A stretch of DNA of 50,856 bases, taken from Candidatus Thorarchaeota archaeon. GTDB lineage: Archaea > Asgardarchaeota > Thorarchaeia > Thorarchaeales > Thorarchaeaceae. Below are positions 1 to 50,856 of the stretch, one piece after another (the stretch's first letter is position 1; each line of letters opens with the position of its first letter). The notes below the pieces were generated by a model, which made no database searches, was not told the DNA's origin, and saw only the letters and a list, made by a program, of their open reading frames with translations. The stretch is from positions 1-50,856 of the forward strand of contig SDNO01000001.1 in the NCBI GenBank assembly GCA_004524435.1. The letters are read 5' to 3'. Both the position numbers and the translations under genes were made by a program.

Positions 1-19
1 CAAGCTGAGCTATGGGCCC
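1..19 (-). tRNA. 5' fragment of a tRNA gene truncated by the window edge (identity undeterminable)
   Basis: The reverse complement of 1-19 reads GGGCCCATAGCTCAGCTTG. That is a 7-nt acceptor strand, UA, a GCUC D-stem and the start of the D-loop, as in a canonical archaeal tRNA 5' end. The rest lies outside the window. Confidence 0.55.
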
Positions 20-49
20 GTTATCCAGAATCATGCCCCCGAGCTCTCG

Positions 50-56
50 ATATTAA
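50..56 (-). promoter_or_regulatory. TATA-box-like element upstream of the truncated tRNA
   Basis: The minus strand reads TTAATAT about 30 nt upstream of the tRNA 5' end. A TTAATAA box sits at the same spacing upstream of tRNA-Glu at 1478. Confidence 0.3.
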
Positions 57-126
57 GCTTGCGAAACGCGGAGAATGTCATGTTTATCTGAGTCTGCATC
101 TACTCAGTTACTAGGAGATTCCCCGC

Positions 127-846
127 GTGAGAGAGCGCATACTTGGCCGGCTGGCCGTATATGCATCATCCCTCGGCCTATACCTGCCTGTCGCTGCTGG
201 CATTATCACACCCATGCTCTGGCTTCTTCCGGCGTGGTATACTGCATGGTATGTGGTTTCCTATATCTTCCCCTTCTCGGATATCTGGGGCGGACTATGG
301 ATCACTTGGAGCGACGGCCTCATCTCATCAGTTCTCTCCGTCTTTCTTGTGTTCTTTCAGGCATCCGCCTTCCTTGCTGGTATCATCTTGTTCCTCTGGG
401 CTCTTATGACCATGGTGCGAGAACGAGCGAAAGCCAAAGTCATAGTGGAATCTGGTCCTTACGCTCGAATCCGTCATCCTCAACACTTGGGGATAATCCT
501 GCTTGTCCTCTCCACATCACTGATCAATCCAATCCACTCAGCAGCTTGGTCTGGAATACGTCCGGGCGACCTGCTCTCTTGGTCCCTCATCGCATTCCTG
601 CTGATTGCCATTTCAGATTGGGAAGAGACTAGACTGCTTGGAGATATTGGAGAAGCCTACCGAGTCTATCAATCAAAGACTGCCTTCATGTTAATGGGGC
701 TCTCATGGATTCCCATCCACGAGGTACCGTCAGCACTAGAGAGAGGGAAACCCCTCCGCTATTTTGCTGCCTTCTTGGTCTACTGGTGTTTCATCTCCAT
801 CGTACTCTATGTATTCACGTTTGTTCCGCTTGTATGGACCCGCTGA
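127..846 (+). CDS. Isoprenylcysteine carboxyl methyltransferase (ICMT)/phospholipid methyltransferase-family integral membrane protein
   Basis: Multi-TM protein with the family motif GPYARIRHPQHLG, followed by EETRLLGDIGEAYRVYQSKT (the RHPxY..G ... EExxL..xFGxxYxxY pattern). GTG start. Confidence 0.75.
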   Translation: MRERILGRLAVYASSLGLYLPVAAGIITPMLWLLPAWYTAWYVVSYIFPFSDIWGGLWITWSDGLISSVLSVFLVFFQASAFLAGIILFLWALMTMVRERAKAKVIVESGPYARIRHPQHLGIILLVLSTSLINPIHSAAWSGIRPGDLLSWSLIAFLLIAISDWEETRLLGDIGEAYRVYQSKTAFMLMGLSWIPIHEVPSALERGKPLRYFAAFLVYWCFISIVLYVFTFVPLVWTR

Positions 847-967
847 AATGCGTAGTCGTCAGCTTCAGGAGATGTGACTGCCATTCCGTCTATCTGGCAG
901 CACCATTTCGTAGAGTCCGACCTTAAATGGTAACATCAGGACAACTAGAAAAGGACTGGACTCCCTG

Positions 968-1411
968 ATGATTCTTCTATTCACATCGAAGGATTGCACT
1001 TGGTGTGACCTTCTGAAGGACATGATACTCGAAGAGGCAGGTGTCTTTGGAGGTGACAGTGTAGTGTACGAGATTGATGTGGATCGGTACGCACGCATTG
1101 CCAAAGCGTATGGCATCATGACAGTTCCCACCATGGTAGCACGCTCTAGTACCCTCTCAGGCGTTCCAGAGCCCGACGATTTGAGATCCTTCATGTTTCG
1201 TGCTCTCTCTGAGAGAACTGCGGACTTTGGTGAGCCAGCTAGCGTGATAGACCACGCACTGCTACTACGTAAGGCGGAACTAACATCCGCAGAACACATC
1301 GCTGTTTCAATTGAACAAGAATCGAACACGGCAGAAGACTCATCCAGAGCAATGTTTCCCCCTCCCCTTTCGGAGAAGTCAAAGAAAGAACCCACCCCTC
1401 GTGCTTCCTGA
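968..1411 (+). CDS. Thioredoxin/glutaredoxin-fold protein with a disordered C-terminal extension
   Basis: N-terminal LFTSKDCTWCDLLK has a CxxC redox motif. A downstream cis-Pro-type TVPTMV segment follows. The C-terminal ~70 aa are low-complexity. Confidence 0.7.
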   Translation: MILLFTSKDCTWCDLLKDMILEEAGVFGGDSVVYEIDVDRYARIAKAYGIMTVPTMVARSSTLSGVPEPDDLRSFMFRALSERTADFGEPASVIDHALLLRKAELTSAEHIAVSIEQESNTAEDSSRAMFPPPLSEKSKKEPTPRAS

Positions 1412-1443
1412 CGCTCCGCCCCTTCTTTAGCACTTGCGCAATG

Positions 1444-1450
1444 TTAATAA
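1444..1450 (+). promoter_or_regulatory. TATA-box-like element for tRNA-Glu
   Basis: TTAATAA lies 27 nt upstream of the mature tRNA 5' end. Confidence 0.35.
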
Positions 1451-1477
1451 CATGAAGTCCGAGTCTGCACCGAATAG

Positions 1478-1555
1478 GCCCCGGTAGTGTAGCTCGGCCC
1501 AGCATCTCGGACTTTCGATCCGACGACCCGGGTTCAAATCCCGGCCGGGGCACCA
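1478..1555 (+). tRNA. tRNA-Glu (anticodon UUC) with genomically encoded CCA
   Basis: A manual cloverleaf fits: acceptor GCCCCGG/CCGGGGC, D-stem GTGT/GCAT, anticodon stem TCGGA/TCCGA with loop CTTTCGA (anticodon TTC), T-arm CCGGG-TTCAAAT-CCCGG, discriminator A, then CCA. Confidence 0.95.
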
Positions 1556-1571
1556 CACGTTCTATCTTCTC

Positions 1572-2426
1572 TCAAAACTGCAAGATCATGTTCAAATCGG
1601 CAGAATCGTAGGAATGGGTCAGCGCTCCGGATGAGATGACATCAAGCCCACTCTTCGCATATTCCTCAGCGTTATCTTCATCCATGCCCCCGGAGCCCTC
1701 TAGGATGATTCTATTCCTGAGTCCCCTCTCTTGGAGTACTTCGTGGATGTTCTTGATCTGCTTAGGTGTCAGATTGTCCAGAAGTACGATATTTGCTCCC
1801 CCTTCCACGGCCTCCAGTGTTTCGCTCAGCGAACTGACCTCACATGAAATCTTCTTCGAGAAGGAAACGGATTCCTTTGCTGCACGCACCGCCTGAGAAA
1901 CACCCCCCATGGCCGTGATGTGGTTGTTCTTGATTAGAACCATATCGTCAAGTGCGTAGCGATGTGTGTCTCCTCCGCCAATCTGTACTGCTCGTTTCTC
2001 AAAGAAGCGAAAGCCAGGAGTCGTCTTTCTGGTAGCTGCGACCATTATGGAGGGGTTTCCTCTCCGGGCAGCCTCAAGCATACGATAGGTCTTGGCTGCA
2101 ATCCCACTCATCCTCATCATTATGTTCAGAATGACTCGTTCCACAGTGAGAAGTGTTCTTGCCTGTCCTGTGAGTTTCAGAATCGCTGCACTGGGTGATA
2201 CCCAATTACCCTCGAACACCAAAATCTTGTGTTCAAGTCCGGTCATGGTGGCAACGGCTACTGCTTCTTTCACTCCTGCCACGATTGTCTTACATTTCGC
2301 ATAGACTGTCCCGACAGCTTCAGCGGTCAGCGGTCCCATCAAGTCGGTGGTCAGGTCTCCAGATCTGACATCTTCATCCAGGAATCCTCGGAGCGCATCG
2401 ATAGCTCCGGGAGGTAGTTCGTTCAT
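1572..2426 (-). CDS. nadC: Nicotinate-nucleotide pyrophosphorylase (quinolinate phosphoribosyltransferase)
   Basis: Full-length match to the NadC pattern: TVERVILNIMMRMSGIAAKT, ATRKTTPGFRFFEKRAVQIGGGDTHRYALDDMVLIKNNH. Confidence 0.93.
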   Translation of the reverse strand: MNELPPGAIDALRGFLDEDVRSGDLTTDLMGPLTAEAVGTVYAKCKTIVAGVKEAVAVATMTGLEHKILVFEGNWVSPSAAILKLTGQARTLLTVERVILNIMMRMSGIAAKTYRMLEAARRGNPSIMVAATRKTTPGFRFFEKRAVQIGGGDTHRYALDDMVLIKNNHITAMGGVSQAVRAAKESVSFSKKISCEVSSLSETLEAVEGGANIVLLDNLTPKQIKNIHEVLQERGLRNRIILEGSGGMDEDNAEEYAKSGLDVISSGALTHSYDSADLNMILQF

Positions 2427-2432
2427 GGTTTG

Positions 2433-3068
2433 CTAGCTCCTGCAGACATCTCCCTTGGGGTTTCTAATGACTTCACCTTTTGGCTTCTTCTCTCCGAATA
2501 CGTCCGCCTGAAACGAGTAGAACTCTGTCTGGTGGTCCATCCACGCGTTCTTTGGTAGGCCAGCTTTGTTACAAGTGTGTTCCAAGAACTCTTTCACATC
2601 CCATCCCCATTCCAGTGGGACTTGTGGGAGAAGGAGACCTCGCCAAGCTCCTCTAGCAGCAATCAGACCATCTCGACCGACCTTGACCTTCTCCAGTAAT
2701 TCCTTGGGATCAGTGTATTCGATCTTCTCAGGGGGTGTCAGGACACTGAGGTCAAGCGCAATTGAGTCCAGCTCCTCTGCCGTAACCGGAGGAAATCTCG
2801 GATCGTTTACGGCAGCATCTATTGCTGATTGAATTGTTGCCTGTATGAGGGGCTCTGTGGGATAGGGTCTTCCAATACATCCTCTTAGCGCAGTCTGATT
2901 TCCTTGTATCTTGTTGAGAGTGACAAAGACACCAGATTTGACGCGAAGATGGCTGGGGGTAGCTTCGGGGATCTCTATCTCCCTCTTTTCTTTCAAGTAT
3001 TTCTCCAGTGCCTGCCGCGCGATCTTTACCAGAAATCTTCCATCCTCAATCTCATACGCATGTTCCAA
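2433..3068 (-). CDS. AMMECR1 domain protein
   Basis: Signature LRGCIGRPYP and typical size (211 aa). Confidence 0.9.
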   Translation of the reverse strand: MEHAYEIEDGRFLVKIARQALEKYLKEKREIEIPEATPSHLRVKSGVFVTLNKIQGNQTALRGCIGRPYPTEPLIQATIQSAIDAAVNDPRFPPVTAEELDSIALDLSVLTPPEKIEYTDPKELLEKVKVGRDGLIAARGAWRGLLLPQVPLEWGWDVKEFLEHTCNKAGLPKNAWMDHQTEFYSFQADVFGEKKPKGEVIRNPKGDVCRS

Positions 3069-3111
3069 CTCTCTTTCACCGCTGCAGTTTCAAACAGGTG
3101 AACAGTTGCCG

Positions 3112-4425
3112 TTAACGTTTTCGCAATGGAACCCTTCCTGCCCGCCCAGCCTCGATGACGAATCTCCCGTGACTGAAGACTATCTCTCCCCCCACTATAG
3201 TCATGACAGGACGAGCCAGTACGCGATATCCTTCGAAGGGAGTGATCTTCGCCTTGGAGAAGAATCTGTCTCCCCGTATCCTGTATTCCTCTCTTGACAC
3301 TACTATGATGTCAGCATCATACCCCTTCGCTAGAACACCCTTATCTGATAGTCCCACTATCTCAGCAGGTACAGAACAGCACACTCGTAGGTAATCAACC
3401 CATGAGAGTCTTCCGTCGAATACTTGAGTCAAGAGGAGCGGAACAGTTGTTTCAAGCCCTGGAATACCCGATGCAGCCTTCAGGAATTCGGCTCTCTTCT
3501 TCTCCTCTGTGTGTGGGGCATGGTCTGACGCCACACAGTCAATTGCGCATTTGTCACACAACATCTGTCTGAGGACCTGATGATCATACGGTGAACGCAA
3601 CGGGGGTAGCATCTTGGCCACTCCGTCATTGTTGGGAAACTGATCCCCTGAGAGTAACAGATGATGGGGCGTGACCTCTGCAGTCAAAGAGTCCTCGGCA
3701 CGGCTCTGGGCAATAAGCCGAGCGGCGCTGGCACAACTCACATGACACACATGAATCCGGCCGTCTATCCTCCGCTTTGCGTCTATGAACCTTTTCAACG
3801 ACTCACATTCACTGTCGCAGTCATGAACTACGAAATGATCCTGAATAGTCAGTATTGGCGCGTTCTTGTTAGAGGAATCAGGATGGAACATAAGAGGCAG
3901 ACCGTGTTGTTTCGCCAGTGCTAAACAGTCTTCTATTCTCCTTCTCGTATACTTGGTGCCTTCTGTCAAGGGGGCATGAGGATAGACCTTCAGGCCAAGA
4001 ATATCAGGAACAAGGGTTTCATCAAAGTCTTCGACACGCTTGGGAATCCCTGCGTAGAATCCCACATTCACATATCGATTCAATTCTGCATTGGCAATCT
4101 TTTTGTCCAGAACGTCACGGCTGAGAACTGGTGGGACAGAATTAGGCATATCAAGGACTGTAGTCACCCCTCCGGCAGCAGCAGCCATTGTACCTGTACG
4201 ATAGTCTTCTTGTGCCTCTTGTTCCAAATCACGAAGGTGTACGTGGATGTCAACCATTCCCGGCAAGACATAGAGATTGCTACAATCGATGACCCTGTTG
4301 GCAGACGGCTCCTGTCCGATGGGATATATACCCTCTATCTTGTCCGATTTCACACCGATAGAACGCACTTCCTCTCTACCGCCCACAACGACGGTAGCAT
4401 CATTGAGGAGCAGATCAACTGACAT
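3112..4425 (-). CDS. pyrC: Dihydroorotase (cyclic amidohydrolase superfamily)
   Basis: Metal-binding VDIHVHLRD near the N-terminus and SDHAPH near the C-terminus, 437 aa. A closely related amidohydrolase (allantoinase or hydantoinase) cannot be fully excluded. Confidence 0.82.
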   Translation of the reverse strand: MSVDLLLNDATVVVGGREEVRSIGVKSDKIEGIYPIGQEPSANRVIDCSNLYVLPGMVDIHVHLRDLEQEAQEDYRTGTMAAAAGGVTTVLDMPNSVPPVLSRDVLDKKIANAELNRYVNVGFYAGIPKRVEDFDETLVPDILGLKVYPHAPLTEGTKYTRRRIEDCLALAKQHGLPLMFHPDSSNKNAPILTIQDHFVVHDCDSECESLKRFIDAKRRIDGRIHVCHVSCASAARLIAQSRAEDSLTAEVTPHHLLLSGDQFPNNDGVAKMLPPLRSPYDHQVLRQMLCDKCAIDCVASDHAPHTEEKKRAEFLKAASGIPGLETTVPLLLTQVFDGRLSWVDYLRVCCSVPAEIVGLSDKGVLAKGYDADIIVVSREEYRIRGDRFFSKAKITPFEGYRVLARPVMTIVGGEIVFSHGRFVIEAGRAGRVPLRKR

Positions 4426-4467
4426 GCACTATCACAAGAGCGGTGTAGGAACCGCCTCTTAATTGTC

Positions 4468-5286
4468 CTACTCTTTTTCCGTAGGTATCTTGAACTTGTT
4501 GGCGACAAACCGTGCGAAGTCCGTATTGCTGATTATCCCCACGATGGCATTTCCCTCTTCCACTACCGGAAGCGTGTTCAAGCCGTTGTCAAGCATAATT
4601 GTAGCTGCTTCTGCAATGGAGTCATCTGGTCCAACCATAGGCGGCTGCTGAGCCATAGCGTCTACTACCCTGAGAAGTCTCACCTGATTTGCGCGATACT
4701 TGTCAGGTACCTCGACACTGAAGCGAGCCATAGCTTCCGCCACCATCTTCTCTGTGAGAAGGCCAAGGACCCGCTTTCCGTCTGTCACAGGGAGCCCCGA
4801 ATATCCGGCTGTCAGCATATCGCTTCTAGCCTTGATGAGACGCTCAACTGGATTCACAAGTAAGAGGTCTTCGGAAGTCATAAGGTCCTTTACCTTCACA
4901 TCAGTGAATTTCTTCATGAGCTCCGTGAGATCCGTTTTTGTGATCACTCCAACGAGCTCTCCCTCATCATCAATGACTGGACATCCACTCATCCCCCTCT
5001 CAATCATGAGGTTGGCAACAACCGTGATGTCATGATTCGGCCTGACACTGATAACAGTGTCAGACATAGCACTCGATACATGCAGTCTTCCAATGGAGAC
5101 TGCGACTACTTTACTTACTCCCAGCCTATCTGCAATATCGGCATAGGTAATGATTCCCGTGACTTCCTTATCATCGATTACAACCAGTCTGCCTACGCCT
5201 TTTTTGTCCAGCAGATCCAGAGCATAGGATAGCCTCTGGTCTTTATCAATTGTCACTGGTTCGCTCATTATCTGGCTAACTTCCAA
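4468..5286 (-). CDS. CBS-domain protein (four tandem CBS repeats)
   Basis: The CBS pattern repeats (e.g. GCPVIDDEGELVGVITKTDL, GLPVTDGKRVLGLLTEKMV, TLPVVEEGNAIVGIISNTDF). Confidence 0.85.
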   Translation of the reverse strand: MEVSQIMSEPVTIDKDQRLSYALDLLDKKGVGRLVVIDDKEVTGIITYADIADRLGVSKVVAVSIGRLHVSSAMSDTVISVRPNHDITVVANLMIERGMSGCPVIDDEGELVGVITKTDLTELMKKFTDVKVKDLMTSEDLLLVNPVERLIKARSDMLTAGYSGLPVTDGKRVLGLLTEKMVAEAMARFSVEVPDKYRANQVRLLRVVDAMAQQPPMVGPDDSIAEAATIMLDNGLNTLPVVEEGNAIVGIISNTDFARFVANKFKIPTEKE

Positions 5287-5345
5287 CTACTGCGCCTCCC
5301 AAACGGTATTTCCAACTAAGGGTTATCTGAATCAAAATTTCTCAA

Positions 5346-5909
5346 CTAACTGCGACAGCTCTCACACAGGTAACGTCCATCTTGCATTGCAAGATCGGTT
5401 GAGTATTCTCCGCAACTATCACAGATTCCGCCGTACGCGACTAGTTCATCCTCGTCAACTTCTCGTCGTGCAGGCTCTCCTCGCACTCTCAATGACTCGA
5501 CAAGGATGTCAATCAGCTCGGGTGACCACTGCAAGATGTCGCGAGAGGTCAAGATACCGGCCAGAGTGTGATTCTTCAGGACTATGAGTCTCCTGATTCC
5601 GCTTTTTGCCATCACGCGCATAGCCTCAGTCAGACCCGTTGCCGGCGTGACATGAATCAGAGGTGCCGACATTATTTCCCGTGCAGCCGTTGTCTGTGGG
5701 TCTATCTCCCTCGCAATTACTCTTCTAATAAGATCCGTTTCACTGATTATTCCCAAGGGTCGCTCTCCTTCAGCAATCACTATGGAACCGATGTCCATGT
5801 CGGTCATTGTTTTTGCTACTTCAAAGACAGTGGCAGTAGGTGCCATGGTAACAACGTCATGAGTCATGATGTCACGCACCGACATGCTGTGCTGGGCTGG
5901 ATTCGTCAT
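5346..5909 (-). CDS. CBS-pair protein with a C-terminal zinc ribbon
   Basis: Two CBS repeats (IVIAEGERPLGIISETDL; RLIVLKNHTLAGILTSRDI) followed by CDSCGEY-x15-CESC. Confidence 0.85.
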   Translation of the reverse strand: MTNPAQHSMSVRDIMTHDVVTMAPTATVFEVAKTMTDMDIGSIVIAEGERPLGIISETDLIRRVIAREIDPQTTAAREIMSAPLIHVTPATGLTEAMRVMAKSGIRRLIVLKNHTLAGILTSRDILQWSPELIDILVESLRVRGEPARREVDEDELVAYGGICDSCGEYSTDLAMQDGRYLCESCRS

Positions 5910-6037
5910 TTTATCGACCTCAAGCTACTCAGGAACTTGGCAGTTGGTACCCATCACGTCGATGGACACCACGGAAGAGTGCGAATTTGTTCGATTAAAA
6001 AGCTTATCTAATCGTCCTGTTCCTCGCTTCGACTCCT

Positions 6038-8044
6038 TCAGCGCTTCAGTACCCCTTCACCAGGAGGAAGTACTCTCATCATCTCTTCTTCAGGCATGCG
6101 GGAGACAAGATGTGTTTGATTGTCAGGAACCAATAGCTCAAGGGCATTCATGATATCCTTGACAAGCTGACCCTTCTTGTCTCCTCCAGGAACTACCTTC
6201 ACATGATATTGTGTATTCGCCTCTACAGCTGTTGGTGGTCCAGAGAATGGAATGGCATGCTCTTCCTCGAGTAAGACTCCTACCCGAAGCTCCACAGGCA
6301 CATTCTTGAGAAAGTTCTTGTTTCCATAGATCATGACCGCCCCCGACGGAAGGTACTCTCCCGAGGGCGGTGTAAAGCTCACCTGTTCCGGGTTGACCCA
6401 GTAGGCGTCTCCTGCTGTCAACCCATCTTGCCATGCTCGTGAAAAAGTGATTGCGAATTGGGCGGCTTCCCACAGGGTCTGTTCTCCTGGAGGTTTGTCG
6501 GGCACCTTTATCACGGTGTACGGAGCCCCATGTACCGCCGCATGCAGGAAGACATCATTCGGTCCCATGTGTTTCTTTGCGATTGCTTCATTGGTTCGTG
6601 CGTCTCTTCCACCTATGACAAGATAGTCCTCTGACGAAATGAACCAACGATACTTCTCATACCAGCGTTTCTTTCTAACCTTGATCGGAACAGGCTCTTC
6701 GGTTTCTTCAATGTCCGAGAGATCCAAGTCTGAAAGCTTCTCTCGCGTCTTGGCAATCTGCTTCTTGGCCCCCTCCACCCTATGTTCGGCTTTCTTTGCG
6801 CTCTCATATGCTCGCGATGCATTCTCTTGTGGAGTCTTTCGGATATCTAGTACAATCTCTTGATCTTGCAACTCCACTACGACCTCTCCCTGAGACGGGA
6901 CTATTTTCGCAATTCTCTGCGCCACTTCATTTCCTTGCTTTTTGCCCTCGCCTATGGTACGCTCAATCTCCTCCCAAGAGACTCCCTCTGACCTCGCCTC
7001 TCTAATAGTCTCGAGGATATCTGTCACAATCTGGAAATGCATGTATACCAGCTCTCCTGCGTTGCGCTGTTCCTCTGCCTTCTGAAGAAGGACATCAACA
7101 TTCTCTTGTTGTTTCTCTATGATTGTCTTGAGCCGTCTTCGTTCTTCCTGCAAAGCTTCAATATCAGGTGTTTCTTGGTCCATCTCTTCTTCAGTGACAC
7201 CAAAATATTCGTCTAGCGTTTGGCTGAAACTATCAAAGACGGTCTGAGGGTGCTCGTTGAAGGTCTCGAATCTGAAGGGGACAAACGCTATCGGTTCGGA
7301 CTCATCATCCTCATCATAGATGACTCTTGGTTCATCTACTCCGCCTCTTATCCTACGTCCAAACTCTTCAATTCCTTGCTTCAGTGCCTCCAGTGCCCCC
7401 TCCTCGATATCCCTCATCTTAGAGCCGGCCTCTACGTCTGCTAGCGCACATATCTCTTCACAGCTCAGAGAATCCAGATTCAGTTTTCTTGTCAGTGTCC
7501 TTATGACGCTCGAATCAGAGTCCGTGAGCACATCCTCAATTGCTGCATCATCCAGTTTGAACACATTGCTGCCTCTCTGCGGAGGGAATTCATAGACCTC
7601 CTTCGGAACAAGATCCCTATCTCGCATCTTCCTGTATTGAAGAGCAATGAATATCACGTCATCATTGTCGAGAAGAAGCAGATTCCCTCTACCAAATAGC
7701 TCTGCCACCAACTTGTGAGATTCCTCGTCGTCACCCACCTCAATAGTGACAATTCTGTCCAGCTCATGCTGTTCTATAGCTATAATCCGTCTGTCACGTA
7801 GATACTTCCTGAGCACACTCACGAACTTACGAGGCATCTTGGGTGCGACACGCCGATAGTTGGTAAGGTGAATCCTATGTCCTGGTTCAATGAGCAGCTG
7901 AACCGTCCCCTCGCCAGGCTGATATACCTTGAGAACAAACACGTCCCCGTATTGGTACACATTCTTGATGAATGCACCCTGAGCTGCTTCACGCATCTCA
8001 TCCATCATGATTCTGATATCTACGTTGCTCATTGCGTCCTTCAT
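6038..8044 (-). CDS. NFACT-family protein (archaeal Rqc2/NEMF/FbpA homologue, ribosome quality control)
   Basis: NFACT-N-like N-terminus, a central coiled coil, and an NFACT-R/DUF814-like segment (RWFISSEDYLVIGGRDARTNE...DVFLHAAVHGAPYTVIK). 668 aa. Confidence 0.9.
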   Translation of the reverse strand: MKDAMSNVDIRIMMDEMREAAQGAFIKNVYQYGDVFVLKVYQPGEGTVQLLIEPGHRIHLTNYRRVAPKMPRKFVSVLRKYLRDRRIIAIEQHELDRIVTIEVGDDEESHKLVAELFGRGNLLLLDNDDVIFIALQYRKMRDRDLVPKEVYEFPPQRGSNVFKLDDAAIEDVLTDSDSSVIRTLTRKLNLDSLSCEEICALADVEAGSKMRDIEEGALEALKQGIEEFGRRIRGGVDEPRVIYDEDDESEPIAFVPFRFETFNEHPQTVFDSFSQTLDEYFGVTEEEMDQETPDIEALQEERRRLKTIIEKQQENVDVLLQKAEEQRNAGELVYMHFQIVTDILETIREARSEGVSWEEIERTIGEGKKQGNEVAQRIAKIVPSQGEVVVELQDQEIVLDIRKTPQENASRAYESAKKAEHRVEGAKKQIAKTREKLSDLDLSDIEETEEPVPIKVRKKRWYEKYRWFISSEDYLVIGGRDARTNEAIAKKHMGPNDVFLHAAVHGAPYTVIKVPDKPPGEQTLWEAAQFAITFSRAWQDGLTAGDAYWVNPEQVSFTPPSGEYLPSGAVMIYGNKNFLKNVPVELRVGVLLEEEHAIPFSGPPTAVEANTQYHVKVVPGGDKKGQLVKDIMNALELLVPDNQTHLVSRMPEEEMMRVLPPGEGVLKR

Positions 8045-8116
8045 TTCAATTTCTCATCGAACCGAGGATTTTATAACGTAGTCGATTGACGAACCCTTAC
8101 ACCTAAGGTGTACCAT

Positions 8117-8491
8117 ATGGACCCGCTTAAGAATCTCTTCAAGACTATGTTCGGCAGATGGGACGGCGACCCTGACAACCAAGACTACTACGTCAAGATA
8201 TTCTTTGCTTTCATAAGCGCTATCGTATGTGCTTTGGGCGGACAGGCTTTCGCAGGAGTTAGGGGCCTCTGGTTGGGCCTCCTCATCTATGTACTCTCTC
8301 TGTTTGTAATTGTCTATCTGCTTGAAATCAATCCCGAAGAGATCGGTGGCCGACAGAAACTCATCACCAAGACCCTCCCATCCTACCTGTTGTTGTGGGT
8401 GCTTCTCTGGTCATTGCTCTATGGCTTTGTCGTTCCCCCGGGTTCCTTCGAGGGCCAAATCATCTCTCTTTTGAAGAATCTCGCGTTGTAG
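8117..8491 (+). CDS. Small 3-TM membrane protein, EMC6/Rab5ip-like
   Basis: AAGGTG Shine-Dalgarno 6 nt before the ATG at 8117. Gly-rich TM1, then TM2, a charged loop, and TM3 ending LLWSLLYGFV. See finding. Confidence 0.6.
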   Translation: MDPLKNLFKTMFGRWDGDPDNQDYYVKIFFAFISAIVCALGGQAFAGVRGLWLGLLIYVLSLFVIVYLLEINPEEIGGRQKLITKTLPSYLLLWVLLWSLLYGFVVPPGSFEGQIISLLKNLAL

Positions 8492-8682
8492 AATTCTCAA
8501 AGACACGACCCTGCCTCATTATAACCGGGATTCCAGATTCATTCCTCCTCAACGAGACCCCTTGTACTTGGCGATTATCACAAATCTATTCTGAGAACTT
8601 GCGAACCACACAACTCTTAATAGAGTTCGAAGGAATCTCCGGTAGATTCTCCTAAAGGAACCTCATCTAGGTGTTTTGTAGT

Positions 8683-9171
8683 ATGGATAAGCTAGACCGC
8701 GATATCATCAGACTGCTTCAAAGGAACGCACGGATGCCCTTTACCAAGATTGCCGAAGAACTGGGAAAACCGGACACAACAATACACTTTCGAACACGTC
8801 AATTGGTGGAGAAGGGCATTGTGAAAAAGTTCGGAGCAGTGATTTCCCCCGAGTCCTATGAGTATACTACTGCAGGTCTCCTAGAAATCGAGATTGGTGG
8901 GCACATACTTCCGGAGATAAGTCACGACCGAACAATCTCATTTGCCAAAGAACTTGCAGAGCAAGAGCAGTTTCTCTGGATTAGCGTTGACAAAGAACCC
9001 ATGAAAATTCATGCACTTCTCATGGCAAGGGACGAGGATGACCTAGACCAGCGAGTACAGGTCATAAAGAAATCTCCCGATGTTGTGAATATCTCATCTA
9101 CTCCTCTTGCCACAGTTGTCAAGGGCTGGGAGATCACGGAAACTCCACAGGGGAGGGACACGGGTGAATGA
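8683..9171 (+). CDS. Lrp/AsnC-family transcriptional regulator
   Basis: HTH region LDRDIIRLLQRNARMPFTKIAEELGKPDTTIHFRTRQLVEKGIV plus a C-terminal RAM-like domain. The ATG at 8683 is preferred over the GTG at 8671. Confidence 0.88.
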   Translation: MDKLDRDIIRLLQRNARMPFTKIAEELGKPDTTIHFRTRQLVEKGIVKKFGAVISPESYEYTTAGLLEIEIGGHILPEISHDRTISFAKELAEQEQFLWISVDKEPMKIHALLMARDEDDLDQRVQVIKKSPDVVNISSTPLATVVKGWEITETPQGRDTGE

Positions 9172-9875
9172 ATAGGGTGAAGACAGGCATACCCGGATTT
9201 GACTCGCTGGTCAAGGGTGGCCTCATTGAGGGAAGCACAATCCTCGTTTCAGGTCGCACTGGGACCGGAAAGACGATATTTGGCCTACAATTCCTCTATC
9301 ATGGTGCCGTTAAGCACGATGATCACGGTGTCTTTGTCACGTTGGAAACCCGCCCGCATCTGTTGAGGGCACAGGCCATGGGTTTTGGCTGGGATCTAAA
9401 GAATCTAGAAGACGAAGATAAGATTATCATCATCGATGCTGCATCCAGTAAGGCGGGGCTCCCCACTTCCGAGAAGTTCGCACTGAAGCGGGGATTTGAC
9501 ATAACTTCCTTTGCCGAGGAGATCTATCAGGCAGTTGACCACTGTGGGGCAAAGCGTCTAGTGATAGACTGCCTTTCAGGATTGGGCCTGCGTTTCAGTG
9601 AGCCCTCCGAAGTACGCAGAGAGCTGCACAGAATCGGTTCGTTATTGAACGAAATGAATGTGACGTCCCTCTTTTTGAGTGAAGCATTGAATACCAACCG
9701 CCAGAGTCGGGCCGATGTGGAGCAGTTCGTCACACAGGGTCTGGTATTGCTGGACTTGGCAGAACACAACAACGAACTCCAAAGAAGTCTACTTGTATGG
9801 AAGATGCAGGCGACACCTCATAGTATGAAGCGCCATCACTTTGAAATCGGGCAAAGAGGCATCAAGATTCTCTGA
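9168..9875 (+). CDS. Single-domain KaiC/RecA-superfamily ATPase
   Basis: GIPGFDSLVKGGLIEGSTILVSGRTGTGKT (Walker A) and LVIDCLS (Walker B). Its ATG overlaps the Lrp stop (ATGA), which suggests translational coupling. Confidence 0.88.
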   Translation: MNRVKTGIPGFDSLVKGGLIEGSTILVSGRTGTGKTIFGLQFLYHGAVKHDDHGVFVTLETRPHLLRAQAMGFGWDLKNLEDEDKIIIIDAASSKAGLPTSEKFALKRGFDITSFAEEIYQAVDHCGAKRLVIDCLSGLGLRFSEPSEVRRELHRIGSLLNEMNVTSLFLSEALNTNRQSRADVEQFVTQGLVLLDLAEHNNELQRSLLVWKMQATPHSMKRHHFEIGQRGIKIL

Positions 9876-9880
9876 AGCCC

Positions 9881-10387
9881 CTAAGACCAGAAGTGGAGCA
9901 TTATCCCAATCCCTTGCAGTATCATGTAGCTAATGGTGAGGAATGGTATCAGAGGGGTCATTGGATCTTCTGATGCATCATTGTTAGCCCTTGAGTTTCT
10001 GGAATAGAACCATCCCAAGAGCAGCATGCCCAGAGTCATAAGACCTGAGGTGACTACTACCTCCAAAATGGGGTCCCCGCCCGTCGTGAAGACCATACCT
10101 GGACTCAGAAAGGCCACAATGAGAATTAGTTTCAGGTCGCCGCCTCCTATTGAACCAAGTCGATACAACACATAGCCCATCAGGCCTGTGAATCCGACTG
10201 CCACTCCATGTAACATGGGATACGCAAAGAGATGCCCTGAAAAGATTACTATGACGGTGGCAACTATGAAACTGACTAGTAACTGATGATTTGGAATCCT
10301 CCTAGTAGAGATGTCCATGTGACTGAACCATATGAGTATGGCTACGCAAGAACCAAACACGACTGCTGCGGACTCGACGGGACCCAT
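9881..10387 (-). CDS. A24-family prepilin/preflagellin peptidase-like membrane protein
   Basis: About six TM helices. The two catalytic-Asp contexts are HMDISTRRIPN and GGGDLKL (GxGD). The start is taken at the internal ATG (MGPVESAAVV...); the longest ORF runs to 10495. Confidence 0.7.
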   Translation of the reverse strand: MGPVESAAVVFGSCVAILIWFSHMDISTRRIPNHQLLVSFIVATVIVIFSGHLFAYPMLHGVAVGFTGLMGYVLYRLGSIGGGDLKLILIVAFLSPGMVFTTGGDPILEVVVTSGLMTLGMLLLGWFYSRNSRANNDASEDPMTPLIPFLTISYMILQGIGIMLHFWS

Positions 10388-10580
10388 GATTTGGTTCGAC
10401 TCCTGACCATCCTCGGTGAGAGCACACTGGTTTATCGTACCACCTCCATATATCTGCCTAGTTTTCCTCTCAAAGCTATCTGCATACAGCAACACAGATT
10501 AAGCGCCCATCGAATTCCTGTCCTGTGAACAAGAGCCCCAGTGGGGCTCTCAAACAGAGAAGTCAGAAGATGATCAGAGG

Positions 10581-11468
10581 ATGAAAGATCCAGCACAAGT
10601 AATTCAGGACACAACAGTTCGTCTTCTTCGGATGGCAGCCACCAAGCTTCCTCAGGATATTGAAGAGGCTCTGAAGGCAGCGCACAAGGAGGAAACCGAA
10701 GAAATAGCAAAGACACAGTTTGCTGCGATTCTTAAGAACATCGAGATCGCAGCTACTGGTGTGCCGATGTGCCAAGACACGGGCATTATGATCTTCTATG
10801 TCAAAGTGGGAAACAAGTTCCCCTTCCTAGGCGAGATTGAATCGGCCTTAGAGAAGGCAACCGTAGAAGCGACAAAGAAGACACCTCTACGTCCGAACGC
10901 AGTGAACCCCATTGTGGGGGGTAACTCTGGCGACAACACCGGCAGAAAGATTCCATGGATCAACTGGGACATTGTCGAGGGCGATTCCCTTGAGATTACT
11001 GCGTTCCCGAAGGGCGGCGGGAGTGAGAACGTGGCAGTCTTAGGCATGCTAAAGCCGGGCGTTGGACTTGCAGGTGTGAAGAAGCTAGTCATCGATAATG
11101 CCATGAACTACATGGGAAAGGCCTGCTCTCCAAACATCATTGGTGTGGGAATCGGAGGCGGAGCAGACATCGCACTCAAGATTGCAAAGAAGCAACTGAT
11201 GCGCCCCCTAGATGACAGCCATCCTGAACCAGAAGTGGCAGCGATTGAGGATGAGCTTAAGAAGGCACTCAATGCCACCGGGATTGGTCCAATGGGTCTG
11301 GGTGGTAAGACGACAGTCCTTGGAGTGAAGATTGACTATGCTATGAGGCATCCTGCCAGTCTTCCTGTTGGTGTAGCGGTTCAATGTTGGGCCGCACGCC
11401 GGAGCACAGCTGTGATATCCAAGGACCTAGAAGTAGAGTATCTCACACATCCAGTGGAGGAGAAGTGA
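10581..11468 (+). CDS. Class I (Fe-S) fumarate hydratase / tartrate dehydratase, alpha subunit
   Basis: MCQDTGIMIFYVKVG and the overall Fe-S hydro-lyase alpha pattern. Confidence 0.9.
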   Translation: MKDPAQVIQDTTVRLLRMAATKLPQDIEEALKAAHKEETEEIAKTQFAAILKNIEIAATGVPMCQDTGIMIFYVKVGNKFPFLGEIESALEKATVEATKKTPLRPNAVNPIVGGNSGDNTGRKIPWINWDIVEGDSLEITAFPKGGGSENVAVLGMLKPGVGLAGVKKLVIDNAMNYMGKACSPNIIGVGIGGGADIALKIAKKQLMRPLDDSHPEPEVAAIEDELKKALNATGIGPMGLGGKTTVLGVKIDYAMRHPASLPVGVAVQCWAARRSTAVISKDLEVEYLTHPVEEK

Positions 11469-11469
11469 A

Positions 11470-12078
11470 ATGGCAGAATATCATCTCACTACACCGATCT
11501 CGGAAGAGGATGCTAGGAAGTTGAAGGCCGGCGATGTGGTCTATGTCACCGGTGAACATGTATATACTGCCCGGGATGAGGCTCATGAACGCGCCCTTGA
11601 AATGTACGGAAGGGGTGAGAAGCCGCCCGTCGAGTTTGAAGGAAGCGTCGTATATCATGTTGGTCCGGTCGCACAGAAGAGGGACGGAAAATGGTATATT
11701 GTTTCGGCTGGCCCGACAACAAGCATCCGTATGGAACTCTTCGAGGACGAGTTCCTCAAGAAGTACAAGCCACGGATCATCATAGGCAAGGGCGGTATGG
11801 GTCCAAAGACTCTAGCTGCGCTGGAAGAGGTAGGTGCGGTCTACTGCAGCTTCACAGGTGGTTGTGGTGCTTTGGCTTCTCAAGGGCTAAAAGAAGTTCG
11901 CGCCTACGAATGGCAAGACCTCGGAATGCCCGAGGCACTTTGGGTAATAACCGCCGAGGAATTCGGCCCCCTCCTTGTCACAATGGACTCACATGGCAGA
12001 AGCCTGCATGATGAGATGGATGAGAAGGTTGAGGCCAAACGAAAGGCCATCTATGCCAAGTTGGGTATTCAGCAATAA
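11470..12078 (+). CDS. Class I (Fe-S) fumarate hydratase / tartrate dehydratase, beta subunit
   Basis: GDVVYVTGEHVYTARDEAH...IIGKGGMG. GGAGGAG Shine-Dalgarno upstream, and the gene starts 1 nt after the alpha-subunit stop. Confidence 0.9.
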   Translation: MAEYHLTTPISEEDARKLKAGDVVYVTGEHVYTARDEAHERALEMYGRGEKPPVEFEGSVVYHVGPVAQKRDGKWYIVSAGPTTSIRMELFEDEFLKKYKPRIIIGKGGMGPKTLAALEEVGAVYCSFTGGCGALASQGLKEVRAYEWQDLGMPEALWVITAEEFGPLLVTMDSHGRSLHDEMDEKVEAKRKAIYAKLGIQQ

Positions 12079-12098
12079 CAGACGAGTACATCATCGAT

Positions 12099-12118
12099 AG
12101 ACAGGCCTAGGCCTGTCT
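12099..12118. terminator. Perfect 20-nt palindrome/hairpin between convergent genes
   Basis: AGACAGGCCTAGGCCTGTCT lies between the fumarase beta stop (12078) and the stop of the minus-strand small ORF (12144). It may be a bidirectional terminator or a protein-binding palindrome. Confidence 0.45.
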
Positions 12119-12143
12119 GTCTCCTCTCTTTCTATGCCGGCGC

Positions 12144-12389
12144 TCACATTCCTAGCGCATTCATAATGGGAACTGTGATGCCGTATATCATGAAGAAGAG
12201 CAATACGAAAACTGCCACCAATAGGAGTAGATTCTCCGCCTTCATCCATAGCACCCCCGGACGAGTAGGATATACAGTCCATTCTTTTAGAAGTTGACTG
12301 TCTATACCCAAAAAGGCTGCGTTCAGCGCCAATACAAGCTTATGAACAAAATTCTCTTTCAATTCTGGGAAGATAACCTCTAGTTTCAT
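12144..12389 (-). CDS. Small hypothetical protein with a C-terminal TM helix
   Basis: 81-aa ORF (MKLEVIFPELKENF...LLLLVAVFVLLFFMIYGITV) with GAGGGTGA about 10 nt upstream of the ATG. The longer 141-aa version overlaps the tfrA start and is rejected. Confidence 0.4.
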   Translation of the reverse strand: MKLEVIFPELKENFVHKLVLALNAAFLGIDSQLLKEWTVYPTRPGVLWMKAENLLLLVAVFVLLFFMIYGITVPIMNALGM

Positions 12390-12487
12390 CTGAGGCTTTT
12401 CACCCTCAACAGTAACAACAATAAAGGGGAAGAGGAAACCGCCATCCCGATACAGAGAACGTTCGTCTTCAATCGGAGGACTATAGT

Positions 12488-14176
12488 TTGGAATACAAGA
12501 CCATTGTGTGTGATGTACTGGTTGTGGGCGCCGGCGGTGCAGGCTGTCGGGCTGCAATAGAAGCCTCAAACCACAACTTGGACGTCATAATGCTAAGCAA
12601 AGAACTCCTCGGCAAGGCGCATACCTCTATGGCCGAGGGTGGAATCAACGTTGCTCTAGGAAATGTCGATCCAAAGGACGATCCCGCGACCCACTTCAAA
12701 GACACAGTCGTTGGCGGCAACTACATCAACAACCAAGAACTCGTCGAAATTCTTGTTGACAATGCTACCTCCCGCGTCTATGACTTGGAAGAGATGGGTG
12801 CCGTTTTCGATCGAACTCCCGAAGGAAAGATTGCCCAGAGACCGTTTGGGAAACAGAGTTGGCGGCGAACTGCCTATGCCTCTGATAGAACAGGATCAGA
12901 AATAATGGTGACCCTAGTAGAGGCGATTCGTAAGAGTTCTGTTCGAGTCTTTGACGAAATGTTTGCAACCAAACTGCTTGTTCAAGACGGCAGGATTGCG
13001 GGCGTAACAGCCATCGACATGAAGTATGGCGACTACCTAGTATTCCGTGCCAAGGCCGTGGTGATGGCAACAGGTGGAGCTGGCCGAATCTATAAGGTTA
13101 CAAGTAATGCTCAGCTCGATGTGGGCGATGGATATGCAATGGCCTACGAGGCTGGTTGCGAGATGATTGATATGGAGATGATTCAGTTCCATCCCACCGG
13201 CATGACAAGGCCTGAATCCGCCAAAGGAAGGCTTGTGACTGAGGCTGTACGTGGAGAGGGAGGTATTCTTCTCAACAGCGAGGGCGAACGTTTCATGAAG
13301 AACTATTATCCACAGGTCATGGAGCTGGCAGGTCGTGACCAGGTCGCTCGCTCCATAATGACCGAGGTCATTGAAGGGAGAGGTTCCCCCACGGGCGGAG
13401 CCTATCTCAGCATTAGCCACTTACCAAAACGGATTGTTGAGTTTCGACTGGAGAGCATGATTGAGCAGTTCGGTGATGCAGGAGTTGACATACGTGAGGA
13501 ACCTATGGAGGTTTCTCCAACATGTCACCACTTCATGGGAGGAATCTCTATCGATACTGACGCTCAAGCCAGTATCCCTGGGCTCTTTGCGTCTGGGGAG
13601 TGCATGGGTGGCCTCCATGGAGGAAATAGGCTGGGTGGAAATGCACTTTGCGATACGCAAGTATTCGGTGCTCTATCTGGTGAGAATGCGGCCAAGTTCG
13701 CCAAGGAGCACAGTCTGACGGGCTTCGACAGAGAGGTTGCCAAACAGGAGTTTGACCGAGTTGAGGCGATGCTGCAACGAAAAGATGGCATTTCTCCTGC
13801 AGATGCTCGTGAGGAGCTCAATAATCTCATGTGGAGTAAGGTCCAAATCTTCCGGAATGAAGAGGATCTCGAATATGCGGTCAAGGAGCTCAAGCGCATC
13901 CAGAAAGAAGTAGTTCCGAAGATCAAAGTGGATGTACCAATCAAGCGGTTCAATCCGGGATGGCATCAAGCGATTGAGTTCGCTCATATGGTGACCACGG
14001 CTCGAATGGTGGCTGAGACTGCATACATGAGGAAAGGCAGTCGTGGTGCACACTACCGCGTTGATGCTGACCCCGATGATAAGGGCTATTACAACATCGT
14101 GATACGCAAGGGCGACGATGGGGAGATGGACCTCAAGAGGAAGGACCTTGTGATAACCAAGATCCAGCCGCCGTAG
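12488..14176 (+). CDS. tfrA: Succinate dehydrogenase/fumarate reductase flavoprotein subunit (TfrA-like)
   Basis: FAD fold DVLVVGAGGAGCRAA, FHPTGM, GGNRLGGNAL. TTG start 8 nt after GGAGG. Confidence 0.92.
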   Translation: MEYKTIVCDVLVVGAGGAGCRAAIEASNHNLDVIMLSKELLGKAHTSMAEGGINVALGNVDPKDDPATHFKDTVVGGNYINNQELVEILVDNATSRVYDLEEMGAVFDRTPEGKIAQRPFGKQSWRRTAYASDRTGSEIMVTLVEAIRKSSVRVFDEMFATKLLVQDGRIAGVTAIDMKYGDYLVFRAKAVVMATGGAGRIYKVTSNAQLDVGDGYAMAYEAGCEMIDMEMIQFHPTGMTRPESAKGRLVTEAVRGEGGILLNSEGERFMKNYYPQVMELAGRDQVARSIMTEVIEGRGSPTGGAYLSISHLPKRIVEFRLESMIEQFGDAGVDIREEPMEVSPTCHHFMGGISIDTDAQASIPGLFASGECMGGLHGGNRLGGNALCDTQVFGALSGENAAKFAKEHSLTGFDREVAKQEFDRVEAMLQRKDGISPADAREELNNLMWSKVQIFRNEEDLEYAVKELKRIQKEVVPKIKVDVPIKRFNPGWHQAIEFAHMVTTARMVAETAYMRKGSRGAHYRVDADPDDKGYYNIVIRKGDDGEMDLKRKDLVITKIQPP

Positions 14177-14188
14177 GAGGAGTTGAAG

Positions 14189-15751
14189 ATGGCTAAGAAA
14201 TTCAAGACAACTGTTCAGAGATATAACCCAGATATGGACGACAGTCCCTACTTCGAAGACTTCGAAGTCGAATACGAACCAGGAATGACTGTGCTCGATG
14301 CACTACTCTATATCCAGGACAAATACGACTCAAGCTTGGCATTCCGTTGGGAGTGCCGAGGCGGTCAATGTGGATCCTGTGCCATCAAGGTCAACGGAAC
14401 TGCACGGATATCGTGCCGGACGAAGGTGAATCCGGACAAAGACATCTTGCTAGAACCCCTAGACAAGATGCCTATCATCAAGGATCTTGTTGTCGACATG
14501 GCACAGGTCACATATCGAATTCGACGTATTCGTCCATACGTTGCTCGTGATAAGCCACCTCAACGACCGGAGATTATACAGGCCGAGGAGATTGAGAAAC
14601 TGCGCGAGATAAGAAAATGCATAGAGTGCAGTGCTTGCCTCTCAAACTGTCCCATTGTTGCAGAGACTTGGGACTACCCTGGGCCAATGATTATCCGTCA
14701 GCTAGCTCGACTTCAGCTTGACCCTCGAGATGTCGAGGATAGGGTTTCCATGGCCCTAGACGAGGCCGTGTACACGTGCACAACCTGCAAGATGTGTGAG
14801 GACATCTGTCCTAAGAACATCAAGATTCCAAGTCTTGCAGTGGAGCTGCTTCGGGCAAAGGCCGTCGAGGCCGGCTATCCCCTGGCTGCAGGTCAACAGG
14901 GTTTCATCGACTCGATAAACAAGACTGGACGTTCTGTTCCTGAAAAGGATGCACCATTACTCCAGACGACCGAAACTGAAGAATTCCTGGTAGATACTCC
15001 TCAAGGCAGAGTGGCATTCTTCACAGGCTGCCTGATTGACTATCGAATGCAAGACACAGGTAGGGCCCTCATCGAGGTACTGAACAGAAACAATGTAGAT
15101 GTCATCGTTCCCAAAGAACAGTGGTGTTGTGCCAGCCCCGCCTTCAGGACAGGCGATGTTCACACAGGGAAAGCAGCAGCTGTTCGTGTCACAGAAATCT
15201 TCGAGGAAGTGGCGGAGAAGTATGATCTGGATGAGGTAGTAGTCGCCTGTGCCGGTTGTGGCAAGACCCTGCGTGAAGACCACCGTCCCATCATTGAAGA
15301 GATGCGTGGCGAGCCACCGAAATTCAAGGTCTATGATCTTGCAGAATATCTTCTTGACGTGATAGGCGAGGAGAATATGGTCAAACCCAAGGGCAGGATT
15401 GAGATGAAAATCACATACCACGAACCGTGTCACCTTGGTCGTGGTCAAGGGGTTGTTGACCAGCCTATAGAGCTTCTCAAGATGGTTCCGGGTGTCGAAT
15501 ACATCGAAGACCCCTACAAGAACCGATGTTGTGGTGCTGGTGGCGGTGTCCGTGCCGGACTACGTGATCTCTCCATGAAGATTGCCACTACGAAGAAGGA
15601 GTATATCGAGAAGACAGGGGCCGACATGGTGACCACTGAGTGTCCGTTCTGCACCATACAAATCAAAGACATTCTGAAGGGAACACCCATCGAAACAAAA
15701 TACATCCCTGACCTCTTGGCCGAGTCCTATCGAAAGGGTGACAAAAAGTAG
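14189..15751 (+). CDS. tfrB: Fumarate reductase iron-sulfur subunit fused to an HdrD-like double CCG domain (TfrB-like)
   Basis: N-terminal 2Fe-2S motif CRGGQCGSCAIKVNGTARISC. Two 4Fe-4S motifs, CIECSACLSNCP and CTTCKMCEDICP. Two CCG modules, GC...WCCA...CAGC and PC...RCCGAGGG...CPFC. ATG at 14189, 8 nt after GGAGG. Confidence 0.9.
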   Translation: MAKKFKTTVQRYNPDMDDSPYFEDFEVEYEPGMTVLDALLYIQDKYDSSLAFRWECRGGQCGSCAIKVNGTARISCRTKVNPDKDILLEPLDKMPIIKDLVVDMAQVTYRIRRIRPYVARDKPPQRPEIIQAEEIEKLREIRKCIECSACLSNCPIVAETWDYPGPMIIRQLARLQLDPRDVEDRVSMALDEAVYTCTTCKMCEDICPKNIKIPSLAVELLRAKAVEAGYPLAAGQQGFIDSINKTGRSVPEKDAPLLQTTETEEFLVDTPQGRVAFFTGCLIDYRMQDTGRALIEVLNRNNVDVIVPKEQWCCASPAFRTGDVHTGKAAAVRVTEIFEEVAEKYDLDEVVVACAGCGKTLREDHRPIIEEMRGEPPKFKVYDLAEYLLDVIGEENMVKPKGRIEMKITYHEPCHLGRGQGVVDQPIELLKMVPGVEYIEDPYKNRCCGAGGGVRAGLRDLSMKIATTKKEYIEKTGADMVTTECPFCTIQIKDILKGTPIETKYIPDLLAESYRKGDKK

Positions 15752-15762
15752 ATCGAATCTAG

Positions 15763-15797
15763 AGGGCGGAGAAATCCGCTCTGTTTCTCTTTTTCTG
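15763..15797 (+). terminator. Hairpin with GAAA tetraloop followed by a T-rich tract
   Basis: 8-bp stem AGGGCGGA/TCCGCTCT (one G-U pair) with loop GAAA, then GTTTCTCTTTTTCTG. It lies between the convergent tfrB and the 15802 ORF. Confidence 0.5.
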
Positions 15798-15801
15798 ATA
15801 T

Positions 15802-17097
15802 CTAGTCCCTCTTCAAGTATTGTCGGAGCATGCGATGCGTCTGAAGCGCTGCAAGGTCCTCAGGAATCATGCCGAGGTCTGAGAGTCCCCATGTTGCATG
15901 GGCAAATATCATGACATGTGATGCAGCAGGGTGGCCGTTTAGTGCAGCCATCGCATACTGGGCAGCCCTCACAAGACTCCATTCGTCCTTTCCAATGTCT
16001 TGAATTCTTCCTTCGAAACTCCGGCAATCCTTGTCCAGCATGGCTCCCCAGTAGTCGCCGATATTTTCGTCGAGCCAGGTCTTGAGGGGACCACTATGCG
16101 GCGCGAGGATCTTTTCAGGAGATTCCTTCCAGTCCGTTCCTGTTTCCTTCTCAATCAGCGTTTCGACAGATATGTCGTCATCCTGAACATGATTCGTGCC
16201 TGTATTCTGCTTCAGCTCTTCTATGAGCCAATGAATTGTGGTAGAGTCGACTGTTCCCTTCTGAGCAGCAACCGCTATTCGATGGGCGAATATTGCATTG
16301 TGCCCCAGTATTCCGTAGCGGACAGTCGCATTCTTGTAGAGCGTTCCATACCTCGATATCGATGTAGGAGATGCTCTTACGGCGTAGTCTGGTTCTGGGT
16401 CAAATCCCCTCGGTCTGCGGTTCGGTACTTTTCTGACGAGATACTCAGTGAGGTGCCACAGCACCGCCTCATGAGGCATTGTGAATCGAGCCTCAGGCAG
16501 CTCCGAGAGAAGGGAGACTGGAAGAATGAAGGTATGACCAAGACGATCTGGACGCTCCGCACCAAGCGTTACCGTCATTCGGAGCAACCTAGTGTAACTG
16601 CCCTGTGCAGCCAGTGCTATTACTGAACGGAGTGCACTGATATGACTTCTCTCACGTATCGCCTGTACATACGAGTGAAGCATATTGTCGGGAGAATCCC
16701 CTGTCTTTTTGATCTTGTATCTTGGACCTCTCTCAGGACCCCAGTGGTCTACTGCAGCCAAATATCGTGCAAGACGCTCAATCAGGAAGCTCTGAAGATT
16801 ATCCCGGAGTCCATCAGGAAGAACCATTGGTGACTGCCCATAACTCTCATCCAACAGGTCCGAATTGGGGCCACATTCCTCGATCATCTGGTGGATGGAA
16901 TTGACAAGTATTGTCGCATGAGGTGTATCATACGTTCGCTCTTCATGCCAGGCCGCAGCGTGCATCAATATCGCCCAGATAGCAGATGACTGAGCTCTTG
17001 ATGGCATCTGATTGACCAATGTTGCTGCCGCTCGTTCATCCTTTTTCATACAGGCCTGAAAGAGATTCAAGTCCTCATCCAATGTAATTGACCTCAA
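15802..17097 (-). CDS. Hypothetical protein (431 aa, mostly helical, no motif recognised)
   Basis: Long uninterrupted ORF with coding-like composition. Only short shadow ORFs compete with it. Confidence 0.7.
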   Translation of the reverse strand: MRSITLDEDLNLFQACMKKDERAAATLVNQMPSRAQSSAIWAILMHAAAWHEERTYDTPHATILVNSIHQMIEECGPNSDLLDESYGQSPMVLPDGLRDNLQSFLIERLARYLAAVDHWGPERGPRYKIKKTGDSPDNMLHSYVQAIRERSHISALRSVIALAAQGSYTRLLRMTVTLGAERPDRLGHTFILPVSLLSELPEARFTMPHEAVLWHLTEYLVRKVPNRRPRGFDPEPDYAVRASPTSISRYGTLYKNATVRYGILGHNAIFAHRIAVAAQKGTVDSTTIHWLIEELKQNTGTNHVQDDDISVETLIEKETGTDWKESPEKILAPHSGPLKTWLDENIGDYWGAMLDKDCRSFEGRIQDIGKDEWSLVRAAQYAMAALNGHPAASHVMIFAHATWGLSDLGMIPEDLAALQTHRMLRQYLKRD

Positions 17098-17154
17098 ACA
17101 AGCAATAATGGATGCCCATCCATTTATCTCTTCAGAGCACCGAAGCGGATGGCT

Positions 17155-17697
17155 CTAGGACACAATAAAAGACTCGTTGCAGACGGGACAGTTTATTGTT
17201 TCCCCTCGAACTGCAATTCGTTCTAATTCGCTCTTGCAGTAGGGACATGCGGCTATTGTCTTTGGTGCAGGTCCGGTTCCAGTGCCCAGTATAAAGTCAC
17301 CTGAATCGCGGTCTATCCGTCCTGACAGCTCTCGGCCATCGAGAAGATCGCTGATTATTTTGGTGGCATTAATGGCATCGACCCCGGACTCCTGTGCGAT
17401 TCTCTCAATGGGAAGTCGTCTCATGGCCTGAATAGTACGTCTAATAGCAGTGACGGGGTCAACAGTTCCTTCCCTCTTAGCTGAGGCCATACCTGTTGTA
17501 GCGCTTGTCTGTTCCTGTTCCTCTGTGATGGAGATAGACGGGATGCCCTGCTCTCCTCCGCCTGCCTTTGCCAGTTGGGACTTCAATTCTGCAATCCGTG
17601 CCTTGTAATCGTCCTCGTTTATCCAACCCTTCATGTAATCTAGGTCCAGTTCTCTGATTTGTTTGGCCAGCTCGTCCCTATCTTGGTCAGAACTCAT
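17155..17697 (-). CDS. Hypothetical protein with a SHOCT-like N-terminal helix, a winged-helix-like segment and a C-terminal zinc ribbon
   Basis: KGWINEDDYKARIAELKSQL; LPIERIAQESGVDAINATKIISDLLDGRELSGRIDRDSGDFIL; CPYC-x16-CPVC. TATATAA sits about 44 nt upstream on the coding strand. Confidence 0.7.
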   Translation of the reverse strand: MSSDQDRDELAKQIRELDLDYMKGWINEDDYKARIAELKSQLAKAGGGEQGIPSISITEEQEQTSATTGMASAKREGTVDPVTAIRRTIQAMRRLPIERIAQESGVDAINATKIISDLLDGRELSGRIDRDSGDFILGTGTGPAPKTIAACPYCKSELERIAVRGETINCPVCNESFIVS

Positions 17698-17867
17698 TAT
17701 TCTTCGGCTTCTCCTTCTACCAGTCAGAATTCGGATCGTTATATAAGGTAAACGAGAACGGTAAAGCCCCCTTGAGTCTGCCTAGTTGGTCCCCAATCAT
17801 CCTCTGATGCACCTAGACGAAAAGAAAAAAGCATAGACCTGTGACGCTTGAACTGGAGCTCATTCAA

Positions 17868-18257
17868 GTGCATGAATTCTCAGCTGCATGTTCGATAGTG
17901 GAAACAGCCCTCCAAGCGGCACGCCAACATAACGCAATCAAGGTGACTGCGGTAAATATCGAGGTCGGCGAGTTCACATTCTTGGTTCCTGAACAACTGG
18001 AGTTCAATTTCGAGATTGCAGGTAAGGACACAATTCTCGAGGGAGCACAGCTGAATATCTCCAAAGTTCGAGGAGTTCTCAAGTGTCATGATTGCGGTTT
18101 TGAAGGTGTGTCCGAGCAGGACCCCAGTCTTCCCCCACAGATTGCAGTCTTTGCTCCTCTAAAATGTCCAAAATGTGGAGGCAGCTCGACTGAGATTGTG
18201 GGCGGAAAAGAGTTCTTCATAACGAATATCGAAGCGGAAATTGGCTCCTCAGAATGA
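17868..18257 (+). CDS. hypA: [NiFe]-hydrogenase nickel-insertion protein HypA
   Basis: A GTG start gives the canonical MHEFS N-terminus. The zinc site is CHDCG...CPKCGG. The longest ORF starts at 17841. Confidence 0.88.
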   Translation: MHEFSAACSIVETALQAARQHNAIKVTAVNIEVGEFTFLVPEQLEFNFEIAGKDTILEGAQLNISKVRGVLKCHDCGFEGVSEQDPSLPPQIAVFAPLKCPKCGGSSTEIVGGKEFFITNIEAEIGSSE

Positions 18258-18287
18258 GCTATAGCCTACCATCTCATGCCGCAGACC

Positions 18288-18665
18288 CTAAATGAGAATT
18301 GCATTCAGAATGCCCGTCTGACCGGGACGACTAGTTACTCTTGCTCGTCCCTTTGAGGTCTTAATGATTGTACCCCGTGTGATGACCTTTCTCCTCTGAT
18401 AGTCCATATTGGCTGGGTTCTTCTCCACGTCCTCAATCTCTGCACGATAGGTTTCATTACTCTCTGGATCAGTCACGTTGACCATGTTCGCCCTGAGAGC
18501 AGGCATCTTCTTGTAGTTGCCTTTGCTGTCAATTGTTCTGCGTTTGGTTTCACCCATGACAGTCTCAGTAGGTGTGCGTCCTCGCTGGAATTTCCTCTTG
18601 CTCCGAAACTTCCTGAGTCGAGCGCCTGTGGATGTGCGTGTAGATCTTCTGTGCCATACACCCAT
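18288..18665 (-). CDS. rps8e: 30S ribosomal protein S8e
   Basis: MGVWHRRSTRTSTGARLRKFRSKRKFQRGR... is the typical eS8 N-terminus. 125 aa. Confidence 0.93.
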   Translation of the reverse strand: MGVWHRRSTRTSTGARLRKFRSKRKFQRGRTPTETVMGETKRRTIDSKGNYKKMPALRANMVNVTDPESNETYRAEIEDVEKNPANMDYQRRKVITRGTIIKTSKGRARVTSRPGQTGILNAILI

Positions 18666-18813
18666 TTCTGACTACCTCTTGGTTAGGTCAATCAGGCACT
18701 TCTTAGAGGCGTTTTAAACTTTGCTTAGTGACGACGCCCCTTTTGGTCGTACATACCGGCCTCTTCAAATACCTCTTTGAGTGTTGAAGCCTCCTGAGGC
18801 TGGTGAACAAGAC

Positions 18814-19827
18814 ATGACGAAGATTGAGACCTCACATGGTGCTGGCGGGAAGATTATGCAGCGCTTACTAGAAGAGGTCATAATTCCCTCTTTCAGTCGC
18901 CGACATGCAGGTGATATCGGCCTAGACGAGATGGATGATGGAGCAACACTCAAGGCGGACGGGAAGGAACTAGTTGTCTGTACCGATGCACATACTATTC
19001 AACCTCTCTTCTTCCCAGGTGGTGACATCGGAAAGCTCACTGCCTGTGGGACTATCAACGATGTTGCTGTCATGGGAGCAAGGCCCATTGCCATGACCAA
19101 TACGATCATTGTGGAGGAGGGCTTTGAGATTGCGACTCTGAAGACCATACTCGAATCCCTCAATGAGGTGATTGACCCTCTCGGAGTTGCCATGATTGCA
19201 GGCGATACTAAAGTGATGCCGAGAGGTACAATCGATCAGCTCGTCATGTCTACATCAGGGATAGGCGTCGTCTACGGTAATCATGCTGTTACTGACAGCG
19301 GTGCACAGCCAGGCGATCTAGTGATTGCGACTGGTCCTGTGGGGGACCACGGAACCACACTTCTGGCGCATCGAGAAGGTCTAGAATTCGACACGAATCT
19401 GACCAGTGACGTAGCTGCACTCTGGCTTCCTATTCGTGATTGTCTGGATATTGGTGGCGTACATTCGATGAAGGATCCCACACGTGGCGGGACTGCTGTA
19501 GCTCTTAACGAAATTGCCTCTAAGTCTCACGTCGAAATGGAGATTGATGAACGAAGTCTTCCAATAAGACCGGGAGTGAAATCGCTCTGTGGGATACTCG
19601 GTCTTGACCCTCTTCATATGAGCTGTGAGGGCACTGTTGTTATGTCGGTGGCGCCATCGAAGGCAGATGAACTGCTGGAGGCATTGGCGAAACACAGCTC
19701 AACAGCACAGGCTACAATAGTTGGCAGGGTTTTGGAGGGCAAAGGAAGGGTTGTCATGAAGACGGGTATAGGTGGTAAAAAGATCATTCAAGTCCCATAT
19801 GGAGAACCTGTCCCGCGTGTTTGTTAG
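18814..19827 (+). CDS. hypE: Hydrogenase maturation carbamoyl dehydratase HypE
   Basis: AIR-synthase-like fold starting SHGAGGK and the characteristic C-terminal PRVC. ATG at 18814, 7 nt after GGTGA. Confidence 0.92.
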   Translation: MTKIETSHGAGGKIMQRLLEEVIIPSFSRRHAGDIGLDEMDDGATLKADGKELVVCTDAHTIQPLFFPGGDIGKLTACGTINDVAVMGARPIAMTNTIIVEEGFEIATLKTILESLNEVIDPLGVAMIAGDTKVMPRGTIDQLVMSTSGIGVVYGNHAVTDSGAQPGDLVIATGPVGDHGTTLLAHREGLEFDTNLTSDVAALWLPIRDCLDIGGVHSMKDPTRGGTAVALNEIASKSHVEMEIDERSLPIRPGVKSLCGILGLDPLHMSCEGTVVMSVAPSKADELLEALAKHSSTAQATIVGRVLEGKGRVVMKTGIGGKKIIQVPYGEPVPRVC

Positions 19828-20375
19828 AGTCTGGACTGATTTCCCTCTTCAGCCTGGCGTTGCTCTTCCAGAATTCGTTTCATCTTGTGTTTAAGCTGTG
19901 CCTTCATCTTAATCTTGTCACGATCCAGTCCAAAATAGTCGGAAAACAACTGAGTGGTCCACAATCTCTTGGTTCGCCCCTCGGGTTCGCTACCAATAAA
20001 CTTCTTCTCCTCCAATTCCTTGACATGATCGTAGACATGGGTCCCTCTCTGAGTAACTAGCTCAGACTGGAGTAGTGGCTGCTTCAATGCGATAAAGACT
20101 AGGGTCTGGAGAGTGGAAAAAGAGAGCAGTCCACCTGGGATGAACTTGCCGACGCGAGGTGTGAGCTCAGGCTTAAGCTGCATCACATACCGATTCCTTG
20201 GGAGTTCGATGACTTCTAGGGCTCCCTCTTTCTTGTGATATTCAAACTCCAAATCTTTCAGGAGTTTCTCGGTTGTTGATTCTGCTTTCCCGATTACTTC
20301 AGCGAGTTCTTCGATAGTCAAAGCACGTCCTGCTGCGTACAGTGCCGCCTCCAGTGTCAGCATGTCATCATTCAC
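19824..20375 (-). CDS. scpB: Segregation and condensation protein B
   Basis: LEAALYAAGRALTIEELAEVIG-type winged helix. It is the last gene of an smc-scpA-scpB arrangement. Confidence 0.87.
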   Translation of the reverse strand: MNDDMLTLEAALYAAGRALTIEELAEVIGKAESTTEKLLKDLEFEYHKKEGALEVIELPRNRYVMQLKPELTPRVGKFIPGGLLSFSTLQTLVFIALKQPLLQSELVTQRGTHVYDHVKELEEKKFIGSEPEGRTKRLWTTQLFSDYFGLDRDKIKMKAQLKHKMKRILEEQRQAEEGNQSRL

Positions 20376-20384
20376 GGGTCACAC

Positions 20385-21101
20385 CTATTCCTCGATCAAC
20401 TGCTCCTGAATGATTTCCTTCTCCTTGTCAGGCATCTCCGGGGGTTCTTTCAGCGTGATCCAAATCGTCCAATCCTCATCCATCCACATGTCCAAGAAGG
20501 CACGTCCATGGAGGTGCAGCATGGCAAAGAACACCCGAACAATCTCTCGTCGAGTGTTGTTCATAAGGACGTCTTGGAATCGCGCGGTATGGCCGATATC
20601 CATAATCTTTCTGAGATCGGAGTATACTTCTGCAATGGTTTCCTCCACATCAGCTCTCGTGACATCCATTGTGAAGGATATTGGGTCAACTTCAGGCCTT
20701 GCTCTCCTCTTCTTGGGTGGTGATCGTCTTCGTACCCCTTTCTTTAGCATCTTGTCCATTGCAAGAAGAAGCTCTTGAATTGTGACCCGTCTATTGGTCA
20801 GCCGGAAAGGCGGCCTGATAAGTGGAATGTCCATATCCTCGTCGTCTTCTTCATCCTCTTCTGGTAGCAGGCCTAATTCAACGAGGTCTCGTGTCTTCTT
20901 CATGAAAATGACCGAGGCGGAATAGAGTGCGTTGCCTGATACCCTGAAATCAATGTTGCCCAGCCGTTTCATTTCCTGGAGAAAACCTGCCATTAACTTG
21001 CCGACATCAACATTCCAAGGCTCGACCTTGTCGAGTTGCAGGACATCGGTGAGGAGTATGTATGGAGGGGTAATCCAGAAGGGATTGTCTTCATCGTTCA
21101 T
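20385..21101 (-). CDS. scpA: Segregation and condensation protein A (kleisin)
   Basis: Size, an acidic central linker, and its position overlapping the smc stop by 4 nt. Confidence 0.83.
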   Translation of the reverse strand: MNDEDNPFWITPPYILLTDVLQLDKVEPWNVDVGKLMAGFLQEMKRLGNIDFRVSGNALYSASVIFMKKTRDLVELGLLPEEDEEDDEDMDIPLIRPPFRLTNRRVTIQELLLAMDKMLKKGVRRRSPPKKRRARPEVDPISFTMDVTRADVEETIAEVYSDLRKIMDIGHTARFQDVLMNNTRREIVRVFFAMLHLHGRAFLDMWMDEDWTIWITLKEPPEMPDKEKEIIQEQLIEE

Positions 21102-24100
21102 GTGGCCTCGGCAACCTCCTCTAAGTCTACCGCTACAATTCTAGAAATCCCGTCCTGATTGGAAACACCTACCAGTAGATCTGCCTTCCGGACTGTTACG
21201 TCTCGCAATGAAACCACGATGAACTGTGACTCCTTGGCCATGTCTGATATTAGCAGTGCAACGTTATGAGCATTGACATCGTCTAGAGCAGCATCGATTT
21301 CGTCAAACACGTAGAAACTGGCGGGGCTATACATCTGAACGGCGAAGATCAAAGCAAGACCAGTCAGGGTCTTCTCGCCTCCACTCATAGCTTCAAGAGA
21401 CACTAGGTCCTTCCCTCGCGGTTTGGAACGCACGGTAATGCCTCCCATAAGGGGGTGTTCAGGATTCTCAAGCATCAAATTGGCTTCTCCGCCGGGCGAC
21501 AGCCTTGCAAACACCTTTGCGAAATTGTCTGCAATCTCATTGTAGACTTGTAGAAACTTGCGGGTCTTCTCTCTCTCCAGCTCCTCCATGAACTCTAGGA
21601 TTTCCTTGTGCTCTTCTTCCAGCCTAGTCTTCTTATCAACTATCTCTTCGTATTTTTCCTTCTCGATATCATAGTCTGTTAGAGACTTGAGATTCACAGC
21701 ACCCATTGCCTCAAGCTCTCGCTCCAGCTCATGGATCTTCTCTTCTAGCTCCTCTATCTCCCTGTATGTGAGTTCCTCTTCTTCCTTTCGTTCTTCAAGC
21801 TCTGAGTCAACCTCTGAGAGATTGGCTAGTTCTGCTCTGAGGGCAACTAAGTCCTCCTCCAGCCTTGATTGCTCTGTCTGGAGACGATAGACTGCTTTCT
21901 CGTTATTCGTCTGTTCCTCTCTAATCTCTTCATGCCGCAATCTGAGATTCCGCAAGTCCTCTTTCAGTCTGACCTGTCGCACTCTCTTGTCCTTCACAGA
22001 GTCTTCGATTCTCTCCCTCTCAGACCGCAGGTCCAGCATCTCCTCTTCCTTGTCTGAGAGTCTTGTGCGCAGGTTCTCCGTTTCCTCCTCTAGTTCAGGA
22101 ATCACAGCAGCAAGGGCCTGCAATCGCATCTCGAGTTCAACAGTCTTCGGTTCTAGACGTTCGTCGATTGCTACCTCAAGACCGGTCACGTCGCTCTGAA
22201 GACGCTCTCTCTTCTTTCTCATGTGCTCAAGAACTTCTTTCAAATCCTTCATGTCTTGGGTAATCTTCGATGCATCGGATTTAGCCAGAATCTCGTTACA
22301 GTGATCTCGCTGTTTTCTGACATGTTCTCTGTGTGCAGAGAGCTCTTGATCCCTCTCCCGCAGCTCTGCTATCTGTTGCTCAAATGCTTCAATAGTAATC
22401 TCTGATTTCTGCACTATTTCTTCAAGCGCCTTCTTTCGAGCTATCTTCTCCTGAAGATTCTCCTCATCTCTGTCCAGCTCGATTCTAGCACGGTAGTTGC
22501 TCTTTGACAACTCTTGAATCTGTAGACTCAATTCTTTCTTGTCTTCTCTGAGTTCGTCCTGTTTGTTCCTTAGATCTCCATGAATCTTCTCTAGACCCTG
22601 AAGCTTCTCAATAATCTCAGGGCTTCTATCCTCAAGTTGAAGGGTTAGTCCTGAGCCCCCGCGTGTATAGTGCCCTCCTGTTATGAGACCTGACCTCTCC
22701 ACTAGATCTCCGTCAAGGGTCACTGCTCGTTTCCCCTTGAAACCGAGCTGTTTTGCCGACTCGAAGTCTTCGGTGACTATAGTGTCGGAGAATGTGAACT
22801 CGAATGCGGCCTGGAACTTCTGGTCAAAACTGACTAGGTCTATTGCATACCCAATAACACCGGCTTCATCCGGTGTTCTGCCTGGGCTTCGAGTGCGAAT
22901 CTTGTCAAGCGGAATGAATGACGCACGCCCAATTCTCTCGCGTTTTAGGATATTCACACACTCGGTGGCAACGTGTTCGTCTTCCACGACTACATAGGTG
23001 AGCCTGCTTCCACCTGCAATTTCCATAGCAATTGCATAGTCAGGGTCTATCGTGCCAAGCTCCGCAACGGTGCCATGGATTCCCTCTATAATGCCCATAT
23101 CACGCAGTTCTAGCACTCTTGCTACAGCCCTCTTTCTTTTCAAGAAGGCCTCTTCGGCCTCTTTCAGTGCGTCCTGTCGGGCCTGAAACTTGATGAGCTC
23201 TTCTCTGGTCGAGTTCAGCACTTTTGCAGCTTCGCTGACCTCTGCATCAATGGTTTCCAGCCGTTCGTTCACTCTTGCAAGGTCTCTCTCTTTCTTCTCC
23301 TCTTCTCGTTCGCTCTCTTCAAGGGTCTGTCCTTTTGCCGGAACTATTTGCTCGAGTTCCTCAAGTTCCTTTTTAGTCCGCTCAAGCCCCTCTGTCGCAT
23401 CACGGCGCTCCTCGTAGGCTAGCCCTAGCTCTCTCTCATCTGATTTTATGGCTGAACGTACCTCGGATACTGCTTCATCCAGCGACATCATCTGGTTGTT
23501 AAGGTCCTGAAGCTTTTGTTGGGTTTCATAGTAGCTCTCTTGTTCGCGCGCTAGGCTCTCTTCTAAGGCTGCTATCTGGTCAGTGGTTCTATCGATCTCC
23601 ACATCTAGGGCTTCGAGTTCCCGTCGCTTTGACTCGACTTGGTTCTGGGATGTTTCCATCTCTTGCCCAACGGTTTCAAGTTGTTCCTTCAGAGATTGAC
23701 GGTCAGTCCTCTTCGCATTGAAAGCCTCCTCAGCCCTCTCTAAGTCATCTCTGAGATGGTCTACTGCTGCAGAGATAACACCGTATTGTTCAGATACCCG
23801 TGCCGAATCTCCACCAGTGATCTGATCTATCTGGCTGTCAATCTCATCAATCTCAGATTCGGTCGTCTCTATCTTCTCTTCAACTTCTGAGAGTTCTCGG
23901 TTGAGTTTCTCTGCCTCTTCAGCTCTCTCCGCAAGTGTTTCGTTGATTGTTCCAATTCTGGTATTAGACTTCACAATAGTCCAAGCAAGGTTATCAATGC
24001 GAATGTCTTGAATCTGATTTCGCAGATTCTGATGGCGGAGTGCATCTGTTCTTTCATACTCTAGTTTCTCGAGCTGTCTTCTTCTCTCCTGAAGCTGAGT

Positions 24101-24688
24101 TTCCACCCTGGAGAGGTTTGATTCACTCTCAGCCAGCTTCTTCATTGCGCGTTCTTTCTGCTCGTCGTAGGCTGATATTCCCGCTATCTCTTCGATGAGC
24201 TTTCGTCGATCAATGGGACTTACCTTGACCATCTGAGCGATCTCGCCCTGCAGAACCAAGTTATATCCGTTGGGATCAACTCCGATTCCCCCAAGGATAT
24301 CGAGCACCGTTGAACGCGTCACAGTCTTTCCGTTGATTCTACAAGTAGAAGTCCCCGACTCATCCAGTTCTCGCTCTATTACTACTCTGTCTGCTTCGAT
24401 CTGCAGTTTTCGATCTTTGTTGTTGAAATAGAGCTCGACAGAGGCCTTGTTGGCTTTTGGCGGCATATCCGGCTTGGGTGGTGAATAGAGAAGGTCCGAG
24501 AACACATTTGCTCGAAGAGTCTTGGCGCTTAGCTGGCCCAGGACGAAAAGGACTGCATCGATGACGTTGGATTTACCGCTACCATTGGGTCCAACAATGC
24601 ATGTGAACCCCTCACTGAACTTTATTGTGACGGTTTCTCGGCCGAACGACTTGAAGCCCTTACATACTAGCTTCTCTATGTGAACCAA
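21098..24688 (-). CDS. smc: Chromosome segregation protein SMC
   Basis: Walker A GPNGSGKSN, long coiled coils flanking a hinge, signature MSGGEKT, Walker B FYVFDEIDAALD. TTG start. Confidence 0.96.
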   Translation of the reverse strand: MVHIEKLVCKGFKSFGRETVTIKFSEGFTCIVGPNGSGKSNVIDAVLFVLGQLSAKTLRANVFSDLLYSPPKPDMPPKANKASVELYFNNKDRKLQIEADRVVIERELDESGTSTCRINGKTVTRSTVLDILGGIGVDPNGYNLVLQGEIAQMVKVSPIDRRKLIEEIAGISAYDEQKERAMKKLAESESNLSRVETQLQERRRQLEKLEYERTDALRHQNLRNQIQDIRIDNLAWTIVKSNTRIGTINETLAERAEEAEKLNRELSEVEEKIETTESEIDEIDSQIDQITGGDSARVSEQYGVISAAVDHLRDDLERAEEAFNAKRTDRQSLKEQLETVGQEMETSQNQVESKRRELEALDVEIDRTTDQIAALEESLAREQESYYETQQKLQDLNNQMMSLDEAVSEVRSAIKSDERELGLAYEERRDATEGLERTKKELEELEQIVPAKGQTLEESEREEEKKERDLARVNERLETIDAEVSEAAKVLNSTREELIKFQARQDALKEAEEAFLKRKRAVARVLELRDMGIIEGIHGTVAELGTIDPDYAIAMEIAGGSRLTYVVVEDEHVATECVNILKRERIGRASFIPLDKIRTRSPGRTPDEAGVIGYAIDLVSFDQKFQAAFEFTFSDTIVTEDFESAKQLGFKGKRAVTLDGDLVERSGLITGGHYTRGGSGLTLQLEDRSPEIIEKLQGLEKIHGDLRNKQDELREDKKELSLQIQELSKSNYRARIELDRDEENLQEKIARKKALEEIVQKSEITIEAFEQQIAELRERDQELSAHREHVRKQRDHCNEILAKSDASKITQDMKDLKEVLEHMRKKRERLQSDVTGLEVAIDERLEPKTVELEMRLQALAAVIPELEEETENLRTRLSDKEEEMLDLRSERERIEDSVKDKRVRQVRLKEDLRNLRLRHEEIREEQTNNEKAVYRLQTEQSRLEEDLVALRAELANLSEVDSELEERKEEEELTYREIEELEEKIHELERELEAMGAVNLKSLTDYDIEKEKYEEIVDKKTRLEEEHKEILEFMEELEREKTRKFLQVYNEIADNFAKVFARLSPGGEANLMLENPEHPLMGGITVRSKPRGKDLVSLEAMSGGEKTLTGLALIFAVQMYSPASFYVFDEIDAALDDVNAHNVALLISDMAKESQFIVVSLRDVTVRKADLLVGVSNQDGISRIVAVDLEEVAEAT

Positions 24689-24882
24689 GGCACCATCCCA
24701 TCCTGGATTATTCCTACAATAGCAATATACACTATGGAGTTGTGTTTCTGTGTCACGAGGAGGATACAGACTCCTAAATACACTTGGTAATACGTATGTA
24801 TCACCGCAGCATTATCGGGGTATCCTCTCGATTCATTCGTGCTACTGAATGTTAGCTACAAAAAGGTAGCTCTGCCTGATAT

Positions 24883-25251
24883 CTAATCGGCTATCATGTT
24901 GACCAGCGCGCGTTTTGTGGCCATCCTGATCAAACCCATAGACTCTCGCGCATTCTTTCCAGCTATTGCTGCGAGCACCAGCTTGACGTCACCGAGGATA
25001 ATGATGAGTCCTTTGTCAGCCGTTATTGTGATTTCATTCAGGCCACCCTTCTCCAGTCCTGTGACCATCTGTGCCGAATTCGAGGCTATCTTGACAGCTA
25101 GATTTGCAACTTCGGAGTGCTTGATATCGCCAGTAATCGTGTGACCAAAAACAACATTCCCCTCGGCATCGCATACGATCATGCCCTGGATGTCAGCATT
25201 TGCAGCCATTGTGTCAGCAACTATGGTCTTAATCTTTGATTCATCAACCAT
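24883..25251 (-). CDS. Roadblock/LC7 (MglB-like) domain protein
   Basis: 122 aa with the typical pattern ...IQGMIVCDAEGNVVFGH...LNEITITADKGLIIILGD... Transcribed divergently from the Sec23/24-like gene. Confidence 0.85.
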   Translation of the reverse strand: MVDESKIKTIVADTMAANADIQGMIVCDAEGNVVFGHTITGDIKHSEVANLAVKIASNSAQMVTGLEKGGLNEITITADKGLIIILGDVKLVLAAIAGKNARESMGLIRMATKRALVNMIAD

Positions 25252-25460
25252 CTCTTTTCTTCTCCCGAGGCGTCCTGTCTGAATCTATGTTTTTCTTCTT
25301 AACTGACTCGTTTATATCTTCTGTTCGTGTCAGGTACTCAGTTTTAGCTCGAGCTTTCGGTACTAGTCCCTATCCAAGTGTACCGAGACTTGGACGGAAT
25401 AGACTATATAAGCGAAAGTCCTTGAATGCTTAGAAACGGATTCTTGGAGATGGAGAAGAC

Positions 25461-27098
25461 ATGCCTATGCTACGCACTACCTCGGACACCTTTCCGGCTG
25501 AAACGAAGATGATGAGTGATATCCCGTACGTACTCCGCGTGGAGTTTGGAGCACTCGAGAAAGAGGAGAAGAAGATTATCGGGAAGCCTATAGCATGTCA
25601 CAAGTGCAACGGATTCCTACTCAGTATTGATCAGATAGTTGAAGATGATAAGGTTGGCAAACACTTCATCTGCCCCTTCTGTGGAACACTCAACGTTATC
25701 GAGGGCGAGATTGTCACTGCAGGCGACGACACTGATTTCGTCATCGAACCCCCTAAGGATACTACGGAATCAGATACAGAATCCCTGGAGCAAATGGGCG
25801 GTACTCTCCTTGCCCTCATTGATGTGTCAGGGTCTATGGCTGGTGCCAATCTTGCTGCCGTGAAGAGAAGCCTGAGGACATCAGTTGAGAGTCTTGCTGC
25901 AAACGCGCCAAATACCCTGTTTGGTCTGATTGAATTTGAGAGCAGTGTCTTATTCAGAGATCTTCAGTCTGGCAATGAGATAATCCTTCCTCGGAATGCC
26001 TATGCCAGTTATGAGGCCATACAGAAACAAACTCAGCAACTCATGGACCACATCAAATTCCTGAGTGTTGGTGAGAATGCGGATAGAATCAAGAAACATC
26101 TCAGTGCGTTATGTGACAAAGGCGGAACAGCTCTTGGCCCGGCAGTTGCAATGGGCTATGCAATTGCCAAACACAGAGATATCGGGCGTGTTGTATTACT
26201 GACCGACGGTCTAGCGAATGAGGGTATCGGCGCACTGGAAGGCTTTCAGGTAACCCCAGCAACTAGTTTCTACGAAGAGATGGGTGTCGAATTCATGAAA
26301 AATGGCACTGCGGTGGATGTTGTAGGCATTGCCTCTGGAGCAGGAATGGAACTCAAAACGTTAGGTCTTCTTCCCGAGGCCACGGGTGGCCAAATGTACT
26401 ATGTGACACCCAACGAGCTTGACCAGAGCATAGCAGAGTTGGCAGGCAGTTCACTCCTTGGTCGGGATGTAGAAGTACGCTTGATCACTCCTCCGGGCAT
26501 CAAAGTAAAAGACGCATCAGGGGTTTCACGAGGGGTCATTGATGATCTGAAGGCCAAGGCTGAGAGTAAGATCGGAGTGGTGGGCGAGAATCATGAGCTC
26601 TATTTCGAGATTGAATCCGAGAGTCGAGTCGAGTCAGATACTGTGCCCATCCAGGTCCAGGTTACCTACACGGATTCTGAGGGTGCTCGAAGGGTCAGAG
26701 CAGTCACGACCAAGCTCAAAGTCGCGAAGGATGATGAGGAGATAATGAAGACACTTGATCCTACTCTTGGTGCCACATTCGTCACGCAGAAGGCCGGAGA
26801 GGAGTCCTTCAGAGGGGATCGAGAGGAGGGTAAGAAACGCATCTCCTCCTTCCGGGCAGCGATGAAGAAACAGGCAGAATCCGCTCCGGAGAACGTTCAG
26901 AACAGAATAGACGAAATCGACGATGTTCTGGCGGGTGAAGAGGAGGAGATGGAGCGTCTGGACAATATGATGAAAGCCGCACCTGCATCTGCTCCATCTG
27001 CGGCAGCAGATGAGGCGTATACATCGGGTCTCCAACAGATGCGCCGCAGCTCGAAGCAGATGTTTAGGAAGAAGAAGGATGAGGATGACGAAGAATAG
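25461..27098 (+). CDS. Sec23/Sec24-like protein: Zn finger, vWA (trunk) domain, beta-sandwich and a charged helical tail
   Basis: Zn finger CHKC-x21-CPFC (aa 46-74). vWA with MIDAS-like LALIDVSGSMAG and LLTDGLANEG. LGLLPEATGGQMYYV. Beta-sandwich motif VPIQVQVTYTDSEGARRVRAVTTKLKV. TATATAA about 50 nt upstream. Confidence 0.8.
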   Translation: MPMLRTTSDTFPAETKMMSDIPYVLRVEFGALEKEEKKIIGKPIACHKCNGFLLSIDQIVEDDKVGKHFICPFCGTLNVIEGEIVTAGDDTDFVIEPPKDTTESDTESLEQMGGTLLALIDVSGSMAGANLAAVKRSLRTSVESLAANAPNTLFGLIEFESSVLFRDLQSGNEIILPRNAYASYEAIQKQTQQLMDHIKFLSVGENADRIKKHLSALCDKGGTALGPAVAMGYAIAKHRDIGRVVLLTDGLANEGIGALEGFQVTPATSFYEEMGVEFMKNGTAVDVVGIASGAGMELKTLGLLPEATGGQMYYVTPNELDQSIAELAGSSLLGRDVEVRLITPPGIKVKDASGVSRGVIDDLKAKAESKIGVVGENHELYFEIESESRVESDTVPIQVQVTYTDSEGARRVRAVTTKLKVAKDDEEIMKTLDPTLGATFVTQKAGEESFRGDREEGKKRISSFRAAMKKQAESAPENVQNRIDEIDDVLAGEEEEMERLDNMMKAAPASAPSAAADEAYTSGLQQMRRSSKQMFRKKKDEDDEE

Positions 27099-27255
27099 CG
27101 CCAAATCGGGGGGGAAAACACCTCCGGTTCATCCCTTGCTGCTCCAGGAGGCAGTCTCCTCAGAATGCGCAAAACAGCTATGTAGTGGGGAACACACTGC
27201 CACAACTCTCAAATACCCAAGAGCGGCCTAGAAACTGCTGACGCACTATCTTACA

Positions 27256-27561
27256 GTGGGGATTTCACGGTTGATTAGCCAGGAGAGACTTGAAGCGATT
27301 CTTGCCGACCTTACAGCCCAAGAGGGCGTTCGAGGAGTTGTAGTCACAAACATGGAAGGGCTGCCACTTAGCAGCGATCTTCCCCCTGAGACCACTGAAA
27401 CCGTCGCTGCAATACTGACCTCACTAGTGGGCAAGGCTCTTGACGCAGTTCGAGAGCTTCAAGAGGGGTCTTTATCATTTCTGACTCTTGATACAACCAA
27501 GGGACAGATAAACATCGCACCGGATGTTAAAGAGGACCTCATATTAGTAGTCCTCAAATAG
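27256..27561 (+). CDS. Roadblock/LC7 domain protein
   Basis: LEAILADLTAQEGVRGVVVTNMEGLPLSS...LSFLTLDTTKGQINIAP. The start is uncertain (GTG at 27256 or TTG at 27274). Confidence 0.8.
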   Translation: MGISRLISQERLEAILADLTAQEGVRGVVVTNMEGLPLSSDLPPETTETVAAILTSLVGKALDAVRELQEGSLSFLTLDTTKGQINIAPDVKEDLILVVLK

Positions 27562-27586
27562 GAATGTGTCTAAGAGGTACATCACC

Positions 27587-28054
27587 ATGAGCGATCCGAA
27601 AGCCTTTGACAAGATACTCACAGATATTATTCGGCAGGACAAGGGAATCAAGAAAGTCATACTTGTTGATAAGACTGGCCTGACAATAGCCAATGTGAGC
27701 AAATTGAGTTACTACCCTGTCGATGTAGACAGTATCGGTGCAATTGCAAGTGCCGTGTTCTGCGCAAGTGAAGAACAGGGTAAGAACTTGCAGATTGGAG
27801 AGCTCGAGATTGTGACCTCGGAGTTCTCGGAGGGCAAGATATTTGCATCAGCCTGTGGCAAGGGAGTTCTCTGTGTGGTGTCCGAGGCAGAGGTGAACAT
27901 CGGTCTGATTCGTCTCGTGATGAAGAAACAGGGTATGCAATTGGCCGATGAGTTGGATAAGTTCCTAGCGGTGGAACCAATGGCACCCAGCAAAGACCGC
28001 GAACTTGACGAGGAAGATCTCAAATCCGCCTTGGCTGAACTGGAGAGAGTCTAG
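27587..28054 (+). CDS. Roadblock/LC7 domain protein with an acidic C-terminal extension
   Basis: GIKKVILVDKTGLTIANVS...LEIVTSEFSEGKIFASACGKGVLCVV. The ATG at 27587 lies 7 nt after GAGGT. Confidence 0.82.
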   Translation: MSDPKAFDKILTDIIRQDKGIKKVILVDKTGLTIANVSKLSYYPVDVDSIGAIASAVFCASEEQGKNLQIGELEIVTSEFSEGKIFASACGKGVLCVVSEAEVNIGLIRLVMKKQGMQLADELDKFLAVEPMAPSKDRELDEEDLKSALAELERV

Positions 28055-28296
28055 TTACCTAGAGAGTAGGTCTGTGCATCAGTTTCATCTGACTAAGCCT
28101 GGATTCCAAATTGTCATGGACTGTCTTATCCACATTAGGAATTTCACGGTGGGTCAGACGACGGACAAAGGCTTTTATGAGACTAAACTTTTATCACCTT
28201 CAACCTCCCGAGGCTAGGCCGGAGGCCCGAGGGATATTCTGCTCTCTGTGGGTCTCATCAAACCATGGGCAAGCAGTGAATCTATGAGGTGATCCA

Positions 28297-28860
28297 GTGA
28301 GAAAGGACGACAAGGGGCGAATACATCTAAAGCTGGTATTCTATGGTCCAAGCCTAGGTGGGAAGACAACTGCCCTTCGCTGGCTTTATGGCAAAGTTGA
28401 GGGTCTACAGAAAGGGGAGTTCACTGCAATTGAAGATGAGACAAACCGAACTCTGTTTTTCGACTATGTACCAATGAGTGCCGGAGGAAGAGTTCTGTTT
28501 GATGTCTTCACCGTCGCCGGGCAAAAGCGGCATAGACATCAGCGAAAGGTCGTATTGCAGGGCACCGACGGTATTCTGTTTGTCGCAGATTCTTCACCTG
28601 ACCAACGTGATGAGAATACGGAGAGCTTCGAAGAGCTAAAACTGTTTCTTGGAGATGCTCTGGGCAGAGAGATCCCCATTGTCGTAATGCTGAACAAACG
28701 CGATCTGCCCAATCGAATGTCCCGTGATGAAATGCTTGACCTCCTTGGTCTGGGCGGCAATGTACCCATCTATGAAACCATTGCTATTCAAGGCGTAGGA
28801 GTTAAGAGAGCATTTCAGGCTATAGCAAGAGAGGTAATCCTCAAAAGGATGTACAAGTAG
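28297..28860 (+). CDS. MglA-family small Ras-like GTPase
   Basis: G1 GPSLGGKT, switch I TNRTLFFDYVPMS, MglA-type G3 FTVAGQ (Thr replaces the usual Asp), GTDGILFVADS, G4 NKRDLPN. The GTG start lies 1 nt after a 10-nt Shine-Dalgarno GAGGTGATCC. Confidence 0.92.
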   Translation: MRKDDKGRIHLKLVFYGPSLGGKTTALRWLYGKVEGLQKGEFTAIEDETNRTLFFDYVPMSAGGRVLFDVFTVAGQKRHRHQRKVVLQGTDGILFVADSSPDQRDENTESFEELKLFLGDALGREIPIVVMLNKRDLPNRMSRDEMLDLLGLGGNVPIYETIAIQGVGVKRAFQAIAREVILKRMYK

Positions 28861-28876
28861 AGCCAGGTGAAATGAT

Positions 28877-29248
28877 ATGAGCGAATCCCGTGGAGAAACC
28901 CTTGAAGGTGTTCTAAACGAGCTACAGGGCAGTATCCCTGAGATTGAGGCTTGTGCCATTGTCAGTGTAGAGGGATTACCAATCGTTTCGGCTCTTCCAG
29001 CTGATGTGGATGAGGCAAAACTGGCCGCAATTACGGCTGCAATGTTGACCCTCGGCGAGAAGGCAGCCGTTGAACTCGGAAAAGGTGAACTTGAGCAGGT
29101 CAATGTGAAAGGCAAAGAGGGGTGGGTTCTTGTTGTACAGGCCGGCATGAATGCCTGCCTCACGGTCTCAACGACCGGCACGGCGAAACTCGGTCTCGTA
29201 TTTCTTGATATGAAGCGGGCAGCCGAGAAAGTCGCTACGATGATTTAG
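28877..29248 (+). CDS. Roadblock/LC7 (MglB-like) domain protein
   Basis: LNELQGSIPEIEACAIVSVEGLPIVSA...LEQVNVKGKEGWVLVVQAG. It starts 16 nt after the GTPase stop, with an AGGTGA Shine-Dalgarno. Confidence 0.87.
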   Translation: MSESRGETLEGVLNELQGSIPEIEACAIVSVEGLPIVSALPADVDEAKLAAITAAMLTLGEKAAVELGKGELEQVNVKGKEGWVLVVQAGMNACLTVSTTGTAKLGLVFLDMKRAAEKVATMI

Positions 29249-29324
29249 GTCACATTTTCTCCTATCATCAACTCTTTTAGGGTACTGTCAGGTTTTCTAT
29301 TCGTAGACAAGAGAGTGTTCCTCA

Positions 29325-30092
29325 GTGAATATCACAGGTCCTATGTATCGCCTCTATGAGTACGTACTGTACAGACAGCTCAGCCGAGACAAGGCGCCAA
29401 AACACGTGGGAGTCATTCTAGACGGAAATAGGCGATACGCTCGAGAGCATGGATACGATGTCCCCTGGTTTGGACATCGCAAAGGTGCTCAGAAGGTCAT
29501 GGAGGTCCTCCGAATCTTATGGGAGGCCGGCGTGGAGATTTGCACTCTCTATGCATTCTCGGTTGAGAACTTTCAGAGAAACGAGAATGAGGTCTCCGAA
29601 ATAATGGAGATTGCTAAGGAGAAATTCGGAGAGGTAGTGGATAATCCCGACATCCATCGTCACGAAGTGCGAATAAAGGCAATCGGGCGTGTTGATCTTT
29701 TGCCGCCTGATGTTCAGGAAGCCATAGCAGCAGCTGAGGCAGAAACAGCTCGATATGAGAAACATATTCTAAATGTGGCAATTGGGTATTCAGGCCGAGC
29801 AGAGGTGGTGGACGCAGTCCAAGCAATCGGAATGAAGATCCAAGAGGGAGATCTTGCTCCCTCTGAAGTTGATGAGAGTATTATCGAACAACATCTCTAT
29901 ACATATGGCATTCCAGACCCTGATCTGATAATCCGGACTTCTGGCGAGGAGCGATTGTCCGGATTCTTGCTCTGGCAGTCTGCCTATTCTGAGCTATATT
30001 TTGCTCAGATTTATTGGCCCGCAGTCAGACGCATTGACATCTGGCGTGCCCTACGGTCATATGAACGCAGATCTAGAAGATATGGTACCTAG
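29325..30092 (+). CDS. uppS: cis-prenyltransferase (undecaprenyl/dolichyl-type diphosphate synthase)
   Basis: HVGVILDGNRRYA and RTSGEERLSGFLLWQSAYSELYF. Confidence 0.93.
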   Translation: MNITGPMYRLYEYVLYRQLSRDKAPKHVGVILDGNRRYAREHGYDVPWFGHRKGAQKVMEVLRILWEAGVEICTLYAFSVENFQRNENEVSEIMEIAKEKFGEVVDNPDIHRHEVRIKAIGRVDLLPPDVQEAIAAAEAETARYEKHILNVAIGYSGRAEVVDAVQAIGMKIQEGDLAPSEVDESIIEQHLYTYGIPDPDLIIRTSGEERLSGFLLWQSAYSELYFAQIYWPAVRRIDIWRALRSYERRSRRYGT

Positions 30093-30174
30093 AAGTCTGT
30101 CTATCTATCCGATTGGATTACACAGCGTTTTATATGTCCCGTCAGAGGATTCTATCCGTTAGCCAGTATGCGGC

Positions 30175-31410
30175 ATGATGCTTCCCGTACTCCAAGGAGA
30201 ACATGTGGAATTGACGCGAAACCCACTTGAAACATACGAAGGGCTGCTCAGCAGTAATCTAACGGATGAGATTCAATCGTACATCGTGAAAGTCATCAGT
30301 AGATACTCTGATGCCGATTTTGCTGATGAAGAGTTCTCCACCCACTTAGGTCGTTTCGTTGAGATTGTATGTCGCCTCATCTCACATCTGAATCGCCGAA
30401 AAGAGCCCACTCTCACCGATCTTATGCAGGCAATGGATGTTCTGGACCACTTCGCCTCCACTACCCGTTGGTGGAACATGGCTCGTTCCTCGCCTGGGAT
30501 AATCCTGCGGCCGGCAACCCGGGACCCCCGTGAATTCATACGATCTATTCCCTCTGTACGACTAGGCAGTGAAACCATCAGCAGGATAAAGGGGGCATCC
30601 GATCGGCTGTCATCTTTTCTGGATGAACACGAAATCGCCAGCTCAAGCACTCGGGAGCATCTACAAAGATGCATGATGTCCACATGGACCCTTCTCAGCG
30701 CATTCTGTTGCAAGAGTCAAGGACGTAACGTATCCTCTGAATCAGATTTCGAGACCGCATACGACATTCTCAGAATCCTCCTTTTCCATACTCCTAGTGT
30801 AGATTTTGCTGCACTGAGTGCAATCAGGATTATAGCTACCAGTTCCCGCCTTCCACAGATTGCTGATGTCAATTTTTCGCCAGGTTTCGAGAAGAAACTT
30901 GAGTCTTCCACAGCGGCAAGACTGGAAACTACGCATGGCGAATACCTCGGAGATGCAGGCGATACAGTCCCGAGAGCATCTCGTGCTATTCTCACAAACT
31001 CAATCAGGCTGCTTGCGCAGATTGAAGCTGCAAACCTTGGCATTGACAGAATCGAAGAGAGTGACTACGACACGGTGACCATGGGCGCCCTCAGTCTCTT
31101 GGAGCGGGTGCGTATCGACCCAGAGGTCTTCCTCGATGAGAATGCTGTGGTTGGCCTATTCAGAAGACTCAGGCCAGCAGAAGAGGGAATCGGTGAAGGA
31201 CTAGCACTTCTGACACGAAAGCTTGAGAGCCTCATTGTTGACTCTACAGGCAATCGCAATTTCTTGCTTCAACATGCAAGGGTGGTCCCTCGGATGGTAG
31301 CCCTTCTCCTGTTAGTCTCGAGCGGTACCAAGTCCCCTGAGGATGACGGGTTAAGAGACATCGACTTGAAGAGAGGTCTGATTCTGCTGGAGAAGCTAAT
31401 CAGTGACTAG
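30175..31410 (+). CDS. Hypothetical all-helical protein built from four AAA+-lid-like repeats
   Basis: 411-aa ORF with a roughly 100-aa internal periodicity. See finding. Confidence 0.7.
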   Translation: MMLPVLQGEHVELTRNPLETYEGLLSSNLTDEIQSYIVKVISRYSDADFADEEFSTHLGRFVEIVCRLISHLNRRKEPTLTDLMQAMDVLDHFASTTRWWNMARSSPGIILRPATRDPREFIRSIPSVRLGSETISRIKGASDRLSSFLDEHEIASSSTREHLQRCMMSTWTLLSAFCCKSQGRNVSSESDFETAYDILRILLFHTPSVDFAALSAIRIIATSSRLPQIADVNFSPGFEKKLESSTAARLETTHGEYLGDAGDTVPRASRAILTNSIRLLAQIEAANLGIDRIEESDYDTVTMGALSLLERVRIDPEVFLDENAVVGLFRRLRPAEEGIGEGLALLTRKLESLIVDSTGNRNFLLQHARVVPRMVALLLLVSSGTKSPEDDGLRDIDLKRGLILLEKLISD

Positions 31411-32137
31411 CGTTTTCCTCATCATCGATGAGGATTCGCGCGTCGACGACAAGGGCTCCTTTCCCTTTTTCATAAACAAACGTCGGATTACAGTCTAATT
31501 CCCTTATCTCTGGGTTCTCATCCACCATCTTAGAGACTGACATAATCACGTCCACAAGCGCATCCACGTCGCGGGGCTTCTGCCCCCTTACTCCTTCCAG
31601 AATCTTCGATGCCTTAATCTCCCCTATCATTTCTCTTGCATCTGTCTGGCTGAGAGGAATAAGTCGGAATGTCACATCCTTTAACACTTCTACGAATATC
31701 CCACCTAGTCCAAACATAAGGGCATGTCCAAACTGTGGGTCGTGAGTAACACCCACAATAACCTCGGTCCCCATCTCAGCGAACTGTGAGATGAAGACAC
31801 CACGGCTAAGGTCGACCTCCGTATCGTTCTTCTTGCCGTATTCCTTTGCATTCTTCATAATCTCATCGAATGCCTCTCTGACTTCGTCGTCGCTCTTCAG
31901 GTTAATCTTTACTCCGCCGGCATCCGACTTATGAAGAACATCCTTGGAGAGAATCTTCAACACGACTGGATATCCAATTTTGCTTGCCTTTTTCACTGCC
32001 TCATCAACAGTAGCCGCCGTATCGTATTCTGGGATAGGAATCCCGTAGGAACTCATGATGTCCTTGGCTTCATGTTCAAGCACGAAGGATCGTCCTTCTT
32101 CTCTTGCCTCTTCGAAAATCTTCTTTGCACTTTTCAT
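31400..32137 (-). CDS. acdB: Acetyl-CoA synthetase (ADP-forming), beta subunit (ATP-grasp)
   Basis: EHEAKDIMSSYGIPIPEY...GYPVVLKILSKDVLHKSDAGGVKINL. Confidence 0.88.
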   Translation of the reverse strand: MKSAKKIFEEAREEGRSFVLEHEAKDIMSSYGIPIPEYDTAATVDEAVKKASKIGYPVVLKILSKDVLHKSDAGGVKINLKSDDEVREAFDEIMKNAKEYGKKNDTEVDLSRGVFISQFAEMGTEVIVGVTHDPQFGHALMFGLGGIFVEVLKDVTFRLIPLSQTDAREMIGEIKASKILEGVRGQKPRDVDALVDVIMSVSKMVDENPEIRELDCNPTFVYEKGKGALVVDARILIDDEENASH

Positions 32138-32182
32138 GACAGTTTCAGACCTCTTTCTCTGGTTTTCAAACCCCTCTGCTAT

Positions 32183-33628
32183 TTATGAATTGTTCACAGT
32201 CTTCTTGAAGCTCTCGCCGTACTTCACTTCGCCATACTCAGCCAACGCTTTAGCTGCTAGAGCAGCTCTCTCGCCTGTATCATACGTTGGCACCCCCATG
32301 AGCTCCATGATCTCTCCCGCCTTGATTGTGAAACCTCCTCCCATGGAAACCACAACGAATGGCACATCTGATGCTCGCTGGTGGTTGGCAATGACATTCG
32401 TGATATCCATGCCGAGACTTGGCGTTTGCATCAACATTCCAACGAGAACGATGTCATATTCCTGTGTCCTAAGGGCCTCTTCGAAAACGGTATCATACCG
32501 GGATGAATCGCTGTCTCCTACAACATCTACGGGGTTGCCTATGGCGCAGTATGCCGGCAGTCTTTCACGCAACCGGTTTCTGAGTTCAGAAGAAGGATGT
32601 GGTATCGCCAACTCAAGGGCCTCTAGTGCATCCGTAGTCATGACTCCTAGGCCCCCCCCATTAGTAATCATGAGCACTCTGTCCCCTCTTGCAGGTGGTT
32701 GCATGGACAGAGCCTTTGCCATGTCAAACATCTGCTCAAAGTTGTCTGGCCTGATTATTCCCGCCTGTCGATATGCTGCGTCAGCAATATTGTCTGACCC
32801 AGCAAGTGAACCCGTGTGTGAACTTGCTGCCGCCTTTGCTCTTTCTCCTCTTCCTGATTTTACGACCAGTACTGGTTTGTCGGGGGTGACCATCTTTGCA
32901 TGCTTGAAGAAGGTTCTTCCCTTTCCAGGATCGTACCCCTCGGTGTAGAAACATATCACTTGGGTAGTCGGGTCCTCAGCGAGATAGCGAAGTAGATCGT
33001 CATCATCCACATCACACTTGTTACCCAGACTAATGATCTTGCTAATTCCCAAACCAAGTTCAGCAGTCCAATCAGAAATTGCAGCTGCAAACGCACCCGA
33101 CTGTGACACCAAGGAGATATTTGCAACGTTGCTGGCCTTTGGACGAGCACACCGAAACTCTGGGAGAAAGAATGTGTCGATGTGGGTATTCGTATCTACT
33201 ACCCCGACGCAGTTGGGTCCAATGATTCTGATGTGGTTCTCTTCGCCGATTCTTACGATTTCATCCTCGAGTTCTTCTCCTTTTGGGCCGATCTCCGAGA
33301 AGCCTCCGGATATTACAATTGCCGCCCCCGTTCCCTTTTTGGCTATATCCTCGAATACTCTCGGTGCAATCCGAGCAGGGACGGCCACAATAACCATGTC
33401 AACAGGGCTAGGTATATCCTGAAGGGATGGATAACAGGGGACTCCTAGCACTTGGTCATATTTCGGATTCACAGCATAGACTTTGCCAGTGTACTGTGGT
33501 TTGATGAAGTTCTGGAGTATTGCCTGCCCAACACTATTGGGGGTTGCTGAAGCTCCGTAGATGGCCACATTCTTTGCGTTGAAGAAAACATCAATCCCAT
33601 TCGTTGAGTCAGCTGACAATGATATCAC
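32183..33628 (-). CDS. acdA: Acetyl-CoA synthetase (ADP-forming), alpha subunit (CoA-binding/ligase-CoA domains)
   Basis: NVAIYGASATPNSVGQAI, IIGPNCVGVV, SHTGSLAGS (phosphohistidine loop). Confidence 0.9.
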   Translation of the reverse strand: MISLSADSTNGIDVFFNAKNVAIYGASATPNSVGQAILQNFIKPQYTGKVYAVNPKYDQVLGVPCYPSLQDIPSPVDMVIVAVPARIAPRVFEDIAKKGTGAAIVISGGFSEIGPKGEELEDEIVRIGEENHIRIIGPNCVGVVDTNTHIDTFFLPEFRCARPKASNVANISLVSQSGAFAAAISDWTAELGLGISKIISLGNKCDVDDDDLLRYLAEDPTTQVICFYTEGYDPGKGRTFFKHAKMVTPDKPVLVVKSGRGERAKAAASSHTGSLAGSDNIADAAYRQAGIIRPDNFEQMFDMAKALSMQPPARGDRVLMITNGGGLGVMTTDALEALELAIPHPSSELRNRLRERLPAYCAIGNPVDVVGDSDSSRYDTVFEEALRTQEYDIVLVGMLMQTPSLGMDITNVIANHQRASDVPFVVVSMGGGFTIKAGEIMELMGVPTYDTGERAALAAKALAEYGEVKYGESFKKTVNNS

Positions 33629-33746
33629 CCTGAGCCCATTACTGAGCAGCGATTCTGTTTCAATACAAGTACTACTTGTAGCTTCTCATGTGGTAGTCAT
33701 CATAACTCTAATAGCATCTGCCTATCCCCTTCACAACGGTATCATC

Positions 33747-34751
33747 TTGCCATTTGACATCATACAAGAAGGAAGAGAGATTCTACAGCTCAGTCCGGCC
33801 CAGCTGGAATCACGAATGAGGTCTGCATTCAAGATTAGGACCAAAGGTTTCGGTCGAACACTCTATTGCTACGGTCCAACAAGCTATCCCTATAACATCA
33901 AGGAGCACCAACAGAAGAGCAAGCATAATTTTCCCTCATTCAGCGTTACCGGCACCTCCTGTGCACTGCAGTGTGAGCATTGTAGTGGCCAGTTGCTAAG
34001 GGGGATGGATGCCACACTATCGCCTGATGAGCTGCTGAGTCGGTTCTCAGAGATAGCTGAGAAGGGTGGCACAGGGGCCCTTGTCAGTGGTGGATCCGAC
34101 GGCCAAGGGAGAGTTCCTCTCCTCCGTTTTGGAGATGCTATTGCGCAGGGCAAGGAGATGGGACTGGATATTGTGGTCCATACAGGAATCGTTGACGAAT
34201 CCACAGCTGAGATGCTGGCTGCTGCATCGGTGGATGCAGTGATGCTTGATATCATCGGTGATTCTCAGGTCATGAAGCAGGTATATCATCTGAGAGATGG
34301 AGTGAAGGCCATCCGCGCGAGCCTTGATATCCTCCATGCTCATCGCCTTCCGATAGTCCCGCATATTCTGGTGGGCTTGAACTACGGGGAGTTGAGCGGC
34401 GAGCTGAATGCCATTGACATGGTTTCTGGCTACGATCCTGCAGGACTTGTTGTCATCGCTCTCAGTCCCCTTCCTAAGACACCAATGGAACACATACAAC
34501 CCCCTGCCCCCGAGACTATTGGTCGTATCATGACAGTTGCACGATTTGCATTACCCAAGACGCCTCTCTTGCTAGGCTGTGCACGTCCGATGGGCGAACA
34601 TAAGATTCACACAGACAGGTATGCTGTCGACTCAGGAGCAAATGGAATTGCCTATGTGAGTCAGGAAGGGGTCGACTATGCAAGAGAACAATCGCTAGAA
34701 CCCGTGTTTCAAGATGTGTGCTGTAGCCTTGCTTCTCAGGCCTACACATAG
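33747..34751 (+). CDS. Radical SAM domain protein (BioB/HydE-like N-terminal layout, function unknown)
   Basis: CALQCEHC is a CX3CX2C cluster motif, followed by GGTGALVSGGSD. The start is uncertain: TTG at 33747 is chosen, ATG at 33816 is the alternative, and the longest ORF from 33561 overlaps acdA. Confidence 0.75.
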   Translation: MPFDIIQEGREILQLSPAQLESRMRSAFKIRTKGFGRTLYCYGPTSYPYNIKEHQQKSKHNFPSFSVTGTSCALQCEHCSGQLLRGMDATLSPDELLSRFSEIAEKGGTGALVSGGSDGQGRVPLLRFGDAIAQGKEMGLDIVVHTGIVDESTAEMLAAASVDAVMLDIIGDSQVMKQVYHLRDGVKAIRASLDILHAHRLPIVPHILVGLNYGELSGELNAIDMVSGYDPAGLVVIALSPLPKTPMEHIQPPAPETIGRIMTVARFALPKTPLLLGCARPMGEHKIHTDRYAVDSGANGIAYVSQEGVDYAREQSLEPVFQDVCCSLASQAYT

Positions 34752-35287
34752 TAGTCTCGCAACAATCGTCCCGCAATCTCATACCCAAAATCGAAGATCC
34801 AAATCCCAAACGCGGCGAAGAGAAATTCCTGCCATATGATGGACAGGAGTAGTGCAATGACTTTCAGTGTAAATCTATACTGGAAAAAGAGTGATGCCAG
34901 TGATAATCTGCTCTTGTCTGCCCAATTATTCCCTATCTCGTCCACTGCTGAGGCCAAAAACAGCATGGCAAGCAATATCACCCACTGGTAGAGGTCAGCA
35001 ATTGGAGGAATTCCTCGGACCCACAACACCAGGGCCAAGGTCACAAAGCCAATCCCGAACTGGGGGCGATTGACCTTCCCGGAGACAAGCACTCCGAGGA
35101 GAATAGACACCATCAAAACCAAGTCCCAGGAGGATCGGCTCATCAAGAACCCAAAGAGAAATCCCGAGATGGCCAGAGGAAGCCATGCAGAACGGGACTT
35201 ATCGGTTTCATCAAGTAAATCATCTCCAACTTTGAGAGTGAGTCCTGCAAGACCGTACGCCAGAATAGCAATCAAGACCTCGAACAT
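34742..35287 (-). CDS. Hypothetical integral membrane protein (about 6 TM)
   Basis: Strongly hydrophobic 181-aa ORF. No family recognised. Confidence 0.65.
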   Translation of the reverse strand: MFEVLIAILAYGLAGLTLKVGDDLLDETDKSRSAWLPLAISGFLFGFLMSRSSWDLVLMVSILLGVLVSGKVNRPQFGIGFVTLALVLWVRGIPPIADLYQWVILLAMLFLASAVDEIGNNWADKSRLSLASLFFQYRFTLKVIALLLSIIWQEFLFAAFGIWIFDFGYEIAGRLLRDYYV

Positions 35288-35430
35288 TAGAATCAGGCTT
35301 CTTTAGGACTAGTTGGTGGCTCCTCGGCTTAACTATGATTCGTCCTCGGGATATACCCTCAGATAGCCAAGATCGTCATCGGAGCCAAGAATAGTCATCA
35401 ATAGCAATCTGATAAAACTTGACACAAGCA

Positions 35431-35715
35431 CTATCGTAAGGTGACTTTGGTTCCTATTGCCTGTCCTGGCAAGTTTGTACGGAACTTTGCTCTCACTGCA
35501 CCACTGTTGCCATGTGGTGCCAGTACCTTGCCCAAGAACTCACGACCGGTTCCCGAAATCCATTCAACCTTTCTACCGACGATAGTAGCCGCCTCACTTC
35601 GTGATGAGATCCCGTCGAACAGCAGGATAACTTGGTTTGGGTGTTGTAGATGCTTGCTTCTTCTGTAGCTTGTGACTACACCCCTACGGCCTTTCAACGT
35701 TTCACTCTTTGACAT
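35431..35715 (-). CDS. rpl35ae: 50S ribosomal protein L35Ae
   Basis: VVTSYRRSKHLQHPNQVILL...HGNSGAVRAKFRTNLPGQAIGTKV. The internal ATG gives the usual ~94 aa; the longest ORF starts at 35766. Confidence 0.9.
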   Translation of the reverse strand: MSKSETLKGRRGVVTSYRRSKHLQHPNQVILLFDGISSRSEAATIVGRKVEWISGTGREFLGKVLAPHGNSGAVRAKFRTNLPGQAIGTKVTLR

Positions 35716-35811
35716 TTCCGGAATTCCCCGTGCAATCAGTTCTCGTTGACGCGCTAGAGTCCCCATTTAAGACTTGCTGAATGAGCTACTCGACGTGGAA
35801 TGCTGCTTTGT

Positions 35812-36438
35812 CTAGGTTTCTATCCCAGGTCCCTCATCCGCAGCTTCAAGCTCTGCTTTCTCCCTTCCGCTTCTCTCTGCAATCTCATCTTCCTTCTCGA
35901 GAATGGTGTCACGGACCGACCACCCCATCTTGTCCTGCCGCTGCGCAATCTGAAAGAGTGCAAACCATACCCGTCCCTTTGAATCTGAATCCGAAGTCAG
36001 GAGTTCGTCAATAATACTTCTTGCACCCTCAATGAGATATTCCGCATCTTCCAGCCGCTGCTCTACTCTTCTCTTTGCCTTAATCAGGTTCTGAACACGT
36101 CGTGCTACAAGAACTGCTCCGACTACTGCAACTACCATAATGAGTAGGATGAGGGGAAGGAGTTCCATCACCACATACAGACTATCAGCAATTACTGCAT
36201 AGATTACAACCGCCGCAATGGCCAATAGGTTGACAACCAAGGATTCCGATACAGCTCTCCCGATACTACTTACTCGCCAACCGTAGTATTTCGACAGCGT
36301 TCCGCTTGGTTCACGAAAGTGCGTAATATCGCGCACATAATTGTTTCGTGCTTTGCGGACTACAAACATCCACATAAACTGAAATCCCAGAGCGACGATA
36401 ATGATTATCCATGCAAGGTTGTCAAGTATCAATTGCAT
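35812..36438 (-). CDS. Hypothetical membrane protein (3-4 TM) with a charged helical cytoplasmic tail
   Basis: Hydrophobic N-terminal two-thirds, then a coiled-coil-like tail. No family recognised. Confidence 0.65.
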   Translation of the reverse strand: MQLILDNLAWIIIIVALGFQFMWMFVVRKARNNYVRDITHFREPSGTLSKYYGWRVSSIGRAVSESLVVNLLAIAAVVIYAVIADSLYVVMELLPLILLIMVVAVVGAVLVARRVQNLIKAKRRVEQRLEDAEYLIEGARSIIDELLTSDSDSKGRVWFALFQIAQRQDKMGWSVRDTILEKEDEIAERSGREKAELEAADEGPGIET

Positions 36439-36639
36439 AGTTATGCCTCATCGCCTCTTGTTTAAAGCCTATTGAATGCCGAATTCTCCCTATTACTTTC
36501 ACCCCTCTCTCCAGTATGATAAGGTTCGCCCGACAAGACGACCACATCGCGGAATCCTGAACCGTCTTCTGATCCCACTTAACACAGTAATTAGTTACGG
36601 AATGCGTGGGTTCGGGTCCGAATCTCCCGGTGGAGGCCT

Positions 36640-37638
36640 GTGCTCACGCTCACTATTTCTATACAGAATGGTTTATCATCGTCTGAACTTGGTTCGACAT
36701 GGGCGACAAGAGTGAACCTAGTGAACCACATTTCTTTGGATACAGATTTGTCAGCAGCGCAGATTGTACACCGGATGGAACAAATGGGGGTCTTGGGGGC
36801 AGGTCGAATGGGCCGTGCTGCTGCGATAACTGCTCGGATGTTTGAGGATCAAGATTGTTTCACCTATTTGTCGCTGTCCGGACCCATGGTCCCTGGTGGA
36901 CTACGTCTAGTGATATCCCACTTGGTCCGGGATGGACTGATTGATGCAATTGTGACAAGTGGCGCGAACATTGTTCATGACCTCATTGAGGCTTACGGAG
37001 GTAGGCACTATCGTGTACCTGCCGGGCAAGACGATGCAGAACTCAGGTCTGCAGGGATGGGGCGCATTGCAGACATATTTGTGAGGAATGAGGACTTTGA
37101 GGCGTTTGAGAAACGAATATACTCCTTCATGGGGGGCCTTCCAGAATCAGAACGGACCACCCTTGCTCCGAGCGAGTTCCTATCAGAACTCGGGTCCACT
37201 CTGACAGACGACTCCTCGATTGTCAGGCAGGCGTATCTGAACAACGTGCCAATCTTCTCACCTGGGCTCATGGACTCAATGCTTGGATTCCACATGTTCA
37301 CTTTCAGCACTACGAACAGGTTCTCCCTGGACTTTGTCAAGGATCTTCGCATCCTCGGATCGATAGTAACGGAAACCAAGAAGACAGGTGCCATAATGCT
37401 AGGTGGGGGGCTCACTAAACACTTCACCATGGGGAGTACGATTCTCAAGGGAGGTCTCGATATGGCAGTGCAAATAACGTTGGATCGACCAGAGGGCGGC
37501 AGTCTTGGCGGAGCTCCCTTGGTGGAAGGAGTTTCATGGCAGAAGGTTCAGGAAACTGCACGTTTTGAAACCGTGATTGGTGACGCAACGATTCTTTTTC
37601 CCTTCCTGATACTGGGCGCAATCGATAGGTCTGACTGA
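36640..37638 (+). CDS. dys: Deoxyhypusine synthase
   Basis: SGANIVHDLIEAYG and MLGGGLTKHF. The start is uncertain: GTG at 36640, or GTG at 36712/36721, which would give a more typical length. Confidence 0.9.
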   Translation: MLTLTISIQNGLSSSELGSTWATRVNLVNHISLDTDLSAAQIVHRMEQMGVLGAGRMGRAAAITARMFEDQDCFTYLSLSGPMVPGGLRLVISHLVRDGLIDAIVTSGANIVHDLIEAYGGRHYRVPAGQDDAELRSAGMGRIADIFVRNEDFEAFEKRIYSFMGGLPESERTTLAPSEFLSELGSTLTDDSSIVRQAYLNNVPIFSPGLMDSMLGFHMFTFSTTNRFSLDFVKDLRILGSIVTETKKTGAIMLGGGLTKHFTMGSTILKGGLDMAVQITLDRPEGGSLGGAPLVEGVSWQKVQETARFETVIGDATILFPFLILGAIDRSD

Positions 37639-37764
37639 AAACTCTCTCAGGATCTTATCTCCGCGGCGAGAGGCACATGCCATAATGCTTTTATTCAAAC
37701 CTCAAGGCGTTGCAGTGAACTCGGCCATTCAAGGCTATAGACGAATCAACCAAGGTGAATCAAG

Positions 37765-38310
37765 ATGGGTAAACGACCAGGACAATGCTATCGAGAACAA
37801 GATCGTCCTCCATATGTGCGAAAGCGGTACATTCACCGTCAGCCACCATCCCGTATCGTATCCTTTGATATGGGGACCACTAACGGGGACTTTGAAGTAG
37901 TCATGTCCTTGGTTGGTCTTGAGAAATGTCAGATTCGTCATCAGGCTCTTGAAGCAGCGAGAATTGCGGCCAATCGCTGGTTAGTCAGGAATGCAACCCG
38001 CCGCAACTATCATCTTCGTGTGCGTGTCAAGCCATTCCATTATCTTCGCGAGAATAAGATGATCTCGGGCGCCGGTGCAGACCGTGTACAGGATGGTATG
38101 CGAAAGGCATTTGGTAAGGTCATAGGTCTTGCAGCAAGAGTCGATGGAGGACAGGCCATCATGACTGCGAGGGTCAATCGTGAGCACATTGGAGTTGCCA
38201 TGAAGGCTCTCAAGAAGGCAGCACCGAAACTGCCCACTCCGTGCAAAGTAGTATTCGATGAGATAGATCCTGACTTGGCTCGCAAGATGGGATATGGCTA
38301 TGCTGAGTGA
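37765..38310 (+). CDS. rpl10e: 50S ribosomal protein L10e (uL16)
   Basis: MGKRPGQCYREQDRPPYVRKRYI. AGGTGA Shine-Dalgarno and a TTTTATT box upstream. Confidence 0.95.
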   Translation: MGKRPGQCYREQDRPPYVRKRYIHRQPPSRIVSFDMGTTNGDFEVVMSLVGLEKCQIRHQALEAARIAANRWLVRNATRRNYHLRVRVKPFHYLRENKMISGAGADRVQDGMRKAFGKVIGLAARVDGGQAIMTARVNREHIGVAMKALKKAAPKLPTPCKVVFDEIDPDLARKMGYGYAE

Positions 38311-39056
38311 TTCTCCCATTCTCTCAGAGAATCGCGGATCTTCCGTACAGCGCCGATGAGTGTCGTGACCTCGCGTCCAGTAAGATATGAGCGCCCGAGA
38401 AGATTTGCAAAGACTTGTTTGACAAGAGGCCGTCTGAAGTCTCGGAAAGGAATCATATCAACCACCTCATCGAAGAAGATTTTCGCCTGCTCTTTCTCTC
38501 TCCTGTTGGCGGGGCGTGCCGAGGACCGCGAGAAGTCCTCCACATCTGAATAGCGTACAAACATGTGATAGAGTGTCACGGCTACGGCATGACTGAGATT
38601 GAGGCTGGTGTATCTCTCAGACACAGGAATTGAAAATGCCAAGTCGCAGACAGAAATCTCCTCATTGGTGAGTCCCGAACTCTCCCTTCCAAACACAAGA
38701 GCAACTCTTCCATCCAATGAGAGCGGGTCTGGGAGTTCGGGCAGCGGTACCACTGCTCTTGTTACACTGTGATTTCCACCAATCCTTGCAGTGGCGGCCC
38801 ATGAGGCGTGTATATCGCCCAGAGCAGATCCAAGGGTATCGAAGATTCGGGCTGATTCCAGAACCCCTAGGGCATTTACCGAGTAGATCTGTGCTTCCTC
38901 CTCCCCCCGCGGGTCCGTGCCCACAATTCTGAGATCTGACACACCGAAGTTGGCCATCACTCGTGCTGTGAAACCAACATTGCCTGGAGTTTCTGGTTCG
39001 ACAAGCACTATCGCAAGTCTGTCTAGCTCTCCACTCTCGCCCGTCATCAAGATCAT
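38298..39056 (-). CDS. SpoU/TrmH-class RNA 2'-O-methyltransferase (TrmJ-like)
   Basis: LAIVLVEPETPGNVGFTARVMANFG and a SPOUT knot region (LVFGRESSGLTNEE...IPV...SLNLSHAVAV). Confidence 0.85.
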   Translation of the reverse strand: MILMTGESGELDRLAIVLVEPETPGNVGFTARVMANFGVSDLRIVGTDPRGEEEAQIYSVNALGVLESARIFDTLGSALGDIHASWAATARIGGNHSVTRAVVPLPELPDPLSLDGRVALVFGRESSGLTNEEISVCDLAFSIPVSERYTSLNLSHAVAVTLYHMFVRYSDVEDFSRSSARPANRREKEQAKIFFDEVVDMIPFRDFRRPLVKQVFANLLGRSYLTGREVTTLIGAVRKIRDSLREWENHSA

Positions 39057-39069
39057 CTCATTGACTGCT

Positions 39070-40248
39070 TCAGCGATGCATCAGCTGAAGCACATCTCCA
39101 TCTTGAAGTGGATAGTTCAGTCCAACCTGTCTCCTCTTTATCTTTGCTTTCTCTCGGAGAATCACTGCTGCTCTGAATCTCTCTACGAAGAGCTCCTTGT
39201 GAACCTTCTCTGCGGCATCCTCCACTATGGAACCCTCTGGCAAGACTATTGGCTTGTCTTCTCTCTTCTTACCCGGAATCTTTGTGTAGACGCGAAGAAT
39301 GTCCAGGTGTTCATACATGGCCCATTTCATCTTCTCAAGGTTATCCTTGCTCTCAACGCTGACAGGAACAATCTGGAACCTATCTCCGTATTCCTCTTGG
39401 AGATCCTTGTATCGTGCCTCTGAGTGTGCTGAGTCCCCCTTGGTTGCAACCATCATTGCACGAACGTAGGCCACGCTTGAGTCGAGAGCATCTCGTAGAT
39501 GTTCTAGGGTCGCTGGCATCTGAAAACGTACAATCATGTTTGTGAGCTTTCTATTCTTCAGATACTCAACAACCTCATCCTTCGAGCCCTCATAGTAATG
39601 CGCGCCATAGATCATCAGACCACCCATTCCAGTCCTCTCTACTCTGACTGCACTCTTCTCCCTGTTCAGACGAATCCTGGCCTTGTCAAGTTCTCCCATG
39701 ATTATGTTCATCTGCCTGTCAATGTCCTGAGACAGGTCGATAATCAGAGCAATACAATCCGAATTCCTAGCCACTGATAGAGACTGGCGTCCAATCGCAG
39801 AGTCATAACTCCCTTCAAAGAGGCCGGGGAGCTCCACAAGCTGAATATTGATGTCCTCGAGCTTCATCATTGCTGGTGTTGGGATGGGTGTTGAGAGGGG
39901 ATAATCTGCCACCGTAAGTTCTGCATTTGTGACTGCATTTATTAATGCAGATTTTCCGCTATTGGCCACGCCAACAAGGCAGATCTGTCCTGCGCCCTCC
40001 TTACGAATGACTCCTTCTTCTGGGCCTGCACTGGCCTTTCGTTGTCGTTCTTGTTCCCGCCTTTTCTCGAGCTCCGCCTTGAGTTTGGCCAGCTTCTTAC
40101 GGTAGTCGCCAACCATTCTCTCAGCGCCCTTGTGGTTGGGGGCAAGACCGAGGAGTTTCTCAAGTTCCACTATCCTCTGCTCGAGGTTCTCTGTGTCCTC
40201 GTAGATTTGCCTTTGTTTGTCGAACTCAGGAGTAACATTCGTCGGCAA
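39070..40248 (-). CDS. DRG-family (Obg-class) GTPase with a C-terminal TGS domain
   Basis: The N-terminal helix NHKGAERMVGDYRKKLAKLKAEL matches the DRG pattern. G1 is GVANSGKS and the TGS region is ILRVYTKIPGKK...LQDGDVLQL. G3 (ELPG) and G4 (TKGD) are non-canonical. Confidence 0.9.
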   Translation of the reverse strand: MPTNVTPEFDKQRQIYEDTENLEQRIVELEKLLGLAPNHKGAERMVGDYRKKLAKLKAELEKRREQERQRKASAGPEEGVIRKEGAGQICLVGVANSGKSALINAVTNAELTVADYPLSTPIPTPAMMKLEDINIQLVELPGLFEGSYDSAIGRQSLSVARNSDCIALIIDLSQDIDRQMNIIMGELDKARIRLNREKSAVRVERTGMGGLMIYGAHYYEGSKDEVVEYLKNRKLTNMIVRFQMPATLEHLRDALDSSVAYVRAMMVATKGDSAHSEARYKDLQEEYGDRFQIVPVSVESKDNLEKMKWAMYEHLDILRVYTKIPGKKREDKPIVLPEGSIVEDAAEKVHKELFVERFRAAVILREKAKIKRRQVGLNYPLQDGDVLQLMHR

Positions 40249-40329
40249 TCTAACTCACACTCATGAATAGGCTGTCAATATTTGATGTCTTTGACGCTCT
40301 CATTATGAAGCTTTCCTAAAGGAACAATC

Positions 40330-40893
40330 TCATGAATAGTCAAAGGCTCTGTTCAAATCATTGATGAAACGTTCAGGATGTTCAGGTTTCCAGAGAAGGT
40401 CGAAGGAGAAATCTGATGGATTGATACCAAGGGGGCTATCGACTGGATATAGGAAGATGCTCTCCGGTTTCAGACGAATCTGCCTAGGCATGATCTCGGA
40501 TGATGGGTCTGCCAAGTAGACCTGACTCTTGGAGAGCGAGTCCAGCATCTCATCAGGTGTACATTTCTCCACTCTTATTCCATTGTTCATTGTTGCCTCC
40601 TCCCCAGAGGCTATCCTCTCAAGATGATCTGCTGCTTTCATGATGAAGAAGGATATCGAACGCTCGTCTGGGGAGACCCGTTTCAACCTATCTCCTGGAA
40701 ATGTGATGAACGAAACTCCGTCATCTTCACACTGACTAAGTACGATTTGAACATCTCTTCTGAGGTTTCCTGAGACGAATAATGCTATATTGACACAGCG
40801 ACAGGCAGTCACCAAGGACTGCGGATTCCTCCCGACCCTTATTCTACTCTTTTCAATTGGCAGAGAATCGAACACTATCATGTATGTACGCAA
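40330..40893 (-). CDS. trmY: tRNA (pseudouridine54-N1)-methyltransferase TrmY-like SPOUT protein
   Basis: CRCVNIALFVSGNLRRDV and LKRVSPDERSISFFIMKA match the motifs I recall for archaeal TrmY (DUF358). Confidence 0.7.
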   Translation of the reverse strand: MRTYMIVFDSLPIEKSRIRVGRNPQSLVTACRCVNIALFVSGNLRRDVQIVLSQCEDDGVSFITFPGDRLKRVSPDERSISFFIMKAADHLERIASGEEATMNNGIRVEKCTPDEMLDSLSKSQVYLADPSSEIMPRQIRLKPESIFLYPVDSPLGINPSDFSFDLLWKPEHPERFINDLNRAFDYS

Positions 40894-40931
40894 TAATCCC
40901 CTCTCCCTCTCACATATTCTCAGGAGTGCAA

Positions 40932-42308
40932 CTACATCCCTGGCATTCCAGGTATTCCGGGAAAGCCCCCTCTTCTCCCTCTCCGTTGCTTGCTCATCGC
41001 CTTCATCATCTTCTTCATCTGTTCGTACTGCTTCAGAAGCTCTCTGACATCTTCTGGCTGAACCCCTGCTCCTCGGGCAATGCGCTGTATCCGTGATGAC
41101 TTGATCACCTTGGGATTATCGAGCTCTTCTTTCGTCATGGAATTCATTATGACCTCGAATTTCTTGAGATTCTCTTCCTGTAGTTCAGCGACATCATCAG
41201 GAAGCTTGTACTGCAGTCCCAGCATCTCCATGACCTTCCCAATCGGTCCCATCTTCTTCAGCTGCTTCATCTGAACCATCATGTCCTTCAGCGTGAACTG
41301 CCCCTTCATCAGACGCATGGCCGCATCTTCATCAACATCTATCTGTGCCTCTCTCACCTTGTCGATGAGGCCTTTGATGTCTGACATTCCGAGAAGTCGT
41401 CCTGCGAACTTCGTGGGATTGAACGGTTCAATAGCATCCATTCCCTCGCCAGTGCCAATGAATTTGATTGGCGCTCCGGTAGCAGCGACAGCAGAGAGAG
41501 CCCCACCGCCCTTTGCCCCACCATCAAGCTTGGTGACAATTATGGATCCGATGTTAGTTGCCTCCTTAAAAGCGGTGGCCTGTGCACCGGCCTGTTGTCC
41601 TAGAGTACCATCAATCACTAGGACGATCTCTTGTGGCTTGACTGATTTTGAGATGTCCTTCATTTCCTTGATGAGTCCTGATTCCTCTCGATGTCGACCA
41701 GAAGTGTCTATGAGAATGAGTTCGACGTCTTTCTTCTTCATCTCCTCCACACCGCGCTTGGCGAGTTTGGAGGCATTGTCCTCATCCTCATCACCATAGA
41801 ATGGCACATTTGACTTCTCTGCCAGCTGCCTGAGTTGGCTGTATGCTCCGGGTCGGAAATTGTCAGCACAAATCACTCCACTGCGGATCCCCCTCTTCTG
41901 ATAGTATCGAGCAAGCTTCCCCACAGTAGTGGTCTTCCCTGAGCCCTGGATTCCAACCAGCATTATGACATTCGGCTGTCCCGGCTGTATGGTGAGGGGA
42001 ACTGGTTTCTCTCCCAAGAACAGTGCAAGATTGTCCCAGACAACTCTCACAATATGCTCTCGTCTAGATACGCCTCGCGGGAGGCTCTCATCGAGGGCCT
42101 GTTCTTGAACCCTCTCTGTTATTGCAAGAACAAGGTTCACGTCAACATCTGCCTGCAAAAGCGCTCGCTGAAGATCCTTGACAAGCTCTTTGACTAGTTC
42201 TTCATCGACAACACTTGCACCGAAGAGTCGCTTCAGAGCAGAATTGAGTGACCTTCCGAGACCTTCTAAGACCAAGTCAATATCACCAATCTTACGGTCC
42301 TTCGTCAA
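40932..42308 (-). CDS. srp54: Signal recognition particle protein SRP54
   Basis: NG domain with GIQGSGKTTT, DTSGRH and TKLDG. Met-rich M domain with QYEQMKKMMKAM. Confidence 0.96.
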   Translation of the reverse strand: MTKDRKIGDIDLVLEGLGRSLNSALKRLFGASVVDEELVKELVKDLQRALLQADVDVNLVLAITERVQEQALDESLPRGVSRREHIVRVVWDNLALFLGEKPVPLTIQPGQPNVIMLVGIQGSGKTTTVGKLARYYQKRGIRSGVICADNFRPGAYSQLRQLAEKSNVPFYGDEDEDNASKLAKRGVEEMKKKDVELILIDTSGRHREESGLIKEMKDISKSVKPQEIVLVIDGTLGQQAGAQATAFKEATNIGSIIVTKLDGGAKGGGALSAVAATGAPIKFIGTGEGMDAIEPFNPTKFAGRLLGMSDIKGLIDKVREAQIDVDEDAAMRLMKGQFTLKDMMVQMKQLKKMGPIGKVMEMLGLQYKLPDDVAELQEENLKKFEVIMNSMTKEELDNPKVIKSSRIQRIARGAGVQPEDVRELLKQYEQMKKMMKAMSKQRRGRRGGFPGIPGMPGM

Positions 42309-42411
42309 TAGGTGTACATATCAACCTTCGCCTGTCTGCGCGTACGTCCTCAAAGGGGAAAGGCTAATACATGGTGTGCGAGGCTCAAGTCACAGTCCAT
42401 TGGTGATTATC

Positions 42412-42897
42412 TTGGCCAAGACCGACAGCGGCAAAATCCGAATTGTCAAAATACACAACGGAACCGTCATTGATCATATCCGTGCCGGTCATGCACTTGA
42501 TGTATTGCAGATTCTAGGAATATCTGGAAGAGAAGAGAATACGGTCACCTTGGCTATGAATATCTCAAGTTCAAGAATTGGCACCAAGGACATTGTGAAA
42601 GTCGAGGACCGTTTTCTTGAAGATGAAGAGGTTGCGCGGATTGCACTCGTCGCACCTGAGGCAACGATAAACCTCATCAAAGACGACCAGGTTGTACGGA
42701 AGACTCGGGTGAAACTCCCCCCCACTTTCACTAATATCGTAAGATGCCCTAATACTCGGTGCATAACCAACAAGGAACGCGAGCCTATCGCACCCAAGTA
42801 TCAGGTGGTTTCTACGGCTCCCATCAAAATCAAGTGCCTGTATTGCTGGACATTGCTTGATGAGCGGGAGATTGTGGAACGGTTCACGATGTACTGA
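42412..42897 (+). CDS. pyrI: Aspartate carbamoyltransferase regulatory chain
   Basis: VKIHNGTVIDHI and zinc domain CPNTRC...CLYC. TTG start 5 nt after GGTGAT. The longest ORF from 42178 overlaps srp54 and is rejected. Confidence 0.9.
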   Translation: MAKTDSGKIRIVKIHNGTVIDHIRAGHALDVLQILGISGREENTVTLAMNISSSRIGTKDIVKVEDRFLEDEEVARIALVAPEATINLIKDDQVVRKTRVKLPPTFTNIVRCPNTRCITNKEREPIAPKYQVVSTAPIKIKCLYCWTLLDEREIVERFTMY

Positions 42898-42960
42898 TTC
42901 CTTCATTCCAAACTCTTTTTTAGATTACCGGAGGAGCAGAGTCCATAACACCAATCGCGT

Positions 42961-43296
42961 ATGGGTGGTCTTATGGTAAGTGACAAGATTGCTGTGATTG
43001 GAGACCGTGATACTGTCACGGGCTTCAGAATGGTAGGTGTTAGTCAATCCGCCGTACCCAAGACCCCCGGCCAGATACAAGAGAGCCTGATGAGATTCTT
43101 CAGAGACCCCTCAATGGGCCTGATACTCATCACGGAGCCTCTGGCAGAACAGATCGAAGACACAATCCTTGAGCTCTCAGCTGCCCCTGTTCCTGTCATA
43201 CTTCTCATTCCGAATCGAGACGGCACTACAGGAACATATGAGATCGTACTGCGTGAACTCATCCGGAAGGCAGTGGGAATTGAGATCAACATCTAG
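42961..43296 (+). CDS. atpF: A-type (V-type) ATP synthase subunit F
   Basis: KIAVIGDRDTVTGFRMVGV. About 110 aa, immediately upstream of atpA. Confidence 0.88.
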   Translation: MGGLMVSDKIAVIGDRDTVTGFRMVGVSQSAVPKTPGQIQESLMRFFRDPSMGLILITEPLAEQIEDTILELSAAPVPVILLIPNRDGTTGTYEIVLRELIRKAVGIEINI

Positions 43297-43317
43297 GCTA
43301 TTGTGGTGACTTGAATC

Positions 43318-45108
43318 ATGGCGAAGACGGGTAGAATCGAGAGTATTGCCGGACCAGTAGTCAGGTGTAGCGGCATTCCCTCAGTACAGATGTATGAAGT
43401 CATTCGCGTCGGTAATGAGAAACTCATGGGCGAAGTAATTGAGGTTGGGGATGAGGAATTCACTGCTCAGGTATACGAAGAAACCTCAGGTGTATCACCG
43501 GGTGAGCCTGTCACCGCTACTGGTGACGCCCTTTCTGTGGAGTTGGGCCCCGGTCTCGTCGGTTCTATCTATGATGGGATCCAACGTCCATTGCCTGAGC
43601 TACGAGAGATATCCGGAGATTTCATCACTCGCGGTCTGTCCGTCGAAGGGCTTGATAAGGAGAAGAAATGGCATTTCACTCCCTCGGTTGAAGTGGGGGA
43701 GGGCGTATCTCCTGGTCACATCATTGGTACAGTCCCAGAAACCGGAATCATCACCTCCAAGATTATGATTCCTGTGGGGGTCGAGGGCGAGATTGTTGAG
43801 ATTGTTCCAGAGGGGGACTACACCGTAGTAGAAACAATCTGCAAGGTGAAGGACCGCTATGAGGACACTCACGAAATAATCATGATGCAAAGGACTGCCG
43901 TCCGTGGGGGACGACCCTTCAAAGAGCGTGTTGGAATGGATACCCCCCTGATAACAGGACAGCGAGTCATCGACACATTCATGCCTCAGGCAAAGGGCGG
44001 TACAGGTGCCATTCCAGGTGGGTTTGGCACAGGAAAGACTGTGACTCTACACCAGTTCGCCAAGTGGGCAGACGCCCAAGTGGTTGTATATGTTGGATGT
44101 GGTGAACGGGGAAATGAGATGACTGAGGCTCTTGAGGAATGGCCCGAGCTCAATGACCCCCAGAGCGGTAGACCTCTCATGGAACGGACAGTGTTGATTG
44201 CCAATACATCTAACATGCCTGTCGCTGCCCGCGAAGCCTCTATCTATGTGGGCGTCACAATTGCTGAATATTTCCGAGACCAAGGCTACGATGTTGCTCT
44301 CATGGCAGATTCAACCTCAAGATGGGCTGAGGCCCTCAGGGAGATCTCAGGCCGACTTGGTCAGCTTCCTTCAGAAGAGGGATATCCTGCGTACTTGGGC
44401 TCGAGACTGGCTCAGTTCTATGAACGTGCCGGGAAAGTGACACCTCTAGGTTCCAAAGAGGATACAGGCTCGATAACGATCTGTGGTGCAGTGTCACCTC
44501 CCGGTGGTGACTTCTCAGAACCTGTGACCCAGGCCACTCTGCGAATTGTCAAGGTCTTCTGGGCTTTAGACAAAGACCTTGCAGCAAGACGATTCTTCCC
44601 GGCAATTAACACGCTTACTAGCTACTCTCTCTATCACAGTAATCTCAAGGAGTGGCATAAGGAGCACCTTGGGCCCGATTGGCCCGATATCGTGAGAAAA
44701 GCGACAGCAATCCTCCAGAAGGATCAAGAGCTACGTGAGATAGTACAGTTGGTGGGTCCCGATGCTCTGCCGGAGTCTGAACGTGCAACTCTTGAATCTG
44801 CACGGATGATCAAGGAGGATTTCTTGACACAGAGTGCACTTCATGAGGTTGATACCTATTGTCCCATCGGCAAGACGTACCGGATGCTTCGTATTATCAC
44901 CAATTTCTCAGAGAAGATGGCCAAGGCTGTTTCCATGGGCGTTCAGGTTCGAAGAATCTTAGAATTCAGTGTACTAGACAACATAGCTCGGATGAAGATT
45001 GCACCCTGGGACTCTTACGATAAGACAATGGACACCATTGAGAAGAAAATGGAGCGAGAGTTTCAGTCACTCTTCGATGATATTACGGACGCGGGAGCTA
45101 CCATCTGA
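43318..45108 (+). CDS. atpA: A-type ATP synthase catalytic subunit A
   Basis: Walker [10 protein letters not shown] and the non-homologous insertion region typical of A subunits. 596 aa, a normal length with no intein. Confidence 0.97.
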
Positions 45109-45188
45109 AGTATTTCCTAGGTGGTCCCCCAGAAACCGACATTGGGTTGACCTTTTTAGTCATAGAGTTCAATTCTCGCTTGATTGGA

Positions 45189-45740
45189 ATGAGCAGGCAG
45201 GAGTCACTAGAGGAGCTACACCAAGAGATCAGGCACTGCGAAAATTGTCACTTGTACAAGACTCGGACCCATACAGTTGTGGGAGAAGGCCCTGTCGACG
45301 CTCGACTCATGTTTGTGGGAGAGGCACCAGGAAGGGAGGAAGATAAGACAGGTCGTCCTTTTGTGGGGCGGTCAGGTGAGCTTCTCATTGATTTGCTGAA
45401 CAAGATTGGTCTATCTCGGGAGAGTGTCTTCATCACATCTGTTCTCAAGTGTAGACCTCCCGGGAACAGAACTCCCCGGAAGGAGGAGATTGAGACCTGC
45501 CTCCCCTATCTCCACCGGCAGATTGAGATAGTACGGCCTGATATCATTGTGTTACTAGGGGGCGTTGCAACCTCTTCTTTGATAGGTCCTTGGAAGCTAT
45601 CCGACGCACACGGTAGATTCTACGAAGCAAACGGAGATGCCTACTTCATAACGTATCATCCTGCAGCAGCTCTCAGATTTCCAAAGATGAAATCTCGAAT
45701 CGAGAAGGATTTCGAGATTCTAGAAGGGGAACTCAAGTAG
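45189..45740 (+). CDS. udg: Uracil-DNA glycosylase, family 4
   Basis: CENCHL (Fe-S Cys), GEGPVDARLMFVGEAPGREED, PFVGRSG, CRPPGNRTP, HPAAALR. Confidence 0.9.
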   Translation: MSRQESLEELHQEIRHCENCHLYKTRTHTVVGEGPVDARLMFVGEAPGREEDKTGRPFVGRSGELLIDLLNKIGLSRESVFITSVLKCRPPGNRTPRKEEIETCLPYLHRQIEIVRPDIIVLLGGVATSSLIGPWKLSDAHGRFYEANGDAYFITYHPAAALRFPKMKSRIEKDFEILEGELK

Positions 45741-45741
45741 C

Positions 45742-45767
45742 GGTGATTATATTCACTGGTAATCACC
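45742..45767 (+). terminator. Perfect 8-bp hairpin immediately after the udg stop
   Basis: GGTGATTA-(10 nt)-TAATCACC. It lies between udg and the following membrane-protein gene, with no obvious T tract. Confidence 0.4.
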
Positions 45768-45783
45768 TAATACCGTGAGCACA

Positions 45784-46296
45784 ATGGGCGGCACTCTGCT
45801 CTTCTCATTACTGCTGCAAGTTCCTCTCCCAGATGAACAGATGCAGTCTTGGTTAGATACGATTGCTTTCATATTCAACGTTCTTTATGCCCTTTCTATC
45901 AGAGGATACTTCATCCTAGTACTTGTAGGACTCATGGTGTTCGTTTCTTCGATGAGTGACTCACTGGCAAAGACACTGATTGGCATCGGCATCACGCTCT
46001 ACTTCGTAGGGCCATATCTTGTTGAGCTATTTGCGGGCTTTGCCAGTATCGAGGGTATCACTTTGGAAACAGCCACCCAAGCATGGTTGGCTCTGTTTGG
46101 TATGAATGACGCTGAGATGGTGGCATTGTTGCTGTTCATCGCAGAAATCATGGTTGCTGTGGCGATATTAGGGGGTGCTATTCTCTACTTCACCCCCTCA
46201 TCGAGAGAGATGAAGAGCAAAGGGCGATCACTGGTTGTTCGTGCGCTGATGCTGGCGCCTGTGATGGTCTTCTTTGAGATTTCCTTCTGGTTGTAA
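45784..46296 (+). CDS. Hypothetical membrane protein (about 4-5 TM)
   Basis: Hydrophobic 170-aa ORF between udg and atpB. No family recognised. Confidence 0.6.
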   Translation: MGGTLLFSLLLQVPLPDEQMQSWLDTIAFIFNVLYALSIRGYFILVLVGLMVFVSSMSDSLAKTLIGIGITLYFVGPYLVELFAGFASIEGITLETATQAWLALFGMNDAEMVALLLFIAEIMVAVAILGGAILYFTPSSREMKSKGRSLVVRALMLAPVMVFFEISFWL

Positions 46297-46407
46297 ATCG
46301 TCTTCCGAGAACTGCCAGAATACAGCTTCTCTGTAGAGCAACTCTTAAATCAAGAACACCTTCTACGGGCGCTTGTAGCTCGAATACAGCCCGAGGCGGC
46401 TTCTCGC

Positions 46408-47808
46408 ATGTCCAAAAAAACATCTATCACTTATCGTACAGTTTCAGACATTAGCGGTCCGCTACTTATAATTGAAAACACTCACGATGTTGCTTACAAT
46501 GAGGTCGTCAAGATTCGAGCTCCCGATGGGCGACTACTGACAGGAACAGTCTTGGAGACCGGTCGTGGGAAGGCTGTTATTCAGGTGTTTGAGGGAACCA
46601 CAGGTCTCGATACTGATGAAACAGCAGTCAGATTCACGGGAGAAACTCTGAAGCTGCAAGTATCCACTGAAATACTGGGGCGAGTACTAGATGGATCCGG
46701 TAACCCGCTGGACAAGGGGCCTCCCCTGACTTCAGAGGACCGCTGGGATATCCACGGTTCTCCAATCAATCCCTATGCTCGACAGTATCCAAGGCAGCCA
46801 ATACAGACTGGCCTCTCCGTCATAGATGGTCTGAATACCCTTGTGCGAGGCCAGAAGCTCCCGATTTTCTCAGGCTCTGGTCTTCCACACAACCGTATTG
46901 CGGCCCAGATTGTCAGACAGGCGAACATTCCAGGAGAAGAGGCTGACTTCGCCATAGTGTTTGCTGCCATGGGCATAACTGCTACAGAAGCTCAGTACTT
47001 CATGAAGTCTTTCGAAGAAACAGGTGCATTGGAACATACAACACTATTTCTGAACCTAGCCAACGATCCTGCTATAGAACGGATCATCACGCCAAGGGCT
47101 GCACTGACTGCAGCAGAATACTTGGCCTACGAGTCTGACATGCACGTACTGGTCATTCTCACAGATATGACTAACTATGCTGAAGCTCTTCGCGAGATTA
47201 GTGCTGCTCGCTCGGAAGTTCCCGGAAGAAGAGGATACCCCGGCTATCTCTATACGGATCTTAGTCTCATCTATGAACGGGCCGGACGAATCCATGGCCG
47301 AAAGGGCACAATAACCCAGATGCCTATTCTCTCTATGCCTCAGGATGATATGACCCACCCCATTCCAGACCTCTCTGGATATATCACTGAGGGACAGCTT
47401 CCCTTGAGTAGGAGCCTACACAGAAGAGGTATCTATCCCCCGATAGATCCTGGTCCGTCATTAAGCAGGTTGATGAAAGAGGGCATTGGTAAAGGCATGA
47501 CAAGATTCGATCATCAAGAGGTACAGGCCCACCTCTATTATGCCTATTCGGAGGGCCGTGATTTAAGAGACCTAGTTGCCGTCGTTGGATCGGAGGCTCT
47601 CACCCAGCGGGATCAGAAGTATCTCCATTTCGCTGATCGATTTGAAGAGGAGTTCATAAACCAAGGAGAGCATGAAGACAGGTCATTCGAGGAAACCCTT
47701 GACATTGGGTGGGGTCTTCTCAGCGAGTTCCCAGAACGTGAACTCAAACGGTGTGAACCCGCAACAATCGAATGGGCAAAGAACAAGGGTGTCTACATTC
47801 CTGCCTAG
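46408..47808 (+). CDS. atpB: A-type ATP synthase subunit B
   Basis: Full-length match to the A/V-type B subunit (e.g. [29 protein letters not shown]). Confidence 0.97.
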
Positions 47809-47825
47809 CATACCACAGTCATGTA

Positions 47826-47847
47826 GTCAATCCCTGATTGGGTTGAC
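47826..47847 (+). terminator. 8-bp hairpin downstream of atpB
   Basis: GTCAATCC-(6 nt)-GGGTTGAC with one G-U pair, 18 nt after the atpB stop. Confidence 0.3.
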
Positions 47848-47888
47848 TTATCAGCCCATCCAAGTTTCTACCCGTAAGAATCGAATCG

Positions 47889-48626
47889 GTGCTGGCATTG
47901 AAGCTTTGCATTGTTGACAGCTGTGGAAAACGGAAACTAAAGACATCTGATGACATGCCAGATTGTAGTGCTCTTGATTCAAAAGATGCAGTGGCTCTTT
48001 GGAGAAGTCGCCTATCGCATGAATCTGTCCAAGCAAGGGTGATGTATCGCGGTAGTCAACATAGAGCGATTGTAAGGGCTGTAGATCTTCTTCGAGAGGT
48101 AGAGGGCGTACACGTGGACCTCTTCATCATCTCAGCTGGGTTTGGTCTTCTCAAAGAACATGATTCGGTTCCTCCGTATGACTGCAGCTTCAACGAACTG
48201 AGAAAAGAGGAGATTCTCTTACGGTCGGAGATGCTAGAGATCCCTGCTAGCTTCCAGCTTATCTGTGAGGACGACTACGATCTCATCTACTTGGCTCTCG
48301 GGAAGAAGTACCTCACCGCACTAGGGTCTGCTTGGCTTGCAGCGACAAATGGTCTTGTCGTCGCATTCGATGACAGGTTCCCTAAGGAGCACACACTCTT
48401 CCTCCCAGCAAATAGTCAGACCGTAAAGGCATTCTCGAATGCAGGCCATAAGATACATGGTGTTGTGGGATTCAAGGGCGACCTCCTTCGAATCATGGCT
48501 GAATATGCAATCGAAACAGAAGCCCCTCGAGCCGAGATTATGAATTGGTCTGTATCTAAGCATTTGACCCAGTTGTTCAAGGCTCTCACTGACAAATCTG
48601 TTTTTGGCATTCGAACTAGACTGTGA
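47889..48626 (+). CDS. Hypothetical protein (DUF6884-like motif set)
   Basis: IVDSCGKRK ... MYRGSQHRA ... LFIISAGFGLLKEHDSVPPYDCSF resembles the CxxKK / YxG / SAxxGL..PYD pattern I associate with DUF6884. GTG start. Confidence 0.6.
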   Translation: MLALKLCIVDSCGKRKLKTSDDMPDCSALDSKDAVALWRSRLSHESVQARVMYRGSQHRAIVRAVDLLREVEGVHVDLFIISAGFGLLKEHDSVPPYDCSFNELRKEEILLRSEMLEIPASFQLICEDDYDLIYLALGKKYLTALGSAWLAATNGLVVAFDDRFPKEHTLFLPANSQTVKAFSNAGHKIHGVVGFKGDLLRIMAEYAIETEAPRAEIMNWSVSKHLTQLFKALTDKSVFGIRTRL

Positions 48627-49485
48627 GTCTACCCACTTCTTTGTCCCCACTATCTCTGATACCCTTCTCACAGTTGTCATAGTGGACTATGGCCCTGATC
48701 TTTCTCTTAGTTTCAGATTTCGCCCCCCTCAGGCGAACAACAATCTCTTTCTCGTAGGGCTCGGCTGACAAGGATGCTTGAAGGAATCCAACCTCAATTC
48801 TGCTTTCATCCGGTTTCCAGATACATCCCTCCACGTCTTCTACTGACAGTCCAGCATCCAAATCCAGTTCAATCTCAACGTTCTGATACGGGTGTGTGAA
48901 TTCATTGACAAGGCCGATTATAATCATTGTATAGTTCTTGGATTTGCGCTCCTCCCTTTTTACGGGATTGACTTCGGGTGCTCTGTACTGCCCTTTCCTG
49001 CTCTCTCTGTTTCGGGATTCCTCGTATTCTCTTCGTCTTTCCTCTGATACCTCAGTCATACCCTCATAGGGCCCCTCCTCCAGTTTGTGGGGCTCCTCGG
49101 AGAAACCGATCAACGTCTTGAATGCTGACAACTTGACCAGATTGAGCTTTCCGTCGGATAGGCCTCTTGCTTCTTCTTCTTGTCGTACTACATCTACTAT
49201 CTCACTTCGAATTACACTAGTCTTGATGCCATCAAGACTCTCTCCCTTCTGGAGTTTCTCCATCAATTCGCCCACGAAGGACACGATCTCGCGTGCAGTC
49301 TCTAACCTGTCCTTGTTCTCCTCAAACCATTTCTTTCTCGTAGTCCTGGCATAGTTATAGGGTCCAAATGACCTACATACCTCCTGCCACACCTGCAGAT
49401 CCAAGGTGGCCAAAGCCTCCTGTACCTCTCTTCTGAGACTCTTTCTTTCTGTTTCTGTGAGTGAATCTCTCTTTCTTCTGGGCAC
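48616..49485 (-). CDS. Hypothetical protein with a basic/helical N-half, a charged linker and a beta-rich C-terminal domain
   Basis: 289-aa ORF with no recognisable motif. Confidence 0.65.
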   Translation of the reverse strand: MPRRKRDSLTETERKSLRREVQEALATLDLQVWQEVCRSFGPYNYARTTRKKWFEENKDRLETAREIVSFVGELMEKLQKGESLDGIKTSVIRSEIVDVVRQEEEARGLSDGKLNLVKLSAFKTLIGFSEEPHKLEEGPYEGMTEVSEERRREYEESRNRESRKGQYRAPEVNPVKREERKSKNYTMIIIGLVNEFTHPYQNVEIELDLDAGLSVEDVEGCIWKPDESRIEVGFLQASLSAEPYEKEIVVRLRGAKSETKRKIRAIVHYDNCEKGIRDSGDKEVGRLTV

Positions 49486-49707
49486 AGTATCTTGCCTCCC
49501 CTCCCGGAGTACAATGCTAAGAGCACAGTCTGTTTTCCGACAGACGGCTGAATCTTTACAGATTATGGTCTAGCTGTCACAATATAAACTGCCATCAGTG
49601 TGCTGCTTTGATGAATTCGAAGAGAAGAGCCGTAGATTTCAGACTTCTGTATCATTTCATACCGAAATCGGAAAACGACTCGGTTGTCCGGTTCTAGAAG
49701 AATGATA

Positions 49708-50067
49708 CTATTCATCTAAGCCAAACCGGAGATAGTGCCCCTTCTCTTTCTTGGTCCCAAAGCTTCGAAGCCCTTCGTTTCTCAGTTGCTTCTTCATCTC
49801 TCGAGCATCAGAGCTGTTCAGCTCGCCTTGCTTAACTAAGTAGTCAATAATCTCACGGGCCTGAGACGCCGTGTCACATCTTCGGATGTAGTCAACGGCA
49901 TCTGGGAGGAAAGTCTTCTCTTTCTGCTCTTCCGAATCTGACTTGGCCGGCATATCACGACGCACTCCATCTATCCTTCTCTTTTGGGTTTCCCCATTCC
50001 GGAGCTCCTTGCTCAATGCTGGAAATGTATCTTCGAAGTCTTTGTTCATAGGCATCCAATGCACCAA
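49708..50067 (-). CDS. Small hypothetical protein
   Basis: 119-aa ORF. The C-terminal half is helical (AVDYIRRCDTASQAREIIDYLVKQGELNSSDAREMKKQL). No family assigned. Confidence 0.55.
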   Translation of the reverse strand: MVHWMPMNKDFEDTFPALSKELRNGETQKRRIDGVRRDMPAKSDSEEQKEKTFLPDAVDYIRRCDTASQAREIIDYLVKQGELNSSDAREMKKQLRNEGLRSFGTKKEKGHYLRFGLDE

Positions 50068-50151
50068 TCTCTGAGTTGGGTCCGAAGGTCGATTTTCACA
50101 ACAACTTCCTCCTCAGACACTTATAACAGCTATCCCGATGGTACTTGCCGG

Positions 50152-50856
50152 CTACGTTTGGATGAATGCCCAAGGCAAATCGCCCTGTAGTCGTTCATCA
50201 TCATTCGCCAAAGAGAAGAAATCGGTTCTCATTTCCCTCTCAGCCCTTCTCCACCCCGCCAAACCTCCATACTTGGACGCAGCAACGATGACCTCTCCTG
50301 TCGATTCTTCCCCTAGGGACAGAGCAGCCTGAATGCGTGCAGATCTTGGATCGAGTGCTTCAAAATCAGCTCGAGACACACTCTTCAACCCAGACTCGAC
50401 AATCTTCAGTTTCCTACGTACCTCTTCTAGAGGCGGCTGTGGTGACCGCTGTAATGTAGTATTTGCCTTCGGGATAAAGGGATTGACGCTCACAGTGACA
50501 ATCAAGTTGGTTGACTCTGTGATTCTCTGAACCAAAGTTGATATCGCTTCCACGTCCTCGTCAGCCTCAGTGGGCAAACCTATGATGAAGTATAGCTTGA
50601 GATACCTGATTCCGGCGCTCTCCGCTAGCTTTGCTGCATGTAGGATATCCTCATCATCAAGTCCCTTGTGCATCCGGTTCCTAAGCTCCTGAGATCCCGT
50701 TTCTGGTGCGATAGTCAGTGTACGTTGCCCTCCCTTAACGAGGCTGTTCAAGAGAGATTCAGATACTGAGTCTGCACGTAACGAAGGTGCGGAAAGGTCT
50801 AGGCCTTTTTCGACTATCCAGGTTGTGAATTCTTCGAGTCTGTCCATATCTCCCAG
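50152..50856 (-). CDS. Radical SAM-superfamily protein, C-terminal part (N-terminus beyond the window)
   Basis: TIAPETGSQELRNRMHKGLDDEDILHAAKLAESAGIRYLKLYFIIGLPTEADEDVE is the typical radical-SAM TIM-barrel core. The frame stays open to the window edge. Confidence 0.75.
   Translation of the reverse strand: MGDMDRLEEFTTWIVEKGLDLSAPSLRADSVSESLLNSLVKGGQRTLTIAPETGSQELRNRMHKGLDDEDILHAAKLAESAGIRYLKLYFIIGLPTEADEDVEAISTLVQRITESTNLIVTVSVNPFIPKANTTLQRSPQPPLEEVRRKLKIVESGLKSVSRADFEALDPRSARIQAALSLGEESTGEVIVAASKYGGLAGWRRAEREMRTDFFSLANDDERLQGDLPWAFIQT

Follow-up and report, generated by a model that had tools for sequence, protein, structure and literature searches.

Coupling of the small GTPase MglA with one MglB homologue or two is the rule in prokaryotes (390/449; PMC4316618), and an AlphaFold3 model of a thorarchaeal MglB-dimer/GTPase complex has already been published (PMC13408092). 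With regard to coat-like proteins, three Asgard Sec23-like proteins, which lack the Sar1-contact residues, were found to bind an Asgard Arf weakly and regardless of its nucleotide state (PMC11914678). In the 50,856-nucleotide stretch of thorarchaeal DNA analysed here (the window), four Roadblock/LC7 genes (Robl1 to Robl4) and an MglA-type gene surround a gene for a Sec23/24-like protein (Sec23L). This locus is probably best explained as an ancient Asgard MglA/Roadblock switch module into which the Sec23L gene was inserted in Thorarchaeota only.

Gene content and family assignments

Six open reading frames, in the strand order -,+,+,+,+,+, were recovered at exactly the positions given in an earlier note on this DNA, and the ORF list together with Pfam, PDB and Foldseek searches agrees with the families that it had assigned to all six proteins (Table 1). 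The Robl1 and Sec23L genes are divergently transcribed. Robl2 and Robl3 are separated by 4 nt, and Robl4, which lies 16 nt after MglA, is probably co-transcribed with it.

Table 1. Genes and putative regulatory elements of the locus (window coordinates)
Feature	Position	Strand	Length	Evidence or remark
Robl1, Roadblock/LC7 paralogue, divergent sequence	24883..25251	-	122 aa	ORF list
Robl1/Sec23L divergent intergenic region	25252..25460	.		sequence read
Second TATA-like element, Robl1/Sec23L intergenic region	25310-25320			sequence read; putative promoter role
TATA-like element ACTATATAAG, Robl1/Sec23L intergenic region	25403-25412	+		putative promoter
Sec23/24-like protein (Sec23L)	25461..27098	+	545 aa	ORF list, Pfam, fold
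Conserved element TGCGCAAA upstream of Robl2	27166-27173	+		alignment, five diverged Thor loci
TATA-like box upstream of Robl2	within 27200-27218	+		alignment, five diverged Thor loci
Robl2, short Roadblock paralogue	27256..27561	+	101 aa	Pfam
Robl3, MglB-like Roadblock protein with C-terminal extension	27566..28054	+	162 aa	Pfam, PDB
TATA-like element AGGCTTTTATGAGAC, ~115 nt before MglA start	28169..28183	+		putative promoter role
MglA-family small GTPase	28297..28860	+	187 aa	phmmer against PDB, motifs
Robl4, Roadblock paralogue	28877..29248	+	123 aa	Pfam, PDB
cis-Prenyltransferase (UPPS)	29325..30092	+		Pfam, TIGR00055

Three of the four proposed Roadblock paralogues exceed the gathering score of 23 for Pfam Robl_LC7 (Robl2, 58.4 bits; Robl3, 37.7 bits; Robl4, 62.6 bits). 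Robl1 falls below it at 19.2 bits, and was assigned by means of a profile of 11 orthologues (A4), which matched the solved Roadblock/LC7 protein 9jq8 (E 1.6e-9), with further Roadblock and MglB chains ranking next; furthermore, Robl1 aligned with Robl4 over 110 columns in hhalign (E 1.8e-4). The paralogues share 21-30% pairwise identity, and their alignment revealed that the C-terminal helix is missing from Robl2. The top PDB match of Robl4 is the Robl_LC7 domain protein 7f8m (5.5e-23). Those of Robl3 are full-length matches to Myxococcus xanthus MglB (E 2e-5), the NCBIfam MglB profile is matched at 2e-4, and Robl3 is, judging from its sequence, a candidate GAP or regulator of MglA.

The assignment of the GTPase to the MglA type was borne out by phmmer searches of the PDB (MglA, 5e-38, versus Arf, 9e-12). 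The protein carries a P-loop (GPSLGGKT, residues 17-24), a switch-I arginine within ETNRTLFFD (residues 48-56), a G3 motif with T in place of D (TVAGQ, residues 72-76) and an NKRD motif (residues 133-136), and its orthologues in Freyarchaeota, Jordarchaeales and the Heimdall and Hod lineages are 55-67% identical. The downstream gene described as a cis-prenyltransferase matched Pfam Prenyltransf (5e-76) and TIGR00055 (1e-76), while the 411-aa protein after it matched no family in Pfam and NCBIfam profile searches. UPPS is regarded here as a neighbour of the Roadblock/MglA cluster.

The Sec23/24-like protein

Sec23L comprises N-terminal beta strands (1-42), a Zn ribbon (43-80; C46, C49, C71 and C74), a disordered acidic linker (~97-114), a vWA/trunk domain (115-330) in which the MIDAS site is complete (D121, S123, S125, T223 and D249), a beta-sandwich (331-423) and a helical domain (424-545). 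Roughly 125 of the 128 family representatives retain the Zn-ribbon cysteines and the MIDAS residues. At the C-terminus the family displays a conserved motif, MRRSSKxLF, in which S530 and S531 are conserved in at least 90% and F535 is invariant (alignment A3); the RRxS within it resembles a basophilic-kinase site.

The earlier description of this protein as a Zn-finger/vWA/beta-sandwich member of the Sec23/24 family held. Pfam Sec23_trunk (47.6 against a gathering score of 27) and Sec23_BS (34.8 against 33.5) are passed, with zf-Sec23_Sec24 remaining sub-threshold (18.4 against 25) although the four cysteines are conserved across the family, and a sequence search of the PDB returned Sec24 chains only. 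The AlphaFold2 model (pLDDT 84.6, pTM 0.86) retrieved exclusively Sec23 and Sec24 at Foldseek PDB ranks 1-46 (TMq 0.63-0.73), which rules out a generic vWA/TerY protein, the alternative that had been named beforehand. The analogy drawn with Sec23 as the GAP for Sar1 fails, because the arginine finger of Sec23 resides in its gelsolin domain, which is absent from Sec23L in both Pfam and the domain layout of its 545 aa, and because MglA possesses an intrinsic arginine finger as well as an MglB-like neighbour.

The first non-COPII Foldseek matches are ArnB (8s05), described as an archaeal orthologue of the Sec23/24 core motif, and the bacterial vWA protein 4fx5. The possibility that Sec23L represents an ArnB-type regulatory scaffold rather than a membrane coat was considered, in which a vWA-MIDAS/beta-sandwich/helical core would mediate switchable protein-protein interactions of a signalling pathway, independently of the MglA module. 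The MIDAS signature DxSxS..T..D is intact across the Sec23L family, as in ArnB (PMC12852372), whereas the aligned positions of human Sec24A read D, S, N, S and T; additionally, the conserved C-terminal motif and the unrelated genomic surroundings of Sec23L orthologues in other Asgard lineages (see below) are in keeping with such a scaffold, and it is pure speculation that its signalling interactions might be controlled by phosphorylation. However, ArnB (6.5e-16, TMq 0.48) is a much poorer structural match than the Sec23/Sec24 chains (E 1e-29, TMq ~0.7 over ~600 columns), the Zn ribbon is part of the same polypeptide, as in Sec23/24, and does not come from an FHA partner, and the locus holds no FHA, kinase or phosphatase genes. 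The ArnB-type reading is accordingly considered doubtful, albeit conceivable. The preferred reading of Sec23L is that of a metal-dependent adaptor for protein-protein contacts.

Organisation of the locus in Thorarchaeota

Synteny was assessed in 35 thorarchaeal loci, with totals of 28-33 per junction. The Sec23L gene lies between Robl1 and Robl2 in every thorarchaeal genome sampled and is contiguous with Robl2 in 32 of 33 loci. The Robl2/Robl3 junction is never broken (0/32), unrelated insertions occur between Robl3 and MglA in 10 of 30 genomes, and Robl4 is parted from MglA in three of 28 loci. Within the block, conservation is highest for MglA and Robl3 (median identity 98% and 93%, respectively; Sec23L, 68%). 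The entire block of ~17 kb, from SMC to acetyl-CoA synthetase (ACD) and including UPPS, is collinear and equally conserved, and the retained linkage of Sec23L in this lineage is thus non-specific evidence.

The Robl1/Sec23L intergenic region contains two TATA-like elements and is weakly conserved among thorarchaeal genomes. Upstream of Robl2, conserved blocks (27166..27218) that may function as a promoter stand out from an otherwise diverged spacer, and the putative promoter element before MglA, AGGCTTTTATGAGAC, is invariant in five diverged loci, including those with upstream insertions. No sequence motif shared among the putative promoters of the locus was found. Judging from the conserved TATA-like elements, the locus probably comprises three or more transcription units. 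It does not form a single tight operon, as promoter-like elements precede both Robl2 and MglA and the Robl3/MglA junction tolerates insertions.

Related clusters in other Asgard lineages and a proposed switch

One-to-one orthologues of Robl1 and of Robl2-Robl3-MglA-Robl4 occur in identical order in Freyarchaeota and in the non-thorarchaeal contigs L093 and L095. In Freyarchaeota (L088) and L093, each Roadblock protein clearly outscores the next paralogue (Robl1, 52 versus 29 bits; Robl2, 80 versus 20; Robl3, 222 versus 18; Robl4, 158 versus 28). Jordarchaeales lack Robl1 alone, and the Heimdall and Hod lineages display a reduced form, Robl3-MglA-x-Robl4, that keeps two of the four Roadblock genes. 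Robl3 lies immediately 5' of MglA in every other lineage compared, and Robl4 orthologues are located downstream of MglA in Freyarchaeota, Jordarchaeales, L093 (inverted), L095 and Heimdall/Hod. The presence of four Roadblock genes and MglA in one 4.4-kb segment greatly exceeds chance expectation, since the identical five-gene order recurs in other Asgard classes; it is an ancient cluster common to several Asgard lineages. The clusters of L095 and L088 are, as in Thorarchaeota, flanked by SMC/ScpA upstream and UPPS downstream; UPPS follows the cluster in L093 and L095 and lies two genes away in Freyarchaeota, its linkage to the cluster being older than that of Sec23L.

No Sec23/24-like gene is found near the cluster in Freyarchaeota, L093, L095, Jordarchaeales, Heimdall or Hod, and tblastn (E<=1) detected zero trace of Sec23L in L088, L090, L092, L093 and L094. 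In Freyarchaeota the Sec23L and MglA genes lie on one chromosome, 859,296 bp (0.86 Mb) apart. Conversely, phmmer and an HMM built from 108 thorarchaeal Roadblock proteins identified no Roadblock genes within +-10 kb of 20 non-thorarchaeal Sec23L loci, where the neighbours are unrelated housekeeping genes, namely those for Fe-ADH, PHO4, PhoU, acyl-CoA dehydrogenase, a permease, Nre and enoyl-CoA hydratase. The linkage is therefore attributed to an insertion into the Robl1/Robl2 interval in the thorarchaeal stem lineage, a direction (as opposed to repeated loss) that we infer by parsimony from a handful of lineages not placed on a rooted species tree. Of the conserved module proposed earlier, the Roadblock and MglA genes stood the comparison across Asgard lineages, while the linkage of Sec23L did not: it is absent from all non-thorarchaeal lineages compared, whether the search starts from the cluster or from Sec23L, an absence that the earlier note had named as evidence against a module.

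These data bear on the proposal that all six genes form one thorarchaeal trafficking or membrane-remodelling module, in which the Roadblock proteins would be a GAP/GEF platform and MglA-GTP would recruit Sec23L, comparable to the Sar1-Sec23/24 pre-budding complex. The predicted Sec23/24 fold spans nearly the full length of Sec23L, its gene sits inside the cluster on the same strand as Robl2-Robl3-MglA-Robl4, and this position is retained throughout the thorarchaeal genomes sampled. Additionally, the 150 best family representatives include 14 eukaryotic proteins of the cpRas1 type (PMC2430557), 'Rosetta-stone' fusions of a Ras-type GTPase to a full-length homologue (120-130 bits) in which the Zn ribbon and MIDAS site are likewise present, and which lend independent, if residual, support to Sec23L-GTPase coupling. 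Against this stand the thorarchaeal restriction of the linkage, the equal conservation of the surrounding block, the division of the locus by separate promoter-like elements with no common motif and by an insertion hotspot, the missing gelsolin domain and arginine finger, the Ras-type rather than MglA nature of the fused GTPase, and the weak, nucleotide-insensitive Arf binding published for Asgard Sec23-like proteins (PMC11914678). Such a module is thus considered unlikely and, given an insertion in Thorarchaeota only, position by itself does not demonstrate a proto-COPII trafficking machine.

It was also considered whether the four Roadblock proteins form a Ragulator-like tetramer of two heterodimers, a membrane scaffold for the GTPase that would represent a direct forerunner of Ragulator-Rag in prokaryotes and not an MglB-type GAP. 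Four distinct, anciently diverged paralogues are conserved one-to-one across Asgard classes, Robl2 also passes Pfam LAMTOR5 (29.7 bits against 27) and Robl3 MAPKK1_Int/LAMTOR3 (30.7 bits against 25), Robl2 is short like LAMTOR4 and LAMTOR5, and the gene pairing of Robl2 with Robl3, and of MglA-Robl4 with Robl1, suggests heterodimers. However, the GTPase is a single-domain MglA, whereas Rag has a C-terminal Roadblock domain; the locus yielded no LAMTOR1-like gene, the PDB matches of Robl3 are stronger for MglB (2e-5) than for LAMTOR2/LAMTOR3 (4e-3), and Heimdall and Hod make do with two Roadblock genes. This derivation is deemed quite improbable.

Under the preferred explanation, an ancient MglA/Roadblock switch with a later Sec23L insertion, MglA would cycle between GTP and GDP using its own switch-I arginine and G3 glutamine, as its homology with the bacterial MglA/MglB pair suggests. 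The MglB-like Robl3 is predicted from sequence to be part of a Roadblock dimer that binds MglA-GTP and stimulates hydrolysis; homology and gene spacing suggest either a Robl3 homodimer or a heterodimer with the LAMTOR5-like Robl2, whose gene is tightly coupled. On the same grounds, a second dimer probably consists of Robl4 and Robl1; it could modulate the switch, anchor it or determine its location, by analogy with MglC in Myxococcus and LAMTOR4/5 in Ragulator. As its output, the switch would most likely exert spatial/polarity control, or control at a membrane site, over some cellular machinery. The Sec23L gene is preceded by a promoter-like element of its own, and Sec23L orthologues elsewhere would work with neither Roadblock nor MglA neighbours. 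Nevertheless, functional recruitment of Sec23L to the switch in Thorarchaeota is possible in view of its contiguity with Robl2, its place inside the cluster and the existence of eukaryotic family members fused to a small GTPase.

Genes of the cluster

All six open reading frames that the earlier note had placed at 24883-29248 were found at exactly those coordinates, together with the 16-nt gap reported between the MglA-family GTPase gene (MglA) and the fourth Roadblock gene. In gene order the spacers measure 209 bp (between the divergent genes for Robl1, the first Roadblock protein, and Sec23L, the Sec23/24-like protein of 545 aa), 157, 4, 242 and 16 nt. The closest homologues place the window in Thorarchaeota. 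The cluster is preceded by a minus-strand SMC gene and followed by a cis-prenyltransferase gene (UPPS) and the gene for a 411-aa protein; the remainder of the window encodes core housekeeping functions (NadC, NFACT, fumarase, SdhA/B-like, KaiC-like, deoxyhypusine synthase, DRG, SRP54 and A-ATPase A/B). A defence-system reading was discarded, as none of seven proteins returned a PADLOC match. The 411-aa protein is conserved in Thorarchaeota alone (median identity 48%) and has no match in Pfam, NCBIfam or PADLOC; it is predicted to be all-helical, its single-sequence AF2 model (pLDDT 43.7) being unreliable and of no use beyond that description.

Coordinates of the genes and elements discussed in the text (L0xx, fetched genomic loci)
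Feature	Position	Strand	Remarks
Robl1	24883-25251	-	ORF listing
ACTATATAAG	25403-25412		own element of the Sec23L gene
Sec23L	25461-27098	+	ORF listing
MRRSSKxLF motif	27039-27065		Sec23L residues 527-535
TATA-like block	27200-27218		upstream of Robl2; conserved in diverged Thorarchaeota loci; preceded by TGCGCAAA
Robl2	27256-27561	+	ORF listing
Robl3	27566-28054	+	ORF listing
Robl3/MglA spacer	28055-28296		recurrent insertion site
AGGCTTTTAT.AGA element	28169-28183		~115 nt upstream of MglA; invariant in the alignment of diverged Thorarchaeota loci
Element to MglA start codon	28169-28296		implied long 5' leader
MglA GTPase	28297-28860	+	ORF listing
Robl4	28877-29248	+	ORF listing
UPPS	window 29325-30092; L093:7224-8081; L095:8127-8822; L088:9187-10005		
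411-aa protein	30175-31410		predicted helical
Ras/Rab-type GTPase	L041:5330-6040; L044:5440-6024	opposite to Sec23L	Usp, permease and unannotated gene between
~1220-aa orphan	L086:4126-7785(-); L087:1-3318; L035:2135-9765; L034:2560-6216; L049:1-1005		
Prepilin-peptidase-like gene	L092:4750-5318; L094:4467-5282		directly upstream of Robl3-MglA

The assignment of four paralogues (Robl1-Robl4) to the Roadblock/LC7 family was confirmed: Robl2, Robl3 and Robl4 exceed the Pfam gathering score for Robl_LC7, and for Robl1, which falls below it, the domain is supported by an ortholog profile that matches the solved Roadblock protein 9jq8 (E 1.6e-9) and, after it, other Roadblock, dynein-LC7 and MglB chains. 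Additionally, Robl1 was aligned to Robl4 by hhalign with an E-value of 1.8e-4 over 110 columns. Pairwise identity among the four is 21-30%; Robl2 is short and lacks the last helix, and Robl3 has a long extension at its C-terminus. Among solved structures, Robl3 comes closest to MglB of Myxococcus xanthus, matched over its full length, and the NCBIfam MglB model is likewise matched. Robl2 and Robl3 also pass the Pfam gathering scores for LAMTOR5 and MAPKK1_Int/LAMTOR3, respectively, and the locus, with several distinct Roadblock subunits beside a small GTPase, recalls Ragulator (LAMTOR1-5) and Rag. However, Rag possesses a C-terminal Roadblock domain, whereas the window GTPase is a single-domain protein of 187 aa and of MglA type, and no LAMTOR1-like match was obtained among the genes of the locus.

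On sequence grounds the GTPase is unambiguously assigned to the MglA family, as the earlier note had proposed: it matches MglA structures in the PDB at 5e-38 and Arf at 9e-12, and it displays the P-loop GPSLGGKT, the G3 motif TVAGQ (in which Thr replaces Asp, giving TxxGQ), NKRD and the intrinsic switch-I Arg (window ETNRTLFFD aligned to M. xanthus ETDRTLFFD). Orthologs with 55-67% identity occur in Jordarchaeales, Freyarchaeota, Heimdall- and Hodarchaeales and unnamed lineages. A second MglA-like paralogue of 268-300 aa, about 52% identical and bearing an extension, is found elsewhere in Thorarchaeota genomes (P0412-P0450).

The bacterial MglA-MglB systems of M. xanthus and Thermus thermophilus resemble the window in the strength of the MglA match, in the switch-I Arg, TxxGQ and NKxD motifs, and in gene order, the MglB-like Robl3 lying directly upstream in the mglB-then-mglA arrangement. 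An MglA gene has been regarded as coupled where an MglB/Roadblock gene occurs within four genes, and coupling to one or two MglB homologues, seen in 390 of 449 cases, is the prokaryotic norm (PMC4316618). In the window MglA has Robl3 upstream and Robl4 immediately downstream, and this coupling is kept in all lineages examined. The additional Roadblock genes have a counterpart in Myxococcus MglC; however, the bacterial systems contain one or two Roadblock paralogues as opposed to the four distinct ones of this archaeal host, and in Thorarchaeota Robl3 and MglA are pulled apart and have separate promoter-like elements. RomR/RomX, Frz and known effector genes are absent.

The Sec23/24-like protein and its relatives

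Asgard Sec23-like proteins were reportedly first noted in Thorarchaeota in 2017. The proposed Sec23/24-like identity of the large protein held, since both its trunk (vWA-type; Pfam Sec23_trunk, E 2e-12, 47.6 bits against a gathering score of 27) and its beta-sandwich (Sec23_BS, 34.8 bits against 33.5) were recovered. The AF2 model, built from 34 sequences (pLDDT 84.6, pTM 0.86), has strands at residues 4-40 and 332-422, that is, a beta-sandwich/barrel that includes the N-terminal strands and is split by the trunk, while residues 424-545 are predicted to be helical with high pLDDT and have no Pfam Sec23_helical match. The zf-Sec23_Sec24 score (18.4 bits) lies under the gathering score of 25; C46, C49, C71 and C74 show no variation among 30 diverse members and occur in about 123 of 128 representatives, and the CxxC...CxxC Zn ribbon and a complete MIDAS (D121-x-S123-x-S125, T223, D249) are present in essentially all 128 representatives examined. 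Pfam yielded no Gelsolin match in Sec23L, which stops at residue 545 after the helical region. [quoted passage not shown]

When the model was searched with Foldseek, ranks 1-46 were all Sec23 or Sec24 (E 1.7e-29 to 5e-19, TMq 0.63-0.73, ~590-650 columns), with generic vWA proteins from rank 47 (4fx5) and Sulfolobus ArnB at ranks 48-49. A generic vWA/TerY reading was thus ruled out, as Sec23/24 structures outrank all other folds. Over these columns Sec23L has its fold and domain order in common with COPII Sec23/Sec24, and a small GTPase gene lies nearby, as Sar1 accompanies the COPII pair. In sequence, however, the similarity is marginal, PDB matches being confined to Sec24 chains at 24 bits (Sec24A). 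Furthermore, the MIDAS that is intact in Sec23L is degenerate in human Sec24A (D, S, N, S and T at the five aligned positions), COPII employs a Sec23/Sec24 pair where the locus has a single gene, the GTPase is MglA and not Sar1/Arf, and Sec13/31-like genes are absent.

By sequence, the closest non-archaeal relatives are instead cpRAS-VWA (CPRas1) and stand-alone ZnF-VWA proteins, which align with query residues ~15-516 at 120-130 bits and have the same CCCC Zn ribbon and DxSxS..T..D MIDAS. An exhaustive search of 1.84 billion representatives returned about 45 relatives of archaeal size and then many proteins of 600-940 aa at 95-130 bits, those with names being eukaryotic (choanoflagellates, Platysulcus, Chrysoparadoxa). 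These eukaryotic ZnF-VWA proteins are extended at their N-termini. Among the 150 best representatives, 14 (P0163, P0167, P0168, P0172, P0181 and nine others) are cpRas1 ('circularly permutated Ras protein 1'), which joins an N-terminal, circularly permuted Ras-type GTPase to a full-length homologue of the Sec23L module; this architecture was described in 2008 (Elias & Novotny, PMC2430557). Sec23L, by comparison, starts at the beta-strand/Zn-ribbon region and has no GTPase domain. Judged by bit scores, Sec23L is thus much closer to the eukaryotic ZnF-vWA family (95-130 bits) than to COPII Sec23/24 (24 bits for Sec24). The stand-alone ZnF-vWA proteins of protists and some animals share the Zn ribbon and intact MIDAS with Sec23L. 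In the choanoflagellate Acanthoeca spectabilis (P0193 / P0323) an actin domain (Pfam Actin 1e-70) is joined to a ZnF-vWA module of this family; the fusion may be genuine or may stem from an error in the gene model.

The archaellum regulators ArnA/ArnB of Sulfolobus resemble Sec23L in that a Zn finger packs on a beta-sandwich. In ArnAB, however, the Zn finger is supplied in trans by the FHA protein ArnA and control is exerted by the ArnC kinase, whereas the Zn ribbon of Sec23L is in cis; no FHA, kinase or phosphatase domains were found anywhere in the window, the locus included, and the structural match to ArnB is much weaker than that to Sec23/24. The C-terminus of Sec23L displays the motif MRRSSKxLF, with S530/S531 conserved at 90% or above and F535 invariant among Thorarchaeota and Hermod members; the motif resembles a basophilic kinase site, and the tail beyond it is first basic, then acidic. 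A parallel with ArnB, which is regulated by C-terminal phosphorylation, is speculative. Sec23L is most likely a MIDAS-dependent adaptor.

Conservation of the locus within and beyond Thorarchaeota

Nearly all genomes compared are MAGs, a few chromosomes apart, with taxon labels as deposited and in some cases inconsistent, and genes in the fetched loci were called by a simple longest-ORF rule. The 35 Thorarchaeota loci (54-80% identity in Sec23L) share one order: S8e-AIRS-ScpB-ScpA-SMC, Robl1, Sec23L, Robl2, Robl3, MglA, Robl4, UPPS, the unknown protein, ACD-beta and ACD-alpha (acetyl-CoA synthetase genes) and radical SAM. Because the unrelated flanking genes are equally collinear, this conservation is no more than normal block synteny and does not set the six genes apart. 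Individual junctions differ: Robl2/Robl3 is broken in none of 32 loci, Sec23L/Robl2 in one of 33, Robl1/Sec23L in three of 32 and MglA/Robl4 in three of 28 (one an inversion), while at Robl3/MglA 0.7-3.9 kb of unrelated, genome-specific genes intervene in 10 of 30. This spacer is a recurrent insertion site (L003, L005, L010, L013, L014, L015, L023, L026, L040 and L048), the inserts, which differ by genome, encoding a 600-aa membrane protein, a TetR-like protein and a 529-aa secreted protein, among others; L008 and L015 have a gene for a Zn-ribbon protein of ~150 aa between MglA and Robl4. Median identity to the window across Thorarchaeota is 98% for MglA, 93% for Robl3, 85% for Robl4, 80% for Robl2, 68% for Sec23L and 63% for Robl1. 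A contig labelled 'Lokiarchaeota' (L082, WJMJ01000059.1) carries the complete Thorarchaeota-type block; among L044, L047 and L049, MAG contigs labelled 'Bathyarchaeia' and 'Undinarchaeota' carry Asgard-type Sec23L genes, and an 'Odinarchaeota' contig groups with Hermod-type loci.

Beyond Thorarchaeota the cluster is found lacking Sec23L. The Freyarchaeota chromosome (L088) reads ScpA-SMC(-), Robl(-), Robl, Robl, MglA, Robl ... UPPS, and in L095, a Guaymas contig, the order is AIRS ... ScpB-ScpA-SMC(-), Robl(-), Robl, Robl, MglA, Robl, UPPS ... ACD-beta, the genes being 7-180 bp apart. Contig L093 has the same five genes (four Roadblock genes and MglA) and UPPS, Jordarchaeales have Robl-Robl-MglA-Robl, and Heimdall- and Hodarchaeales keep Robl3-MglA-x-Robl4. 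Each Roadblock protein is by far nearest to its positional counterpart in the window (for example Robl3, 222 bits as against 18 for other paralogues). No trace of Sec23L was detected by tblastn in L088, L090, L092, L093 or L094; on the Freyarchaeota chromosome Sec23L lies 859 kb from MglA. UPPS follows the MglA/Roadblock cluster in Thorarchaeota and two other lineages and is two genes off in Freyarchaeota. Because UPPS also accompanies the cluster in non-Thorarchaeota lineages, its linkage is older than that of Sec23L; this linkage might reflect nothing more than retained synteny, or else a genuine tie to lipid-carrier synthesis. In Heimdall- and Hodarchaeales a prepilin-peptidase-like gene (Arc_PepC_II / Peptidase_A24) lies directly upstream of Robl3-MglA, which, by analogy with bacterial MglA, hints at a tie to pili or archaella.

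Conversely, a scan of GTDB species genomes with the 8-sequence alignment A2 (the 30-sequence A1 being too diverse) identified 20 non-Thorarchaeota archaeal Sec23L loci with 26-40% identity, whose labels include Hermod, Jord, Frey, Heimdall and Odin. Within ±10 kb of these no Roadblock genes were detected, either by phmmer with the window proteins or with an HMM from 108 Thorarchaeota Roadblock proteins, and no MglA was found nearby by phmmer or custom HMMs. Where small neighbours have the size of a Roadblock protein, they are Cupin, DUF1844 or unknown proteins. The loci represent no fewer than three unrelated local contexts, the neighbours including Fe-ADH, PHO4, PhoU, acyl-CoA dehydrogenase, amino-acid permease, Nre, hexapeptide transferase and enoyl-CoA hydratase. 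The sole GTPase near such a gene is Ras/Rab-type (Pfam Ras 1.7e-54); two Heimdall-like loci (L041, L044) have it on the opposite strand at a distance of 4 kb, and in the group's two remaining loci it was not seen. In the Hermod-type group Sec23L stands repeatedly beside a ~1220-aa orphan protein, usually divergently and with three genes between them in L034; Pfam and PDB sequence searches returned no match for this orphan, which is a candidate for a real partner of Sec23L.

The linkage, whose conservation across related genomes the earlier note proposed to check, therefore holds within Thorarchaeota (35 loci) and fails outside, where the cluster occurs without Sec23L and 20 Sec23L loci occur without Roadblock genes. 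The most parsimonious account would be a single insertion of Sec23L into the Robl1/Robl2 divergent spacer in the Thorarchaeota stem lineage.

Transcription units and proposed roles

A scan for sigma-70 promoters and terminators was set aside for this archaeal host, and the intergenic sequences were read directly. A single six-gene operon is not supported, as Robl1 is on the opposite strand, the 157- and 242-bp spacers contain conserved TATA-like elements and Robl3/MglA is interrupted in 10 of 30 Thorarchaeota loci. The separate TATA-like elements, for which we infer promoter roles, and the insertion hotspot between Robl3 and MglA together suggest at least three plus-strand units (Sec23L, Robl2-Robl3 and MglA-Robl4) besides minus-strand Robl1. 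No regulatory motif common to the cluster promoters was found; TGCGCAAA occurs once in the window, which equals chance expectation, and the divergent Robl1/Sec23L region is poorly conserved. Comparison of promoters across Asgard classes was uninformative, base composition being different. In other lineages the Robl3-to-MglA spacer is ~40-95 bp, the classical mglB-mglA arrangement. Given the position of the element ahead of MglA, the 5' leader would be long; part of it (ACCTCCC block) is conserved.

The best-supported mechanism is that the MglA nucleotide switch is regulated by Roadblock dimers, and a Thorarchaeota complex of an MglB dimer and a GTPase has been modelled with AF3 (PMC13408092). 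Judging by the MglB match and gene order, Robl3, alone or with Robl2, would be the GAP or regulator of MglA, and Robl4 and Robl1 may form an accessory or anchoring dimer; the pairings are those we infer.

The earlier note had drawn an analogy with Sec23, the GAP of Sar1. In COPII the gelsolin-like domain of Sec23 carries the Arg finger for this activity; Sec23L, which lacks that element, cannot be a Sec23-type GAP, the more so as the Arg is provided by MglA itself, and the analogy fails accordingly. Any coupling of Sec23L to MglA would cast it as an effector, a role we consider unlikely: the gene lies inside the cluster and is kept there throughout Thorarchaeota, and cpRas1 fuses a Ras-type GTPase to a homologue of the Sec23L module, but the linkage is absent everywhere outside Thorarchaeota, the Sec23L and MglA units probably have separate promoter-like elements, and Asgard Sec23-like proteins are reported to bind an Asgard Arf weakly and in a nucleotide-insensitive manner (PMC11914678). 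A fuller version, in which the MglA/four-Roadblock switch of Thorarchaeota captured the Sec23L adaptor as an effector of MglA-GTP at the membrane, regulated from a Ragulator-like Roadblock platform, is distinctly improbable; if true, it would pair a prokaryotic GTPase with an inner-coat-like protein, in parallel to the cpRas1 fusion and to Sar1-Sec23/24. Since the adjacency is most likely a lineage-specific insertion and is a conserved property of neither component, the expectation of a partnership between Sec23L and MglA/Roadblock is lowered.

Asgard Sec23-like proteins, Asgard Roadblock and MglA proteins, and MglA-MglB coupling have all been published (PMC11914678, PMC4316618 and PMC13408092 among the sources). 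The report on Asgard Sec23-like proteins (PMC11914678, Nat Commun 2025) contains no gene-neighbourhood analysis of them and is silent on the position inside an MglA/Roadblock cluster in Thorarchaeota, the intact MIDAS and the nearer kinship to eukaryotic cpRas1-type proteins. Liu et al. (preprint) examined the neighbourhoods of all Asgard ESPs and state that most are not conserved, the only ones they mention by name being that of ESCRT and a LAMTOR1-like/Rab-like/DENN operon. In the literature searched no description of the Thorarchaeota Sec23L-Roadblock-MglA adjacency or of the five-gene cluster was found, an earlier mention in two key Nature papers or their supplements being possible.

The five-gene cluster of MglA and four Roadblock genes, with one-to-one orthologs in several Asgard lineages, is a better-defined biochemical target than scattered Asgard Roadblock and GTPase genes. 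[quoted passage not shown] Thorarchaeota, in which Sec23L is linked, and Freyarchaeota, in which it is not, offer a natural comparison of whether linkage reflects interaction; if Sec23L truly works with MglA and the Roadblock proteins, Thorarchaeota would be a tractable prokaryotic model of GTPase-driven coat recruitment, a central question of eukaryogenesis.

Follow-up and report, generated by a model that had tools for sequence, protein, structure and literature searches.

Introduction

That Asgard archaea have Sec23/24 homologues is among the reasons for thinking that the archaeal ancestor of eukaryotes was already equipped with parts of the vesicle-trafficking machinery. In COPII, Sec23 and Sec24 form a heterodimer, which associates with Sar1-GTP and the membrane and brings in Sec13/31. 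A C-terminal gelsolin-like domain carries the arginine finger that Sec23 uses for Sar1 GAP activity. Zaremba-Niedzwiedzka and co-workers reportedly described Sec23/24 in Thorarchaeota in 2017, according to secondary citations. Thorarchaeota Sec23/Sec24 are likewise cited in a later paper (PMC7997004), and gelsolin-less Asgard Sec23-like proteins have since been published (Nat Commun 2025; PMC11914678). In the latter report, the gelsolin domain is described as absent from all Asgard Sec23-like proteins, and three of these proteins bind an Asgard Arf in pull-downs, only weakly and independently of nucleotide.

Two further systems bear on this family. In Sulfolobus, ArnB combines a vWA domain, a beta-sandwich and a helical bundle (PMC12852372). 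In the ArnA-ArnB motility switch its C-terminal domain undergoes phosphorylation, after which a partner binds it; regulators of this type are under kinase control and have a ZnF-FHA protein as a separate partner. Eukaryotes, for their part, possess the uncharacterised cpRAS-VWA family together with “VWFA” relatives that lack the GTPase, e.g. XP_074655604.1 and Entamoeba XP_004255617.1 (Elias and Novotny, 2008; PMC2430557).

A four-domain Sec23/24 relative

The window considered here, i.e. the whole 50,856-nucleotide stretch of Thorarchaeota DNA that was analysed, contains a gene for such a protein, organized as follows:

25461..27098, + strand: Sec23/24-like gene, ATG start, 545 aa, gelsolin-less and MIDAS-intact
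25470..25544, + strand: N-terminal strands, aa 4-28, including IPYVLRVEF (DSSP E4-6, E10-12 and E24-28 in a confident model)
25587..25700, + strand: Cys4 zinc ribbon, aa 43-80 (C46, C49, C71, C74 and N78), from zf-Sec23_Sec24 and alignment
25803..26447, + strand: vWA / Sec23-24 trunk, aa 115-329 (Sec23_trunk 47.6 bits, VWA_2 33.6 bits)
26454..26726, + strand: beta-sandwich domain, aa 332-422 (Sec23_BS, PF08033, 34.8 bits; Pfam cut-off 33.5)
26733..27095, + strand: C-terminal helical domain with an acidic tail, aa 425-545 (modelled as helices at 425-544)

All of the elements listed for this protein in the initial annotation are present in the ORF translation, in the order claimed: the N-terminal strand IPYVLRVEF (aa 21-29); a zinc finger, C46-x2-C49-x21-C71-x2-C74, terminating in FICPFCGTLN; a vWA domain that opens with LLALIDVSGSMAG (aa 116-128) and contains LLTDGLANEG (aa 246-255); a TGG-type stretch at the end of the trunk, LGLLPEATGGQMYYV (aa 301-315); a beta-sandwich signature segment, VPIQVQVTYTDSEGARRVRAVTTKLKV (aa 395-421); and a helical, charged tail (aa 425-545, with 20 K+R and 29 D+E). 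The lack of a gelsolin-like domain is borne out as well, with no Pfam Gelsolin match in the 545-aa protein and helices as the last modelled elements of the chain. The split beta-sandwich, the Cys4 zinc ribbon and the vWA trunk stand in the Sec23/24 order and are followed by a helical domain, which is probably the fourth of the five Sec23/24 domains to be present.

Conservation across 31 orthologues sets in at residue 1 of the N-terminus, and the N-terminal strand region is invariant among them; by analogy with the topology of Sec23/24 and ArnB, these strands probably complete the split beta-sandwich. The ribbon scores 18.4 bits with zf-Sec23_Sec24 (E 0.0023) for the single sequence, under the Pfam cut-off of 25. 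Despite this score, aa 43-80 are a Sec23/24-type Cys4 finger N-terminal to the trunk: C71 and C74 occur in 30/30 Asgard-type sequences and C46 and C49 in 28/30 (the other two being gapped), all four Cys are also found in Sec23 and Sec24, and the ribbon aligns with the Sec24A finger in a profile alignment that begins upstream of it. At the other end of the protein, no Pfam match to Sec23_helical (PF04815) is obtained in the 545 residues; the family profile alignment nonetheless extends about 40 residues into the helical domain of Sec24A, and the Foldseek alignments with Sec23/24 cover 512-704 columns.

The protein is soluble, acidic and cytosolic. It has no hydrophobic segment (maximum KD19 1.56), its overall pI is 4.78 (4.7 for aa 425-545), and every domain is net acidic, with pI values of 4.4-5.9.

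Membership in the Sec23/24 superfamily

Several comparisons place this protein in the Sec23/24 superfamily as an archaeal Sec23/Sec24 relative, its likeness to Sec23/24 being far beyond chance. Of the three Pfam families expected by the initial annotation, Sec23_trunk (PF04811, cut-off 27 bits) and Sec23_BS pass their curated cut-offs, in support of the Sec23/24 interpretation, whereas zf-Sec23_Sec24 is present but sub-threshold. The four Cys, N78 and G310 match human Sec24A, human Sec23A and yeast Sec23 alike, as do Q398, Y403, G408, R411 and R413; the latter residues form the Q398...Y403...G408-x-x-R411-x-R413 signature that the beta-sandwich domain has in common with Sec24A and Sec23. In a single-sequence search of the PDB, all significant matches are Sec24. 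A profile built from 50 family members gives E-values of 2.3e-31 for Sec24A, 2e-29 for yeast Sec24 and about 1e-14 for Sec23, with generic vWA proteins well behind at about 1e-7. The match to Sec24A covers the finger, the trunk (aligned with its Sec24A counterpart) and the beta-sandwich, and continues into the first part of the helical domain.

The predicted structure leads to the same family. An AlphaFold (AF2) model built from an alignment that included divergent relatives has a pLDDT of 89.5 and a pTM of 0.88; close Thorarchaeota orthologues alone (mean column identity 84%) gave an unusable model with a pLDDT of 46.8. The best 46 Foldseek matches in the PDB are all Sec23/Sec24 chains (E 2.6e-28 to 1.7e-19, TM 0.62-0.73), and next come the bacterial vWA protein 4fx5 and archaeal ArnB, at a TM of only 0.48. 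Ku, TerY and BatA, which as top matches would have counted against the Sec23/24 reading in the initial annotation, are absent from the listed top 50 of the Foldseek matches, and the check set there comes out in favour of that reading.

We conclude that the Sec23/24 reading holds at the level of the superfamily and fails at that of a canonical COPII subunit, the protein having no gelsolin domain, an intact MIDAS and a clan of its own (see below).

An orthologue of a described Thorarchaeota protein

The 545-aa protein is an orthologue, from Thorarchaeota, of the Asgard “Sec23/24-like” protein described earlier, and is in this sense already known. Among the best 120 of 298 homologues, identities are 68-85% and the named organisms are Thorarchaeota; the SMTZ1-45 orthologue, 70% identical, bears the name “SEC24 family transport protein”. 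The 72 genome loci found are labelled Thorarchaeota almost throughout, and homologue names across the Asgard family comprise Thor-, Hod-, Frey- and Sigynarchaeota. In its features the protein is a member of the gelsolin-less Asgard Sec23/24-like family. A second paralogue family, 38% identical, also exists, and at least one Thorarchaeota MAG has both (loci L069 and L071).

A MIDAS retained in the trunk

The trunk carries the residues of a DxSxS...T...D metal-ion-dependent site:

25821-25823, + strand: MIDAS D121
25827-25829, + strand: MIDAS S123
25833-25835, + strand: MIDAS S125
26127-26129, + strand: MIDAS T223
26205-26207, + strand: MIDAS D249

These five residues are invariant in 30/30 Asgard-type sequences and kept in 82-85/85 of the eukaryotic VWA relatives. 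In the Sec23/24 proteins compared, the site is degenerate, with N/E/C, R/S and T/S/G in place of S125, T223 and D249. Judged by sequence, then, the MIDAS of the Sec23/24-like protein is complete, unlike that of COPII Sec23/24, and is a predicted metal site.

Eukaryotic relatives and the clan tree

By sequence, the closest eukaryotic relatives of the protein are the cpRAS-VWA/“VWFA” proteins and not COPII Sec23/24, to which the Asgard proteins are much less close. Single-sequence scores are 94-132 bits, as opposed to 24 bits for Sec24A, and the family HMM gives the cpRAS-VWA/VWFA group a median of about 260 bits. The zinc finger, the trunk, the beta-sandwich and an intact MIDAS are common to the two groups, and those cpRAS-VWA/VWFA proteins that were scanned with Pfam gave no match to gelsolin. 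The eukaryotic proteins differ in their N-terminal extensions (actin in a choanoflagellate case), in an insertion after the DxSxS motif of the MIDAS and in derived residues at positions 313 and 411. Of the eukaryotic-type representatives, 15/111 carry a circularly permuted Ras domain, which occurs in the eukaryotic relatives only; the 545-aa protein lacks this N-terminal domain and begins with the sandwich strands and the finger. Our literature search found no paper mentioning cpRAS together with Asgard.

A neighbor-joining (NJ) tree resolves Asgard, eukaryotic VWA and Sec23/24 sequences into three separate clans, the first two each with 100/100 bootstrap support, and the 545-aa protein lies inside the Asgard clan and outside the eukaryotic VWA clan. 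Because the tree is unrooted, distance-based and includes only three Sec23/24 sequences, it cannot decide which two of the three clans are sisters. A nesting of the eukaryotic VWA family within Asgard diversity, or the reverse, was considered and rejected, given three such clean clans.

It is conceivable, though we hold it with some doubt, that the Asgard Sec23/24-like proteins represent an ancestral, MIDAS-competent and gelsolin-less form, from which COPII Sec23/24 (with gelsolin gained and the MIDAS lost) and the overlooked cpRAS-VWA/VWFA proteins (with the MIDAS kept and, often, a Ras-like GTPase or another N-terminal module joined on) both descend. Were this so, a GTPase-coupled, metal-dependent adaptor would be a better model of the cellular role than a vesicle coat, and the standard statement that Asgard archaea encode COPII components would need qualifying.

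Gene neighbourhood

The gene is surrounded by a small GTPase gene and four Roadblock genes:

24883..25251, - strand: Roadblock/LC7-like, divergently transcribed neighbour (Robl_LC7 E 0.001, under the Pfam cut-off)
27256..27561, + strand: Roadblock/LC7 neighbour, syntenic (Robl_LC7 58.4 bits)
27566..28054, + strand: Roadblock / MAPKK1_Int (LAMTOR3-like) neighbour by Pfam, starting 4 nt past the preceding gene
28297..28860, + strand: MglA-type small GTPase (PDB MglA 133.9 bits, E 4.6e-38; Arf4 48 bits)
28877..29248, + strand: Roadblock/LC7 neighbour, syntenic, 16 nt past the MglA gene (Robl_LC7 62.6 bits)

An assignment of the GTPase as Arf/Sar1, suggested by Pfam ranking Arf first, was rejected, MglA being the clear best match in the PDB. 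Linkage of the Sec23/24-like gene with MglA and the four Roadblock genes is found in practically every Thorarchaeota locus long enough to include them. Across these loci the GTPase is 91-99% identical and the MAPKK1_Int product 87-98%, and the position of the divergent Roadblock/LC7-like gene is conserved.

Thorarchaeota loci are collinear over the whole block, flanking housekeeping genes included, with ScpB-ScpA-SMC at one end and a UPP synthase and an acetyl-CoA synthetase at the other, so that the MglA/Roadblock adjacency may be plain synteny. (The UPP synthase and SMC/ScpAB genes are named from their sequences only.) Seeds for GTPases and Roadblock proteins were run against 28 loci from other members of the family (some 230 kb in total), nine of them obtained by exact protein look-up and nineteen by scanning metagenomes with a degenerate DNA motif. 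These contain one adjacent small GTPase (Rab-like, locus L082), and no Roadblock gene was found in the 230 kb. Since the linkage is absent from these loci, we do not accept the neighbourhood as a general indication of function.

Proposed function and alternatives

We consider it likely that this described Asgard orthologue acts as a metal-dependent protein-protein adaptor or scaffold rather than as a Sec23-type GAP; a Mg2+-dependent, protein-binding adaptor without COPII-type GAP activity is the most likely reading of its make-up. In general, vWA domains with a MIDAS use the metal to hold an acidic side chain presented by another protein. The conserved residues suggest that the MIDAS here would bind Mg2+ or Mn2+, and by analogy this metal may grip a partner protein in the same way. 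The zinc ribbon would bind Zn2+, and the beta-sandwich and helical domain could supply further docking surfaces, as they do in Sec24 and ArnB. A metal at the MIDAS combined with these additional surfaces points to an adaptor or scaffold that depends on the metal, and the protein would be unable to act as a Sec23-type GAP because it lacks the arginine finger of the gelsolin domain. Small GTPases are a plausible class of partner, given the MglA and four-fold Roadblock cluster in Thorarchaeota and the Ras-like fusions among the eukaryotic relatives; this is the least secure step of the proposal.

It appears unlikely to us that the protein is instead a working inner-coat subunit of a proto-COPII, with the neighbouring MglA recruiting it to the membrane in the role of Sar1, the Roadblock/MglB-like proteins taking over as GAP/GEF what the gelsolin domain of Sec23 does in eukaryotes and, possibly, the second paralogue as its pair, as Sec24 is for Sec23. 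The four-domain Sec23/24 fold would suit such a subunit, as would the near-constant company of MglA and four Roadblock genes in Thorarchaeota and the co-occurrence of both paralogues in one MAG. This company, however, does not persist beyond the Thorarchaeota syntenic block, and absence of gelsolin together with retention of the MIDAS sets the protein apart from all COPII subunits compared. Sec23/24 uses a basic membrane face, whereas all domains here are net acidic, although this is a weak point, as it concerns bulk pI and not surface charge. No Sec13/31-like outer coat was noticed in the window. Finally, the published tests found no GTP-dependent binding to an Asgard Arf (PMC11914678).

Less probable again is a signalling regulator of the ArnB type, phosphorylated on its C-terminal domain and then partner-bound, with an ArnA-type zinc finger fused in cis. 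ArnB (8s05) is matched both in fold (E 1.8e-14, TM 0.48) and by the family profile (E 2.2e-13), the ArnAB paper assigns to Sec23/24 the ArnB core with the finger docked on the beta-sandwich and helical domain (PMC12852372), and the C-terminal tail has conserved Ser/Thr (RSSK). Sec23/24 chains are nevertheless far better fold matches (TM 0.7 vs 0.48; E 1e-28 vs 1e-14), the nearby genes scanned with Pfam yield no FHA, kinase or PP2A/phosphatase match, and phosphorylation is pure conjecture. As for a generic prokaryotic vWA protein of the BatA, TerY or ChlD type with merely coincidental Sec23/24 motifs, the orthologue records titled “VWA domain-containing protein”, “YegL” or “Mg-chelatase subunit ChlD” and the additional Pfam matches to VWA and VWA_2 notwithstanding, this reading is effectively refuted by the profile search (generic vWA structures trailing Sec24 by 7 to 20 orders of magnitude, and over the vWA part only), by Foldseek, by the alignment of zinc ribbon, beta-sandwich signature and the start of the helical domain to Sec23/24, and by family-HMM scores of about 30 bits, from the vWA core alone, for ChlD-like proteins from the DNA motif scan, as compared with 200-640 for members.

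Comparison with known systems

This gene is a further orthologue of a Thorarchaeota protein known since 2017, and brings no new kind of gene to the argument for trafficking parts in the archaeal ancestor. Its use lies in the details: the MIDAS is kept though lost in COPII, the nearest eukaryotic kin are sometimes Ras-fused, and the MglA/Roadblock linkage is confined to Thorarchaeota. Taken together, these three counsel caution in treating such proteins as evidence for COPII-like budding. In the available portions of the Asgard Sec23/24-like literature we found no mention of an intact MIDAS, of an MglA/Roadblock neighbourhood or of cpRAS-VWA relatives.

With COPII Sec24/Sec23 (1M2V, 3EGD, 1M2O), the protein has in common its domain order, its fold (TM about 0.7) and the Q...Y...G-x-R-R-x-R-V and TGG motifs, and it is nearer Sec24 (90 bits) than Sec23 (about 40 bits). 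It differs from COPII Sec23/24 in having no gelsolin domain and hence no Sec23 arginine finger, in a complete MIDAS with S125, T223 and D249, whose equivalents Sec23/24 have lost, in an identity of only 15-17% to the structures, in its separate clan (100% NJ bootstrap) and in its prokaryotic host. ArnB of Sulfolobus acidocaldarius (8S05) and the bacterial vWA protein 4FX5 likewise place a vWA domain within a beta-sandwich, ahead of a helical bundle, but are much weaker fold matches (TM 0.48); in ArnAB the zinc finger that docks on the sandwich and helical domains belongs to a separate protein, ArnA, whereas here it is fused. With the published Asgard Sec23/24-like proteins nothing essential is different, these being of the same family, with four domains, no gelsolin and Foldseek matches to Sec23/24, and those published from Thorarchaeota belong to the same orthologous group as the protein described here.

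Kinship with Sec23 and Sec24

The 545-aa protein is Sec23/24-like by three independent lines of evidence, namely curated profiles, PDB matches by sequence, and fold. The initial annotation had argued for this kinship from the translation, and every element it listed is present, in the order and with the spacing claimed. These elements are given below, together with domain limits obtained by reading the secondary structure of an AlphaFold2 model (diverse alignment; pLDDT 89.5, pTM 0.88) against the Sec23/24 plan.

Gene, sequence elements and modeled domains of the Sec23/24-like protein
25461..27098, +: 545-codon ORF, Sec23/24-like gene, ATG start
aa 21-29: IPYVLRVEF
C46-x2-C49-x21-C71-x2-C74: zinc-finger cysteines, ending FICPFCGTLN
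aa 116-128: LLALIDVSGSMAG
aa 246-255: LLTDGLANEG
aa 301-315: LGLLPEATGGQMYYV
aa 395-421: VPIQVQVTYTDSEGARRVRAVTTKLKV
aa 425-545: charged helical tail
aa 4-28 and 92-96: N-terminal strands (model)
aa 43-80: zinc ribbon (model)
aa 115-329: trunk (model)
aa 332-422: beta-sandwich (model)
aa 425-545: helical domain (model)

Conservation begins at residue 1 among 31 orthologues, and the ATG at 25461 is therefore the correct start; two antisense ORFs overlapping the 3' end of the gene are mechanical. In the model, we take the strands at aa 4-28 and 92-96 to be part of a split sandwich.

The Pfam families anticipated by the initial annotation were recovered in part: Sec23_trunk (47.6 bits, cut-off 27) and Sec23_BS (34.8 bits, cut-off 33.5) pass, and zf-Sec23_Sec24 falls below its cut-off of 25 at 18.4 bits (E 0.0023). 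The same scan of the protein found neither Sec23_helical nor Gelsolin, the latter in agreement with the claimed absence of a gelsolin-like domain. As a single sequence, the protein has significant PDB matches to Sec24 chains only (E 1.7e-4). A profile built on 50 diverse family members, run against PDB sequences, retrieves human Sec24A (E 2.3e-31), yeast Sec24 (2e-29) and Sec24B (1e-27), then Sec23A/Sec23 at about 1e-14, followed by ArnB (2e-13) and generic vWA proteins (1e-7 or worse). Its alignment to Sec24A begins ahead of the zinc finger, spans trunk and beta-sandwich, and enters the helical domain.

The fold comparison likewise bears out the Sec23/24 interpretation. With the AlphaFold2 model as query, the best 46 Foldseek matches in the PDB are all Sec23 or Sec24 chains (E 2.6e-28 to 1.7e-19, TM 0.62-0.73, 512-704 aligned columns). 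Next in rank, at TM 0.48, stand 4fx5, a bacterial vWA protein, and the ArnAB complex from Sulfolobus. Ku, TerY and BatA, named at the outset as folds that would speak against the kinship, are absent from the 50 best PDB matches listed.

Distribution and paralogues

The best 120 of 298 homologues are 68-85% identical to the protein, and those with names are Thorarchaeota, among them an SMTZ1-45 protein (70%) named "SEC24 family transport protein". Almost all of the 72 loci from a one-genome-per-species scan carry the Thorarchaeota label.

Three papers anticipate the finding. One states that Thorarchaeota have Sec23/Sec24 family proteins, citing 2017 Asgard papers (PMC7997004), and another lists COPII among Asgard homologues reported earlier (PMC10307638). 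In the third, Asgard Sec23-like proteins are analysed in detail, all without a gelsolin domain; Foldseek returns Sec23 for them, and three bound an Asgard Arf only weakly and independently of nucleotide (PMC11914678). Because the family is already in the literature, the window feature is a correct rediscovery of something known.

A second Thorarchaeota paralogue family, 38% identical to the protein and with an intact MIDAS (DVSGSM), occurs at L069 (2183-3763), L097, L117 and L123, where neither Roadblock nor GTPase neighbors were found. Both paralogues occur in one MAG, Thorarchaeota HM4_FB6 (L069 and L071), an arrangement that recalls the Sec23/Sec24 pair. One full-length Asgard-type member of 522 aa (P0140/L081) comes from a MAG that bears the label Armatimonadetes (GCA_016183865.1), where its contig measures 40.8 kb; either a bacterium acquired the gene horizontally or the contig was misbinned or mislabelled. 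A metagenomic contig of 3.7 kb (L116) carries a 1136-aa stop-to-stop ORF (65-3472, +) to which the Asgard family HMM gives 203 bits, the same module in a much longer architecture.

Gene neighborhood

Elsewhere the window has the gene content of an ordinary archaeal chromosome (SMC-ScpAB, A-type ATPase, deoxyhypusine synthase, NFACT). The genes flanking the Sec23/24-like gene are as follows.

Neighbors of the Sec23/24-like gene
24883-25251, -: Roadblock-like gene, divergent, upstream
27256-27561, +: Roadblock gene, downstream
27566-28054, +: Roadblock/LAMTOR3-like gene, second downstream Roadblock
28297-28860, +: small GTPase gene, MglA
28877-29248, +: Roadblock gene

The small GTPase, which scores 133.9 bits with Myxococcus MglA versus 48 bits with Arf4, is by sequence an MglA orthologue. 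Gene order is preserved in essentially all Thorarchaeota loci of sufficient length. The spacer at 28055-28296, which separates the second downstream Roadblock gene from MglA, is 242 nt in the window and carries insertions to about 4 kb elsewhere in Thorarchaeota (L011, L030, L033, L034, L040, L046, L050), and is therefore a variable spot in an otherwise fixed order. Across Thorarchaeota, MglA is 91-99% identical (≥95% in all but two loci) and the LAMTOR3-like protein 87-98%; in the same comparison the Sec23/24-like protein reaches 55-80% and SMC 60-71%. The constraint on MglA and the LAMTOR3-like protein is unusually strong. An ORF of 411 aa (30175-31410, +) recurs at this position in nearly all Thorarchaeota loci, although its sequence evolves quickly: identity is 38-53% in most of them and 85% in the closest relative. 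Pfam returns nothing significant for it (best BIG2_C, E 0.16).

Collinearity in Thorarchaeota reaches SMC-ScpAB on the upstream side and, downstream, takes in UPP synthase and acetyl-CoA synthetase. Among 28 loci of other family members (9 by exact look-up, 19 by a metagenome motif scan and representing at least eight different clusters), none has an adjoining Roadblock gene and one (L082) an adjoining small GTPase. The MglA/Roadblock neighborhood is thus a Thorarchaeota-specific arrangement rather than a family property and, given collinearity this wide, does not establish a functional link. L082 is a metagenomic locus from outside Thorarchaeota; there, a gene for a Rab-like GTPase (5214-5753, -) divergently adjoins the Sec23/24-like gene (6001-7680, +), with a Roadblock gene 6 kb away, the sole such case among the 28; its product best matches Rab43 and Rab1 in the PDB and scores 122 bits with a Thorarchaeota Rab.

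Eukaryotic cpRAS-VWA relatives

Searched exhaustively with phmmer, 1.84 billion representatives yielded 1002 matches at E≤1e-3. About 40 clusters of 500-570-aa proteins rank first, their named members being Hodarchaeota, Freyarchaeota, Sigynarchaeota and one "Armatimonadetes" MAG. Many longer proteins follow (580-944 aa, 94-132 bits), and those with names are eukaryotic: "Circularly permutated Ras protein 1-like" proteins of the nemerteans Tubulanus and Lineus and the sea urchin Diadema, VWFA proteins of Anaeramoeba, Entamoeba, Platysulcus and Chrysoparadoxa, and choanoflagellate transcripts. Pfam finds Ras, zf-Sec23_Sec24, Sec23_trunk and Sec23_BS in them, and the permuted Ras domain (HRAS 41-163, then 3-48) is present in 15 of 111 eukaryotic-type representatives. 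These proteins make up the cpRAS-VWA family that Elias and Novotny described, already with mention of its Sec23/24-trunk annotation, of a putative zinc finger and of relatives lacking the GTPase (PMC2430557); our literature search found no paper naming cpRAS together with Asgard. In a choanoflagellate relative (P0279/P0193, an Acanthoeca spectabilis transcript and a Logan contig), the vWA module is preceded by an entire actin domain (352 bits with Pfam Actin); the fusion may be genuine or may have arisen in assembly.

With the Asgard HMM, the eukaryotic group reaches a median of 260 bits, versus 90 bits for Sec24A and about 40 for Sec23; the eukaryotic-group HMM gives Sec24A 66 bits and Sec23 38. 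An unrooted NJ tree (512 columns) resolves Sec23/24, Asgard-type and eukaryotic VWA clans, each with bootstrap 100/100. The Asgard proteins agree with Sec23/24 at positions 313 and 411, where the eukaryotic VWA group is derived; an insertion following the MIDAS motif is a further feature of that group. These data fit a hypothesis, kept as such because the tree is unrooted and crude, in which an Asgard-like ancestral form gave rise to two eukaryotic descendant families.

Proposed function and comparison with COPII

Hydrophobic segments are absent from the protein (Kyte-Doolittle value over 19 residues at most 1.56), and its pI is 4.78, with each domain acidic. It is soluble and under strong purifying selection, and its vWA domain, with a complete MIDAS, is accompanied by a zinc ribbon, a beta-sandwich and a helical domain.

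Residues were compared among 30 Asgard-type proteins, 85 eukaryotic relatives and three Sec proteins (yeast Sec23 1-613, identical to PDB 1m2o, and human Sec23A and Sec24A as fragments from alignments). In this alignment all groups have the zinc ligands and, in the beta-sandwich signature, Q398, Y403, G408, R411 and R413. The MIDAS residues D121, S123, S125, T223 and D249 are unchanged in 30/30 Asgard-type proteins and in 82-85 of the 85 eukaryotic relatives, whereas the three Sec proteins have N/E/C at S125, R/S at T223 and T/S/G at D249. vWA domains with a MIDAS bind an acidic residue of their ligand through the metal. Because the five positions are invariant, the archaeal protein probably carries a metal-dependent adhesion site of this kind.

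Most likely, we infer, the protein is a Mg2+-dependent protein-binding adaptor. Its MIDAS would grip an acidic residue of a partner protein, and the sandwich and helical surfaces may add specificity, as do Sec24 cargo sites and ArnB-ArnA contacts. The partner might, speculatively, be a small GTPase module, for which the eukaryotic Ras fusions offer a better, though indirect, hint than the neighborhood does. The acidic C-terminal tail is conserved among orthologues and could conceivably serve as an intra- or intermolecular MIDAS ligand. It is also conceivable that the protein and its 38%-identical paralogue form a Sec23/Sec24-like pair.

In COPII, the GAP arginine of Sec23 is supplied by the gelsolin domain. 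The archaeal protein differs from Sec23 in lacking that domain and is unlikely to be a Sec23-type GAP. On a bolder and less certain reading, the Asgard proteins would be closer, or ancestral, to the cpRAS-VWA family, and not simply proto-COPII.
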